Below are positions 1-64,000 of a DNA stretch of 64,000 bases, one piece after another. Numbering within the stretch: the stretch's first letter is position 1; every line of letters begins with the position of its first letter. The DNA lies in contig OZ245015.1 of assembly GCA_965223705.1 (NCBI GenBank), positions 224,001-288,000 of the forward strand, in the 5' to 3' direction. The stretch is from Myxococcota bacterium. GTDB lineage: Bacteria > Myxococcota_A > UBA9160 > UBA6930. The position numbers and the translations under genes were made by a program. The notes under the pieces were generated by a model, which saw nothing but the letters and a program-made list of their open reading frames with translations, did not search any database and was not told the DNA's origin.

Positions 1-1679
<1,679 letters not shown>

Positions 1680-1876
1680 GGCCCCGAGCTGGGGCGATTC
1701 GCCCTCGTCAGAAAAAGCCCTACGCAGCCATCCGTATTTTTCCTTCAGAGACCGGCAAAAAGACCTTCAGTGGTTTCCCGAGTGGTCGAAGAGATCCCAT
1801 GTGAGCGCAATACCTGAGGCCGGAATCAGGGTTTTACCGGGGACGCGCTCGGGACTCTTACGGAGGGGAAACTTCG

Positions 1877-2482
1877 ATGGCATCCGTCGCACCGCTCAGC
1901 GTTCTCATCGCCGACCCGGATCAGCGCAATGCGCGCCCGATCCAGAGCTTTCTCGAGGGCGAGGGCTATCAGGTCACGGTTCTCGAAGATCCCACCCGCA
2001 CCGCCGAGACCGTGAAAGAGGGGCGCTACCAGATGGTGTTCCTCGATGTTTCGGAGCTCGAAGAGGGCGGCCTCTCGGCGATCCGTGAAGTCCGCGGTCT
2101 CGACGACGACTTGTGCATTATCTGCACGACCCGCGAGCCCGATCTCGACGCCGCCGTCGCCGCGATGAAGCACCGCGTCTTCGACTATCTGCAACACCCC
2201 GTCGAATCCGGTGCGCTCAAGCAGGTCGTCGGGGACGCCATCAAGGAGCACGGGCTCCTGGCCAATATTGAGGACCGTCTCAACCATCTGGTCGGTGAGC
2301 GCGTGCGGATTCGACGCCACGAGCTGGGTCTCACCCTGCGTCAGGTCGCCAACCGAACCGCGCTTTCTGTGAGCTTGATCTCACAGATCGAGCTGGGACG
2401 GAGCGCGGCGTCCGTGTTGACGCTCTACAAGCTCTCGGCCGCCCTCGGCGTGCCCATTCCGTACTTTTTCCACACGGTGTAG
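1877..2482 (+). CDS. Response regulator, receiver domain plus C-terminal XRE-family HTH
   Basis: SD GGAGG upstream; REC motifs VLIAD, MVFLD; HTH RRHELGLTLRQVANRTALSVSLISQIELG. Confidence 0.85.
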   Translation: MASVAPLSVLIADPDQRNARPIQSFLEGEGYQVTVLEDPTRTAETVKEGRYQMVFLDVSELEEGGLSAIREVRGLDDDLCIICTTREPDLDAAVAAMKHRVFDYLQHPVESGALKQVVGDAIKEHGLLANIEDRLNHLVGERVRIRRHELGLTLRQVANRTALSVSLISQIELGRSAASVLTLYKLSAALGVPIPYFFHTV

Positions 2483-2543
2483 CCCCGCCTGAGCGTAGGT
2501 GTACGGCCTCGCTAGGCCGGATCGGCAAGGCTAGCTTCTCGCG

Positions 2544-3665
2544 ATGCGAAGCGTCGAAGGCGTCAAGCCCCGCCCCGGCCTCTCGGTCCCGGTGGTCACC
2601 ATCGTCGACGACGACGGTCAGCTGATCGAAGAAGATCAACGCGCCGTCGTCCGCCACGTCATTCAAGACGGCTACGGCGCCGACGTCGTGTTCTCCGCCG
2701 GAACCACCGGCGAATGGGATCGTCTGCCGCCGGACGTGATGCGTCAGACGATCCGCGTGTGCACAGAGGAAGTCGCTAAAGAGAACGCTCGAACCGGTGA
2801 CGGCCTCGGCACGCCCGTCGAAGCATGGGCAGGGGTGACGTCGGGCTCACCCGAAGAAACCCTCGAAACGCTCGATTTCGCGATTGCCGCCGGCGCCGAC
2901 GCAGCGGTCCTCGCTCCGCTATCGATCCGCGGTGTCGAAGATCCCGTGCGTTTCGTCGCGCGCGACGTCGCCGATCTCCTCGATGCGCGTCCGCGACGGA
3001 TCCCGATCTATCTCTACGACAACGCCAACATCGCCGTCGACCCGAACATTCCCCACATTCGCACGCGCCAAGTCAAAGCGATGTCGCGTCTCGATTTCGT
3101 TCGGGGCATCAAAGTCTCGGCGCCGAAGAAGGTGCTCGGCAATTACACGAAAGCCGCGGAGAGCTTTCGCGAACGCGGTGAGTTCGGCATCTACGTCGGC
3201 GACGCGATGCTGATCTTCGATCTGTTCCGACCGCGCAGCGGTTGGTTTGGTGTGCTGGCCGAACATTGGCAGCGGCGCATGTTGCGCGGAACGGTACCGG
3301 TCGGTGTCGTGGCCGGCCCGGCGAACGCGCTTCCCCGCGAATGGGCGCGCGCTTGGCAGCTGTGTCGCGCGGGGGACGCGGAGCGCATGGATCGCGTGCA
3401 GTCGGTACTCACGCGATTTCGCGACGGGACCCGTTCTGCTGCCGGAAAGCGGAGTATCGCCTGCCTGAAGCGGGCACTCCTCCTCGCGGGGGTTACGAAG
3501 AGCGACCGCGTGGCACCCGGGACACCGGTGTTGTCGCGTCCCGATGTCGAACGCTTTGACGCCGTGTGGGAAGACGTTCGCGCACTGGCACGCGAGCAGT
3601 TGGTTCCGACCTGGGTGTCGCGCTTGTCGTCCGACGCCGATGACATCGGGGCGCAGACCTCGTGA
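2544..3665 (+). CDS. DHDPS/NAL-superfamily class I aldolase
   Basis: GTTGEW, GADAAVLAP, IYLYDN, GIK(V)S Schiff-base Lys motif. Confidence 0.8.
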   Translation: MRSVEGVKPRPGLSVPVVTIVDDDGQLIEEDQRAVVRHVIQDGYGADVVFSAGTTGEWDRLPPDVMRQTIRVCTEEVAKENARTGDGLGTPVEAWAGVTSGSPEETLETLDFAIAAGADAAVLAPLSIRGVEDPVRFVARDVADLLDARPRRIPIYLYDNANIAVDPNIPHIRTRQVKAMSRLDFVRGIKVSAPKKVLGNYTKAAESFRERGEFGIYVGDAMLIFDLFRPRSGWFGVLAEHWQRRMLRGTVPVGVVAGPANALPREWARAWQLCRAGDAERMDRVQSVLTRFRDGTRSAAGKRSIACLKRALLLAGVTKSDRVAPGTPVLSRPDVERFDAVWEDVRALAREQLVPTWVSRLSSDADDIGAQTS

Positions 3666-4255
3666 GCGAGGCCCTCGATACCTTCGACGTCATCGTCGAA
3701 GAGCTCGCAACGTTGCGGGGCGAGCTCGACCCCGAGGCCTTCGATCGGGCGTGCGCCATGATCCGAGACGCCGGGGCGAAGAGTGGCCGCGTGCACGTCA
3801 CGGGAATCGGTAAATCCGAACACGTCGCGCGCTACGCCGCCGCGCTGCTTGCGGCGACCGGTACACCGACCAGTTTTTTAGCGGGCGCCGAGATCGGGCA
3901 CGGTAGTGCTGGCCAGGTCGTCCGCGGCGACATCGTGATCGCGATCAGCAACAGCGGCGAAACGGACGAGCTGCGCACCGGAATCGAAGCGGTACTCCGT
4001 CTCGGGGCGCGGCTTCTCGCGGTGAGCGGTTCCCCCGGTTCCTGGCTCGCCCGCCAGGCGGAGACGCATTTGATCGCCGGGGTCGCGCGTGAAGGAGGTG
4101 GCCTCGGTCTCGCGCCGCGCGCGAGCGCCGCCGCGCAGCTCGTGGTCTTGGCCGCTCTGTCCGCAGCACTCGAGCGAGAGCAGGGCTTCACCCGGAGTGA
4201 TTTTCACGCCCGCCACCCGGCTGGTTCGTTGGGCAAGAAGACAGCCAGCGACTAG
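3662..4255 (+). CDS. SIS-domain sugar-phosphate isomerase (KdsD/GutQ-like, no CBS domains)
   Basis: VHVTGIGKSEHVAR, HG, AISNSGET, GLAP, FHARHPAGSLGKK; GTGA overlap with upstream gene. Confidence 0.85.
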   Translation: MSEALDTFDVIVEELATLRGELDPEAFDRACAMIRDAGAKSGRVHVTGIGKSEHVARYAAALLAATGTPTSFLAGAEIGHGSAGQVVRGDIVIAISNSGETDELRTGIEAVLRLGARLLAVSGSPGSWLARQAETHLIAGVAREGGGLGLAPRASAAAQLVVLAALSAALEREQGFTRSDFHARHPAGSLGKKTASD

Positions 4256-4275
4256 AATTGGCGATCCCAAGGTTC

Positions 4276-4351
4276 GGGGCCGTAGCTCAATTGGGAGAGC
4301 GCCGCGTTCGCAACGCGGAGGTTGGCGGTTCGATCCCGCTCGGCTCCACCA
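4276..4351 (+). tRNA. tRNA-Ala (anticodon CGC)
   Basis: 76-nt cloverleaf GGGGCCG...CGGCTCC-A-CCA, G3:U70 pair, anticodon stem CCGCG/CGCGG with loop TTCGCAA, T-loop TTCGATC. Confidence 0.97.
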
Positions 4352-4453
4352 CCACTTTCCTTCGCACCCGACGTAAGATGCCCTCGCGACGAATTCAGGG
4401 ACGAGGTTGCCCGAGCTATGGCGCGCCTTGCGAACTAGGGAGGAGTTTCAAGA

Positions 4454-5275
4454 GTGAACCGGCTACAGGGAAAGCTCGCACTGGTTACCGGGGCGGCGAC
4501 CGGCATCGGCGCCGCGATCGCGCGGCGTTTTCACGAAGAAGGCGCGCAAGTGCTCATCAACGATTTGCGGGCGGACGCCGCGGAGGCGGTGGCCTCCGAA
4601 GTCGGTGGGCGCGGCTATGGGGCGGATGTCTCGGATTCCGGGGCCGTGGCGCGGATGTTCGGACAGATCGAACACGACTACGGTCGGCTCGACATCCTGG
4701 TGAACAACGCCGGCATCGGTGTCGACGGCGACCCCGAACTGGAGAAGCGCATGAACGAGGTGCCGGTCAAACAAGCGACGGAGTTCTCGGCGGGAGAGCC
4801 GGTGGCCAGTCACTGGGACATGACCGTCGAAATGAGCGACGAACATTGGCGACGCATGATCGGGATCCACCTCGATGGCACGTTTTTCTGCTGTCGCGAA
4901 GCCCTCAAAATCATGAACCCGCAGATGAGCGGAGCCATCATCAATATGGGTTCTGTGATGGGCACTGCGGGTGGCGCCGGGGCGAGCCACTACTGCGCGG
5001 CGAAGGCCGGCATCATGGGCTTCACGCGTTCACTCGCGCGGGAAGTGGCGTCGCGCAATATCCGCGTGAACGCGCTCGCGCCTGGGTTCATCGACACGGA
5101 GATGACCCAACCCCTACAAGCCTCGCGCCGCCTCATCGAAGCGGCCCACGTGATGGGCCGCTTCGGCGACGTCGACGACATCGCCTGGGGTGCGGTCTAT
5201 CTGGCGAGCGACGAGGCGAAGTTCATGACCGGGCAGGTGCTGTCACCGAACGGGGGTTTCCACATGAGCCAGTAG
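4454..5275 (+). CDS. Short-chain dehydrogenase/reductase (FabG-like)
   Basis: TGAATGIG, NNAGI, YCAAK, VNALAPGFIDT; SD GGAGG. Confidence 0.92.
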   Translation: MNRLQGKLALVTGAATGIGAAIARRFHEEGAQVLINDLRADAAEAVASEVGGRGYGADVSDSGAVARMFGQIEHDYGRLDILVNNAGIGVDGDPELEKRMNEVPVKQATEFSAGEPVASHWDMTVEMSDEHWRRMIGIHLDGTFFCCREALKIMNPQMSGAIINMGSVMGTAGGAGASHYCAAKAGIMGFTRSLAREVASRNIRVNALAPGFIDTEMTQPLQASRRLIEAAHVMGRFGDVDDIAWGAVYLASDEAKFMTGQVLSPNGGFHMSQ

Positions 5276-5285
5276 AGCGCGAGCT

Positions 5286-6182
5286 CTACTCGAGAGCTTC
5301 CGAAAGCAGCTCCACGAGAACGTCCCGGCTTGCTCGCTTCCACCCGGAGACCTGTACCGAGGTGACATTCAAGGCGGAGCCCGTCGCTCCCGCGTCGCAC
5401 TCGATCACAAAACTCGTTCCGGCGTTGCCGCCGTTGGTCCCGATTTGCTGCGCGCTGTTTACGAGAGAGCCGTCCGACGCCAGACCCAGCAGGTCGAATA
5501 CAATCGCGGGCTCGCCGTTCAACAAGTTTCCCGACTTGGCTCCCTGAGACGAGCCTTCGATCGAATAGGTTCCGACAAACACGCGATCGTCGGCAATGTC
5601 GTCGGACCCACTTACCCGAATCCGAACGGAGGTCAGCATCACCGGCTCGTTGGAGAGCACGCGGACGTTGACGAATCCGCTCGAGCCCCCGACAGCATCA
5701 CACACGACCGCGTCGGTCTCTTCTTCGTGAAACGGGATGTACTGGTCGTCGCCGCTGACCGGCGGATCATCCGGATCGAGGGCGATTGCCGTCGGCAGCC
5801 CATCCGAGCTTTCCCCGGTGACGTTTCCCGAATAATCCTCCTGTTTGAAGACCATCCGTATTCTGACCTCCGCTCCACCCGTCGACGCTCGGCAATAGAA
5901 CGGTCCTTTTGCGGCCGATAGGGACTGATGCGGAAGGCTAAAGGAACCGCCGGGAGGCAGATCGGCGAGGAGGTCCGCGACGACGGCCTCTGAGGTCGCA
6001 TCGATGATCTCGATAACGACCGAGATGAGTCCAGCGTCGTCGTTCACCACGGTGCAGACGCCGCGACCAATATAGTTGAGGTTGATCGTCCCAGACGTGA
6101 GCTCCGTAGCGTGACTCACGTTGGGCAGTAGTAAGAGAGCTAACGGGAAAGCCCAGGCGGGTAGTCGGTGGGGGATGCGCAT
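5286..6182 (-). CDS. Hypothetical secreted protein, atypical base composition
   Basis: SD GGAG before ATG 6182; signal peptide MRIPHRLPAWAFPLALLLLPNVSHA; beta-rich with several Cys; lower GC than flanks. Confidence 0.7.
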   Translation of the reverse strand: MRIPHRLPAWAFPLALLLLPNVSHATELTSGTINLNYIGRGVCTVVNDDAGLISVVIEIIDATSEAVVADLLADLPPGGSFSLPHQSLSAAKGPFYCRASTGGAEVRIRMVFKQEDYSGNVTGESSDGLPTAIALDPDDPPVSGDDQYIPFHEEETDAVVCDAVGGSSGFVNVRVLSNEPVMLTSVRIRVSGSDDIADDRVFVGTYSIEGSSQGAKSGNLLNGEPAIVFDLLGLASDGSLVNSAQQIGTNGGNAGTSFVIECDAGATGSALNVTSVQVSGWKRASRDVLVELLSEALE

Positions 6183-6217
6183 TGTGTACTCCAGCAGTGT
6201 CCCGCCCCCCGACTGCG

Positions 6218-7384
6218 CTAAGCAGGATAACTTTGAGGGGTGTTCGAGGCTAGACGGCTGGGCCGTTGCCTCACCCGAGGCGAGACGCAGAGTTCTCGGA
6301 ACAGCGCGTCCCAGCGGGCGGCGGCGACCGGAACGCTGTAGTGATCGAGAGCGCGCTGCCTTCCCGCGCGCGCGAGCCCGTGAGCGAGTGCGGGTTCGCG
6401 AAGCAAGCGTCGCAGTTGTGCGTACCATGCACCCTCGTCAGCGGCGAGTAGACCCGCGCGACCATGATCGAGAACTTCGGCCGTCGTACCGACCGGGCTC
6501 GCCACGACGGGAACGCCGCAGGACATGTACTGAATCGCCTTGAGGGCGCATTTACCCTGCGACCAAGTGGTGTCGGCCAGCGGCATGAGGCCGATGTCGA
6601 ACTCCGAGATGCGCTGCCATTCATCCGCTGCGTCGGTGCGGCGAAACGGTTCGCATTCGACCGTTACGCCCGGGCAGTCGAAAGAGCGCAAGCCCAAGAA
6701 GCGAAGCGTAAACCGCTCTTCTTCGGCGAGACGATGAAGCGCGCCGCGGATCGCGGCCAGATACGGCGCACCCGATGGCGCTCCGTACCATCCGATCACC
6801 GGCGGGTCGCCGCGGCGATCGAGGGGCTTCGCCAAGGCGCGCGCATCCACTACGGTGGGAATGACCTCGACCGATCGCGCGTGTTGTCGCGCATAAGCCG
6901 CCAGGATCGAATTCCCGGCGACCACGCGATCGCAACGCGCCAGCTGCTCCGGGAGAGCTCGATCCCGGCGCATCACGCGCTCGGAAACGCGGCGCAGGGC
7001 GCCCCCGCGGTCGCGCCGAGCGTACACGGCGTCGTCGAAGTCGTAGACGATGGGGACGCGAACCCTCGTCAGGGCGCGCCATAAACCAAAGGGAAGCACT
7101 TCCTTTTGAATCCACAGCGCGTCCCAGCGGTTCGCGGTGGCGAGGGCGAGCGCGCGCCTCGAGACCCGTAGTGGGAGCCGCGCAGCCGCGAGCCCGGCGC
7201 GCACCGGGGTCGGCAACGGCCGCACGCCGTATTCGACATCGAGCGTCTGGTCGCCCACCAACGGGACCGCGGTTACCGAGATGCCCCGTCGGCGGAGCTC
7301 CGGCACGAGTTGGTGGACCCGAAACCTCGCGCTCGGCTCGCGATCGGTACCCGTGGTCAAGCAGAGAACGCGCAACGGCTGCAT
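6218..7384 (-). CDS. Glycosyltransferase family 4
   Basis: SARFRV, VYDFDDAVY, IGWYG, FDIGLMPL, KCALKAIQYMSCGVPVVASPVG. Confidence 0.9.
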   Translation of the reverse strand: MQPLRVLCLTTGTDREPSARFRVHQLVPELRRRGISVTAVPLVGDQTLDVEYGVRPLPTPVRAGLAAARLPLRVSRRALALATANRWDALWIQKEVLPFGLWRALTRVRVPIVYDFDDAVYARRDRGGALRRVSERVMRRDRALPEQLARCDRVVAGNSILAAYARQHARSVEVIPTVVDARALAKPLDRRGDPPVIGWYGAPSGAPYLAAIRGALHRLAEEERFTLRFLGLRSFDCPGVTVECEPFRRTDAADEWQRISEFDIGLMPLADTTWSQGKCALKAIQYMSCGVPVVASPVGTTAEVLDHGRAGLLAADEGAWYAQLRRLLREPALAHGLARAGRQRALDHYSVPVAAARWDALFRELCVSPRVRQRPSRLASNTPQSYPA

Positions 7385-7481
7385 CAAGCCCCCGAATTCG
7401 GTGGAAAAAGGAGTCCCAGGGGTTTTCGGCGTTTCCCGACGAGCTCTTGAGGTCGGAAAGCGTCTCAGCGAGGCTCTCCCT

Positions 7482-8573
7482 GTGGGCGAGGAAGAAGTCG
7501 TCGAGCGGCCGGCCGAACCGATTCCGGCAGTGGTGATGGCCGGAGACCGCGGTGCGGCCAAGGCCGTGGCCGGCCAGAGCAAACCCTATCTAGAACTCGC
7601 CGGGCGGAGCCTCGTCGCGCACGCGGTGGCGGTCCTCCAGAACGTGCCCGAGATCTCTGAAGTCTGGGCAGTCGGCGACGCCAAGAGGCTCGAAGGCGCG
7701 CTGTCCCGCGTGTCTTCGGTTCTGACGAAGCCCCTCCGCATCGTCCCGCAGTTTCGCAACCTCTACGAGAACGCGTGGCTGACCTACCGCCGGGCGCAAC
7801 CGGGAGCGGGTCCCGAGGGTCGCGACCCCAGTGAGGCGGAGGCCCGCAGGCCCTTCCTCTACATGTCCGCGGATATCCCCTTCGCGACGCCCCAGGAAAT
7901 TCGCGCGTTCATTTCTCGCAGTCGCGAGGCTTCTTGCGATTACGCGCTCGGCCTCTCCGAAGCTTCGGCCCTGCGCTCTTTCGGCGATGACGAACCCGCC
8001 TTCCAGACGGCGTACTTCAACCTGCGGGAGGGACGATTTCGCCAGAACAACCTGCATCTCGTGAAACCCGCGAGGATCGGTCGGCGTCAGTTGATTGGCG
8101 AGATGTACCGACATCGCTACCAGCGCGAGCTGGGGAATGCCCTGGCCCTCGCCTGGCAGACGTTCCGGCGGGAAGGTGGCGGTGCCCCCGTCCTCTATTA
8201 CTACGCTCTGATGCACGTCGCGGGTTGGTTCGATCGACGAGGGATGCGGCGCGCGGCCGATCGTTTGCGTCGCGGCGTCTCGCTTCCGAAAGTGGAGTCG
8301 TGTATCTCGAGCCTTCTGGGGACGGAGTTCCGATTCGTCGTCACCGACATGGGTGGGTGCGCGCTCGATATCGACAACGCGGCACAGTGGGATGCGGCGC
8401 GGTCGCGCTACGAGATATGGCTCGAACGCCAGAAACGCTCCGCCGAAAATCTCTACGGCGCGATGCCGTCGCAAGCCGTCGGTCTCTACCGACCGGAAGT
8501 CGTGGCCACGGAACAGAGTCACGAAGACGGTTGGTACGTACCCAACGAACCGAATAGCGAGGAACGCCCGTGA
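7482..8573 (+). CDS. Nucleotidyltransferase-like protein (MobA/NTP_transf_3-type)
   Basis: AVVMAG...SKPYLELAGRSLV, YMSADIPF; start codon uncertain. Confidence 0.7.
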   Translation: MGEEEVVERPAEPIPAVVMAGDRGAAKAVAGQSKPYLELAGRSLVAHAVAVLQNVPEISEVWAVGDAKRLEGALSRVSSVLTKPLRIVPQFRNLYENAWLTYRRAQPGAGPEGRDPSEAEARRPFLYMSADIPFATPQEIRAFISRSREASCDYALGLSEASALRSFGDDEPAFQTAYFNLREGRFRQNNLHLVKPARIGRRQLIGEMYRHRYQRELGNALALAWQTFRREGGGAPVLYYYALMHVAGWFDRRGMRRAADRLRRGVSLPKVESCISSLLGTEFRFVVTDMGGCALDIDNAAQWDAARSRYEIWLERQKRSAENLYGAMPSQAVGLYRPEVVATEQSHEDGWYVPNEPNSEERP

Positions 8574-9514
8574 GCTCACCCGTCTGTACTTGGTACCCGC
8601 TTCCCCACCGCGGGGTGATCGCCATCCGCGGGGGTGACCGTGTCCGCTGGCTCAACGGGATGATCACGAATGAAGTCGCCGACCTCGGGGACGAGCAGAA
8701 CGTTCGGCGCGCGCTGCTCCTGTCTCGGCAGGGTCGCGTCTTGGCCGACTTCTACGTCATCGCTTGGGAAGAAGCGCTGTGGCTCGAGCTCGAAGCGGAG
8801 CACATCCCGGCGGTGATCGAGCACCTCGATCGGTACATCATTGCCGACGACGTCGAGCTCACCGACTGCCGCGCGGATTTCGCGCGCGCAGCTCTTGCGG
8901 GAGCGAAGGCTCGCGACGCCGTCGCAAGGGTCGCCGATGGCTCGCTGCCCGACGACCCCGGTCATGCAAAGAAGCTCGCCGTCGGGGGCGTTGACGCCGT
9001 TGTGGCGGCCTACACGTTCGGAGTTCGGGACGAACTGCAGTTTTTCGTCGCTCCCGGAGACGCGCCGCGACTCGCGGAAGTGCTCGGCGAGGTCTTGCCG
9101 GGGCTCGAACACGGCGATGTCGGTTCATGGGACGTCGCGCGCATCGAGGCGGGGACGCCGCGCCTCGGGTTCGAACTCGACGACACGGTGTTGCCGGACG
9201 AGGCCGGTCTGGGTGACGCCGTCTCGACGACCAAGGGTTGCTACACGGGTCAAGAGGTGATCGCGCGCCTGCGGTCGCGCGGGACGCTCAAACATCGGCT
9301 GGTCGGCTTGCGTTTCGCTTCCAAAGCAAAACTCGGCGATCCGCTGAGCGCCGAGGGCAAGCAGATCGGCGAAGTGACCAGTGCGACGGAGTCTCCCGGC
9401 CAGGGGTTCATCGGCCTGGGGTACGTGAAGGCCGAGCACGGCGCGCCCGGCGAAGAACTCGATTCCCCCGGCGGCCGCGTCGAGGTCGCCGCTGTGCCCT
9501 TCGAGCGCCCCTAG
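8570..9514 (+). CDS. ygfZ: Folate-binding YgfZ/GcvT-family protein
   Basis: GGDRVRWLNGMITN, RIEAG, signature KGCYTGQEVIAR. Confidence 0.88.
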   Translation: MSSPVCTWYPLPHRGVIAIRGGDRVRWLNGMITNEVADLGDEQNVRRALLLSRQGRVLADFYVIAWEEALWLELEAEHIPAVIEHLDRYIIADDVELTDCRADFARAALAGAKARDAVARVADGSLPDDPGHAKKLAVGGVDAVVAAYTFGVRDELQFFVAPGDAPRLAEVLGEVLPGLEHGDVGSWDVARIEAGTPRLGFELDDTVLPDEAGLGDAVSTTKGCYTGQEVIARLRSRGTLKHRLVGLRFASKAKLGDPLSAEGKQIGEVTSATESPGQGFIGLGYVKAEHGAPGEELDSPGGRVEVAAVPFERP

Positions 9515-9515
9515 C

Positions 9516-10190
9516 ATGGGCCCCGTCCTGGCCGTGTTCGCGAAGGCGCCTCGGCCCGGGACGGTCAAGACCCGACTCACGCCACCGCTCTTGCCGGAGG
9601 TCGCGGCGAACTTTTACGCCGCGATGCTCGCGGACACCCTGCGCGAGTCCACCCGCGCGGGGGATCGCTTCGGTTTCGCCGTCGTGCTTTTCGGCTACCC
9701 GGAAGACGGCCTTTCCGAGATGCTGGCTCTCGCGCCCGCCGGCGTGCTTCCCCGGGTGCAGCGCGGCGAAGGGCTCGGGCGGCGCATGGCGATGGCCGCG
9801 GACGAGTTGTTCGCGGCGGGCTACGGACCGGTCGTCATCCGCGGCAGCGATAGCCCCGGCGTCACGATGGAGTCGCTCGGAGACGCCTTTGCCGCTCTCG
9901 CGTCTGCGGACGTCGTACTCGGACCCGATCGCGATGGCGGCTATCACCTGGTAGGCCTCGCCCGACCCGAGCCGCGGATCTTCGAGGTCCCCATGAGCAC
10001 GCCTCGCGTATTCCAGGCCACTGAGCAGCGGGTCGCACAGCTCGGACTGCGCTGCGCCGTCCAGGCCCCGGGGTTCGATGTCGACACCGTCGAGGATCTG
10101 GTTTTTCTGCGCTCCTGCACCCCCACAACCTGTCGCGAGACGCTGGCCTTCGCCGATCGACACGACCTCTGGCGCCATCTGAACCCATAG
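9516..10190 (+). CDS. DUF2064/TIGR04282-family glycosyltransferase-like protein
   Basis: FAKAPRPGTVKTRL, QRGEGLGRRM, GSDSP, LGPDRDGGYHLVG, DVDTVEDL. Confidence 0.85.
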   Translation: MGPVLAVFAKAPRPGTVKTRLTPPLLPEVAANFYAAMLADTLRESTRAGDRFGFAVVLFGYPEDGLSEMLALAPAGVLPRVQRGEGLGRRMAMAADELFAAGYGPVVIRGSDSPGVTMESLGDAFAALASADVVLGPDRDGGYHLVGLARPEPRIFEVPMSTPRVFQATEQRVAQLGLRCAVQAPGFDVDTVEDLVFLRSCTPTTCRETLAFADRHDLWRHLNP

Positions 10191-10277
10191 TTGCCTATCG
10201 AACGGGCACGGCCTGATTCCCAAGCGAGCAGACGCCGCTCGAGTCGGGCGGCCCTGCCCGCTCCGGGCCGTTCCCTC

Positions 10278-10293
10278 TGGCACGCCCTTTGCT
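10278..10293 (+). promoter_or_regulatory. Sigma54 (-24/-12) promoter for porin-glnB
   Basis: TGGCACGCCCTTTGCT matches TGGCAC-N5-TTGCW exactly, ~100 nt before porin ATG. Confidence 0.85.
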
Positions 10294-10390
10294 CTAGCCA
10301 CATGAGGCCCGCGAACAGGACGGAGGGGTTCGTCCCTTTTCCCGGTGCCGCGCTGCGCCCAGGTAGCGCGAAAGTCAAAGGAGGAAGCAG

Positions 10391-11740
10391 ATGCGAAGGA
10401 TCAGGGCTATCGCCGTTGCGGCGATCGCGCTCCTGCTCGCCCCCCAGGTTTCGGCTACGGAAGCCGACGTGGCGGCGGAGCTACAGGCCATGCGGGAGCG
10501 GATGAATCAGCTGGAGCAACGGCTGGAGGCGACGTCGGATGAGTTGGCCGACGCGAACGCGCGGGTCGAGGAGCAGCACCAACTCATCGAGCGATCGGGG
10601 TTGGCCGACGGTGAGGCGACGAGTTCGGGTCTCGCTTCTTTTCTCGAGAACGTCGAGATGGGCGGTTGGATCAGCGGTAGCTACGTCTACAACTTCGAAG
10701 GCCACGACGATGAGGTGCTCGGTGGGGCGAACAGCGGTCCCGGTGTGCTTCCGTTCAAGGGCGACTCCAACAGCTTCCAACTCGATCAGCTGTGGTTCGA
10801 GATCGAGAAGGGCGTCACCGAGGACAGCCGCGCCGGTTTCCGGGCAGACATCGTGTACGGCAAGACCGCCGGCCTGTTGAACGGTTGTTTCGCATGCGCC
10901 GACGGAACACTCGGCGACGAGATCGAACTCTACCAAGCGTACGTTCAGTATCTCGCTCCGATTTTCGGAGGCACGACCTTCAAGTTCGGTAAGTTCGGCA
11001 CCGTGATCGGCGCCGAGGTCGCGGGCGCGCGGGACAACTTCAATATCACGCGTGGCCATGTCTACAACTTGTTCGAGCCGATTACCCACGTCGGTATTTT
11101 GGCCTCGACCGACTTTGGAGGCGGTGGCTCGATCTCACTGGGTCTCGTCAACGAAACACGGTCTTTCCCGGGCGCAGACATTGACCTGAACAACAACAAG
11201 GCGGTCCTCTGGTCGCTCGGTTGGGGTTGGGACACCGTCGGAGTCTCGTTCGCCGGTGCGTACGGCGATGCGGACAGCGGCCAAGGCGCGTCGCTGCCCT
11301 CGAGCAACAAAGAGATGATCCTCGACTTCATCTTGTCGTGGGATCCGTCGGACAATTTCTCGGCCTATATCAACGCCGACTACATCGACAGCGAGAACAG
11401 CACCGACCGCACGTCGGAGTTCGACGGCTACGGGATTTCGGTGGCGGGGCGCTTGGCGCTTACCGATCGGCTGGGAATCGCGTTGCGCGGCGAGTACGCG
11501 ACCCTCGAGTCGGATGCTCCGCAGGTCATGGGCGTTTCCTCCGAAGAGCTCACGCTCTACGGCATTACGGGAACCGTCGACTACGCGCTGACTTCCGACC
11601 TCATGGTCAAGGCGGAACTCCGCTACGACAGTTCCGATTCTTCGGACACGTTCTTCGAGAATGCGTTTATCGGAGAGGAAGGCCTCTTCACAGAGGACGA
11701 TCAGTTCATTGGGGCGGTGGAGGTGCTCTACACGTTCTAG
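10391..11740 (+). CDS. Outer-membrane beta-barrel porin with N-terminal coiled coil
   Basis: SD AGGAGG; signal peptide; coiled coil; YQAYVQY, FGKFGTVIGAEV, AELRYD; C-terminal Phe (VEVLYTF). Confidence 0.85.
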   Translation: MRRIRAIAVAAIALLLAPQVSATEADVAAELQAMRERMNQLEQRLEATSDELADANARVEEQHQLIERSGLADGEATSSGLASFLENVEMGGWISGSYVYNFEGHDDEVLGGANSGPGVLPFKGDSNSFQLDQLWFEIEKGVTEDSRAGFRADIVYGKTAGLLNGCFACADGTLGDEIELYQAYVQYLAPIFGGTTFKFGKFGTVIGAEVAGARDNFNITRGHVYNLFEPITHVGILASTDFGGGGSISLGLVNETRSFPGADIDLNNNKAVLWSLGWGWDTVGVSFAGAYGDADSGQGASLPSSNKEMILDFILSWDPSDNFSAYINADYIDSENSTDRTSEFDGYGISVAGRLALTDRLGIALRGEYATLESDAPQVMGVSSEELTLYGITGTVDYALTSDLMVKAELRYDSSDSSDTFFENAFIGEEGLFTEDDQFIGAVEVLYTF

Positions 11741-11753
11741 ACGGACGGAGCCT

Positions 11754-11783
11754 TCGGCCCGGAGCGGGAGCGCTCCGGGCCGA
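11754..11783 (+). terminator. 13-bp GC hairpin between porin and glnB (terminator or mRNA stabiliser)
   Basis: TCGGCCCGGAGCG-GGAG-CGCTCCGGGCCGA; no U-tract. Confidence 0.5.
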
Positions 11784-11834
11784 TATCCCCTCGAAAAGTC
11801 CGCTACGGTCGATCAGCGCGACGTGATACCGTAA

Positions 11835-12975
<1,141 letters not shown>

Positions 12976-12979
<4 letters not shown>

Positions 12980-13848
12980 ATGAGGCCGAACTCCTTCAAG
13001 GCGACTTGCAAACGCTCGCGGTTCGTCGCGGTGATCGGCAAGAGCGGCAGCCGAATTTCTTCGCGCACCAAACCGCGGAGAGCGAGCGCCGCTTTCACCG
13101 GGATCGGGTTGGTCTCGCAGAACATCGCTTGGATCAGCGGCAGCAAGTTGTAGTGGACGCTCCGCGCCCGCTCGAGGTCGCCGGCGCGGAACGCGCGGAC
13201 CAGTGCGACCATCTCGGCCGGCGCGACGTTCGATACCGTGGAGATCACCCCGCGACCACCGACGGAGAGAAGCGGCAGCGTCAACGCGTCGTCGCCCGAC
13301 AGGAACACGAACTCCGGCGGGCACGCGGCGATCGCGAGCGACATCTGTTCGAGGTCGCCACACGCTTCTTTCACGCCGACGACTTGGGGGATCTCCGCGA
13401 GTCGCCCCATGGTGGCGGGCTGGATGTTCGATGCGGTTCGCCCGGGGATGTTGTAGACGACGAGCGGGAAGCCCGTCTCGCTTCCGATCCGCTCGTAGTG
13501 GGCGACGATCCCGTCTTGGGTCGGCTTGTTGTAGTAGGGCGAAATGAGCAGCGCGCCGTCGGCGCCGGCGTCTTTCGCGTGCTGGGTGAGTTCGATGGCT
13601 TCCGCCGTCGCGTTCGATCCGGTGCCGGCGAGGACCGGAACGCGGCCTCGCGCTGCGGCCACCACCACTTCGACGACCCGCTGATGTTCCGCGTGGGAGA
13701 GCGTCGCGGATTCCCCGGTCGAACCGCAGGGCACGAGCCCGTCGACCCCGGCAGCGATTTGCAGCTCGACGAGTTCCCCAAGCGCCGGCTCGTCGATCTG
13801 GTCGTCGCGGAACGGAGTGACGAGTGCGGTAAAGACACCTTGAAACAT
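12976..13848 (-). CDS. dapA: 4-hydroxy-tetrahydrodipicolinate synthase
   Basis: TALVTPF, GSTGES, PYYNKP, YNIPGRT, GVKEA, SGDD, ETNPIPVK. Confidence 0.97.
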
Positions 13849-14711
13849 CACGATCCTCCCGGTCTCGAGACCGGCGGCCAGGGGGCCTCGCCGGTAAACA
13901 CTTCCGCTGCGGGACCGGTCATCAACACGTGCGCTTCCGGCGATTCCCAGACGATCTCGAGTTCTCCGCCGCGGAGCTCGATGCGGACCCTGGGATCGCC
14001 CGCGCCCAGGAGGTTCACCGCAACGCCGACGGCACAAGCACCGCTCCCGCACGCGAGGGTTTCGCCGACACCGCGCTCCCAGGTCCGCTGCCGCCAGTGA
14101 TCGCGCGACCGGCGTTCGATGAACTCGACGTTCGTCCGGTTCGGAAAAGCCGCGTGGTTTTCGATGAGGGGTCCGAGGGTTTCGACCGGCGCGCGATCGA
14201 CGTCGTCGACGACCACGACCGCGTGGGGATTCCCCATGGAAACGCAGGTCACGCGCACTTCGTCGCTACCGAGGGAGAGCGGCGTATCGATGACGGGGTC
14301 GTCGCCTCCGCCGAGGGTCGTCGGGACCTTCGCCGGAGCGAGGATCGGCCGACCCATGTCGACGCAGACGCGGTCGTCCCCCATCCATCGCGGAGTCACG
14401 ACGCCGCCGAGTGTCTCGATCTTCAACGTGTCGGCGCTCGCGATTCCGCGGTCGCGCAGGTATTTCTGGAACGCGCGGAGGCCGTTGCCGCACATCTCGA
14501 CTTCGCCGCCCTCGGCGTTCCAGATCTCCATGCGGAAATCCGCGACTTGCGAATTCCGGACGACCAGCAGTTGATCGAACCCGATGCCGAACTGGCGGTG
14601 GGCATAAGCGCGACAGAACGCGTCGAGCGGCGGGAGTTCCCCGCCTCGTCCGTCGAGAACGACGAAGTCGTTGCCCGCGCCGTGCATTTTCACGAAGGGA
14701 ACCGAAGCCAT
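13848..14711 (-). CDS. dapF: Diaminopimelate epimerase
   Basis: KMHGAGNDF, EMCGNG, SMGNPH, ERGVGETLACGSG. Confidence 0.97.
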   Translation of the reverse strand: MASVPFVKMHGAGNDFVVLDGRGGELPPLDAFCRAYAHRQFGIGFDQLLVVRNSQVADFRMEIWNAEGGEVEMCGNGLRAFQKYLRDRGIASADTLKIETLGGVVTPRWMGDDRVCVDMGRPILAPAKVPTTLGGGDDPVIDTPLSLGSDEVRVTCVSMGNPHAVVVVDDVDRAPVETLGPLIENHAAFPNRTNVEFIERRSRDHWRQRTWERGVGETLACGSGACAVGVAVNLLGAGDPRVRIELRGGELEIVWESPEAHVLMTGPAAEVFTGEAPWPPVSRPGGS

Positions 14712-14863
14712 TACGGTTGTACCTCGTCGTCGGACTCTCCCGACGTCTCCTCGACTTTCGCATCGTCGGGCGTCGCGATGCGTTCGGGCGGGCCGTAGCG
14801 GCCGCAACCGATTGCGACGGAGATCGCTACCGCGAAGCAGACGCCGAACGCCGCGCGTCTCAT
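14711..14863 (-). CDS. Small lipoprotein, LptM/YifL-like (50 aa; not in ORF track)
   Basis: MRRAAFGVCFAVAISVAIGCGRYGPPERIATPDDAKVEETSGESDDEVQP; lipobox AIGC; ATG overlaps argH stop, TAA overlaps dapF ATG. Confidence 0.75.
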   Translation of the reverse strand: MRRAAFGVCFAVAISVAIGCGRYGPPERIATPDDAKVEETSGESDDEVQP

Positions 14864-16272
14864 ACCGACTCTCCCAAAACTCGTCTCTCCGCTTCGAGCC
14901 GCGCCTCGGTCGCTTGCAACGCCTCTTCGACGCGCCGCCGGGACGTTCCGCCGATCCCGTCGCGGGATTCGATCGAGCGCTCCAGGCCGATCAGTCTCGA
15001 GGCCGCATCCGGGAACGCTTCGTGAAACACCCGGAGCTCGTCGTGGGTCAAAGTCCGTGGGTCACGCTCTGCATCGAGGCAGTGCCGCACGAGCTTCCCA
15101 ACCACTTCGTGGGCCTCTCGAAACGGCACGCCCGCGAGCACCAGGATCTCGGCAAAATCCGTCGCTAGCAACATCGGATCCTCGGCCGCTCGCCGCATGG
15201 CGTCTCCGCGCACAGTCAGTGTCGCCACCGCGCCGGACATCACCAGCAAGCAGTCGCGCAGGGTCTCCGCCGTATCGAACACCGGCTCCTTGTCCTCTTG
15301 CAGATCGCGATTGTAGGTCAGGGGGAGGCCCTTCAGAACCGTGAGCAGCGCCACGAGGTTCCCGATGCCGCGACCCGACTTACCGCGGACCAGCTCGGGG
15401 ACGTCGGGGTTCTTTTTCTGAGGCATCAGGCTCGAGCCGGTGGAGAACGCGTCCGACAGCTCGATGAATCCGAACTCGCTACTCGACCACAACACGAGCT
15501 CTTCCGCGAGCCGCGAGAGATGCACCAGGGCGATCGCGCCGCACGAGAGAAACTCGAGCGCACTGTCGCGAGCTGCCACGGTGTCCATACTGTTCGCCGT
15601 CGGTCCCTCGAAGCCCAGCGCTTTCGCCGTGAACTCGCGGTCGAGTGGCAGCGTCGAACCTGCCATAGCGCCTGCCCCCAGCGGGGAGCGGCGGAGCCGC
15701 CCGTCGAGATCCGCGAAGCGCTGCGCGTCTCGCGACAGGACTTCGACGTGCGCGAGCCAGTGATGAGCAAGGCGAACCGGCTGAGCTCGCTGCAAATGGG
15801 TGTAACCGGGAAGGAGCGTCTCGACGTGTTCGCGCGCGCGCGTGGTGAGCGTCGCCTGCAGGTCGAGGAGACCCCGGCGCGTGGCGACGGCGGTTTCCCG
15901 CAGGAAAAGCGCGAAGTCCGTCGCCACTTGATCGTTGCGACTGCGACCCGTGTGGAGCCGACCGGCGACCGGGCCCGCGAGTTCCCGCAGCCGTGCCTCG
16001 ACGTTCATATGAATATCTTCGAACGCGGGATCGAATGGGAACGAGCCGTCCTCGAGTTCTCCCTCGACCCGATCGAGGCCCGCGAGAAGATCGGTGAGAT
16101 CGGCTTCGGAGAGGATCCCGATCTCGGCCAACATCCGGGCGTGCGCGCGAGAGCCTCGCAGGTCGAAGCGCGCCAGCGCACGGTCGAAGTGAATCGACGC
16201 GCTGAAGCGCTCGACGTCGGCATCGGTGGCCTGATCGAAGCGGCCGCCCCACGGTTTTCGGCTTTCGCTCAT
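14860..16272 (-). CDS. argH: Argininosuccinate lyase
   Basis: WGGRF, EDIHMNVE, HTGRSRNDQ, GYTHLQ, GSSLMPQKKNPD, YNRDLQEDK. Confidence 0.98.
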   Translation of the reverse strand: MSESRKPWGGRFDQATDADVERFSASIHFDRALARFDLRGSRAHARMLAEIGILSEADLTDLLAGLDRVEGELEDGSFPFDPAFEDIHMNVEARLRELAGPVAGRLHTGRSRNDQVATDFALFLRETAVATRRGLLDLQATLTTRAREHVETLLPGYTHLQRAQPVRLAHHWLAHVEVLSRDAQRFADLDGRLRRSPLGAGAMAGSTLPLDREFTAKALGFEGPTANSMDTVAARDSALEFLSCGAIALVHLSRLAEELVLWSSSEFGFIELSDAFSTGSSLMPQKKNPDVPELVRGKSGRGIGNLVALLTVLKGLPLTYNRDLQEDKEPVFDTAETLRDCLLVMSGAVATLTVRGDAMRRAAEDPMLLATDFAEILVLAGVPFREAHEVVGKLVRHCLDAERDPRTLTHDELRVFHEAFPDAASRLIGLERSIESRDGIGGTSRRRVEEALQATEARLEAERRVLGESV

Positions 16273-16378
16273 GCACGAGACTCTGGGAGAAGGCCCGAGG
16301 ACGCGCAACCGGTGGTTTGCGGGCCGATCGGGGTGGCGGTCCGTCGCGGCTTTGCGAGTCTCGTCGGGCGAGGGTGAG

Positions 16379-18784
16379 ATGGCGCGTCGCAAAAACAGCC
16401 GGGGTCGCAAGAAGGCGAAGCGCAAGTCGTCGAAGAGGCGGGCGCGCATCGTGCGAGCCCTCCGCATCGCAGGGCTCGTCATCGTGGCGGTGGGGTTCAC
16501 GTCGGGCTTTCTGGCCGGCCGTTACCTGCTGACCCTCGATCGCGAGGTGCGGGCCCGGTTCGAGGGGCGTTTGTTCCGCGTGCCCTCCCGGGTGTATTCA
16601 GCGCCCACCGTCCTGTACCCAGGCCTCGAGACCGCGCGAACCGGCCTGCGGGACACGCTTACGCAGCTCGCCTACCGCGAACGCCCCGAGGGACAAGTCT
16701 ACGAGGCGGGCGAATTCAGCTGGTCTTCGGGGCGCCTTGTCCTCTATCGCCGGGCTTTCAGCCACCCGAGCCGCGCGGAGCCGCCGCGCGAAGTCGAGAT
16801 CCGCATCGCCGAGGGCGAGATCCAGGGGATCCGGGATCTCGAAAGCCACCGCGAAATCGGTGCCTTCGTGCTGGAACCGGTATCCGTCGGGGCGTATTTC
16901 GGACCGGATCGCGAGCAACGGGAGCTGGTGAGTCTTTCCGAAGTCCCCCGTCACTTGATCGACGCGGTCCTCGCCGTCGAAGACCAGCGCTTCCTCGAGC
17001 ACCCGGGCATCGACCTGCGCCGGGTGCTCGGCGCCGTCTTGGTCAACCTCCGCGCCGGCAAGATCCGGCAGGGCGCGAGCACGTTGACGCAACAGCTCGT
17101 CAAGAACTTCTTCCTCACGCCGGAGCGGAGCTTCAAGCGCAAGCTCAACGAAGCCGCGATGTCGCTCATCGTGGAGGCGCGCTACGACAAGGAAGCGATT
17201 CTCGAGAGTTATCTGAACGAGATCTACCTGGGGCAGCGCGGCGCGACGGCGGTGCACGGCGTCGGCGAGGCATCGCTCCACTACTTCGGAAAGACGCCCG
17301 ACAAGCTCCGCCTCGAGGAGTCGGCCCTCATCGCCGCGATTATCCAGAGTCCGAACGGTCTCTCTCCCTACCGCCAATCCGACGCGGCGAAGCGACGCCG
17401 GAACCTGGTCTTGCGGCTGATGTACGAACAGGCCCGCATCGACACGGATCAGTTGGCCGAGGCGAGCGCATCGGGTTTGGGGCTCGCGAAGCTGCGCCGG
17501 GATCCGCGGGAGGCGCGTTACTTCCTCGACATGCTGCGACGTCAGCTCCCGGAGTTCTACGACTCCGACGTGCTGACGTCCGAGGGTCTGCGCGTCTACG
17601 CAACCCTCGATCTGCGGATCCAGCGGATCGCCGCTCGCGTGCTCAGCGAAGAACTCGAAAGATTGGAGAAGGAGATTCCCGGAGCGGTAGGCGAAGGGAA
17701 ACCGCCCCTACAGGGGTGTCTCGTCGCACTTCGGCCGCAAACCGGCGAGGTGCTCGCCCTGGTCGGAGGGCGCTCCTACGCCGACTCTCAGTACGACCGT
17801 TGCACCCAAGCGCGCCGGCCGTCGGGAAGCGTGTTCAAACCGTTCGTCTATGTCGCCGCTCTGGAACCGTCGTCCGGCCGCCCGCTCATCACACTCGCAT
17901 CACATCTCGACGACGGGCCCTTCGAAATCAAGAGCGGCGGACGCGTCTGGCGACCGGCGAACTACGACCGCTCGTTTCGGGGGCGCGTCGACGTTCGCAG
18001 CGCGCTCGAGCAGTCCCTCAACGTCGCGACGGCGCGGCTCGGCAGCGAAGTGGGCATCGGTCACGTCATCGACGTCGCGAGGCGACTCGGCATCGAGAGT
18101 CCGCTCCCGAACGTTCCGAGCTTGTCGATCGGAACGGCCGACCTCGCGCCGATCGAGATCGCCCGCGCGTACGCCACACTCGCCAACGGGGGCATTCGGC
18201 CACAAATCCGAAGCTTCGAGGACATCGTCGAGCCTGGGGGTCGCACGCTGGCGCGGCAGACGATCGATTTCGAACGCGTTCTCGATGCGGGCACCGCGTT
18301 TCTCGCGACGTCCCTCCTGGAAGGCGTCGCGAATCGGGGCACCGCCGCACGTCTCCGCACCATGGGTATCGAAGGGCCCATCGCTGCGAAGACCGGAACG
18401 AGTGACGATGAACGGGACGCGTGGTTCGTCGGATTCACGCCGGAAATCGTCGCCGTCGTTTGGGTCGGTTTCGACGAACCGAAAAGCATCGGGTTGCCGG
18501 CGAGCCGCGCGGCCTTGCCAGTGTGGGGTCGCTTCATGAAGGAAGTCACCGGCGGGCGAGTCCGAGGCGCTTTCACGCCTCCTCCCGACATCGTGCATCT
18601 CGACGTCGATCCGGTGACCGGGCATCGCGCGGACATCGGATGCCCGCGCAGTCAGGGCGAGTTCTTCCTGCGAGGCACCGAGCCCACGGAGCGGTGTGGC
18701 GCGCCCGCTGTGCGACGCCCGCCCCGAGAACACGCTCCCAACTTGATCGAGCGTCTGTTTCGACGCTTCCTCGACCGGCTCTAG
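16379..18784 (+). CDS. mrcB: Penicillin-binding protein 1B (class A PBP with UB2H-like region)
   Basis: Basic N-terminus plus TM helix; EDQRF, GASTLTQQLVKN; SVFK, SLN, KTG transpeptidase motifs. Confidence 0.92.
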   Translation: MARRKNSRGRKKAKRKSSKRRARIVRALRIAGLVIVAVGFTSGFLAGRYLLTLDREVRARFEGRLFRVPSRVYSAPTVLYPGLETARTGLRDTLTQLAYRERPEGQVYEAGEFSWSSGRLVLYRRAFSHPSRAEPPREVEIRIAEGEIQGIRDLESHREIGAFVLEPVSVGAYFGPDREQRELVSLSEVPRHLIDAVLAVEDQRFLEHPGIDLRRVLGAVLVNLRAGKIRQGASTLTQQLVKNFFLTPERSFKRKLNEAAMSLIVEARYDKEAILESYLNEIYLGQRGATAVHGVGEASLHYFGKTPDKLRLEESALIAAIIQSPNGLSPYRQSDAAKRRRNLVLRLMYEQARIDTDQLAEASASGLGLAKLRRDPREARYFLDMLRRQLPEFYDSDVLTSEGLRVYATLDLRIQRIAARVLSEELERLEKEIPGAVGEGKPPLQGCLVALRPQTGEVLALVGGRSYADSQYDRCTQARRPSGSVFKPFVYVAALEPSSGRPLITLASHLDDGPFEIKSGGRVWRPANYDRSFRGRVDVRSALEQSLNVATARLGSEVGIGHVIDVARRLGIESPLPNVPSLSIGTADLAPIEIARAYATLANGGIRPQIRSFEDIVEPGGRTLARQTIDFERVLDAGTAFLATSLLEGVANRGTAARLRTMGIEGPIAAKTGTSDDERDAWFVGFTPEIVAVVWVGFDEPKSIGLPASRAALPVWGRFMKEVTGGRVRGAFTPPPDIVHLDVDPVTGHRADIGCPRSQGEFFLRGTEPTERCGAPAVRRPPREHAPNLIERLFRRFLDRL

Positions 18785-18794
18785 GAGAGACCGG

Positions 18795-19298
18795 GTGCGC
18801 GTTTGGGTCATCGCGATCGGTTTGTGGTTCTTCGTCGGGTGCGCCACGCGTCCGCTGGTGGTTCCCGAGCCGCCCCCGCCGCCGTTCAAGCTCTCACAAG
18901 TTGCGTCCCATGGGGACCCCGAGCGACGCGCGTCGCACCGGTTGGTACTTCGCGGGCTCGAGCACGACGAAGCGGGCGAACGCTCGTTGGCGCGGAGCCA
19001 ATACAAGCTCGCCGTGCAGATCGATCCGGGCAACCCGTACGCGTACCTCGCTTTTGCTCGCCACTACGCCGAAGGTCGCGAGCCCGCGCGCGCGCTTCCG
19101 TTCCTCGACAAACTCGACGGTCTCCTCGTCCTCGAGAACGCACCCCAAGGGGTGGAAGCCCACAGGATCGGTGTGCGGGGAAGCGCGCTTCGCGCCGTCG
19201 GCGACACGGCGGCTGCGCGCCCGCTCCTCGAGCGCGCGAAAGAACTCGCACCCGAGGTCTGGGGAGACGGTCACCTCTCCTCCGTCGAACTGCGCTAA
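18795..19298 (+). CDS. TPR-like lipoprotein downstream of PBP1B (LpoP-like)
   Basis: Lipobox FVGC, Pro-rich linker, TPR-like helices (AVQIDPGNPYAYLAFA; LERAKELAP). Confidence 0.7.
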   Translation: MRVWVIAIGLWFFVGCATRPLVVPEPPPPPFKLSQVASHGDPERRASHRLVLRGLEHDEAGERSLARSQYKLAVQIDPGNPYAYLAFARHYAEGREPARALPFLDKLDGLLVLENAPQGVEAHRIGVRGSALRAVGDTAAARPLLERAKELAPEVWGDGHLSSVELR

Positions 19299-19329
19299 CC
19301 GCTTGCCGTGTGATAGTTTTTCGCGACCG

Positions 19330-19851
19330 ATGACACCCAAGCTGCGCGTTTTCCTAGCGACCTTAGGCGTCGCCCTTCCCGCGGATTGGGCGTCGAAGTA
19401 CTGGATCGATCAGAACTTAAGTTACAGCGATCGCATTCCGGTGATCGACGGATTTTTCTACATCACCCACGTGCGGAACCCCGGCGCGGCGTTCGGCATG
19501 CTCGCCGACATGCCAGCGGTGTTTCGCGACGTGTTTTTCATCGCGGTGACGCTCGTCGCGGCCGTGCTTGTTTTCTCGTTCTTCCGAAACCTGGCCCCAG
19601 GGGACCGCTTTGCGGCACTCGCACTGAGTCTTGTTCTCGGCGGGGCGGTCGGGAATCTCGGCGACCGTCTCACCCGCGGTGAAGTGGTCGACTTTCTCCA
19701 CTTCCGATTGATCGGTGGCTACACCTGGCCGGACTTCAACTTCGCGGATTCGTTTATCGTGGTAGGGGTCGCCATGCTCGTGCTCGAACTCGTCGCGAGC
19801 GAGGGTGAAGAGAGCGCGGAAGCGCCGCGTGATCCTCCTCTCTCGGGCTGA
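19330..19851 (+). CDS. lspA: Lipoprotein signal peptidase II
   Basis: RNPGAAFG, GGAVGNLGDR, VVDF, FNFAD. Confidence 0.95.
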   Translation: MTPKLRVFLATLGVALPADWASKYWIDQNLSYSDRIPVIDGFFYITHVRNPGAAFGMLADMPAVFRDVFFIAVTLVAAVLVFSFFRNLAPGDRFAALALSLVLGGAVGNLGDRLTRGEVVDFLHFRLIGGYTWPDFNFADSFIVVGVAMLVLELVASEGEESAEAPRDPPLSG

Positions 19852-19886
19852 CGCACTTTAGTGTAACTCTGCGAGGGCCGGTGTTT

Positions 19887-19942
19887 TTTTCGCACAAATT
19901 GCGAAAAGCGCGTTGACACTCTGCGCTCGTTACCGATAGAAG
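19887..19942 (+). promoter_or_regulatory. Palindromic operator candidate plus sigma70-like promoter
   Basis: TTTTCGCA-N5-TGCGAAAA (19887-19907); TTGACA (19913-19918) N18 TAGAAG. Confidence 0.5.
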
Positions 19943-19953
19943 AACGGAAGGGT

Positions 19954-20604
19954 ATGAAGTTTTTTATCGACACGGCCAACGTCTCTGAAATTCGCGAAGC
20001 TTCGGATTTCGGTCTCCTCGACGGCGTGACGACGAACCCCACCCTGCTCTCGAAGGAAAGCGGCGAACCCACCGCCATCCTGCGAGAGATCACGAAGATC
20101 GTCGACGGCCCGGTCAGTGCCGAGGTCACAGCACTCGATGCCGGCGGCATGGTCGAAGAAGGTCTCGCGCTTCGCAAAATCGCCGAGAACATCGTGGTCA
20201 AGGTCCCGATGACCCTCGAGGGCCTGAAGGCGATCCAACAATTTTCGAAACAGGGCGTCCCGACGAACTGCACGCTGATCTTCAACGCGGTGCAGGCCCT
20301 GATGGCGGCGAAGGCCGGAGCCACGTTTGCTTCGCCCTTCGTCGGCCGACTCGACGACATCTCAACGGATGGCATGGAGCTGATCGACCAGATCTGCACC
20401 ATCTACCGGAACTACGGCTTCGCCACCGAAGTCCTCGTCGCCAGCGTGCGACATCCGGTTCATGTCGTCCAAGCGGGCATGCTGGGGGCGCACGTCGCCA
20501 CGCTGCCCGCCAAGGTGCTGAAGCAGCTCGCGGCCCATCCTCTGACCGATATCGGTCTCGAGCGCTTTCTCTCTGACTGGGAGCAGGTAAAAAACCGCTC
20601 ATAA
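19954..20604 (+). CDS. Transaldolase / fructose-6-phosphate aldolase family
   Basis: [38 protein letters not shown]. Confidence 0.93.
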
Positions 20605-20648
20605 ACCATCGAACTTGACGACGGCTCGGCCCGTGTGGACCCCCCTGC

Positions 20649-21440
20649 ATGAAGCGACCGAAAAGCGATTACGTGATTCAGACCGTGAGCAACGCGCTGC
20701 GCTTGCTCGAATCTTTCCGCGACGACGAGGAGCTCGGTGTCACCGAGCTCTCGAAGCGGCTCGAGCTCCATAAAAACAATGTGTTCAGGCTCTTGGCCAC
20801 GCTCGAAGAGCGTGGCTACATCGAACAGTGCGGGAAGACCGATCGCTATCGGCTCGGGCCGCGTTGTCTCGAATTGGGACGCGCATTCGCGAAGACCCGC
20901 AGTCTCCTGCGGCACGCGCGAGCGGTCCTCGAATCGTTGGCCGAAGACGTGGGCGAGACGGCTCACCTGGCGAACCTCCAAGAACTCGAAGTCCTCCATC
21001 TCGACTCCCAACCCGGTACCGGCCTGGTGGTGGCCGGCGAACGCGTCGGCCAGCGCCTGCCCGCGCATTGCACGGCACTCGGCAAGGTGCTCCTCGGCAT
21101 GGGCACGCGGGAGCTGCGAGAGCGCTTCGATCGCAGCGTCGCTCAGTCGGATGGGCTGGCGGGCCGAACCGCTTTTTCCATCACCGACCGCGACAAGTTC
21201 TTCGAGCATCTTCGGGGTGTTGCGAGCGAAGAAATCGCCATCGACTTCGAAGAATGCGAGTTGGGGCTCGCCTGTATCGCCGCGCCGGTGTTCGATGCCA
21301 GCGGGCTCGTGGTCGCGGCCCTCAGCGTTTCGGGCCCCTCCGTTCGCCTCACCGAGTCCGTACTGCGGACCGATCTCGCGGGCCCCCTCCGCGCTGCGGC
21401 GGAGGAGCTATCCCGCCGGCTCGGTCAGCCGCAGCTGTAG
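20649..21440 (+). CDS. IclR-family transcriptional regulator
   Basis: HTH LGVTELSKRLELHKNNVFRLLATL, HCTALGK, CIAAPVF, ALSVSGP. Confidence 0.93.
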   Translation: MKRPKSDYVIQTVSNALRLLESFRDDEELGVTELSKRLELHKNNVFRLLATLEERGYIEQCGKTDRYRLGPRCLELGRAFAKTRSLLRHARAVLESLAEDVGETAHLANLQELEVLHLDSQPGTGLVVAGERVGQRLPAHCTALGKVLLGMGTRELRERFDRSVAQSDGLAGRTAFSITDRDKFFEHLRGVASEEIAIDFEECELGLACIAAPVFDASGLVVAALSVSGPSVRLTESVLRTDLAGPLRAAAEELSRRLGQPQL

Positions 21441-21487
21441 CTCCAGGGCGGATTGCCCGGCAATCGCGCCTTCCCTAGCCTCGCAGC

Positions 21488-22627
21488 ATGGACTTTCAGC
21501 TTTCCGACGAGCAGCTGGCCCTTCGCGAGACGGCACACCGCTTCGCCGAAGAAGAAATCGCGCCGGTCGCAGCCGAGTTTGACGAGCAGGAGAAGTTTCC
21601 GCGGGATCTGATTGAGAAAGCTTGGCACCTCGGCCTGATGAACTTGTGCATTCCCGAGGCCTATGGAGGCGTGGGTCTCGGCATGCACGACGCGTGTCTC
21701 GTCTACGAGGAGGTCGCGTGGGGATGCGGGGGTGTCGGCACCTCCACCATGGTGAACGACCTCGGCTTGTTGCCGATTCGCGTCGGCGGCAGCGAAGACC
21801 AGAAGAAGGAGTGGTTCAGCTACCTCCTGTCGGATTTCTCCCTGATCTCGTTCTGCTTATCGGAGCCGGAAGCGGGCTCCGACGTGGCGGGGATGCAACT
21901 GGCCGTCGAAAAGGACGGCGAGAGCTACATCTTGAACGGGACCAAGTGCTGGATCACGAACGGCGGCGAAGCGGATTGCTACACCGTCTTCGGAAGCCTC
22001 GACCGCTCGAGCCGGCACAAAGGCATCTGTGCGTTCGTGCTTCCGTCGGACTTGCCCGGCATCACCAAGGGCAAGAAGGAAGAAAAGCTCGGCCATCGGG
22101 CCAGCGACACGCGGGTGATTCATTTCGACAACGTGCGCGTTCCGGCGGCGAATCGCCTCGGCGAAGAGGGCGAGGGCTTTCGCATCGCGATGCAGACCCT
22201 CGATACGAGCCGGCCGGGCATCGCCGCGTTGGCCAATGGGATCGCGCAGCGGGCGCTCGACGAATCCACCGCGTACGCCAAGGAGCGCAAGGCGTTCGGT
22301 GGCACCATCGCCGACTTTCAAGCCGTGCAGTTCATGCTGGCCGACATGGCGAAAGATCTCGAGGCTTCCCGGCTGCTCACCCAACAGAGCGCCTGGATGG
22401 TGGACCAGGGCATGAACGCGTCGAAGTACTCCTCCTTCGCGAAGTGCTTCGCGACCGATGCCTGTATGAAGGCCACGATTGACGCGGTTCAGATTTTCGG
22501 GGGCAATGGCTACACTCGCGAGTACCCGGTAGAAAAGCTGATGCGGGACGCGAAGCTGATGCAGATCTACGAGGGCACGAACCAGATTCAGCGGGTCGTG
22601 ATCGCTCGGGAGCTGCTCAAGGGCTAG
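21488..22627 (+). CDS. Acyl-CoA dehydrogenase
   Basis: [35 protein letters not shown]. Confidence 0.95.
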
Positions 22628-22647
22628 TACACCCCCACGGGGTGGTC

Positions 22648-22656
22648 TGATACAAT
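22648..22656 (+). promoter_or_regulatory. Possible extended -10 promoter for malic enzyme/carboxylase genes
   Basis: TGATACAAT (TGn-TACAAT) in intergenic space. Confidence 0.4.
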
Positions 22657-22718
22657 CCGCGACCCGGCGCCGCGCGGGCGAAACCGCCCGGCCCATTTCG
22701 CGAACTCCGAGGACCCCC

Positions 22719-24005
22719 GTGACTTCGAGAAAAGAGGCCCTCGCCTACCACGCCGATGGCCGCCCTGGGAAACTGTCGGTCGAACCGACGAAGCCCACGG
22801 CGACGCAAAACGACCTTGCGCTGGCCTACAGCCCAGGCGTCGCTGAACCCTGCCGGGAAATCGCGAAGCACCCGGAGGACGCCTATCGCTATACGGCGAA
22901 AGGCAACCTCGTCGCGGTCATTTCGAATGGGACCGCGGTACTCGGGCTCGGAAACATCGGAGCGCTGGCCGGGAAGCCCGTAATGGAAGGCAAGGGCGTC
23001 TTGTTCAAAGCGTTCGCCGACATTGATGTGTTCGACATCGAGATCGACAGCGAAGACCCGGAAGAGGTGATCCGGACGGTGCAGCTCATCGCGCCGACGT
23101 TCGGGGGCATCAACCTCGAGGACATCCGAGCCCCGGATTGCTTTGAGATCGAGCGGCGCCTGAAGGAGAGCGTCGACATCCCGGTGTTCCACGACGATCA
23201 GCACGGAACCGCCATCATTTGCGCGGCAGCGTTGTTGAACGCGCTGGAGCTCACCGGTCGGCGGCCCGAAGAGGCGCGCGTCGTTTTCTCCGGTGCGGGC
23301 GCAGCGTCGCTCTCGTGCGCGAGATTGTTCTGCGACTTCGGCGTACGCCGCGAGAACGTCTTGATGACGGACCGCCGGGGTGTGATTCACCGCGAGCGCT
23401 TGTCCGAGCTGAATGAGTACAAGCGAGAGTTCGCCGCGGACACGGAGCGGCGCTCTTTGGCCGACGCTCTCGTCGACGCCGACGTCTTCGTCGGGCTGTC
23501 GCAGGCCGGACTCGTCACCCGAGACATGGTGCGCAGCATGGCGCCCCGCCCCATCATCTTCGCGATGGCGAACCCCGACCCCGAGATTTCCCCCGACGAC
23601 GTCGCATCTGTGCGCGACGACGCGATCATGGCGACCGGGAGGTCGGACTATCCGAATCAAGTCAACAACGTCTTGGGGTTCCCGTTTATCTTTCGCGGTG
23701 CACTCGACGTGCACGCGACCGGAATCAACGAAGAGATGAAGCGGGCGGCGACGACGGCTCTGGCCGAACTCGCGAGAAGCGACGAAGCGATACCCGAGGT
23801 CGTCAAGCGGGCGTACCCGAACCGCTCACTTCGCTTCGGCCCGGACTACATCATTCCCACTCCGTTTGATCCGCGCGCGCTCCTCCGGGTGGCGCCCGCA
23901 GTCGCACAAGCCGCCATGGATACCGGCGTGGCGCGCCGAACCATCGAGCTCTCCGCATATCGAGAGAAGCTCGAACAAACCGTCGAAGCTTTGGCGTCGC
24001 GGTAA
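22719..24005 (+). CDS. Malic enzyme (MaeB-type catalytic domain, no PTA domain)
   Basis: [55 protein letters not shown]. Confidence 0.92.
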
Positions 24006-24022
24006 CCAGAAGAGAGAGCAAC

Positions 24023-25573
24023 ATGTCGATCGAGGAGCGAATCAAGCGGCTCGAAGAGCTCTCGGCCACGGCCGAGCAGGGCGGAGGCGCCGCCCGAATC
24101 GAGCGTCAACACGAGAGCGGGAGAATGACCGCGCGCGAGCGAATCGAGCTGTTGCTCGATCCTGGTAGTTTTTCCGAGATCGACAAGTTCGTCGTCCATC
24201 GCTGCAACGACTTCGGAATGGAGAAGAACCGGATACCCGGCGACGGCGTGGTCACCGGCTCCGGCCGGATCGACGGGCGCACGGTGTTCTTGTTCGCACA
24301 GGATTTTACCGTGTTCGGTGGAAGCCTCTCGGCGACGTTTGCCGAAAAGATCTGCAAGGTCATGGATCTCGCCGCGAAGGTCGGAGCACCATTTATCGGC
24401 CTCAACGACGGAGCGGGGGCGCGCATCCAAGAAGGTGTGGCTTCCCTCGCGGGCTACGGCTCGGTCTTCTACCGGAACGTGATGTCTTCGGCGGTGGTCC
24501 CGCAGATTTCGGCAATCATGGGACCGTGCGCCGGCGGCGCCGTCTATTCGCCCGCAATGACCGACTTCATCATCATGGTGAAGAACACGAGCAATATGTT
24601 CATCACCGGTCCCGACGTCGTGAAGACCGTGACCCACGAAGAGGTGAGCGCCGAAGACCTCGGGGGTGCGAACACCCACGCCACCAAGAGCGGCGTGTGC
24701 GCGTTCGCCGCCGGTTCCGAGCAGGAAGCGATCGGGACGATCCGCAAACTCCTCTCGTACTTGCCGGCCAACAACCTCGAGGATCCGCCGTTTCTCGAGA
24801 CCGACGACGATCCGCACCGAATGGAATCCGCGCTCCACGCCTTGGTGCCGGACAATCCGAACAAGCCCTACGACATGCGCGAGCTGATCAAGATGGTGGT
24901 CGATGACGGTGACTTCCTCGAAGTCCACGCGCAGTGGGCCCGGAACATCGTGGTCGGCTTTGCACGCTTTGGCGGCCGAGCCGTGGGTGTTGTCGCAAAC
25001 CAGCCAGCGCATCTCGCGGGTTGTCTCGACATCGACAGCTCGAGGAAGGGCGCCCGATTCGTGCGCTTCTGCGATGCGTTCAATATCCCGCTAGTCACGT
25101 TCGTGGACGTTCCGGGCTTTCTCCCCGGAACGGATCAAGAGTACGACGGCATCATTACGCACGGATCGAAACTCCTCTACGCCTTCTGCGAAGCGACGGT
25201 TCCGCGTATCTCGGTTGCCACGCGAAAAGCGTACGGCGGTGCGTACGTCGTCATGAACAGCCGGAGCGTCGGTGCCGATATGTATTTCGCGTACCCGACG
25301 TCGGAGTTCGCCGTGATGGGTCCGGACGGTGCGGTGAACATCGTCTTCCGCAAGGAGCTGGCCGACGCCGACGACGCGGTCGCGAGGAAGGAAGAGCTCG
25401 TCGAGGACTATCGCGAGAAGTTCGCGAACCCGTTCAAAGCGGCGGAGCTCGGGTTGGTCGACGAAGTCATCCGGCCCGAAGAGACGCGCCCGAAAATCAT
25501 TCAAGCCCTCAACTTGCTCGCAAACAAACGGGCGGAAAATCCGCCCAAGAAACACGGCAACGTCCCGCTCTAA
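24023..25573 (+). CDS. pccB: Acyl-CoA (propionyl-CoA type) carboxylase carboxyltransferase subunit
   Basis: [45 protein letters not shown]. Confidence 0.9.
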
Positions 25574-25583
25574 GAGGCTACTC

Positions 25584-27110
25584 ATGTTTTCCAAGGTGCT
25601 CATTGCCAACCGCGGGGAAATCGCGGTCCGTGTGATTCGGGCTTGCCGCGAGCTCGACGTAAAAACCGTCGCGGTGTACTCGGACGTCGATCGCGACGCA
25701 CTCCACGTCCGGCTGGCCGACGAGGCGTACCACTGCGGGGCGCCCCCGGCCGCGGAGTCCTACCTACGTGTCGATCGCATTCTCGAGATCGCACGCGAGT
25801 CGGGCGCCGAAGCGATTCACCCGGGATACGGGTTCCTCTCGGAGAACGGCGACTTTGCCGAGCGCTGCGCCGAAGAGGGGATCGTCTTCATCGGCCCGGC
25901 CGGGTCCGTGATGCGTCAGATGGGCGACAAGGTAACCGCCCGACAAACGATGGAGAAAGCGAACGTTCCCATCGTCCCGGGAACGACCGAACGGCTCACC
26001 GACGAAGAGGCGAAGCAGTGGATGGAGAAGATCGGCTTGCCGGTGATGGTGAAGGCAAGCGCCGGCGGGGGCGGCAAGGGGATGCGTCTCGTCCGCGAGG
26101 CGAAGGAAATTGATCAAGCGCTCCAGCGCGCTCGGAGCGAGGCGAAGGCCTCGTTCGGCGACGACTCGCTCTATATCGAGAAGTTTGTCGAGGAACCGCG
26201 GCACGTCGAGATTCAGATTCTCGCGGATACCCACGGCAACGTGGTCCACTTGTTCGAGCGGGAGTGCTCCATTCAGCGGCGCCATCAGAAAGTGATCGAG
26301 GAAGCTCCGGCCAACCGCATGACCGAGGACCTCCGCGCCCGGATGGGCGAGGCGGCAGTGGCCGCCGCCAAGGCGGTCGGCTACCAGGGAGCGGGCACCT
26401 GCGAGTTCCTCGTCGACGCGAAAGGCGATTTCTACTTCCTCGAAATGAACACGCGTGTACAGGTGGAGCACGCGATCACCGAGGCGATCACCGGTATCGA
26501 CATCGTGAAGACGATGATCGCGACGGCATCGGGGGAGCCCTTGCCGTTTCGGCAGGAAGATCTCGCGATTCGCGGCCACGCGTTCGAAGCGCGGATCTAC
26601 GCGGAGGACCCGGACAAGAATTTCGTGCCGTCGCCGGGGGAGATCACGGTCTATCGCCCTCCCGACGGGATCGGGGTCCGCGTCGACGGGGGCGTGTACC
26701 AGGGGGCGACGGTGACTGTGAACTACGATCCCATGGTCGCGAAGCTCGTCGTCTGGGGCGCGACGCGACAGGAATCGATCGATCGGTTGCGACGCGCGTT
26801 GCAGGAGTTCGTGGTCAAGGGCATCAAGACTTCGATTCCGTTCCACTTGAAAGTGTTGCGGCACGAGAAGTTCATCGAGGGGCACTACGACACCGGCTTT
26901 ATCGACGACCACATGGCCGGCGGCAAAGGTGCACCCGAAGAGCCCGGCGAAGAGCGGCAGACCGCCCAGGCGCTGGCGGCGATTGCCGCGTTCCGCCGGG
27001 ACAAAGAGCGCGCCGAGCGCGTGTCCTCTTCCGGGGCGAATGCGTCGGCTGGCACTGCAGCTCCGTGGAAAGAATTTGGGCGCCGTCGCCAGATGGGGAG
27101 GCTGTCGTGA
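25584..27110 (+). CDS. Biotin carboxylase subunit
   Basis: ANRGEIA, HPGYGFLSEN, GGGGKGMR, RECSIQRRHQK, EMNTRVQVEH, YDPM. Confidence 0.95.
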   Translation: MFSKVLIANRGEIAVRVIRACRELDVKTVAVYSDVDRDALHVRLADEAYHCGAPPAAESYLRVDRILEIARESGAEAIHPGYGFLSENGDFAERCAEEGIVFIGPAGSVMRQMGDKVTARQTMEKANVPIVPGTTERLTDEEAKQWMEKIGLPVMVKASAGGGGKGMRLVREAKEIDQALQRARSEAKASFGDDSLYIEKFVEEPRHVEIQILADTHGNVVHLFERECSIQRRHQKVIEEAPANRMTEDLRARMGEAAVAAAKAVGYQGAGTCEFLVDAKGDFYFLEMNTRVQVEHAITEAITGIDIVKTMIATASGEPLPFRQEDLAIRGHAFEARIYAEDPDKNFVPSPGEITVYRPPDGIGVRVDGGVYQGATVTVNYDPMVAKLVVWGATRQESIDRLRRALQEFVVKGIKTSIPFHLKVLRHEKFIEGHYDTGFIDDHMAGGKGAPEEPGEERQTAQALAAIAAFRRDKERAERVSSSGANASAGTAAPWKEFGRRRQMGRLS

Positions 27111-27625
27111 TTTACGAAGTTCGCGAAGGGAAAGAGAGCGCCCGGGTCGAGCTCCGCGAGACCGGCGAGAACAGCTACGAGGTCCTCATCGACGGGAAAG
27201 CGGTCCACGTCGACGTCACGAAGAGCGCGCGGACGATCTATTCCGTCATCGAGGACGGCCGGCAGTACGAGGCGATGGTCGACGAACGCAAAGGCGACCG
27301 GTTGGACGTCACCGTGGGCGGAAGGATGTTCCACTTCGACGTCGTCGACGAACGAACGCGCATGCTGGCGGAAGCCGGTGGTGGCGCCCTCAGCGGCCCG
27401 CAGACGATCGCCGCAGACATGCCGGGGAAGATCGTCAAGATCGATGCGCAGGCCGGGCAGGCGGTCACCGAGGGTGAGGTCATTCTGATTATCGAGGCGA
27501 TGAAGATGGAGAATCCCATCGCATCGCCGATCGACGGCGTGGTGACAGCGATCGATGTGAGCGAAGGGGACGCCGTCGAGGGGGGCGCGACGCTGTTTAC
27601 CGTTGAGCCGGCGGCAGAGTCTTAG
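27107..27625 (+). CDS. Biotin carboxyl carrier protein
   Basis: EAMKM biotinylation motif, MPGKIV; GTGA overlap with biotin carboxylase. Confidence 0.92.
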   Translation: MIYEVREGKESARVELRETGENSYEVLIDGKAVHVDVTKSARTIYSVIEDGRQYEAMVDERKGDRLDVTVGGRMFHFDVVDERTRMLAEAGGGALSGPQTIAADMPGKIVKIDAQAGQAVTEGEVILIIEAMKMENPIASPIDGVVTAIDVSEGDAVEGGATLFTVEPAAES

Positions 27626-28349
27626 CGTCGACGCCGCGCTTGGCGAAGAGCCCTCCCGCCACAGCTCCGATCAGGTAGAGCACGAATAGCGGGCCGGCGA
27701 GCAAGACCTGGCTGATGATATCCGGCGGCGTGAGCACGGCTCCGAGCACGAAAGCGACGAGCAGGCCGTACTTGCTTCCCGTGATCAGCCGCCGCGTGGT
27801 CACCAGTCCGGTCGCTGCCGCAAAGAACACGAGAACCGGCAGCTCGAAGCCGATGCCGAATGCGACGAACAAGCGCGTGGTGAGCGCGAACACTTCGCGC
27901 ATCGTCCAGGCCGACGCGACGAAGTCCGTCGCAAAGCCGGAGAAGAACTCGAAGACGAGCGGGAAGACCAAGCCGTAGCCGAAACTCGCGCCGCCGGCGA
28001 ACAGGACCGTCGAAGCGAGGACGAAGGGCACGGCGAAACGTTTCTCATTGGCGTAGAGACCCGGGGCGACGAAGGCCCAGACCTGCCAGAAGAACACCGG
28101 CGTCGATAGGACAAACCCCGCCAAGAGTGCGCACTTCAGATACGTGAAGAAGATTTCCGTCGGTGCGATCGCCTGCAGGGGTGCATCCGGTCCGAGGGCC
28201 GCGAGCGCGGGGGCGAGCAGCGCGCCGAAGATCTCCTCGCGCAGCTTCCAGCACAGGACCGACGCGGCGCCCCAGGCGAGCAAGATCCAGATGATGCGAC
28301 GGCGGAGCTCCGCCAGGTGCTCCGTGAGCGGGAGCTCGGCGTCATCCAC
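27597..28349 (-). CDS. tatC: Twin-arginine translocase TatC
   Basis: [28 protein letters not shown]. Confidence 0.95.
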
Positions 28350-28614
28350 CGCTAGGCGGATCCTCTTCGCCGGACGGTGTCGATGTGGCAGCGGACTGCG
28401 GTGCGTTCTTCGCCGGGGCGCCCGGAGTCTCGGGCGGTTCCGGCTTGTCTTCCGCGGCTTCGATGAGGCTCGAGCGCAAGTCGGAGGACGCCCGGCGGAA
28501 TTCCGCCATTCCGCGGCCGAGAGAACGCGCCATTTCGGGAAGTTTGCTCGGGCCGAAGATCAGGAGCGCCACCACGAGGATGACGAGAAGCTCAGGTAGG
28601 CCGATTCCAAACAC
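28342..28614 (-). CDS. Twin-arginine translocase TatA/TatB family
   Basis: [27 protein letters not shown]. Confidence 0.92.
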
Positions 28615-28644
28615 AAGGACCCCGCGGTTACGTCGAATCTAGCC

Positions 28645-28785
28645 TGTGCGGTGGCCCGCCGCTCCGCGTCGCAACGCGATCGCGCTCCCCCCATTTTCAG
28701 CGCGATCGGCCGCTCTGCGGAACGACGGGCCCACTCTCCAACCTCTCGGGGGCGGGCTCGGCTGCCCGCCGACCTTCATCATCGT
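28645..28785 (-). ncRNA. Putative sigma54-dependent structured RNA (sRNA or tat leader)
   Basis: 7-bp hairpin (28751-28770) and ~84-nt long hairpin (28651-28734) with G-U pairs that form only on the minus strand; starts at predicted +1 of the sigma54-like promoter; 3' end uncertain. Confidence 0.5.
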
Positions 28786-28795
28786 GCACATCTTC

Positions 28796-28903
28796 TTCAA
28801 GAGTCGTGCCACGCCTCGGGAATTCCCTAACCGCTTGATTTTCCTCTCGTTGGACCCACTGGGGCGGCGGCACCCCGACCGCTCTTGCGTTCCGATCGGA
28901 ACG
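28796..28903 (-). promoter_or_regulatory. Sigma54-like promoter with IHF site and palindromic enhancer candidate
   Basis: Minus strand TGGCACGACTCTTGAA (28811-28796; -12 is GA not GC); IHF consensus AATCAAGCGGTTA (28840-28828); perfect palindrome CGTTCCGATCGGAACG (28888-28903). Confidence 0.65.
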
Positions 28904-29003
28904 ACACACGCAACTCCGCCGCCAACCACCTCGCGGAGCGCGATTTTCGAACCGTACAAAGCGGAACATCAAGCGCGCGCGATCGCACACCGATAGACCT
29001 TCC

Positions 29004-29840
29004 GTGTGGGTTCCTCGACACGAAAAACTGAGAATCGCCGGGCTCGTCATCGCCCTTTTCCTGGCGCAGTCCGCGGGCGGTGAGATTTACCGTTGGGTGG
29101 ACGCTCAGGGTCGTGTGCATTTCACCCAAAATCTCTCCCAGGTGCCGCCGGATCAGCGCAAGAGCGCGTCACCCGCGGCACAGAGCGATCGCATTCAGGT
29201 CTATGACGCCCCCGCGACCACCCCCCGCCGGGTGAACCGTCACAAACAGGCGCATCGGGTTCCCTTCGTCAGTCGGGCCCAGGTCATGCTCGTTCAGGCG
29301 AAGATCGACGACGCGATCACGTTGACGTCGCTCGTCGATTCCGGTGCGAGCGTCGTCGTGGTCCCGACGCGCGTCGCGCAGGCTCTCGGCTACGACTTGG
29401 GACCCGGCGTGCGTCGTATTCCGATGCAGACCGCGAACGGCACCGTCATGCAGCCCGTCATCACCCTTCGCTCCGTCGAGCTCGGAAGCGCACGCGTCGA
29501 GAACGTCACGGCGGTCGTGAGCGACAGCATGAGTCAGGGCCTGATCGGGGGCTCGTTCATCAACAACTTCGTCTATCAAGTCGACGCCGCCGACCAAGTC
29601 ATCGTGCTCCGACCCAACGACCGCGTCCGCAGCGGTGCCAGCCGCGCGCAATGGCAGCGGAGTTTCCGCGACGTGCGCGGGGCACTGATGCGGGTGGATC
29701 GCTACCTCGACGAGAACGAACTCACCGACGCATCGCGCGTCCGAGAACTCGAGTCTCGTCGCAGCGCGCTTCGCGAAGAATTGGCGCAGCTCGAAAAAGC
29801 TGCGAACAACGCCGGAGTCCCCCAAGCATGGCGCGACTAG
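29004..29840 (+). CDS. Exported retropepsin-like (clan AA) aspartic protease with DUF4124-like N-terminus
   Basis: Signal peptide; EIYRWVDAQGRVHFT; VDSGAS; TANG; GLIGGSF. Confidence 0.85.
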   Translation: MWVPRHEKLRIAGLVIALFLAQSAGGEIYRWVDAQGRVHFTQNLSQVPPDQRKSASPAAQSDRIQVYDAPATTPRRVNRHKQAHRVPFVSRAQVMLVQAKIDDAITLTSLVDSGASVVVVPTRVAQALGYDLGPGVRRIPMQTANGTVMQPVITLRSVELGSARVENVTAVVSDSMSQGLIGGSFINNFVYQVDAADQVIVLRPNDRVRSGASRAQWQRSFRDVRGALMRVDRYLDENELTDASRVRELESRRSALREELAQLEKAANNAGVPQAWRD

Positions 29841-30346
29841 TAAGCCTGTGCATCGCGACCTTCGCGGTTCTCGGTATCAGTGGATCGGCCGAAGCCGAGA
29901 TCTACCGTTGCGTAGCGCGGGACGGAACCGTCACGTACACCAGTAGCGAGTCCGCTTGTCCCGGAGCCAAGCCCCACAAGCTGCGCGGACGAATCGAGCG
30001 CGTGAACAAAGCGCCGCCGCCGGCGCGCGCCGTACGGCGCCCACAACCCGCCCCCGAGGCGGGTCAGGCCGCGCAGTGGCGAGCCAAGAAGGCGGCCGCG
30101 AAACAACAGCTCGATGTGACGACCCAACGCAGCGAGCAGTTCCGACACTTCGTTACCTGGTGCAACCGCGGCGGGGACCTCTACCAGACCGACCGGTCCG
30201 GTTTGCGTCGGCAATACTCCTGCGAAGATGCGGATCGCGAGTGGGAGAACGCGAAGCGGCAACGCGACGCGGCGGCTCAATATCTCGCAGAGGGACTCGA
30301 AGAGGAATGCCGGCGGTCGGGCTGCCTGCCCGGTTGGATTCGCTGA
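29828..30346 (+). CDS. Exported DUF4124-like protein
   Basis: Signal peptide ending AEA; EIYRCVARDGTVTYT; C-terminus CRRSGCLPGWIR. Confidence 0.7.
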   Translation: MARLVSLCIATFAVLGISGSAEAEIYRCVARDGTVTYTSSESACPGAKPHKLRGRIERVNKAPPPARAVRRPQPAPEAGQAAQWRAKKAAAKQQLDVTTQRSEQFRHFVTWCNRGGDLYQTDRSGLRRQYSCEDADREWENAKRQRDAAAQYLAEGLEEECRRSGCLPGWIR

Positions 30347-30349
30347 GGC

Positions 30350-31723
30350 CTACGACGGAGGCGGCGACGAAATCCCGTAGCGATCCATTTTGCGCTTGAG
30401 TACGCGACGCGTAATTCCCAACGCTTCCGCGGCTCGGGTTTGATTCCAGTTCGCCCGCGTAAGAGCCTCACGGAGGATCTGCCGTTCGAAACTTGTCGTC
30501 GCTTGATCGAGTTTCAGGTTCCCTTCGACGACTTCGCCTTGGAGCGCGCGCACATCGCTTCTGCGTCGGAACGACTCCGGAAGATCCTCGACGCGAACAG
30601 CCTCGCCCGGTGCGAGTGCGACGCAACGCTCGACCACGTTCTGTAGTTCGCGAACGTTGCCAGGCCACGCGTGTCGCTCGAGCACCCGGAGGGCCTCGGC
30701 GTCGAAGCGCTTCGGGCCGCGCCCTTCGCGCGCCCTCGCCCGCTCGATGAACGCTTGCGCGAGCCGCGCGATATCTCCCTCGCGCTCGCGGAGCGGCGGA
30801 ACGTGGATCGGGATGACGTGGATGCGAAAAAAGAGGTCCTGACGGAAGCGCCCCGCCGCCACTTCGGCCTCGAGGTCGCGATGCGTGGCGGCCACCAGCC
30901 GCGCGGTTATTTCGATTTCTTGACCGCCCCCGACGCGTTCGATCACGCGCTCCTGTAGAGCCCGCAGAAGTTTGGCCTGAACACCCAAGCCGAGTTCAGC
31001 CACTTCATCGAGGAAAAGCGTGCCGGAGCCCGCGGCTTCAAACTTCCCGACGCGGCGTTCTACAGCGTCGGTGAAAGCGCCGCGTTCGTGCCCGAAGAGT
31101 TCGCTTTCGAGAAGTGCGTCCGGGATGGCCGCGCAGTTCACCGCGACGAAGGGCTCGTCGCGACGGAGGCCGGTTTCGTGAATGGCCCGCGCGACGAGCT
31201 CCTTGCCCGTTCCACTCTCGCCGGTAATGAGTACGTTGGCCGAGTTCAGGGCGACCCGTTCGAGGGTATCGCGCAGCGTGCGCATCGCGGGACTGTCGCC
31301 GAGGAGCGCAGCCTCGGCGCCTTTTTGTGGTGGCAGGTCGGGCTCCTTCTCCGGCGCGTCCGGCGCCGCGCCGGCGACGAGCTTCGCAACGCGCTCGCGC
31401 AACTCCGCAGCTTCGAAGGGCTTCGTGATGTAGTCGCTCGCGCCGAGCCGCATCGCTTCGACGGCGCTTTCGACGGTCCGCGTCGCGGTCACGACGACAA
31501 CCGGGGGTACGCCGCCGCTCTCGCGCCAAGCGGCGAGGAAATCGAGACCGCTCTCGCCCGGCATGATGAGATCCAAGAGGATGAGGTCCGGCGCGTGTTC
31601 GGCCAACGCGGCGAGCCCCTCGCGTACCGACGCCGCCGTGTGAACTTCGTGTGCACCGCGAAGGATCATGCGAAGGGATTCACGAACCCCCCGCTCGTCA
31701 TCAATGACCAGCACCCGCCCCAT
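30350..31723 (-). CDS. NtrC-family sigma54-dependent response regulator (REC-AAA+-Fis HTH)
   Basis: VIDD, LLD, KPF; GESGTGKE, ESELFGHERGAFTDA, LFLDE, WPGNVREL; NQTRAAEALGI. Confidence 0.95.
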   Translation of the reverse strand: MGRVLVIDDERGVRESLRMILRGAHEVHTAASVREGLAALAEHAPDLILLDLIMPGESGLDFLAAWRESGGVPPVVVVTATRTVESAVEAMRLGASDYITKPFEAAELRERVAKLVAGAAPDAPEKEPDLPPQKGAEAALLGDSPAMRTLRDTLERVALNSANVLITGESGTGKELVARAIHETGLRRDEPFVAVNCAAIPDALLESELFGHERGAFTDAVERRVGKFEAAGSGTLFLDEVAELGLGVQAKLLRALQERVIERVGGGQEIEITARLVAATHRDLEAEVAAGRFRQDLFFRIHVIPIHVPPLREREGDIARLAQAFIERARAREGRGPKRFDAEALRVLERHAWPGNVRELQNVVERCVALAPGEAVRVEDLPESFRRRSDVRALQGEVVEGNLKLDQATTSFERQILREALTRANWNQTRAAEALGITRRVLKRKMDRYGISSPPPS

Positions 31724-31755
31724 CAGAGCGGAAGGTAACAGCTCTCACGCCGGTT

Positions 31756-33501
31756 TCAGGAGGCCGCGGGCAGGTCGATCGCGAGAAGTCCCAGCGTGGT
31801 CTCCGTATCGAGCGTCAGGGTGCCGCCAGCAGAAGCAAATACGGCGTCGGCAAGCGTCAACGCGAGCGAAGCGCGCGCGGGTGCCAAGTCGCCGGCGCCA
31901 AGTCGGTCGGAGATTCCCGGGAATCGGAGCAGTAGCCGAACCGATGGGGCTTCGTCACCGCGGACTACGCTTCGCCGCACGGAGAGATAGAGATCGCGGC
32001 CGTCCTCGACCCAGTCGATGACTTGCGAAAGCACAGCGCGGAGTGCAAACGCCACGTGAGAAGCGGGCGCCTGCACCGGCGTCGCGCCTCGTTCGAGCTC
32101 TTCGAGGACGACGATCTTGCGCGCGTCGACCGTGTCGCGAAATTCGCGCACCGCGGCTTCGGCGAGGGTCGCCAGATCGCAAACGATCGCATCCTTCGGC
32201 GTCGGTGCGTCGCGCAACGCGTTGTACCGCTCGAGCAGCTCCATGGTTCGCGTCATGCGCGCCACGTCCTCGCTGGCGAGACTGCCGAAGTTGACCCGAA
32301 ACTCTTCGTCTTGATGCTGCTCGGGAAACAGCGTCGTGAAGGTCTGGAGGGTTGAAAGGGGATTGCGTAGCTCGTGCGCCAGAGCGTGGGAGATCGCATC
32401 GATGTCGACGCCCTGGGGAGCGGGTGCGGTCGAATCTTCGCCGCCGTCGCGCGCTTCCCCTGGTTCCGGCGCGTCGCGGGAGACACCGTCGCCTGCGGGT
32501 GCCGCCCGTTCGAGTAGGCGCTCGAGGTCACGGTAGTTGCGTCGCAAGCGCCGCTGGGAGAGCGCCGTGACCCATCTCGCAACGGTCGCCTCGTCGGGTG
32601 CGCCGCGTTCCTCGGCGAACGCCCGAACGAACCGTTCGACGGCACCGGGTCGCTCCCGAAGCGGCGGAATCCGCACTTGATGCCTGAAGCGGTGGCGAAG
32701 CTCCGACGTGACGTCGCGGCCGGAGTCGCCGCACAGCGCAAACACGCGGACGCGGGGCAAGTTCGATGGCAAGTAACCGAGCTCGAGTCGGCTCGCGAGG
32801 GCCGATTGCGTCGTTTCCGGAAGCGCGTCGGTATGGAGCAAGATCACGGCGAGCACAGCATCACCGGGCTCGGCAGGCACGCGTCGCAAGCGAGCCCACA
32901 GCTCTTCGATATCTCGGAGCTCCCGCGCGTCGATTTCGCAGCAGGGTCCGGGCGCCTGCTCCGTGACTGCGTGCACGTAGCGCGCGAGGAGCCGCTTCCC
33001 GGTACCGCTCTCACCTTCGATGAGGACTTCCGCCGCCGCTTCCGCCGGATTGACCAACGGCAGGAACAGGTTCGGGTCGAGATCTGAAAACAGCTCGCGA
33101 AACCGATCCGAGAGCGCGCTTCGCTCGCGCAGGTCCGAGAGCGAGGGACCGTTCGCGGCGAGCTGCCCCGTTTCGAGCGCGGAGCGCAGCTCGGCGCTCG
33201 CGGCCGACAAGTCGAGAAACTCGTGCGGGAGGCAATCGAATAGACGCGCCGCGAATCCGCTCTCGTGAGGTTCCCCGGCCAGCCACCAACGGGCGCGGGG
33301 GAAACGGTTGCAGATGTCATTCGCAAACTGCAGTTCCTCGGAACAGTCGCCTTCGAGGCCAAGGACGACGGCCCGTGGCTCCGGGGCCTCCCGGAACGCT
33401 TCTGTTCTGGGGACGCCGACGTTCACCGCGGCCCGGCGTGGCACGAGTTCGGCGAGCCAGGCGCGCTCTTCGTCGCGGCGATGAACGACCCAAAAAACCA
33501 T
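31756..33501 (-). CDS. Atypical fusion: degenerate sigma54-activator AAA+ domain, HisKA H-box, degenerate HATPase
   Basis: EGESGTGKRLLAR, IPPLRER, NYRDLERLLERA; ALAHELRNPL; no GAFTGA, Walker B DE, or N/G boxes. Confidence 0.75.
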   Translation of the reverse strand: MVFWVVHRRDEERAWLAELVPRRAAVNVGVPRTEAFREAPEPRAVVLGLEGDCSEELQFANDICNRFPRARWWLAGEPHESGFAARLFDCLPHEFLDLSAASAELRSALETGQLAANGPSLSDLRERSALSDRFRELFSDLDPNLFLPLVNPAEAAAEVLIEGESGTGKRLLARYVHAVTEQAPGPCCEIDARELRDIEELWARLRRVPAEPGDAVLAVILLHTDALPETTQSALASRLELGYLPSNLPRVRVFALCGDSGRDVTSELRHRFRHQVRIPPLRERPGAVERFVRAFAEERGAPDEATVARWVTALSQRRLRRNYRDLERLLERAAPAGDGVSRDAPEPGEARDGGEDSTAPAPQGVDIDAISHALAHELRNPLSTLQTFTTLFPEQHQDEEFRVNFGSLASEDVARMTRTMELLERYNALRDAPTPKDAIVCDLATLAEAAVREFRDTVDARKIVVLEELERGATPVQAPASHVAFALRAVLSQVIDWVEDGRDLYLSVRRSVVRGDEAPSVRLLLRFPGISDRLGAGDLAPARASLALTLADAVFASAGGTLTLDTETTLGLLAIDLPAAS

Positions 33502-33554
33502 CAGCGTCCGCGGCCGCCGTCGGAACAATCCGCTCGAGCGGTACCCTTCGCGCT

Positions 33555-34022
33555 GTGGATATCCAGGTGCGTCCCCCCCGACCCCGAGAGTTCGACCGGC
33601 TGGCCGAGCTGTGGCTCGCGTTGCTCGAGCATCACGCCGCCGCGGGTCCGCGGTTCGAGCCCGGGCGCGATGCGGTGCTCCGCGTTCGCGAAGACCTCGA
33701 GGTCTGGGACCGGGACCCGCACACGCGCATCGCCGTCGCCGACGCCGAGCAGTTGATGGGTTTTTGCATCGCTCGAATTCTGCGCCGATCCGAGCTTTTT
33801 CGCGAGACCTCTCGGGGTGAAATCGATTCGATTTTTGTCCAAGTGCCGTATCGTGGCCGCGGTATTGCTAAAAAGTTGGTGGAAGACGCCTTCGCCTGGC
33901 TCCGCGCCACCGGCGTCCAGCGCGTATCGCTCACGGTCGATCGCACGAACCCGGGCGCGCGGGCCTTCTGGGAGCGCTGCGGCTTCGAGCCGGCGATGGA
34001 CGTGCTCGACCGGCGGCTGTAG
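33555..34022 (+). CDS. GNAT-family N-acetyltransferase
   Basis: IFVQVPYRGRGIAKKL, NPGARAFWERCGF. Confidence 0.88.
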   Translation: MDIQVRPPRPREFDRLAELWLALLEHHAAAGPRFEPGRDAVLRVREDLEVWDRDPHTRIAVADAEQLMGFCIARILRRSELFRETSRGEIDSIFVQVPYRGRGIAKKLVEDAFAWLRATGVQRVSLTVDRTNPGARAFWERCGFEPAMDVLDRRL

Positions 34023-34083
34023 CCTCACCCGCCGCGTTTTTGACGAGAAGGAAGCGTGCGCTCGCCGCTTCGCGAGGAAACCG

Positions 34084-35418
34084 ATGCCCCCCGCCCCCGA
34101 TGCCCTCAATCCCCTGGCCGAAGCGCTCAACGCGAAGCTCGCTGAAGCGGCGCCCGAGACCCACGCGATGCTTTCGCCGATGGGGCGTCGCCTCTACTTC
34201 CCGAAAGGCATCTTGGCCCAATCGGCAGAGGCCAAAGCGCAAGCGCATCGCTTCAATGCGACCATCGGCATTGCGACCGAAGGCGGGGAAGCGATGTACC
34301 TGCCGAGCGTTGCGAAGTACGTAAGCGACATCGCTCCCGACGACGTCTTTCCCTACGCGTCCGCCGGCGGTCGTGCCCGCTTGCGCGAGCTTTGGCAGGA
34401 GAAGCAGCGCAAAGAGAACCCCGCGCAGGCGGCCAAGACGACGGGTCTTCCCGTCGTGACCAGCGCGCTGACCCACGGTTTGGCGCTCGTCGGAGACCTC
34501 TTCGTCGCGCCGGGCGATCGCATCGTGTTGCCCGACAAACTGTGGGGCAACTACCGACTCACGTACGAAGTCCGCTACGGAGCGGAGATCGCGACCTTCC
34601 CGCTCTTCGACGGAGAAGGCTTCAACGTCGCTGCGTTCCGGGAAACCCTGCGGCGCGAAGCCGCGACCCACGAGAAGCTGATCGTGTTGCTCAACTTTCC
34701 GAACAACCCGACAGGCTACATGCCGACGGTGGCGGAGCACGAAGCGATCGCGGAAGCGCTCGTCGATTGCGCGCGCAGCGGAACGAGAGTCGTCGCGGTC
34801 TGCGACGACGCTTACTTCGGCCTCTTCTACCACTTGCGAGGGCGCTCCGCGACGGAGTCGCTCTTCGGTCGACTCGCCGGCGAACACAAAAACCTGCTCG
34901 CCATCCGTTTGGACGGCGCGACCAAGGAACTCTTCGTGTGGGGCTTGCGGTGTGGGTTCTTCACGGTCGGCCCCGGTGATCCCGGAAGCGCCGAAGTCGT
35001 CAACGAAGTGATCGATACGAAACTCCGGGGCGCGATTCGCAGCGGCATCTCGAACAGTCCGATGCTGTCCCAGACCCTGGTCGAGCGCGCGCTCTCGGAT
35101 CCCGCGATGAGCGCGGAGCGCGACGCGAAGTGCGAGGTGCTAAGAGAGCGCGCGGAGCGGGTGGACGCGGTTGCGCGCGAAGCCCGGTTCGCCGAGAGCT
35201 GGGACGTCTACCCCTTCAACAGCGGATACTTCATGTGCGTAGCCTTGCGCGGGGTCAGCGCCGAAAGCACGCGTCGCCACCTGCTCGAGCAACACGAGAC
35301 CGGCCTCATCGCGACGTCGGAACACGATCTTCGCGTGGCGTTTTCGTGTCTCGAGGTGGATGACGTCGAGCCGATGTTCGAGCTCGTCGATCGCTCGGTT
35401 CGGGCACTTCGGGGCTAA
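34084..35418 (+). CDS. PLP-dependent aminotransferase class I/II
   Basis: NATIG, NFPNNPTGY, DDAY, DGATKE, GLRCG. Confidence 0.88.
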   Translation: MPPAPDALNPLAEALNAKLAEAAPETHAMLSPMGRRLYFPKGILAQSAEAKAQAHRFNATIGIATEGGEAMYLPSVAKYVSDIAPDDVFPYASAGGRARLRELWQEKQRKENPAQAAKTTGLPVVTSALTHGLALVGDLFVAPGDRIVLPDKLWGNYRLTYEVRYGAEIATFPLFDGEGFNVAAFRETLRREAATHEKLIVLLNFPNNPTGYMPTVAEHEAIAEALVDCARSGTRVVAVCDDAYFGLFYHLRGRSATESLFGRLAGEHKNLLAIRLDGATKELFVWGLRCGFFTVGPGDPGSAEVVNEVIDTKLRGAIRSGISNSPMLSQTLVERALSDPAMSAERDAKCEVLRERAERVDAVAREARFAESWDVYPFNSGYFMCVALRGVSAESTRRHLLEQHETGLIATSEHDLRVAFSCLEVDDVEPMFELVDRSVRALRG

Positions 35419-36941
35419 GACGCGTCCGCGCGCTCGGCTCGATCGAGGGCTTCCAAGATTTCGATCATGCTGTGGACACCGAGGACGAGGTTGTCGACAG
35501 AGATCCGCTCGTTTACGCCGTGCACGCCGCGGGTTTCCTCCGGCGGGAGCCGGCGTGGCGCGAAGCCGTACGCGTCGATTCCCAAGTCGCGGAAGTAGTG
35601 GGCGTCGGTGAAGCCCACGCTCACGCGGGGTACCATGACACCCTTCGGTGTCGATTGCCCGGCGACTTCCTCGATCGCTCGGTAGAGCGCGGTTTGCGTT
35701 CCACTCACCCGATTGCCGAACGCGAGGAGTCGCGTGATCTCGACACGGGGATCGTCGACCGTTGTGCGGATCTGATCCTCGAGGAGAGCGCAAGAACCGC
35801 CGGGTAGCAGGCGTCCGTCGACTTCGGCGGACGCAGCCGCGGGCATGACATTGGTGCGTTCGCCCGCCCGCAGCACGGTGATGGCGAGTGTGTCTCGCAC
35901 GAGCGCGTTACGGACTGGGGAGCTCAGGAAGCGGAGTCGGAACGCTTCGTCTTCTTCGAGCGCTCGTTCGAGGTCGTGGAGCCCGTCGCGGTCTTCCAGC
36001 GCTGCGAACGGCGCGAGCGCGCGGAACATGCGCGCGACCTCCGGGCCGATCTCGATCGGGTTTTGAATGTCCATGACGCGCGATACGGCTCGAAGGAGAA
36101 CCGGAACCGAGGCGTCCGGCCCCGCCGTCGAACCGTGTCCGGCCGTTCCCTCGACGCGCAATGCGAGCCAGCAAGGCGTCTTTTCCGTCACCGAGACGCC
36201 CCATAGATCGGGGCCGTCGCCCTTGCCCGGAAGGATGCCGCCGCCCTCGGTGAGGAGATACCGCGCCCCGTGAAGGAGCTCGGCGTTGCGCTCGGCGATG
36301 AGTCCAGCGCCGAAACGCCCTCCGGTCTCTTCGTCGGGGACCGCCAGCACGATGACGTCCCGGTCGAGAGGCTCGTCGCGCGCGGCCAGCTGGACCGCGA
36401 CCAGGGCGTGAATGACCGCGAGCCCTTTCGCGTCGATGGCGCCTCGACCCAACACGTAGCCGCCGCTCACCACACCTTCGAAGGGGTCGGCGAGCCAGTC
36501 CTCGGCGCGTGCCGGGACGACGTCGAGGTGCGAGAGGAGGACGATCGGCGGCGCATCTCCCGCACCCGGGACGCGCGCCCAGAGCGCACCCCGCCCCACG
36601 TCCTCCGTTCCCCCGGGAGTTGCGACCATCCGCGCTTCGACGTTGTACCTGCGCAACTGGTCGGCGAGAAATTCCGCGAGCGGCCGCTCGTCGCCCGGGG
36701 GGTTCGTCGTGTCGAACCGGATGCTCGCTGACAGCAGTTCGGCCGCCGCTCCGGGGAGGTCCGTTCGGGCGTCCACCCAGTCGCGCTTGTTGAAGGGCCA
36801 CAAACGCTTGGGTGATGACCACAAGTCCGCGGAGAGCCCGGGGTGTGCGACACACACACCACACCCCACGGCGATTGCGATCGCCAACAGCGGGGCTCGA
36901 AAGTGAACGAAGAGCGGGCGTATGGTGTTAAACTCCATCAA
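35415..36941 (-). CDS. M20/M25/M40-family metallopeptidase, probably exported
   Basis: SHLDVVP, GRGAIDAKG, DEE, GHGS, GFTDA, HGVNER; start uncertain. Confidence 0.88.
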   Translation of the reverse strand: MMEFNTIRPLFVHFRAPLLAIAIAVGCGVCVAHPGLSADLWSSPKRLWPFNKRDWVDARTDLPGAAAELLSASIRFDTTNPPGDERPLAEFLADQLRRYNVEARMVATPGGTEDVGRGALWARVPGAGDAPPIVLLSHLDVVPARAEDWLADPFEGVVSGGYVLGRGAIDAKGLAVIHALVAVQLAARDEPLDRDVIVLAVPDEETGGRFGAGLIAERNAELLHGARYLLTEGGGILPGKGDGPDLWGVSVTEKTPCWLALRVEGTAGHGSTAGPDASVPVLLRAVSRVMDIQNPIEIGPEVARMFRALAPFAALEDRDGLHDLERALEEDEAFRLRFLSSPVRNALVRDTLAITVLRAGERTNVMPAAASAEVDGRLLPGGSCALLEDQIRTTVDDPRVEITRLLAFGNRVSGTQTALYRAIEEVAGQSTPKGVMVPRVSVGFTDAHYFRDLGIDAYGFAPRRLPPEETRGVHGVNERISVDNLVLGVHSMIEILEALDRAERADAS

Positions 36942-36971
36942 TCCGACAAATCAGCCGGAGCGCGGGGATTT

Positions 36972-36987
36972 CGTGATTTCCGTCACA
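36972..36987. promoter_or_regulatory. CRP/FNR-family-like box
   Basis: CGTGA-TTTCCG-TCACA versus TGTGA-N6-TCACA, in divergent intergenic region. Confidence 0.45.
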
Positions 36988-37119
36988 CCTGCGAGCCGGC
37001 TTAGACGGCTATTTAGCGAGGGTTCCTGCAGGCCGAAGGGTGATTATACCGCCGCCGGCTCAAGCTTTTGAGTCAAAGCTCTGGCGCGGGCGGAATGGTC
37101 ACATGCGGGTGGAACTCAG

Positions 37120-38472
37120 GTGGACGGAGTTTTGAAAGAGGAGCGGAAGAAACTCTCCCAGGCTGTTGTGACGCGTCGCGCTTTCTTCGCCGTGCTCGCG
37201 GTCTGCAGTCTGTTCGTCGGTGTTGCCACCGCAGCGGAATGGAACGCGCGAGAGGCTTCCGACGAAACCGTCGCTTACCGAGGTGCCCTGACGCAGGCGC
37301 CGCCCGCCGAGGAAATCACCGTCGTCCCGCTGGCGAAGCCGCCAGTTCCCGAGCCCGACGAAGTGATCGAAGGAAGGATTCGTCAAGGCGAAAGCCTGGC
37401 GACGTCCCTCGGTCGCCACGCCGTTGGCCCCGCGACCGTTCACCTCATCGCAACGGAAATGGCTCCCGTCTTCAACTTCCGGTACGCGCGCGCCGGCGAT
37501 TTCTACCGCCTCGGTCGCTTAGGCGACGGACGTTTGCTTCGCTTCGATTACGAACGCTCCCGACTCGAGCGTTACACACTGACGTGGGACGGCGAAGCCT
37601 ACCGCGCGGCGTCTCATGAACCCGAAGTGGTTCGGCGGCGCGCCCGCATCGCCGGCCTCGTCGACAGCAGCTTGTACAAATCCATCGAAGGGCTCGGCGG
37701 CGAACCTTCTCTCGCCAACGACTTCGCCGACGTCTTCGCGTGGGACGTCGATTTCTCGCGCTCCGTTCGCGCCGGGGACGAGTTCGCCATCTTGTACGAG
37801 CGTCTGTACTTGGCGCCCGAGGGCGAGCCCGAGTTTTACGTGGGTCCCGGCCGCATCGTCGCGGCACGGTATGCCACGCGCGAATCCGATTACCGCGCGG
37901 TTTACTTTGAGCTCGAGGAAGGGCGCGGCGGTTACTACCGGCCGAACGGCACGGCCGTCGAGCGCCAGTTCCTGCGCGCCCCGCTTCACTACCGCCGGAT
38001 CAGCTCTGCGTACACGCTCTCTCGCTTCCATCCCATCCTGAAAGTGCGGCGCCCCCATCAGGGCATCGATTACGCGGCGGCGCACGGCACCCCGGTGTGG
38101 TCGGTCGGCGACGGAGAGGTGATCTTCCGCGGCCGGATGGGCGGCTTCGGCAACCTCGTGAAGGTGCGCCACAACAACGGCTACGTGTCGTACTACGGCC
38201 ACCTGTCGGGGTTCGCGAAAGGGCTCCGGAAGGGCTCCCGGGTCTCGCAGAAGCAGGTTCTCGGGTACGTGGGCTCCACGGGGCTCTCGACGGGACCCCA
38301 CCTCGACTACCGCCTCAAGAAGAACGGCAACTACGTCAATCCGGCGGCGCTCAAACTGCCGGCCGGCGTTCCGATCCCCGAAGAGTCACTCACCCGCTTC
38401 GCCGGGATCCGAGACGAGCTTCTCTCCGAGCTCGACCCCCGGCCCCTCGTCTCCGGCAGCGGGGCTCTCTAG
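37120..38472 (+). CDS. M23-family peptidoglycan DD-endopeptidase (MepM-like)
   Basis: HQGIDYAA, YYGHL, GSTGLSTGPHLDY; FAWDVDF middle domain. Confidence 0.92.
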   Translation: MDGVLKEERKKLSQAVVTRRAFFAVLAVCSLFVGVATAAEWNAREASDETVAYRGALTQAPPAEEITVVPLAKPPVPEPDEVIEGRIRQGESLATSLGRHAVGPATVHLIATEMAPVFNFRYARAGDFYRLGRLGDGRLLRFDYERSRLERYTLTWDGEAYRAASHEPEVVRRRARIAGLVDSSLYKSIEGLGGEPSLANDFADVFAWDVDFSRSVRAGDEFAILYERLYLAPEGEPEFYVGPGRIVAARYATRESDYRAVYFELEEGRGGYYRPNGTAVERQFLRAPLHYRRISSAYTLSRFHPILKVRRPHQGIDYAAAHGTPVWSVGDGEVIFRGRMGGFGNLVKVRHNNGYVSYYGHLSGFAKGLRKGSRVSQKQVLGYVGSTGLSTGPHLDYRLKKNGNYVNPAALKLPAGVPIPEESLTRFAGIRDELLSELDPRPLVSGSGAL

Positions 38473-38537
38473 CCGCCGGATTCTTGCCCCCCGGGCAGCG
38501 GCCCGCGCGTTCTCCGGATCTGTGCCAGCATATCCAG

Positions 38538-38975
38538 ATGCCCGAAGTGGACCTGACCAATCGCCTCGCCGCGCTGGGTCGCGAGCTCGCGTCTCGCGAA
38601 GCAACCCATCGAGAAGCGCTCGACGAAGCTCATCGCCAGGCGGCGGGCCTTCACGCCGAAGTGACGCGAGCGCTCGCCGCCTACAACCGCGAAGTCGATG
38701 CAGCTGGCGCTCCGCAGCTCCGCGTCGAACAGAGCCCACTCCGCCCCGACGACAAACACCTGCGCTCGGTTCAGTTCGATCTTTCCCGTGGTCGTCACCG
38801 CGCGATCGTCACGGTCAAGAGCCGCGGCGATGTGACGCTGGTCGGACCGTTCCGACAGGGGAAGGTGGAGGGTCCATGCAAGAGCTTCCCATTCGAATCG
38901 CACTCCCGGAGTGAACTTTCGGAAGCCCTCGTCGGCTTCCTCGAGAGCTTTCTCGAGACGGCGGCGACGCCGTGA
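38538..38975 (+). CDS. Hypothetical protein coupled to gshA
   Basis: Fills gap; protein-like composition; stop overlaps gshA GTG. Confidence 0.7.
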   Translation: MPEVDLTNRLAALGRELASREATHREALDEAHRQAAGLHAEVTRALAAYNREVDAAGAPQLRVEQSPLRPDDKHLRSVQFDLSRGRHRAIVTVKSRGDVTLVGPFRQGKVEGPCKSFPFESHSRSELSEALVGFLESFLETAATP

Positions 38976-40324
38976 GCGGCGCTCCGCAAGTCGAGGAGCG
39001 CATCGTTTCCGGTACGGCGGATCTGGTCGCGCATCTGGCGAGCGGTGAAAAGCCGCCCGAAGCATGGCGCGTCGGCACCGAGCACGAGAAGATCGGCGTC
39101 TACCGGAGCACCCTCGCGCGCGTTCCGTACGAGGGCGAGAACGGTATCCGCGGACTCCTCGAAGAGATCGCACGTGACGACAACTGGGAGCCGAGCTTCG
39201 AACGTGACACCCTGGTCGCGCTCGCGAAGGACGGAGCCAGCATCACTTTGGAACCGGGCGGTCAACTCGAGCTGTCCGGCGCGCCCCTTCGCACTGTGCA
39301 CGAGACTTGCGACGAATTCCATCGACATCTCGACGTCGTCGGTCGAGCATCCAAGCCGCGCGGCATCGTCTGGTTGTCTCTCGGGATCGATCCCAAGCAC
39401 TCGGTCGCCTCGGTGCCGAAAGTGCCGAAGCAGCGCTACGGGATCATGCGCGAGTACCTGCCCACGCGGGGCCATCTCTCGCTTCACATGATGCATCTCA
39501 CGGCGACGGTGCAGGCGAACTTCGATTTCGAGGATGAGCCGGACATGGTGCGCAAAGTGCGGACTGCGATGGGGGTCTCACCCATCGTGTCGGCGCTCTT
39601 CGCGAACTCAAGCCTGGCGGAAGGCAAAGCCTCGGGCTTTGTGTCGAAGCGGGTGAGGATTTGGCAGGACACCGATCCGGATCGCTGCGGACTTCTTCCC
39701 TTCGTGTTCGAGCCCGGGTTTGGGTACGAGCGCTACGTCGAATGGGCGCTCGACGTGCCGATGTTCTTCCGCTTGCAAGGCGGGGTCTACAAGCCCATGC
39801 ACGGCCGGCCTTTCCGCGAAGTCCTCGAGGGGGGCGATCCGCCGGCGACCCTGCTCGACTTCGAACTGCACCTGACGACGCTGTTCCCCGAGGTGCGCTT
39901 GAAGCGATTCATCGAAGTGCGCGGTGCAGATGCTGTCCCCTCGGGCCTGATCTGCGCGTTGCCCGCGCTCTGGAAGGGCCTCCTCTATGACCGGGGAGCC
40001 CTCGATGCCGCTTGGGATCTCGTTCGCGACTGGCCTTTCGAGGAACGCGTCGCGGCCGTTGACGCGGTCGCGCGCAAAGGGCTCGGAGCATCGATCGCCG
40101 GGCGCCCCGTGCTCGAGCTGGCGCGGGAGCTCGTCGAGATCTCCGCCGGCGGCCTGCAGAGAATTGGCCACGCGGGCGTGCAGGACCCCGACGAGTCCGG
40201 CTACCTCGACCCGCTGCGAGACGTCCTGGCCGCAGGCATGAGTCCCGGTGAGTCCATTCTCGAACGTTGGGAAGGCCCCTGGAACCGCTCATTCGAGAAA
40301 CTCATCGAATACGCGAAATTCTAG
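38972..40324 (+). CDS. gshA: Glutamate-cysteine ligase (GCS2, plant/alphaproteobacterial type)
   Basis: GTEHEK, LEPGGQLELSG, PKQRY, TVQANFD, LTTLFPEVRLK, EVRGAD. Confidence 0.93.
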   Translation: MSGAPQVEERIVSGTADLVAHLASGEKPPEAWRVGTEHEKIGVYRSTLARVPYEGENGIRGLLEEIARDDNWEPSFERDTLVALAKDGASITLEPGGQLELSGAPLRTVHETCDEFHRHLDVVGRASKPRGIVWLSLGIDPKHSVASVPKVPKQRYGIMREYLPTRGHLSLHMMHLTATVQANFDFEDEPDMVRKVRTAMGVSPIVSALFANSSLAEGKASGFVSKRVRIWQDTDPDRCGLLPFVFEPGFGYERYVEWALDVPMFFRLQGGVYKPMHGRPFREVLEGGDPPATLLDFELHLTTLFPEVRLKRFIEVRGADAVPSGLICALPALWKGLLYDRGALDAAWDLVRDWPFEERVAAVDAVARKGLGASIAGRPVLELARELVEISAGGLQRIGHAGVQDPDESGYLDPLRDVLAAGMSPGESILERWEGPWNRSFEKLIEYAKF

Positions 40325-40434
40325 TCGCCCGATCGAAAACACGACCCATCGGCGCTTCGGGCGATCCCGTAGCCGACCGATGACAAGGGGCGGTACCCTC
40401 GGCCGCCTGCGGACCGACGATCTTGGAGAGGTGC

Positions 40435-41640
40435 ATGGCCAATATCGAGATGTATTCGAAATCCTGGTGCCCCTACTGCGACCGAGCGAAAAGCTTGCTC
40501 AGCGCGAAAGGTCAAACCTGGACCGAGATCGACGTTGAAGATGAAGCGGGCCGACTCGAGGAAATGCTCGAGCGTTCCGGTGGGCGCCGAACCGTGCCTC
40601 AGATTTTCATCGATGGTCAGCACGTCGGCGGTTTCGACGATCTCGCGTCCCTCGAACAGGCAGGGGAGCTCGATCCTCTGCTCGGGGGCCGCGAAGGGAC
40701 GGATCAGGGTTCTCTGCACGTCAAGGTCCTGATCGTCGGCAGCGGCCCCGCCGGCTACACCGCCGCGATCTACGCGGCTCGGGCCGAGCTCGCCCCCGTG
40801 GTGCTGGCGGGGTTCCAGTTCGGTGGCCAGCTCATGCTCACCACCGAAGTGGAGAACTATCCGGGGTTCCCCGAGGCGGTGACGGGCCCCGACATGATGG
40901 ACATGTTCCAGAAGCAGGCGGAGCGCTTCGGCGCCCGCGTGTTGCTCGAGGACGCGACGCGACTCGATCTGTCCCGACGCCCGTTCCGTGTCGAGACCGC
41001 CGAGCGGCGCTTCACCGCGGACGCCCTCATTGTCGCGACCGGCGCCTCCGCCCGCTGGCTCGGCCTGCCCTCGGAGGAGCGGCTGATGAATCGCGGAGTC
41101 TCGGCGTGTGCGACCTGCGACGGCGCCCTCTACCGCGACAAGGCGATGGCGGTGGTGGGTGGCGGCGATACCGCGATGGAAGAAGCGCTGTTCTTGACAC
41201 GCTACGCGACGAAGGTCACGGTCATCCATCGACGCGACGAGCTGCGAGCCTCGAAGATCATGCAAGAGCGCGCCTTGAAGAACGAGAAGATCGAGTTTTG
41301 CTGGAACGCCGAGGTCGACGAAGTGCTCGGCGACGAGTTTGTCACCGGAGTGCGGGTCCGAGACACGAAAGACGGCGGAACGCGCGAAATTCCCATCGAA
41401 GCGCTCTTTATCGCGATCGGGCACAAACCGAATACCGATCTCGTGCGAGATCAGCTCGAAGTGGACGGTGTCGGCTACCTGAAAGTCGAGCCGGGCACGT
41501 CGCGCACCGCGATCGAAGGCGTGTTCGCGTGCGGCGACGTGATGGATCCCGTTTATCGACAGGCGATCACGGCCGCGGGAAGCGGCTGTATGGCCGCGAT
41601 CGATTCCGAGCGCTGGCTCGCGGCGCAAGGGATCGAGTGA
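40435..41640 (+). CDS. trxB: Glutaredoxin-3 / thioredoxin reductase fusion
   Basis: N-terminal CPYC, TVPQIFI, GGFDD; then GSGPAG, GGQL, CATCD, GGGDTAMEEA, HRRD, YRQAITAAG in one ORF; SD GGAGAGG. Confidence 0.9.
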   Translation: MANIEMYSKSWCPYCDRAKSLLSAKGQTWTEIDVEDEAGRLEEMLERSGGRRTVPQIFIDGQHVGGFDDLASLEQAGELDPLLGGREGTDQGSLHVKVLIVGSGPAGYTAAIYAARAELAPVVLAGFQFGGQLMLTTEVENYPGFPEAVTGPDMMDMFQKQAERFGARVLLEDATRLDLSRRPFRVETAERRFTADALIVATGASARWLGLPSEERLMNRGVSACATCDGALYRDKAMAVVGGGDTAMEEALFLTRYATKVTVIHRRDELRASKIMQERALKNEKIEFCWNAEVDEVLGDEFVTGVRVRDTKDGGTREIPIEALFIAIGHKPNTDLVRDQLEVDGVGYLKVEPGTSRTAIEGVFACGDVMDPVYRQAITAAGSGCMAAIDSERWLAAQGIE

Positions 41641-41650
41641 GCGAAGCGCC

Positions 41651-42724
41651 GTGGCTCTCTCGAAAGCGCGCCTCGAGCAGCTGATCGCGCATTGTTCCGA
41701 CGTCGTCGTGGCGACGGATCAAAAAGGCACGGTCGTCTACTACAACGACGGCGCCGAGGCGACCCTGGGCTATCGCCCCGACGAAGTGTTGGGAACGTTT
41801 GTCGGTCGGCTGTATTCGAGCACGGAAGAAGCCAAGCGCGTCATGGCGGCGATTCGCAGCGATGAGCACGGGGAACCGGGAACGGTCGACACGTTTCGCA
41901 CGCTGTTTCTGAACAAGAGCGGTGAACAAATACCCGTCGCGATCTCCGGAAGCGTCATGCTCGACGAGAACGGCGAAGAAGACGGGACCATCGGTTTCGC
42001 AAAGGATCTGCGAGAGATCTTGCATCGCGATCAGCTCGCCACCTTGGGCGAGGTGGCGGTGGGGCTCTCACACGAGATCAACAATCCCCTGGCGGTGATC
42101 GTGAACCAGGTGGAGCTACTCGAGCGAGATATCGAGCGGTTGGCCGGGGAAGCCGATGTGTCCGTCGAAACTGAACGTCTCGACGCCATGCGGCGAGAGA
42201 TCCAGCGCATCTCCGAGATTCTCGAACGCCTGGGCGAAATGGTTCAGACCGATAGCTACGAGACTGTCAACTACTTGGGTCCCGCGCGCATGATCGATCT
42301 CCGGAGCGAAGACGAGAAGCAGTTTCTCGCGGACGAACGGCTCCGCGGACTGCGCATTCTCGTGGTCGATGACGATCTTGGCATCAGTCGCTCGTTGCGG
42401 GAAGTCCTCGAGGGCGACGGTTGCGAAGTCGAAACGGCGACCGACGGACTCGAGGCGCTCGCCCATCTCGAGAAAGAATCCTTCGACGTCGTTCTCTCTG
42501 ACGTCGTCATGCCCAACATGGACGGCTACGAACTCTTTCGCACGGTGCAGCAAAATTACCCGGAGCTTCCGATGCTGATGATGACCGCGTTCCACTACGA
42601 CAAGGATCACATCATCAAGCGAAGTCGCCTCGAAGGCCTCGAGGGCGTCATCTTCAAGAAACCCGTCGATCCCGATCGGCTGCGCAGCGCCATTCTCGAT
42701 TCCGTCGAGGCGCACCGCTCCTAG
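41651..42724 (+). CDS. PAS-HisKA-receiver signalling protein without HATPase domain
   Basis: PAS (YNDGAEATLGY), SHEINNPL, REC (VVDDD, SDVVMP, MMT, KKP). Confidence 0.85.
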   Translation: MALSKARLEQLIAHCSDVVVATDQKGTVVYYNDGAEATLGYRPDEVLGTFVGRLYSSTEEAKRVMAAIRSDEHGEPGTVDTFRTLFLNKSGEQIPVAISGSVMLDENGEEDGTIGFAKDLREILHRDQLATLGEVAVGLSHEINNPLAVIVNQVELLERDIERLAGEADVSVETERLDAMRREIQRISEILERLGEMVQTDSYETVNYLGPARMIDLRSEDEKQFLADERLRGLRILVVDDDLGISRSLREVLEGDGCEVETATDGLEALAHLEKESFDVVLSDVVMPNMDGYELFRTVQQNYPELPMLMMTAFHYDKDHIIKRSRLEGLEGVIFKKPVDPDRLRSAILDSVEAHRS

Positions 42725-43389
42725 CGAAGGGGTGTGCTCGCGGCCGTAATTCCGAGCACGCAGCGCGCTCCCCCAGACCGCAACGCCCGGGCGGCGGCCT
42801 CGAGCGTCGCCCCAGTGGTCATCACATCATCGACCAGCCAAAGCACCTGAGGCACGACACCGACCGGTCGAAACGCGTCGCGGACGTTGCGCCGCCGTTC
42901 CGCTCGTCGGAGATCGGTTTGTTTCGACGTATCGAGAACGCGGCGGAGCATGCCCGGTCGGCAGGGCAAGTCGTACGCTCGACCGAGTCGGCGCGCGAGA
43001 ACCAAGGCCGGGACGAAACCGCGTTGCCGGATGCGTCTCGGATGCTGCGGTACGGGAACGACCGCGTCCGGACGATCGCGGATCGATTCGGCTGCCCGGC
43101 AAATCAACCACAGCGCGAGTCGTTCGGGGCCGGGCTCCAAACCGAGTCGAGAGCGCGGATACTTGAAGCGCCTGATCCGCTCGAGTACGAACCCCTCGTA
43201 GGAAGTGCCGGAATAGCACGCGTCGAGCTGCCGAACGTCGTTGCGGACGAGCGCTTCCGGGAGGGTCGCTGCGCACCCGGGGCAGAGCGTTCCCGAATGT
43301 TCCCGGCGGTCGCACCCGGCACAGGTTGGCGGAAACAAATCGTCGAACACGGCCCGCAACAAGCGGAACAGGTATGACTGCGCAGACAC
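42721..43389 (-). CDS. comF: ComF-family double zinc ribbon / phosphoribosyltransferase-like protein
   Basis: CAGC, CPGC, VVPVP, RGF, LVDDVMTTGATL. Confidence 0.88.
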   Translation of the reverse strand: MSAQSYLFRLLRAVFDDLFPPTCAGCDRREHSGTLCPGCAATLPEALVRNDVRQLDACYSGTSYEGFVLERIRRFKYPRSRLGLEPGPERLALWLICRAAESIRDRPDAVVPVPQHPRRIRQRGFVPALVLARRLGRAYDLPCRPGMLRRVLDTSKQTDLRRAERRRNVRDAFRPVGVVPQVLWLVDDVMTTGATLEAAARALRSGGARCVLGITAASTPLR

Positions 43390-43426
43390 GATGAGGCCTC
43401 ACGGGACCGAGGCACGTCGGACGAGG

Positions 43427-43798
43427 CTAGGCGACGTCGTCGAAATCGATGGCTGCGGCATCGCCCCATAGACGTTCGAGATCGTACTCTTCGCGCACGT
43501 CTTCTTGGAATACGTGTACGACGACGGCGTTGAAGTCGATCAAGATCCAACGTCCCTCGTCGTAGCCCTCGGCGCCGAGGCGGTTGTGCCCGAGGGCGCG
43601 GCCACGTTCGAAGATCGCGTCGGCGATGGCGCGAACATGGCGGTCCGAGGTTCCGGTAGCGATGACGAAGGCGTCGGTAAAGGACGTCAGCTCGCGCACA
43701 TCGAGCGCGACGACGGCGTTGGCTTTGCGGCCCTGCGCGACTTCGGCGAAGGCGCGCGCCGTCTGCAAGCTCTCGTCGGGGGTGGCGTGTTCAGTCAA
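43427..43798 (-). CDS. rsfS: Ribosome silencing factor
   Basis: FVIATGTSDRHV, WILIDF, VHVF, YDLERLW. Confidence 0.93.
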   Translation of the reverse strand: MTEHATPDESLQTARAFAEVAQGRKANAVVALDVRELTSFTDAFVIATGTSDRHVRAIADAIFERGRALGHNRLGAEGYDEGRWILIDFNAVVVHVFQEDVREEYDLERLWGDAAAIDFDDVA

Positions 43799-44471
43799 CG
43801 GGGGGCTCCGGCGAAGTCTTGGTGAAAGTGCGTTCGATCGCGCCGCGGATGTTTTCCGGCACGAGATAGCGAATCGAGCGACCCGCGCGAAGTCTCCGGC
43901 GCAGTTCGGTCGAGGAGACGTCGACGCCGGCGATCTCGATGACGTCGATTCGATTGCCCGAGCGGTGGCGCGCTCCGCGGCCGTCTGTGTCAAACGCGAC
44001 CGCACCGTGAAGCGCGGCAGGCATCCACGCGGCCAAGGGTTCGCGGCTCGCCGGAGGGCGAACCAACACACCGAAGTGCGCGCGTTCGAACAGGAGATCC
44101 GGTTTATGCCACGTGTCGAGCTCGCGGAATGCGTCGTGGCCGATCAGGAACACGGGCCGACCGTCGTCGTTCGCAGAGAGCTCCGCGAGCGTATCCACGG
44201 TGTACGAAGGGCCCTCTCGTTCGAGCTCGACGCGGGACAAGGCAAACCGCTTGTTCGCGGCAATCGCCTGAGCGACCCAGTCGGAGCGTTGCTCCGCCGG
44301 CGCGATCAGCTCCGCTCCCGAACCGCTCGCCTTGTGCGGTGGCGATGCGCTCGGTACGAACAATACGCGCGACAGGCCGAGTTGTTCGCACGCGTCTTCG
44401 GCGGCGCGCAGGTGTCCCAAGTGGATCGGGTTGAAGGTCCCGCCGAAGATCCCCGTGCCACCCGGGTTCAT
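43791..44471 (-). CDS. nadD: Nicotinate-nucleotide adenylyltransferase
   Basis: GGTFNPIHLGH, PPHK, SYTVDT, SST. Confidence 0.95.
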   Translation of the reverse strand: MNPGGTGIFGGTFNPIHLGHLRAAEDACEQLGLSRVLFVPSASPPHKASGSGAELIAPAEQRSDWVAQAIAANKRFALSRVELEREGPSYTVDTLAELSANDDGRPVFLIGHDAFRELDTWHKPDLLFERAHFGVLVRPPASREPLAAWMPAALHGAVAFDTDGRGARHRSGNRIDVIEIAGVDVSSTELRRRLRAGRSIRYLVPENIRGAIERTFTKTSPEPPVD

Positions 44472-45724
44472 TCGCGGAGCTGGCCCTCGCCTTCGAGCAC
44501 GAACTTTTGCGTTGTCAGGCCTTCGAGACCCATCGGGCCATACGCGTGAAGCTTCGAAGTCGACACGCCGATCTCGGCCCCGAGACCGAGCCGGAACCCG
44601 TCGGCGTAGGCGGTCGAGCAGTTCACGCCCACGGTCGAGGACTGAACGCGCCGCAAGAATGCCTGGGCGTTGTGGTAGCTCTCGGTCACGATGACCTCGG
44701 TGTGGTTCGAGCCGAAGTCGCGGATGTGCTCGATCGCGCCGTCCATGTCGTCGACGATGCGGACCGCGAGAATCTTGTCGAGGTACTCCGCGGTCCAGTC
44801 GACGTCTTCGGCGGGCAGTGCATCGCCGAAGACGCGTAGCGTGCGAGGACAGCCCCTGAGCTCGACCCCTTCTTCGCGAAGCGCTTTGAGGACTTCGGGC
44901 AGGATCGTCTCGGCGGCTTGGGCGTGTACAAGCAACGTCTCGAGTCCGTTGCACACGGACATTTGGCGCAATTTCGAATCGAGCACGATGTCGCGGGCCA
45001 TGTCGAGCTCCGCGCTCTCGTCGAGGAATACGTGGCAGATCCCGGCGTCGTGACACAGGACGGGGATGGTCGTGTTTTCCGTGACGCGCCGGATGAGCCC
45101 CGGGCCGCCGCGGGGAATGATGAGATCTACGTAGCGCGACGCCTTCAACAAGTGATCGATCGCGGCGCGGTCGGTTCTCGGCACGAGAGCCACTGCGTCT
45201 TCCGGAAGTCCGGTGTCACGAGCCGCCGCACGCAACGCATCCCCCAACGCCAAGTTCGTGCGAATCGCTTCCGAGCCGCCGCGCAAAATGCACGCGTTGC
45301 CGGCCTTGACGCAGAGCGCAGCCGCATCGACGGTCACGTTGGGTCGCGATTCGTAAATGATGCCGATCACGCCCAGCGGAATACGCATCTGCCCCACGCG
45401 CAATCCGTTCGGTCGCACGCGCATGCGGGTGATCTCGCCCACCGGGTCGGGCAGGGACGCGATTTGGCGCAGCCCCGACAGCATGTCGTCCCAGCGACTG
45501 CCCGCGAGTTCCAAGCGCGCGACCATGGGCGCGGCGATACCGCGGGCCGTCGCTTCCTCGACGTCTTTGCGGTTCTCCTCGAGGATCGCGTCGCGGGCCT
45601 CTTCGAGACGCTCGGCGGCGCGCAGAAGCCACGCGTCCTTCTCTCGCGTACGCATTGAACCGAGTTCGTCGGACGCTTTGCGCGCGCGTTTCGCGAGATC
45701 GAGAATCTGTGCTTCGAGGTTCAC
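44468..45724 (-). CDS. proA: Gamma-glutamyl phosphate reductase
   Basis: IYESRPNVT, RGGSEA, IPRGG, CNGLET, GAEIGVST, GPMGL. Confidence 0.96.
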   Translation of the reverse strand: MNLEAQILDLAKRARKASDELGSMRTREKDAWLLRAAERLEEARDAILEENRKDVEEATARGIAAPMVARLELAGSRWDDMLSGLRQIASLPDPVGEITRMRVRPNGLRVGQMRIPLGVIGIIYESRPNVTVDAAALCVKAGNACILRGGSEAIRTNLALGDALRAAARDTGLPEDAVALVPRTDRAAIDHLLKASRYVDLIIPRGGPGLIRRVTENTTIPVLCHDAGICHVFLDESAELDMARDIVLDSKLRQMSVCNGLETLLVHAQAAETILPEVLKALREEGVELRGCPRTLRVFGDALPAEDVDWTAEYLDKILAVRIVDDMDGAIEHIRDFGSNHTEVIVTESYHNAQAFLRRVQSSTVGVNCSTAYADGFRLGLGAEIGVSTSKLHAYGPMGLEGLTTQKFVLEGEGQLRE

Positions 45725-45747
45725 GGGCTATTCGCTCGCTTCTTGGT

Positions 45748-47960
<2,213 letters not shown>

Positions 47961-48215
47961 CTAGGCCTGCGGTTCGACGCTGGCAGTGACTTTGCCGCGA
48001 GAGCGGCCGTAATGGACCACACCGTCGACCAGTGCGAACAGCGTGTAGTCGCGTCCCAAGCCCACACCGCGACCGGGGCGAATTTTCGTTCCCAGCTGGC
48101 GAACGAGGATGTTGCCCGCGCGCACCTGCTGGCCGGCAAAACGCTTCACGCCGCGCCGCTGACCGTTGCTGTCGCGTCCGTTGCGAGAACTTCCCTGACC
48201 TTTTTTATGCGACAT
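47961..48215 (-). CDS. rpmA: 50S ribosomal protein L27
   Basis: [26 protein letters not shown]. Confidence 0.97.
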
Positions 48216-48224
48216 GCTTGGCTC

Positions 48225-48536
48225 CTAACCCTCAATCGACTCGACGTGGACTTCGGTGTAGTCCTGACGATGACCCTGCTTGCGCCGGTAGTTCTTGCGC
48301 CGCTTCATCTTGAATACGGTGATCTTCGGCGAGCGGCCCTGCGCGGCGATGGTCCCGCGAACACTCGCGCCATCGACGAGAGGCGTGCCGATGCGGGCCT
48401 CACCTTCGCCACCGACCAGCAACACCTGATCGAACGTGATGGTGTCACCCACATCGCCGGCGAGCTTCTCCACCCGCACGCGACCGCCGGGGGTCACCCG
48501 TACTTGCTTCCCACCGGTTTTCACCACGGCGTACAT
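48225..48536 (-). CDS. rplU: 50S ribosomal protein L21
   Basis: MYAVVKTGGKQ, KRRKNYRRKQGHRQ. Confidence 0.97.
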   Translation of the reverse strand: MYAVVKTGGKQVRVTPGGRVRVEKLAGDVGDTITFDQVLLVGGEGEARIGTPLVDGASVRGTIAAQGRSPKITVFKMKRRKNYRRKQGHRQDYTEVHVESIEG

Positions 48537-50338
48537 CAGACTTCCTCTCGCTCGACCGGATCCGGCAGTATCGGTGATCCGGAAAGCCCGTCAACCGGCT
48601 CGGCTTCTACCTCTGAAAGCCCGTCAACCGGCTCGGCTTCTGCCTCTGAAAGCCCATCAACCGGCTCGGCCTGGGCCTGTCCCGCGCCGTTTCCGCTCGG
48701 AGGGGCCGGTGCTTCCAGAGTCGGCGCATCGGCCTCATCGGCGGCGGTCTCGATGTCGTCTCCCTCGGGGGAATCGGAGTCGTCCGCCGCACTCCCGTTG
48801 GATAGCCAGGGCACCTCGAACTCGACCGGCGGCCCGTCTTCGAGCGCCGTGACCTCGAACTGCTCTTGGTGAAGCTCGGCTCGCGCGCGGATCTCGATGG
48901 ACCGACCGAGCTCCGCTTCCAGGAGCTCGATTTCGTCCCGGCCCTGGGCGAGCAGTTCCTCAGCGACCCTACGGTTGACCGAGACCTCGACGCGGCGCCC
49001 GCAGAAGTGGCGCAGATCCTTGCGAATTTCGCGGAGGACCTTGTGTGAAATGCTTTCCGCGGAGACGACGTAACCCTTCCCGTCGCAGTACGAGCACGGC
49101 TCGCACACCGCCTGGACCAGATTCTCGCGGGTCCGCTTGCGCGTCATTTCCACGAGACCGAGCTCGGAGATCTTCAGGATGTTTGTGCGCGCCTTGTCGT
49201 GCCGCAGTGCTTCCTGCAGGGCGCGATTCACTTTCTCGCGGTTCTCCGCCGACTCCATGTCGATCAAGTCGATGATGATGAGGCCGCCGATGTTGCGGAA
49301 GCGAAGCTGGTAGACGACTTCTTTGACCGCTTCGAGATTCGTGCGCAGGACAGTCTCTTCGAGGTCCCGCTTTCCGACGTAGCGGCCGGTGTTGACGTCG
49401 ATCGCCGTCAGCGCCTCGCTCTGATCGATGATCAAGTAGCCGCCGCTCTTGAGCCACACTTTGCGGCCCAAGTTCGCATCGATCCGGGCTTCGACGTCGT
49501 AGTAATCGAAGATGGGGACCTGTCCGTCGTAACGCTCGATCTTCGGCTTTGGATCGGCGACGAAGCGCTCTACGAAGTTCTTCATCTGTTCGTGTGCGTC
49601 TTTCGAGTCGACGACGATGCGCTTCGTTTCAGAATTCGCCAGATCGCGGATCACGCGCAGCGGGAGGTCGGGCTCTGAGTAGAGAAGATCCGGAGCGCGG
49701 ACTTGATCCTTGCGGATCTGCACGTCGTCCCAGACCGCGGTCAAGTAGCGCACGTCCGCCTCGAGGTCGGCTTCCCGCGTTCCCTCACCCGCTGTGCGGA
49801 TGATGAACCCCAGATCTTTCGGTCGGATTTTCTCGACGACGTCGCGCAGACGCCGACGCTCCTTGTCCGAATCGATGCGCCGTGAGACGCCGACGCGCTG
49901 CGCCCACGGTGTCAGCACCAGGTGCCGGCCGGCGATCGAGATATGGGAGGTGATTCGCGCACCCTTCGTCCCGATGGGTTCCTTCGCCACTTGGACGAGA
50001 ATTTCCTGGCCTTCGCGGACCATGTCTTCAATGTTCGGCACCGGCTTGCGCGCCCCGTTGCGCCGCCCACGACGCCGCGAGCCGCCCCCGCCGGAGCCCA
50101 AGTGTTCGATGTCCTCGACGTAGTCCCCGGCGTACAGGAACGCCGCCTTCTCGAGTCCGATATCGACGAACGCCGCTTGCATGCCCGGCAACACACGGGA
50201 CACGCGACCGAGGACCACGTCGCCCACGACGTTGCGGTTTTTCGCCCGCTCGAGATGAAACTCGACGAACTGGTTTCGCTCGAGAATCGCCACGCGGGTC
50301 TCGCCCGCGGAAGCATTGATCAGAATTTCGTTCTGCAT
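48536..50338 (-). CDS. rng: Rne/Rng-family ribonuclease (RNase G-like) with acidic C-terminal tail
   Basis: LPGMQAAFVDIG, KEPIGTKGAR, IDVNTG, GGLIIID, CSYC zinc link. Confidence 0.93.
   Translation of the reverse strand: MQNEILINASAGETRVAILERNQFVEFHLERAKNRNVVGDVVLGRVSRVLPGMQAAFVDIGLEKAAFLYAGDYVEDIEHLGSGGGGSRRRGRRNGARKPVPNIEDMVREGQEILVQVAKEPIGTKGARITSHISIAGRHLVLTPWAQRVGVSRRIDSDKERRRLRDVVEKIRPKDLGFIIRTAGEGTREADLEADVRYLTAVWDDVQIRKDQVRAPDLLYSEPDLPLRVIRDLANSETKRIVVDSKDAHEQMKNFVERFVADPKPKIERYDGQVPIFDYYDVEARIDANLGRKVWLKSGGYLIIDQSEALTAIDVNTGRYVGKRDLEETVLRTNLEAVKEVVYQLRFRNIGGLIIIDLIDMESAENREKVNRALQEALRHDKARTNILKISELGLVEMTRKRTRENLVQAVCEPCSYCDGKGYVVSAESISHKVLREIRKDLRHFCGRRVEVSVNRRVAEELLAQGRDEIELLEAELGRSIEIRARAELHQEQFEVTALEDGPPVEFEVPWLSNGSAADDSDSPEGDDIETAADEADAPTLEAPAPPSGNGAGQAQAEPVDGLSEAEAEPVDGLSEVEAEPVDGLSGSPILPDPVEREEV
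48582..48670. repeat. 33-bp in-frame tandem repeat (~2.7 copies) in rng tail
   Basis: GAAAGCCCRTCAACCGGCTCGGCTTCTRCCTCT units at 48582, 48615, 48648 (partial); encodes AEPVDGLS three times. Confidence 0.9.
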
Positions 50339-50344
50339 ACACCG

Positions 50345-50860
50345 CCCTCAACGCGTCTCGGAGACGCGCTCGCGGCGAGCGCAGAGGTCTGCCTACACCA
50401 CCTGTCCCTGCAGGGCGCGGATCCGAGGGCCGTCAAGGCTGTTTTGGCGGGGTGTTGCAGCCGCACGAGCGCGTAGGCTCGGCGGTTGGACGCGAGAAGT
50501 TCTCGGACGCCTAAGCATGTCGGTGGGCGGACAGTTCACAGTTCGCTCGCCTGGTTCCTCGCGGTCCAGATCGACGCGTTCTCGAAGTCGGGTATCTCGG
50601 CGTAGCTCGGGCTCAACGGACTCTTGCGACTGCTCCACGGGCCCCCGCCTCGCGTTCCGACCAGTTCGCTTTCCCGTGGGCTGCTTTTCAGCCCGCCGTG
50701 GGTTTCCCAGCTCGCCGACACCCTTCGATGTCACGCGTCGGTCCTTGGCTTCCGGATTCCGCTGCCGCTGCGGCGTCGGACTGGCGGGATCGCGGCGTCG
50801 CGCCCTAGGCTTTCTGAGCGAGCGCCCTGGTCCCGCGCGGCCCTTGGAACCCGGAACGTT
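50345..50860 (-). ncRNA. Putative large structured leader RNA upstream of rng (boundaries approximate)
   Basis: ~560-nt gap without a credible gene; several nested complementary segments. Confidence 0.4.
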
Positions 50861-50896
50861 GTCATCGGACCGCCTCAAAATCGTACGAGGAGCATC

Positions 50897-52291
50897 ATGG
50901 ATCACGATGACGCGGTCAAGCCGGATCCCCGGCGGGGGCTTCCCCAGGTCGACGCATGGATCCGAAAGCTCCTCGACGAGGATCTGGGCTTTGCAGAGTG
51001 GGTAATTCGACACGTTTCCCGCCGCGAGATCGCCGCCGCACGGGAGCGAGTCAGCGCGGGGCAGGAAGCGGGCGATCTCCGCAGCCTCTGTATCGCAGCG
51101 GCCGCTCGGCTCTCCCAACCGCATCCGAGGCGCGTCGTCAACGGAACGGGCGTGATGGTCCACACGAATCTGGGACGGTCCGCGCTCTCGCCACGGGCGA
51201 CGCGCGCCGTGGCCGAGGCCGCGGCCGGTTACAGCGACCTCGAACTCGACCTTGCGAGCGGACGCCGCGGCAACCGCTTGGGGCGACTGGCCGACCTGCT
51301 GTGCGCGGCTTCGGGAGCGGAGGCGGCGCTCGCCGTCAACAACAACGCCGCCGCCCTGTTGCTGCTCGCGAACACCTTGGCGCGCGGCCGGGAAGTGGTG
51401 GTGTCACGAGGCGAGTTGGTCGAGATCGGCGGATCCTTTCGGGTGCCCGATATTCTCGAGCGTGCGGATGTACGCCTTGTCGAAGTGGGTACGACGAACC
51501 GCACGCATCCCCACGACTACCGGGACGCCATCGGACCCGAGACGGGCCTGCTGCTCAAGGTCCACCCGAGCAACTTTGCGCAGCAGGGCTATGTCACCGA
51601 CGTGTCGCTCGAAGCGCTGGTCGGGATCGGCGCTGAGATGGGTGTTCCCGTGGTCGAAGATTTGGGAAGCGGCTTGTTCGAAACGCCCGACAAGCGCGGC
51701 TTGCCCTCGGAAACCGACGTGCGGAGTCGGCTCCGAACGGGTGTCGACGCGCTTTGCTTTTCCGGTGACAAACTTTTGGGCGGTCCCCAGGCGGGCCTCA
51801 TCCTCGGTCGCACCGACGTCGTCGCGGAAGCGAAGCGCAACCCGCTCGCTCGTGCGCTCCGACTCGACAAGCTGTCGATCGCGGCGCTCGACGCGACGTT
51901 GCGCGACCTCCTCGAGGATGCGCCCGAATCGCGCCCGCCGACGCTACACCAAATCGAGACGCCCTTGACCCAGTTGTCCGAGCGCGCGGAAGCGCTGGCG
52001 CGAGCGCTCGAAGAACGCTGCGGCCCGCGTCTCAAAGTGACGGTGGAAGTCGCGCACTCATCCGTCGGGGGCGGGAGCGTTCCCGGTTTCGAGCTCGAGA
52101 CCCGCGTGGTGTCGCTTCGGGGCGAGGATGCCTTGCGACTCGCGCGGCGTCTGCGGGAAGCCCCGGTTCCCGTCCTCACGCGTGTCCGAGATGATGCGGT
52201 CACCATCGATGTGAGGACTCTACTCGCCGGAGACGACGTCTTATGCTGCGAGGCCGTCGCTTGGGCCTTCGAGGGTGCGGCGAGCCTTTAG
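50897..52291 (+). CDS. selA: L-seryl-tRNA(Sec) selenium transferase
   Basis: NGTGVMVHTNLGR, VNNNAAA, EIGGSFR, VGTTNRTH, KVHPSN, DLGSG, SGDKLLGGPQAG; SD GAGGAG. Confidence 0.96.
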   Translation: MDHDDAVKPDPRRGLPQVDAWIRKLLDEDLGFAEWVIRHVSRREIAAARERVSAGQEAGDLRSLCIAAAARLSQPHPRRVVNGTGVMVHTNLGRSALSPRATRAVAEAAAGYSDLELDLASGRRGNRLGRLADLLCAASGAEAALAVNNNAAALLLLANTLARGREVVVSRGELVEIGGSFRVPDILERADVRLVEVGTTNRTHPHDYRDAIGPETGLLLKVHPSNFAQQGYVTDVSLEALVGIGAEMGVPVVEDLGSGLFETPDKRGLPSETDVRSRLRTGVDALCFSGDKLLGGPQAGLILGRTDVVAEAKRNPLARALRLDKLSIAALDATLRDLLEDAPESRPPTLHQIETPLTQLSERAEALARALEERCGPRLKVTVEVAHSSVGGGSVPGFELETRVVSLRGEDALRLARRLREAPVPVLTRVRDDAVTIDVRTLLAGDDVLCCEAVAWAFEGAASL

Positions 52292-52311
52292 CCTCTGTAA
52301 CCTCGACGGCG

Positions 52312-52908
52312 ATGCTATCGAGCAGCGTGCTGGTCCTGAACCGGTCCTACCTCCCGGTGCACGTCACGTCGGCGAAGCGTGCGTTCTCACTCCTGTATCA
52401 GGGGATCGCGCGGGCCGTCGACGAAGAGTTTCAGACCTTCGATTTCGAGGAGTGGAGCCAGCTCTCGACGCTGCGCGAGGGCGACAGCGTCGGAACGATC
52501 GGAGGTCGCATTCTGATCCCGCGGGTGATCGTACTCGTCGCCTTCGACCGCCTCCCGAAACGCCACGTCCGCTTCAGTCGCATCAACATCATGACGCGCG
52601 ACGGTTTTCGCTGTCAGTACTGCGGCGACCATCCGTCGCGGGCAGAACTCAACCTCGATCACGTCGTACCGCGCGCGCAGGGCGGCAAGAGTACGTGGGA
52701 GAACGTGGTGACCAGCTGTGTCGACTGCAATCGCCGAAAGGGCGGCCGCACACCGGCGCAGGCCCGGATGAAACTGCGCAGTCGCCCGGTGCGCCCCCGT
52801 TGGACACCGCTCTCGCACTTGATTCTTTCGAGTCAGCGTTACGAGCAGTGGCGGCCTTTCCTCAACGTGGTCGACGCTTCGTACTGGAACGCGGAGCTCA
52901 ACGAGTAA
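52312..52908 (+). CDS. HNH endonuclease (McrA-like, zinc-binding)
   Basis: VLVLNRSYLP, RDGFRCQYCG, DHVVPRAQGG, WENVVTSCVDCNRRK. Confidence 0.9.
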   Translation: MLSSSVLVLNRSYLPVHVTSAKRAFSLLYQGIARAVDEEFQTFDFEEWSQLSTLREGDSVGTIGGRILIPRVIVLVAFDRLPKRHVRFSRINIMTRDGFRCQYCGDHPSRAELNLDHVVPRAQGGKSTWENVVTSCVDCNRRKGGRTPAQARMKLRSRPVRPRWTPLSHLILSSQRYEQWRPFLNVVDASYWNAELNE

Positions 52909-52926
52909 CCGGAGGTCCCCCCCGAC

Positions 52927-53859
52927 ATGCGGTTCCAACAGCCGCAGCAGCGAAGCGCCCACATGATCGCCGTCGCCGGTGGCAAGGGGGGTGTGGGCAA
53001 GACGTTCTTTTCGGCGAACCTGGCGGTTCTCCTGGCGCGCGCCGGCGTGCACGTCGTCGCGGTCGATACGGATCTCGAAGGGGCGAACCTCCACACCTGG
53101 CTCGGTGTGAAGTCGCCCAAGCGGACGCTGGCCGATTTCGTTTCGGGGCGCGAGGACGATCCGAGGCGACTCCTCGTCGAGACGCCCATTCCGAAGCTCG
53201 AGCTCATCGCCGCGACGGAGGGCCATCTGACCGACGCCCAGCCGAGTGCAGAGCGCCGCGCCGAGCTTCTGCAGGGGCTCCGGTCCATGTCGTGCGACGC
53301 GGTGCTCCTCGACTGCGGTGCGGGAACCCACGCGGCCAACGTCGATTACTTCCTCGCCGGCGACGACGGCGTGTTGATCTTCCACCCGGAACCGACTTCC
53401 GTCGAGAACGCGTACAACTTCCTGCGCTCCGTTCTCTTGCGGCGCATGGAGCTCGCCATGTTGAAGCCGGAAGTCCAGGCGTGCGTGCGCGAGGCGATGG
53501 ACATGCGCAACGAGCGGGGCATCCGCACGCCGCGCGATCTGCTGCGTGCGGTGGCGGCGCTCGATTCCGAGGAAGCGAAACGATTCCAGCGCGTGTTGGC
53601 GACGCTCAAGCCGCGTATCGTAGTGAACGAAGTGACGACCGCCGAAGACGTCAAGCTCGGTTTTTCCGTGCGCGGCGTTTGTCGGAACTTTTTCGGCGTG
53701 CAAGCGGATTACCTGGGGTACATGAACAGCGATCCCCGCGTGCGCAAAGCGCTTCGCGCCGGTGTTCCCATCGTCGAGTCGGACGCCGAAACCGAGGTCT
53801 CGATTTACTTGTCGCGCATCGCGCGCAAATTGATGCGCGAGGCAGGTCTCGCCACGTGA
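52927..53859 (+). CDS. MinD/FlhG-like P-loop ATPase
   Basis: GGKGGVGKT, DTDLEGANL, LDCGAGT, PEPTSVENAY. Confidence 0.88.
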   Translation: MRFQQPQQRSAHMIAVAGGKGGVGKTFFSANLAVLLARAGVHVVAVDTDLEGANLHTWLGVKSPKRTLADFVSGREDDPRRLLVETPIPKLELIAATEGHLTDAQPSAERRAELLQGLRSMSCDAVLLDCGAGTHAANVDYFLAGDDGVLIFHPEPTSVENAYNFLRSVLLRRMELAMLKPEVQACVREAMDMRNERGIRTPRDLLRAVAALDSEEAKRFQRVLATLKPRIVVNEVTTAEDVKLGFSVRGVCRNFFGVQADYLGYMNSDPRVRKALRAGVPIVESDAETEVSIYLSRIARKLMREAGLAT

Positions 53860-54593
53860 AGAGCTTCGCCGAGCTCACGTATTACGAACTGCTGGAAATC
53901 GCACCCGACGCCGGGAACCAAGAGCTCGAGCGCGCCTACCGCATGGCACAAGCGACGTACGGCGAATCGTCGATGGCGACCTACTCGCTCTACGGCGATG
54001 ACGAACTCTCGGTGATCCGGGCGAGAATCGACGAGGCGTACCGTGTGCTGCGAGAGCCGACGGAGCGATCGCGCTACGACCGCGGGCTCGCCCGAGCAGA
54101 GGCGCTTGCGGAAGACGAAGACGAGGAGGAGATGACGCTCGATTTCCCCCTCGATGATCTCGAGGCGTTCGATCCGCGGCCTGAGCCGCTGCCCGAGAGC
54201 GGTGGGCGCGGGTTCACCGAGGCGAGGTTCGCGCCGCACCCGGAGCCACGTCCGGAGCGTCTCCTCGAGATCCAACCGCCGGTGACCCAGTTCGAGCCGG
54301 TGGAAGAAGACGACGGTACGCCGTTTAACGGAGCGCGCTTGCGCCGCGCTCGCTTGGCTCGGGGCATCGACCTCGACCAGGTCGCCTCGGTGACGAAAGT
54401 GACGGTCGCGCACTTGCAGTCCATCGAAGACGATCGTTACGGGGATCTTCCCGCGCCGGTCTACGCCCGGGGCTTCGTCTCCGCGTACGCCCGCTGTATC
54501 GGCCTCGACGCCGAGCGCGTCTGCCGCGATTACATGGACGCGCTGCGAAGTGCGGAAGCGCGCGTCAACAACCGGCCGCGGCGTCGGGCGTAG
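53856..54593 (+). CDS. J-domain-like (no HPD) plus RodZ-type HTH protein
   Basis: TYYELLEI...ELERAYR...IDEAYRVL...RSRYD; GARLRRARLARGIDLDQVA...IE...LPAPVYARGF; GTGA overlap. Confidence 0.8.
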   Translation: MKSFAELTYYELLEIAPDAGNQELERAYRMAQATYGESSMATYSLYGDDELSVIRARIDEAYRVLREPTERSRYDRGLARAEALAEDEDEEEMTLDFPLDDLEAFDPRPEPLPESGGRGFTEARFAPHPEPRPERLLEIQPPVTQFEPVEEDDGTPFNGARLRRARLARGIDLDQVASVTKVTVAHLQSIEDDRYGDLPAPVYARGFVSAYARCIGLDAERVCRDYMDALRSAEARVNNRPRRRA

Positions 54594-54596
54594 CGG

Positions 54597-55580
54597 GTGC
54601 TGTCGATCGCGGATCGCGTCACCGACCCCTCGGAGATTCAATCCTTCGTGATCGATCCCGAGTTGGCAGGACGTCGACTCGACGTCGCGCTGTCCTCCTG
54701 CGCGGGTATCAGCCGGGCGGAAGCCAAGCGGTGGATCGAGGCCGGGCGCGTGGAGCTGAACCGCGTTCCGGTGCGGGCGAGCGCCCGCGTCGCCGCCGGG
54801 GACACCTTGGCCGCGGATCCTCCGGCAAGCGTGCCGCTCCGGCTCGAGCCGGAACCGATTCCGCTCGACGTCGCTTTCGAAGACGAGCACGTGATCGTGA
54901 TCGACAAGCCGGCGGGTCTGGTGGTGCACCCCGCCCCGGGGCACGAGCACGGGACGCTGGTCCACGCGCTCCTGCATCACTGCCGCGACCTGTCGGGAAT
55001 CGGCGGCGTCCTGCGGCCGGGCATCGTGCACCGACTCGATCGCGGGACGTCCGGTGTCATGGTCGCTGCGAAGAGCGATGCGGCGCATCGCGGGCTCGCC
55101 GCACAGTTCGAGCGGCACGAGATCGAGCGGGTCTATCGCGCCCTGGTGCGCGGTCGCCCGCGCGCGTCCGAGGGGAACGTCGACGCGGCGATCGGTCGGC
55201 ATCCTCTGGATCGGAAGCGGATGTCGACCCGTACGCGTCGCGGCCGTCCCGCCCGCACGCGCTGGCGCGTGAGGCGCCGGTTCCCGAAGAGCGGAGCGCT
55301 CCTCCTCGAGGTCTTTCCCGAGACGGGTCGCACGCATCAAATCCGCGTTCACTTGGCCGCAGCCGGCCTGCCCATCGCCGGCGATCCGATCTATGGGGGC
55401 GGCAAACGGCGGGTCGACGCGCCGTGGTCGGCACTCGCCCGGCCTGCCTTGCACGCCGCGGTGCTCGGGTTCGTCCATCCGATTTCCGGTCAGTCGCTTC
55501 GGTTCGAGGCGTCCCTCCCGGCGGACCTGGTTGCGGCGATCGAGGCGTGTGAAGACCGAGAGGAAGCGCCGGCCCGCTGA
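54597..55580 (+). CDS. rluD: 23S rRNA pseudouridine synthase RluD
   Basis: S4 domain RLD, KPAGLVVHP, HRLDRGTSG, TGRTHQIRVH, GDPIYG, LHA. Confidence 0.93.
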   Translation: MLSIADRVTDPSEIQSFVIDPELAGRRLDVALSSCAGISRAEAKRWIEAGRVELNRVPVRASARVAAGDTLAADPPASVPLRLEPEPIPLDVAFEDEHVIVIDKPAGLVVHPAPGHEHGTLVHALLHHCRDLSGIGGVLRPGIVHRLDRGTSGVMVAAKSDAAHRGLAAQFERHEIERVYRALVRGRPRASEGNVDAAIGRHPLDRKRMSTRTRRGRPARTRWRVRRRFPKSGALLLEVFPETGRTHQIRVHLAAAGLPIAGDPIYGGGKRRVDAPWSALARPALHAAVLGFVHPISGQSLRFEASLPADLVAAIEACEDREEAPAR

Positions 55581-56230
55581 TGGTGCTCGCCGTGCCCCAC
55601 GCCTTCGGCCGCCGCGATCGGCCGGGTCCGACCGGCCCTCCGGTCTGGCGTCCCGAGCAAATCCACGGAACTGACGTCGTCGTCCTTCTCGAGAGGGGTC
55701 GCGTTCCCGACGGCCCCGTGCCTGCGGACGCGGTGGTGAGTCGGCGGCTCGACCGGCCGGTGGGAGTGGTCACCGCGGACTGCGTCCCCGTGCTGGTCGC
55801 GGACTCCGCCGGCGAGACGGTGGCCGCCATCCACGCGGGCTGGCGCGGGCTGGCCGCGGGCGTCATCGAAACGGCGCTCACCGCGTTTTGGCGCGTTGCG
55901 TCATCCGAGGGCGCTGCGGCGTCGATCGGGCCGCATATCGGCCGCTGCTGCTACGAAGTCGACGCACCGGTCCTCGAAGCCCTCGAGGCGCGCTTCGAAG
56001 ACGCCCTGCCCGATGCCTCCGAAATGACGCGCCCTGGGCACGCACGCATCGATCTGGGGCATTTGGCGGCCACAGCGCTGACGCGCTCCGGCGTTTCGGC
56101 GGAGGACCTCACGAGCGTCCCCGACGGGTGCACCCGCTGCCACGCCGATCGCTATCACTCCTATCGCCGCGACGGGTCGGGCGCGGGTCGAATGACACAC
56201 TGGGTAAAACCCCGGCGGGGGGGTGCTTGA
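55580..56230 (+). CDS. pgeF: Peptidoglycan editing factor PgeF / YfiH family
   Basis: QIHG, TADCVPV, HAGWRG, IGPHI, CYEV, SYRR; follows rluD. Confidence 0.9.
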   Translation: MVLAVPHAFGRRDRPGPTGPPVWRPEQIHGTDVVVLLERGRVPDGPVPADAVVSRRLDRPVGVVTADCVPVLVADSAGETVAAIHAGWRGLAAGVIETALTAFWRVASSEGAAASIGPHIGRCCYEVDAPVLEALEARFEDALPDASEMTRPGHARIDLGHLAATALTRSGVSAEDLTSVPDGCTRCHADRYHSYRRDGSGAGRMTHWVKPRRGGA

Positions 56231-56255
56231 CACCCGGCAGGCCTCGCCATAGATT
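56227..56255 (+). promoter_or_regulatory. Sigma70 promoter for rho
   Basis: TTGACA-N17-TAGATT. Confidence 0.75.
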
Positions 56256-56555
56256 CGCAAGCGATCCACGCCGCTCGTCCGGACATCGCCGGCACTACGC
56301 GAAACGAGGCGGTCAGCGCACAGCTCTCTGACACCACTCCGAATGGCTTTGATGACCGCACGCACGCGAGCCGCTCGCCCCGCAGGCCCTAGCTCAACTT
56401 GAGACAAGAGACGGACGAACGAGATAAGAGAGAATCACCATTTCCCGGCACCCGATGGTCCCCCGAAAGCCGGATCTTCAAAACCTCCCCTTTGACACAT
56501 TTCGCATCCACTCCTGCTCGGCCCAGACCGACGCACCCAAACAGGGAGCCTTCCC

Positions 56556-57989
56556 TTGACCAGTACACGCGCTAGCGAATCAGGTAACCGCAGCGGCAAC
56601 CGCCGCGGCCGCAGCCGCCGTAGCCGCAACGGCAACACCGGCGGACGCAAACGCGACAACCGGGATCACCCGCAGAACGACACCCCGTTTACCGAGGACG
56701 AGATCTACGTCGAGAGCGAGGACGAAGATCCGAGCGAACGACTCTACGTCAAAGACTTGAAGTCGAAGAGCGTCCACGAGCTGACGGAGATGGCCGAGGG
56801 CCTCGGGATCGAGGAAGCGGCCGGCCGCCTGAAGCAGGATCTGATCTTCGCGATCTTGAAGACCGAGACCGAAGCGCACGGGAAGGTCTTCGCCGAAGGC
56901 GTCCTCGAGCGACTTCCGGACGGTTTCGGTTTTCTCCGGGCGCCCGACCAGAATTACCTGAACGGCCCGGACGACGTGTACGTCTCGCCGTCGCAAATTC
57001 GCCGCTTCAACCTGCGAACCGGCGACACGGTATGCGGGCAGATTCGGCCCCCGAAGGAGGGTGAGCGCTACTTCGCGCTCCTGAAGGTCGAGTCGATCAA
57101 CTTCGAAGAGCCGGCCAAGGCGCGTCACAAGATCCTGTTCGACAACCTGACGCCGCTCTACCCGCAGGAGAAGTTCAACCTCGAGGCGAAGGCCGGCGGG
57201 CTGACGACGCGGATCATCGATCTGATCAGCCCGATCGGAAAAGGGCAACGCGCGCTGATCACGTCGCCGCCGAAAGCCGGCAAGACGATGATCTTGAAAG
57301 ATATCGCGAACGCGATCATCGAGAATCATCCCGAGGTCTACCTGATCGTGCTGCTCATCGACGAGCGGCCCGAGGAAGTGACGGACATGCAGCGAAACGT
57401 CGCTGCCGAAGTCGTCTCTTCGACCTTTGACGAACAACCGACCCGGCACGTCCAGGTCGCCGACATGGTCATCGAGAAGGCGAAGCGCTTGGTCGAACAC
57501 AAGCGCGACGTGGTGATTCTGCTCGATTCGATCACCCGGCTGGCCCGCGCCCACAACACCGTCGTTCCGCATTCCGGCAAGATCCTCTCGGGCGGCGTCG
57601 ATTCGAACGCCCTCCACAAGCCGAAGCGCTTCTTCGGAGCGGCGCGGAATGTCGAGGAAGGCGGCAGCCTCACCATCATCGGCACGGCGCTCATCGACAC
57701 CGGCTCGCGCATGGACGAGGTGATCTTCGAGGAGTTCAAGGGCACGGGTAACGCCGAGCTCGTGCTCGACCGAAAGCTCGCGGATCGCCGCACCTACCCC
57801 GCCATCGACATCAATCGATCCGCAACGCGGCGAGAAGAGCTCTTGATGAGCGACGCGCAGCTCAACCGGATGTACGTGCTGCGCAAAGTGCTCTCACCGC
57901 TCAACCCCGTCGACTCGATGGAGTTCCTCCTCGAGAAGGTGAAGGCCACGGAGACCAACGAGGAATTCCTCGCCTCGATGAACTCCTAG
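56556..57989 (+). CDS. rho: Transcription termination factor Rho
   Basis: [49 protein letters not shown] start uncertain. Confidence 0.98.
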
Positions 57990-58011
57990 CGCGCCAGAAC
58001 CTCTCCCGTCC

Positions 58012-58069
58012 TTGCGGGGACAGCGGGGATCGGGGATCGTGAAGCGGTCGTAACCCCGCGTCCCCGCGA
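58012..58069 (+). other. Long GC-rich hairpin between rho and prfA
   Basis: GCGGGGAC-A-GCGGGG pairs with CCCCGC-GTCCCCGC; inner GATCGT-GAA-GCGGTC; no U-tract. Confidence 0.55.
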
Positions 58070-58095
58070 CGCAATCGGCGTATCACGGCGGCACC

Positions 58096-59168
<1,073 letters not shown>

Positions 59169-59172
<4 letters not shown>

Positions 59173-60062
59173 CCGAAGAGCGCTGGACCGTGGGATCGCT
59201 GCTGCGCTGGACGACGGAGCACTTCGCAAGCGTCGGAATCGAAAGCGCGCGACTCGACGCGGAGTGCCTGCTGGCCGAGGCGCTCGGCTGTGAGCGCTTG
59301 GCGCTCTACCTGGAATTCGACAAGCCGGCCCAGGCCGCCGAGCGCGCGCGTTTTCGCGAGCTCGTGAAGCGCCGCGCCACGGAGCGGATCCCGGTCGCAC
59401 ACCTCCTCGGGCGCAAGGAATTCTGGTCGCTCGAGTTCGAGATCACGAAGGATGTCCTCGTGCCGCGTCCCGACACGGAGACCCTGATTCAAGCCGTCCT
59501 CGATCTCATTCCCAATCGCGAGACCGAGTGGAAAGTGCTCGAGGTGGGGACCGGAAGCGGTGCCGTCGTCGCGGCACTCGCGACGGAGCGACCGAAGGCA
59601 CGCTGCGTCGCGACCGATATTTCTCCCGCGGCCCTGGCGGTTGCCGCCCGCAACGCGGAACGTCACGGTCTGTCCGACCGCATCCATTTCGTCCACGGAG
59701 ACGGGTTCGAGCCCGTTCTCGGCGAGCGATTCGATGTGGTGGTGTCGAACCCCCCGTATCTCGCGGCGGGTGACGCGGCCCATTTGGCTCCCGAGCTCGC
59801 CCACGAGCCTCGGGAAGCGCTCTTCGCCGGGGCGACCGGAACCGAGATGTTGGCGACCCTCGTGCACGGGGTCGGTTCTGTGCTCGAACCCGGCGGCGCC
59901 GTCGTGCTGGAGATGGCACCGGAACAAGCTCCCGAAGTGGCGGCTTGGCTCGAGGCCTGCGGGTTCACGGACGTTGCGATCCATCGAGATTTGGCGGGCC
60001 AGCACCGCGCGGTCTCGGCGAGGGCGAGTGGGGGAGGACGCGATGGCGAGTCGCACGAGTAA
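59169..60062 (+). CDS. prmC: Release factor glutamine methyltransferase
   Basis: VPRPDTE, GTGSG, SNPPY; ATGA overlap. Confidence 0.95.
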
Positions 60063-61410
60063 GGCGGTCTTGCCGGTCATCGAGGCCGGTAAGTCCGGTT
60101 CGGAAGAAGCGCTCGACGAACTGTGCGCGCGCGCGAGCGAGCGCGACAGCAGCGTCGACAAGACCGTCCAGAAGATCGTCACTCGCGTTCGCGAGGAGGG
60201 TGATGACGCCGTCCGTCACTTCACGTCAACCCTCGATGGGGCGGATGTCGATGCCCTGGAGGTCACCCGAGACGAATGGGACGCCGCGTGCGAAAGCGTC
60301 GACCCGGCCGACCGGGCGGCACTGGGCAAAGCCTGCATGCGCGTTCGCGAGTTCCACAAACGGCGTGTTCAGAGCAGTTGGGAAATGCGCGAAGAAGGCG
60401 GCGCGTTGATGGGCCAGCGCGTGCGCCCACTCAAGCGCGTGGGCCTCTACGTACCGGGTGGCAAAGCGGCGTATCCGTCGAGTGTCATCATGAACGCGAC
60501 GCCGGCGTCTGTCGTCGAAGTCCCAGAGATTGCGGTGACGACACCGCCACAACCCGACGGCACGGTTCGAGCCGATGTGCTCATGGCCGCGCGTATCGCC
60601 GGCGTTCACCGAGTGTTCAAGGCCGGCGGGGCGCAGGGTGTCGCGGCCCTGGCCTACGGCACGGAGACGATTCCGCAGGTCGACAAGATCGTCGGCCCGG
60701 GCAACGTGTACGTTCAAGCCGCGAAGCGGATGGTATTCGGACATGTCGATATCGACAGCGAGGCCGGCCCCACCGAAGTTCTCGTCGTCGCCGACCGAAG
60801 CGCGACACCGGCGTGGGTCGCGTCGGATTTGCTGTCCCAGGCCGAACACGATGAGCTCGCGTGCGTGGTACTCGTGACCCACGCGAAAGGCCTCGTCACG
60901 AAGGTTCAGGAACAGCTGGCAAAACAGCTGAAGACGCTCGCACGAAAAGACATCGCGAAGAAATCCCTTGCAGGTCGCAGCGCGGTCGTCCTGACCAAGG
61001 ATCTCAATCAATCGATCGAGGTGGCGAACCGCTACGCCGCCGAACACCTGGTGCTAGCGGTCGAGAGCCCCGACACGGTTCTCAAGCAAGTGGAGAGCGC
61101 GGGCGCGGTGTTCTTGGGGCACTACACGCCGGTCGCGGTCGGCGATTACTTGGCCGGGCCGAATCACGTCTTGCCCACCGGCGGCACGGCGCGGTTCTTC
61201 TCGCCGCTCGGCGTCGACGACTTCCTGACGCGCATGAGCTTTGTCCGGTTCGAGCCGCCCAAGCTTCGCGAACTGGGTGCGGACGTGATCCGGCTCGCAG
61301 AGCTCGAGGGACTGCCGGGCCACGGCGCATCCGTGGAGTTGCGACTTCAGAAAATCCGCCGCGCGCGCCGCGAGCGCGAAGCGGCACGGGACGCCGAGGC
61401 CGATTTATGA
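60043..61410 (+). CDS. hisD: Histidinol dehydrogenase
   Basis: YVPGG, GPGN, AGPTE, SQAEH, EHL, GDYLAGPNHVLPT. Confidence 0.96.
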   Translation: MASRTSKAVLPVIEAGKSGSEEALDELCARASERDSSVDKTVQKIVTRVREEGDDAVRHFTSTLDGADVDALEVTRDEWDAACESVDPADRAALGKACMRVREFHKRRVQSSWEMREEGGALMGQRVRPLKRVGLYVPGGKAAYPSSVIMNATPASVVEVPEIAVTTPPQPDGTVRADVLMAARIAGVHRVFKAGGAQGVAALAYGTETIPQVDKIVGPGNVYVQAAKRMVFGHVDIDSEAGPTEVLVVADRSATPAWVASDLLSQAEHDELACVVLVTHAKGLVTKVQEQLAKQLKTLARKDIAKKSLAGRSAVVLTKDLNQSIEVANRYAAEHLVLAVESPDTVLKQVESAGAVFLGHYTPVAVGDYLAGPNHVLPTGGTARFFSPLGVDDFLTRMSFVRFEPPKLRELGADVIRLAELEGLPGHGASVELRLQKIRRARREREAARDAEADL

Positions 61411-61997
61411 GCGAGCGAACAGCGACGATCGAACGCAAGACGCGCGAGACCGATATCCAGCTCTCCTTCGAGATCGATGGAACCGGTCAGTACGAGATCG
61501 AAACGGGCGTACCGTTCTTCGACCACATGCTCGAATCGTTTGCGAAGCACGGGCTCTTCGATCTGCGGGTGCGCGCGCGGGGCGATCTCGAAGTCGACCT
61601 GCACCACACCGTCGAAGACGTGGGCATCGTACTCGGGCAGGCGATTCGCGAGGCGCTCGGAAACGCCGAAGGGATCAAACGCTACGGGTTCTTCGTGTTG
61701 CCGATGGGTGAGTCGCGCGCGGATATCGCCGTCGACGTGTCGAACCGCCCGTTTCTGGTCTACCGCGTGGAGCTCGACAACACGCGCGTCGGGACGTTCG
61801 ACACGAGTCTCGTCGAAGATTTCGTCCAGGCCCTCGCCCAGCACGCAGGACTCGACCTCCACGTACAGCTCGTCTACGGGAAGAGTCCCCACCACGCCGT
61901 CGAGGCGATCTTCAAGGGGCTCGCCCGCGCGCTCCGCGAAGCCCTTTCGTTCGACCCGCGAGGCGGTGGCTTGCCCAGTGTGAAGGGCGCGCTCTAG
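61407..61997 (+). CDS. hisB: Imidazoleglycerol-phosphate dehydratase
   Basis: RKTRET, FFDHML, HHTVED, HHAVEAIFK, PSVKG. Confidence 0.96.
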   Translation: MSERTATIERKTRETDIQLSFEIDGTGQYEIETGVPFFDHMLESFAKHGLFDLRVRARGDLEVDLHHTVEDVGIVLGQAIREALGNAEGIKRYGFFVLPMGESRADIAVDVSNRPFLVYRVELDNTRVGTFDTSLVEDFVQALAQHAGLDLHVQLVYGKSPHHAVEAIFKGLARALREALSFDPRGGGLPSVKGAL

Positions 61998-62006
61998 CGC
62001 GATGCA

Positions 62007-62648
62007 ATGACGACCCCCCGCACCGCACTGATCGACTACGGCGCCGGCAATTTGCGCAGCGTCGCGAAAGCGCTGACGCGCTCCGGGCTCGACGTCGCCG
62101 TGTCATCCGATCGCGGTGCCATCCGCGACGCGGACGCCGTGGTCTTGCCCGGCGCGGGTGCTTTTGCCGACGCGATGCAGGACCTCCGCGCCAAGGGCCT
62201 GGCAGACACGGTCCGCGATAAAATCGCCGCCGGCGGGCCTTACCTCGGTCTCTGCTTGGGTCTTCAGCTCCTCTTCGAAGAAAGTGACGAACACGGCCGA
62301 ACCGAAGGCTTCTGTGTCCTGGCCGGTCGCGTCGAGCGGTTCTCCGAGGAGACTCCCTCGGGAGAGAGACGCCGCGTCCCGCACATCGGTTGGAACACGG
62401 TCCGTTTTCAGGGAACTCACCCGATGCTCGATCACTTGCCGGGCGAGGACCAGTATTATTTCGTGCACGCCTACCACGCGTCTCCTCGGGACTCCGAGGT
62501 TGTCGTCGGGCACGCCGACTACCACGGCGAGTTCGCGGCGGCGGTGGCATCTAGGGGATTGTTCGCGGTGCAGTTTCACCCTGAGAAAAGTCAGGCGGCG
62601 GGGAAGCGACTCCTCGACGCATTTGCCGGTTGGGTGCGCGCGTCGTGA
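62007..62648 (+). CDS. hisH: Imidazole glycerol phosphate synthase subunit HisH
   Basis: [27 protein letters not shown]. Confidence 0.96.
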
Positions 62649-62723
62649 CGCAGCGATTCGCTCCTGCGCGCGTCGTGACACAGCGATTCGCTCCTGCGCG
62701 CGTCGTGACACAGCGATTCGCTC
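62635..62723. repeat. 30-bp tandem repeat (~3 copies) spanning the hisH stop and next start
   Basis: TGCGCGCGTCGTGACRCAGCGATTCGCTCC at 62635, 62665, 62695; no spacers. Confidence 0.92.
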
Positions 62724-63343
62724 TCGGCTTGGCGCTCGTCGTCGCGCTGCTCGTCCCGGGTTGCCGTTCGCTCGTGCAGAGCGAGAGCCATCCCGCGCTG
62801 CGCCAACGGCGCGAGCCGATCGCGAGCCTCGCCGTAGCGCCCATTGTCTTTCCCGAAGCGCGCCGCGACGAAGAGGCCCTTCGAGCGAACGCGGGGCTCG
62901 TCGCGCGTCATCTGGCCGAAGCGTTCGCCGCCCGCGGCATTCGCGTGGTGCCCGTCGGAGATCTGTCGCGCGCCATGTCGCGCGAGGCGCCCGAAGCACC
63001 GCGATCGCCTCGCCGGTGGGCCGAACTCGCCGGGAGGGAGTTCGGTGTCGACGCCGTGTTGGTCGCCACCCTGCGCCGCTTCGTCGAGCGCGATGGAGAA
63101 GCGGCGGGGACGTTGCGGCCGGCGAGTGTCGCGTTCGACGTCTCCCTCCACGCGGCGGGAGGTGGCGCGCTCTTGTGGTCGAGCGTATTCGACGAAACTC
63201 AGCGCTCGCTCAGCGAGAACGTCCTCGTCGCCGGTCAGTACCCCGGTGGCGGGACGCGCTGGCTGACGGCATCGGAGCTCGCTCGGTTCGGCGCGCAGCA
63301 AACCGCGGAGCAAGCGCCGGTCGGAGCTGGCGGCACGCGTTGA
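62645..63343 (+). CDS. Hypothetical lipoprotein inside the his operon
   Basis: GTGA overlap with hisH; lipobox VPGC; LAVAP, GVDAVLV, LLWS pattern; alternative in-frame starts 62675 and 62705. Confidence 0.7.
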
Positions 63344-64000
63344 GCACGTTCGAGGTTATTCCCGCCATCGACCTACTGAATGGGCAAGCGGTGCGCCTCA
63401 CCCAGGGTCGTTACGACGACGCCACGGTGTACGGGACCGATCCCGGCGAGGTCGCGGCGGGCTTTACCCGAGAAAGCCTCCGGCGCCTTCACGTCGTCGA
63501 TCTCGACGGTGCGAAAGCCGGAGCGCCGGCCAACGATGCCGCGATTGCGGCGATTCTCGAGGCGAGCGGCGAAGTACCGGTACAAGTCGGAGGCGGTTTG
63601 CGCGAACTCGCTCACGTCGAGCACCGGCTGGCCCAGGGCGTCGACCGCGTCATTCTCGGTACGGTCGCACTGCGCGACCCCGATCTGGTACGCGGCGCCG
63701 CTCGCGCGTTTCCCGGTCGTGTCGCCGTCGGCATCGATGCGCGCGACGGGCGCGTCGCGGTAGAGGGTTGGCTCGCGACGTCGGACGCGACCGCGCTCGA
63801 AGTGGCATTGCGCTTCGAAGACGCCGGGGTGGCGGCGATCATCTACACCGACATCGCCCGGGACGGGATGCAGACGGGCCCCAATCTCGAACAAACGGAG
63901 GCCCTGGCAGAACGCGTCGAGATCCCGGTGATCGCATCCGGGGGCGTGGGCACGCTGGCCGATATCGAGAGCGCGGTGGCCGCCGGCCGGCGCGGCTTGG
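63340..64000 (+). CDS. hisA: HisA isomerase (3' end outside window)
   Basis: TTG 63340; [42 protein letters not shown]. Confidence 0.95.

Follow-up and report, generated by a model that had tools for sequence, protein, structure and literature searches.

The DNA stretch of 64,000 nucleotides analysed here (the window, to which coordinates without a contig name refer) contains sigma54-type promoter elements and a predicted RNA structure directly upstream of the Tat export genes tatA (28342..28614, minus strand, PF02416) and tatC (27597..28349, minus strand, PF00902), which raises the question of what this promoter drives. A preliminary description proposed either a novel sRNA or a structured leader of the tat genes. 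Each promoter element that it named was found on the minus strand: a palindrome, CGTTCCGATCGGAACG, at 28888..28903 (itself strand-neutral), an exact match to the IHF consensus at 28828..28840, and a -24/-12 box, TGGCACGACTCTTGAA, at 28796..28811 (TGGCAC-N5-TTGA, 13.3 bits), the spacing to which places the predicted start at 28785 on this strand. A distal, likewise strand-neutral enhancer, TGTTCCGCTTTGTACG (28953..28968, 13.0 bits with the relatives' matrix), had been overlooked. The single elements recur: C1 contains 281 perfect palindromes of at least 16 bp, so that the palindrome alone is not rare, and TGGCAC-N5-TTG and the exact IHF consensus occur 43 and 14 times, respectively, as a chance background in the genome; despite this, their combination is unique in the genome.

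The conservation of the promoter was assessed in 137 tat loci fetched from same-order relatives, among the matches listed (a TatC match was obtained in 184 of the 193 genomes); tatA was matched in 135 loci, including the window and the metagenome contig L077. The data showed that two CGTTCC-N4-GGAACG enhancers, about 65-70 bp apart in relatives, and a -24/-12 box are located behind the same NtrC-type activator gene in 79 of 118 informative loci, while 23 loci had neither activator nor promoter, 14 had the activator alone and 2 the promoter alone. With relaxed criteria, the enhancer pair was seen in all 11 of the 14 activator-alone loci that were inspected, and a CGGCAC-type box in 8 of them. 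For the matrices, 84 promoters and 101 enhancer sites were taken from relatives, leaving out the window locus and L077, and the consensus of the 101 sites was exactly the window's proximal palindrome. With these matrices the window promoter scored 51.6 bits, compared to 11.8 bits for the runner-up among 147 sigma54-like sites in the genome, and therefore it is likely the only target of the activator there. The -12 element is GA rather than GC in 9 of 18 protease-adjacent loci and in 10 of 86 loci overall, and by this distribution GA is a lineage trait rather than decay. The exact IHF consensus near the promoter was not kept in 26 relatives; L077 has an IHF site with two mismatches at the same offset as in the window. 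The genome contains rpoN and two genes of the HU/IHF family. Thus, the reading as an enhancer-IHF-sigma54 promoter is backed by conservation and by co-occurrence with the adjoining activator gene; judged by its conservation the sigma54 promoter is real, and we infer that the activator binds it.

The usual gene order in relatives is kinase-like gene, NtrC-type activator, enhancers, -24/-12 box, receiver-HD-GYP, PilZ, tatA and tatC. In the window the activator gene (30350..31723, minus strand) encodes receiver, AAA+ and Fis HTH domains (Pfam), with no equivalog cut-off reached, and the kinase-like gene (31756..33528, minus strand) lies upstream of it, in synteny with relatives. The former is likely the cognate activator of the promoter, and the kinase-like protein likely its sensor partner. 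The kinase-like protein is unusual in that a weak HisKA domain follows a degenerate sigma54-AAA segment, and no HATPase match was obtained with Pfam. In the window's family two opposite-strand DUF4124 genes lie between the activator and the enhancers. On the plus strand, at 28969-28994 and abutting the distal enhancer, a TCAAG-N16-CCGAT sequence, seen in 23 of 25 loci, lies before the gene for the DUF4124-aspartyl protease; it resembles a sigma28-type promoter. In the genera g2 and g9 (L054, L059, L060, L064, L065, L068) the activator is lost or truncated, and the promoter, HD-GYP and PilZ are lost. Elsewhere in the genome a second tatC copy is located at G000 C1:1237726-1238442.

While the sigma54 promoter of relatives drives the RR-HD-GYP and PilZ genes (Pfam), both are absent at the window locus and were not found elsewhere in the 95%-complete genome. 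The tatA gene appears to have a promoter of its own, as a -10 box of the sigma70 type, [CG]TAnnnT, precedes it in 128 of 133 loci, compared to 7 of 675 control windows, and is represented in the window by TAGATT at 28636..28641 on the minus strand. Between the two promoters, the minus strand would give a transcript in which GAUGAUG (28777..28783), containing the ATG at the ancestral start-codon offset, is followed by a 7-bp hairpin (28751..28770; arms 28770-28764 and 28757-28751), the 11-nt sequence GAGAGGUUGGA (28737..28747) and a 30-bp rod (28653..28731), the apical loop of which, GAAAAUGGGGGG (28687..28698), is predicted to be fully unpaired. The hairpin arms, the loop and the rod (described as 28734-28651) form as the preliminary description had stated, the rod with 30 pairs, 4 of them G-U, and a perfect inner stem of 10 bp. 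The rod folds with -61.2 kcal/mol (z -6.8) on the minus and -45.2 kcal/mol (z -4.8) on the plus strand, and among 3096 inverted-repeat seeds on the chromosome none gives a more stable 84-nt fold. A search by blastn found no second copy of the element in its own genome; therefore the identity of the rod as a REP or MITE family member was rejected.

To what extent this structure is maintained was seen from loci which, like the window, have no HD-GYP and PilZ genes. L077, the protease of which is 58% identical to that of the window, has the same layout of promoter, hairpin, GAGAGGTTGGA, rod with TGGGGGGAG, -10 box and tatA. Its stems differ in sequence from those of the window, its hairpin 1 has 9-10 bp, and the two rods could not be aligned in register with MAFFT; the 11-nt GAGAGGUUGGA is identical, while GAUGAUG is not kept. 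Five further gene-less loci belong to two other families, and in all seven loci (three families) the promoter and a long rod with a loop of five or six Gs are kept. In PilZ-bearing loci one to three tandem G-loop hairpins are often located between pilZ and tatA; the density of G-loop hairpins was 0.184/kb, compared to 0.023 in antisense, 0.031-0.053 in upstream controls and 0.024 genome-wide. A strand-neutral count in 109 spacers gave 74 G-U versus 20 A-C mismatches, and 41 versus 6 in G-loop stems. Together, L077, the five additional gene-less loci and the bias of G-U over A-C argue that the minus strand specifies a structured non-coding RNA, so that this part of the earlier proposal stands, while the choice it had left between sRNA and tat leader persists as two live mechanisms. 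A scan with Rfam 15 of window positions 24000-34000, 10 loci of relatives, the partner RNA described below and 7 mraZ or sister-order loci gave nothing at the gathering threshold.

Several observations concern the distribution of the element among closer sequences. Among contigs from four sequencing runs, X5 is unchanged across 28636-28786, and X6 and X7, which span parts of the rod, differ there in 10 and 16 letters. A protein search returned one protease 76% identical, and the protease was not found in the same-genus genomes G001 and G002. In G001, a reduced genome, an inverted near-copy (12-mer) of the 11-mer is located at a contig edge beside a C-run upstream of tatA (L013:14-40). The promoter-plus-11-mer pattern occurred in 1 of 151 genomes of the order, and a GTDB scan for it was set aside, as its at least 119 scattered matches look like chance. 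The idea that a rod is hidden at the pilZ start of intact operons was rejected as well, because a G-run was present there in 28 of 77 loci and a comparable rod in none. In L061, L048, L067 and L069 the PilZ N-termini are QL(A/S)(L/F)(D/G)F-like, presumably resembling a sliding-clamp-binding motif, and several of these loci have a small G-loop hairpin at the pilZ start.

The loss of both operon genes could suggest that the transcribed region is a relic of the HD-GYP/PilZ operon, in which the rod serves as an insulator or U-less terminator for tatA and the G-run is a leftover pilZ Shine-Dalgarno sequence. This would fit the ATG retained at the ancestral start-codon offset (starts are at T+28 to T+30 in 16 of 26 relatives), the G-runs near the pilZ start and the absence of a common sequence from the stems. 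However, the enhancer is a perfect consensus that is kept in L077 at 58% protease identity, G-loop rods are also found downstream of intact pilZ genes, the pilZ G-run of native loci does not lie within a long rod, and matches of 11-15 nt extend to the non-G part of the seed described below, and hence we consider a relic very unlikely. The same ATG, which is near-leaderless, could instead start a 47-aa peptide at 28782, or the functional RNA could be the C-rich plus strand, which also folds (z -4.8 in the window, -6.3 in L077), with a TAGCCT hexamer preceding the rod. The preliminary description had itself named conservation of this short overlapping ORF as a refutation, but no matching ORF exists in L077 or the other gene-less loci, and the overlapping frames have no Pfam match. 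The hexamer is likewise not kept in L077, and the G-U bias in G-loop stems (41 to 6) favors the minus strand, which makes a peptide or a plus-strand RNA extremely unlikely.

To find RNAs able to pair with the conserved 11-mer GAGAGGUUGGA, the genome was searched for its complement, which occurs in five places, one of them intergenic. The latter is located beside miaB on the minus strand (C1:2067863-2067675; L311:4175-4400 = G000 C1:2067675-2067899), pointing away from the miaB-like gene and towards a VWA-CoxE gene, and it has the features of an sRNA, here called the partner: a near-consensus sigma70 promoter, a terminator, and a stem that leaves some 20 C-rich bases unpaired and exposed. Of 30 relatives, 29 have both a TTGACA-N17/18-CATAAT-type promoter and the terminator, and for the remaining one the upstream sequence is missing. 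The C-rich core is predicted to be unpaired. The partner 18-mer TCCAACCTCTCACCCCCC, with at most one mismatch, was found in 51 of 58 genomes of the class, nearly always as a single copy, compared to 4 of the 243 genomes from elsewhere in the phylum, where the matches had one mismatch and no structure. The genomes of g2 retain the partner despite their loss of promoter, HD-GYP and PilZ. A peptide encoded by this RNA was rejected, because the reading frames differ between genomes. On a contig from a viral collection (L453:250-360), 27 nt identical to the partner core are placed inside a different stem, and this stretch is possibly a distant homologue from host DNA. In the article texts searched, neither the partner 17-mer nor its complement was found, nor any description of the element or the partner RNA. 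The partner is a previously undescribed, class-wide candidate small RNA.

The complementarity between the two RNAs involves three sites: GAGAGGUUGGA is the complement of the partner's UCCAACCUCUC, GAUGAUG that of its CAUCAUC, and AUGGGGGG, located within the apical loop, that of its CCCCCCAU. The predicted costs of opening GAGAGGUUGGA, AUGGGGGG and GAUGAUG in the window RNA are 3.1, 0.0 and 1.3 kcal/mol, respectively, which means that, as modelled, this RNA offers accessible complementarity mimicking the partner's targets, as sponges do. Separate matches of 11 and 8 nt to the partner occur nowhere on the chromosome but in the window RNA; with looser cut-offs, chosen afterwards like this one, 2 places passed at 9+8 and six at 11+7. 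Among the 70 pre-tatA spacers of at least 95 nt (39 shorter ones were left out), 27 matched the partner over at least 8 nt, compared to 2 in antisense, 0 in coding and 4 in shuffled controls, and such a match was absent from the other 43 and from the short spacers; these counts overstate independence because the genomes are kin. The match extends to 15 nt in L077, where the site is predicted to be mostly paired (opening cost 10.3 kcal/mol), and to 14 nt in L265 from another family, and the base following the G-run was T in 52 of 76 cases compared to 257 of 1102. Since the search that led to the partner started from the 11-mer, support independent of it lies in how extremely the partner is conserved, in the longer match of L077 and in the other lineages. 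The seed is nearly invariant, and no clear covariation was detected, as its variants were not clearly mirrored in targets, the variant seed of G040 was unmatched by its own mraZ site, and swapping seeds on mraZ sites gave no consistent gain for the own seed. We regard it as highly probable that the element binds the partner RNA.

The G-rich loops could alternatively be decoys for a protein, in the manner of CsrA- or GlmY-like systems, rather than bind RNA. A csrA gene is present in the genome (G000 C1:3022326-3022481), the loop motif is repeated, and GlmY, as described in the available part of its literature, is an sRNA dependent on sigma54 and IHF (PMC3045617). On the other hand, GGA is missing from most loops, and the complementarity spans the whole invariant core of one RNA and is common to the dcw sites described below, which makes a protein decoy highly unlikely.

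The loop sequence AUGGGGGG resembles the ribosome-binding sites of ftsA and ftsZ. Seed matches in start regions genome-wide were not enriched (18 versus 7-23 for shuffled seeds), and the list of these regions contained ftsA and ftsZ side by side (Pfam). Across the class, the partner core matched 16 of 27 ftsA and 17 of 30 ftsZ start regions over at least 9 and up to 13 nt, compared to 0 of 136 for tatC and 0 of 88 for the activator, the ftsZ stretch searched being longer than the control stretches. Because GGGGGGUGA also fits the 16S tail, only matches of at least 10 nt exceed a strong Shine-Dalgarno sequence, and these were found in 13 of 27 ftsA and 13 of 30 ftsZ start regions. The sequence GGGGGGTGA, conserved across the class, lies just before the ftsA and ftsZ start codons (L391:1065-1073 and 2461-2469). 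A third match was located in the mraZ-rsmH spacer (L439, G000 C1:3844968-3845195), which contains a split seed site and a G6-loop rod; there a 15-nt match to the partner begins in the mraZ stop codon, and matches of at least 10 nt were present in 14 of 30 genomes compared to 0 of 30 in antisense and coding controls. The order of elements in this spacer, a G-run, a hairpin, GAGAGG(U)UGG and a long rod with a G6 loop, is the same as in the window RNA, and its position suits cis control. The GAGAG of the L439 spacer is able to pair with a downstream CUCUC, which suggests an sRNA-operated switch.

Rods before tatA are not confined to this order. In 9 of 10 genomes of a sister order, a stand-alone 80-nt rod with a G6 loop precedes the tatA -10 box, located behind a sigma70-like promoter, with no sigma54 box within 1.5 kb. 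Seven aligned rods showed two-sided changes at 15 of 30 pairs, and the covariance model R1 built from them found two held-out members. This model gave the window rod a score that was not significant (12.8 bits, E 3.3), left the other gene-less rods likewise unmatched and had no genome-wide match; therefore a shared layout of window and sister-order rods is claimed, and homology is not. Three sister-order genomes have no mraZ-rsmH spacer, and their pre-tatA rod offers only the G6 loop; in G221 the start region of ftsZ has a match to the sister-order loop.

The layout shared with the mraZ-rsmH spacer, which precedes rsmH-ftsL-ftsI, could mean that the element acts in cis. In such a case the sigma54 transcript would be an extra tatA-tatC mRNA, and the sRNA binding to its leader would trigger termination or cleavage, so that Tat export would rise only with the activator on and the sRNA low. 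This possibility is consistent with the location of the element always directly before tatA, including the sister order, with the reported export of division amidases by Tat in enterobacteria, and with the lack of a terminator: as the preliminary description had noticed, no U-tract follows the rod beyond 28653, and the end expected of an intrinsic terminator is not seen. It is harder to reconcile with the tatA -10 box in 128 of 133 loci, with the distance of the sites from the tatA start, with their repetition two or three times in some lineages, sometimes followed by U-rich tracts, and with the activator-less lineages, which lost the promoter yet retained tat. We consider a cis target rather unlikely, but it is a serious reading and the main rival of the one preferred here.

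We favor instead, with slightly better than even confidence, a model in which the 28785-28651 transcript is a sigma54-induced, target-mimicking sponge of the partner sRNA, which would relieve its predicted repression of ftsA, ftsZ and mraZ-dcw. The sponge is preferred because tatA has its own promoter, because the sites are placed on very stable stems, and because they are multiplied in some lineages and survive the loss of both operon genes. The activator would bind the two conserved palindromic enhancers, and with bending by IHF the sigma54 promoter would open. The transcript is predicted to fold into hairpin 1, an open linker and the 30-bp rod, a fold with comparative support, in which the rod would be both scaffold and 3′-protective stem. 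As there is no U-tract, polymerase likely continues into tatA-tatC, and decay from the 3′ end could halt at the rod, so that a stable RNA about 135 nt long would remain; with no terminator after the rod, a discrete RNA of this kind is a prediction. In the predicted pairing, GAUGAUG, the hairpin and GAGAGGUUGGA would copy the split mraZ-rsmH spacer site, and the G6 loop the ftsA and ftsZ ribosome-binding sites, to both of which the complementarity corresponds. Sequestration of the partner would then lift the predicted repression of the ftsA, ftsZ and mraZ-dcw messages. In most relatives HD-GYP and PilZ are on the same transcript, and the activator would couple c-di-GMP signalling to this release of division, while the window lineage lost both genes and kept the RNA, presumably for this role. 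Sponge and cis roles may also both hold, by analogy with SroC and its parent mRNA as far as the available part of that report describes them (PMC4474525). More tentatively, and with somewhat less than an even chance, the data could reflect a class-wide, Hfq-independent checkpoint in which one constitutive C-rich sRNA represses mraZ-dcw, ftsA and ftsZ and is countered by a sponge that a two-component/sigma54 circuit expresses together with c-di-GMP proteins and Tat, the function of the loop being kept or rebuilt on unrelated stems each time the protein genes were lost.

From comparison alone, the analysis yields two RNA families with no Rfam match, predicted targets in the mraZ-rsmH spacer, ftsA and ftsZ, and an activator with its exact predicted site. 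If the sponge reading is true, an organism in which no Hfq match was found would have a sponge dedicated to a cell-division sRNA, and a regulatory RNA would several times have outlived the genes with which it shared an operon. A further prediction is that the class, whose members appear to be uncultured, has a regulated phase without division.

The comparison with described systems is drawn from the available portions of the cited articles. Pxr of Myxococcus (RF01812) is a sigma54 sRNA with an enhancer just downstream of genes for a kinase and an NtrC-type activator, as in the window (PMC5684412, PMC5568312, PMC11928866); its covariance model had no match at the window locus, and the first loop of Pxr is C-rich according to the primers printed in one of these articles (PMC5568312), while the loop of the window RNA is G-rich. 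GlmY is similarly an sRNA transcribed from a sigma54 promoter that involves IHF and more than one activator site (PMC3045617), but it is a protein decoy for RapZ, and the window RNA has no Rfam match. SroC, the sponge of GcvB, and the chbBC trap of ChiX resemble the proposed mechanism, as in both the sponge site is located in an inducible operon mRNA and a stable fragment is left (PMC4474525). They depend on Hfq and RNase E and serve metabolic regulons (PMC4474525), whereas no match to the Hfq model PF17209 was found in the 95%-complete genome, in which the Hfq dependence of these sponges is thus not reproduced, and in the window system the coding genes were lost repeatedly while the RNA part was kept. 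The analogues of the partner are StsR/UpsM of Rhodobacter (PMC8266604), DinR and DicF (PMC10907235), which target the beginning of the dcw mRNA or the ribosome-binding site of ftsZ. These are stress-induced, while the partner has a near-consensus sigma70 promoter, and the available text names no dedicated sponge for them (PMC8266604, PMC10907235); unlike StsR, DinR and DicF, the partner matches the mraZ spacer, ftsA and ftsZ with one core. The proposed sponge would work like CrfA, the sponge of the SisA-D (alpha-R8) sRNAs of Caulobacter crescentus (PMC12559287). Although no sequence or Rfam relation of CrfA to the window RNA was found, in both systems an inducible RNA presents a purine-rich stem-loop to the pyrimidine-rich anti-Shine-Dalgarno sequence of a terminator-ended sRNA (PMC12559287). 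The window system differs in its sigma54 and two-component control, in having no Hfq match, in its single partner, the core of which spans about 25 nt, in its two kinds of mimic site and in its predicted cell-division targets.
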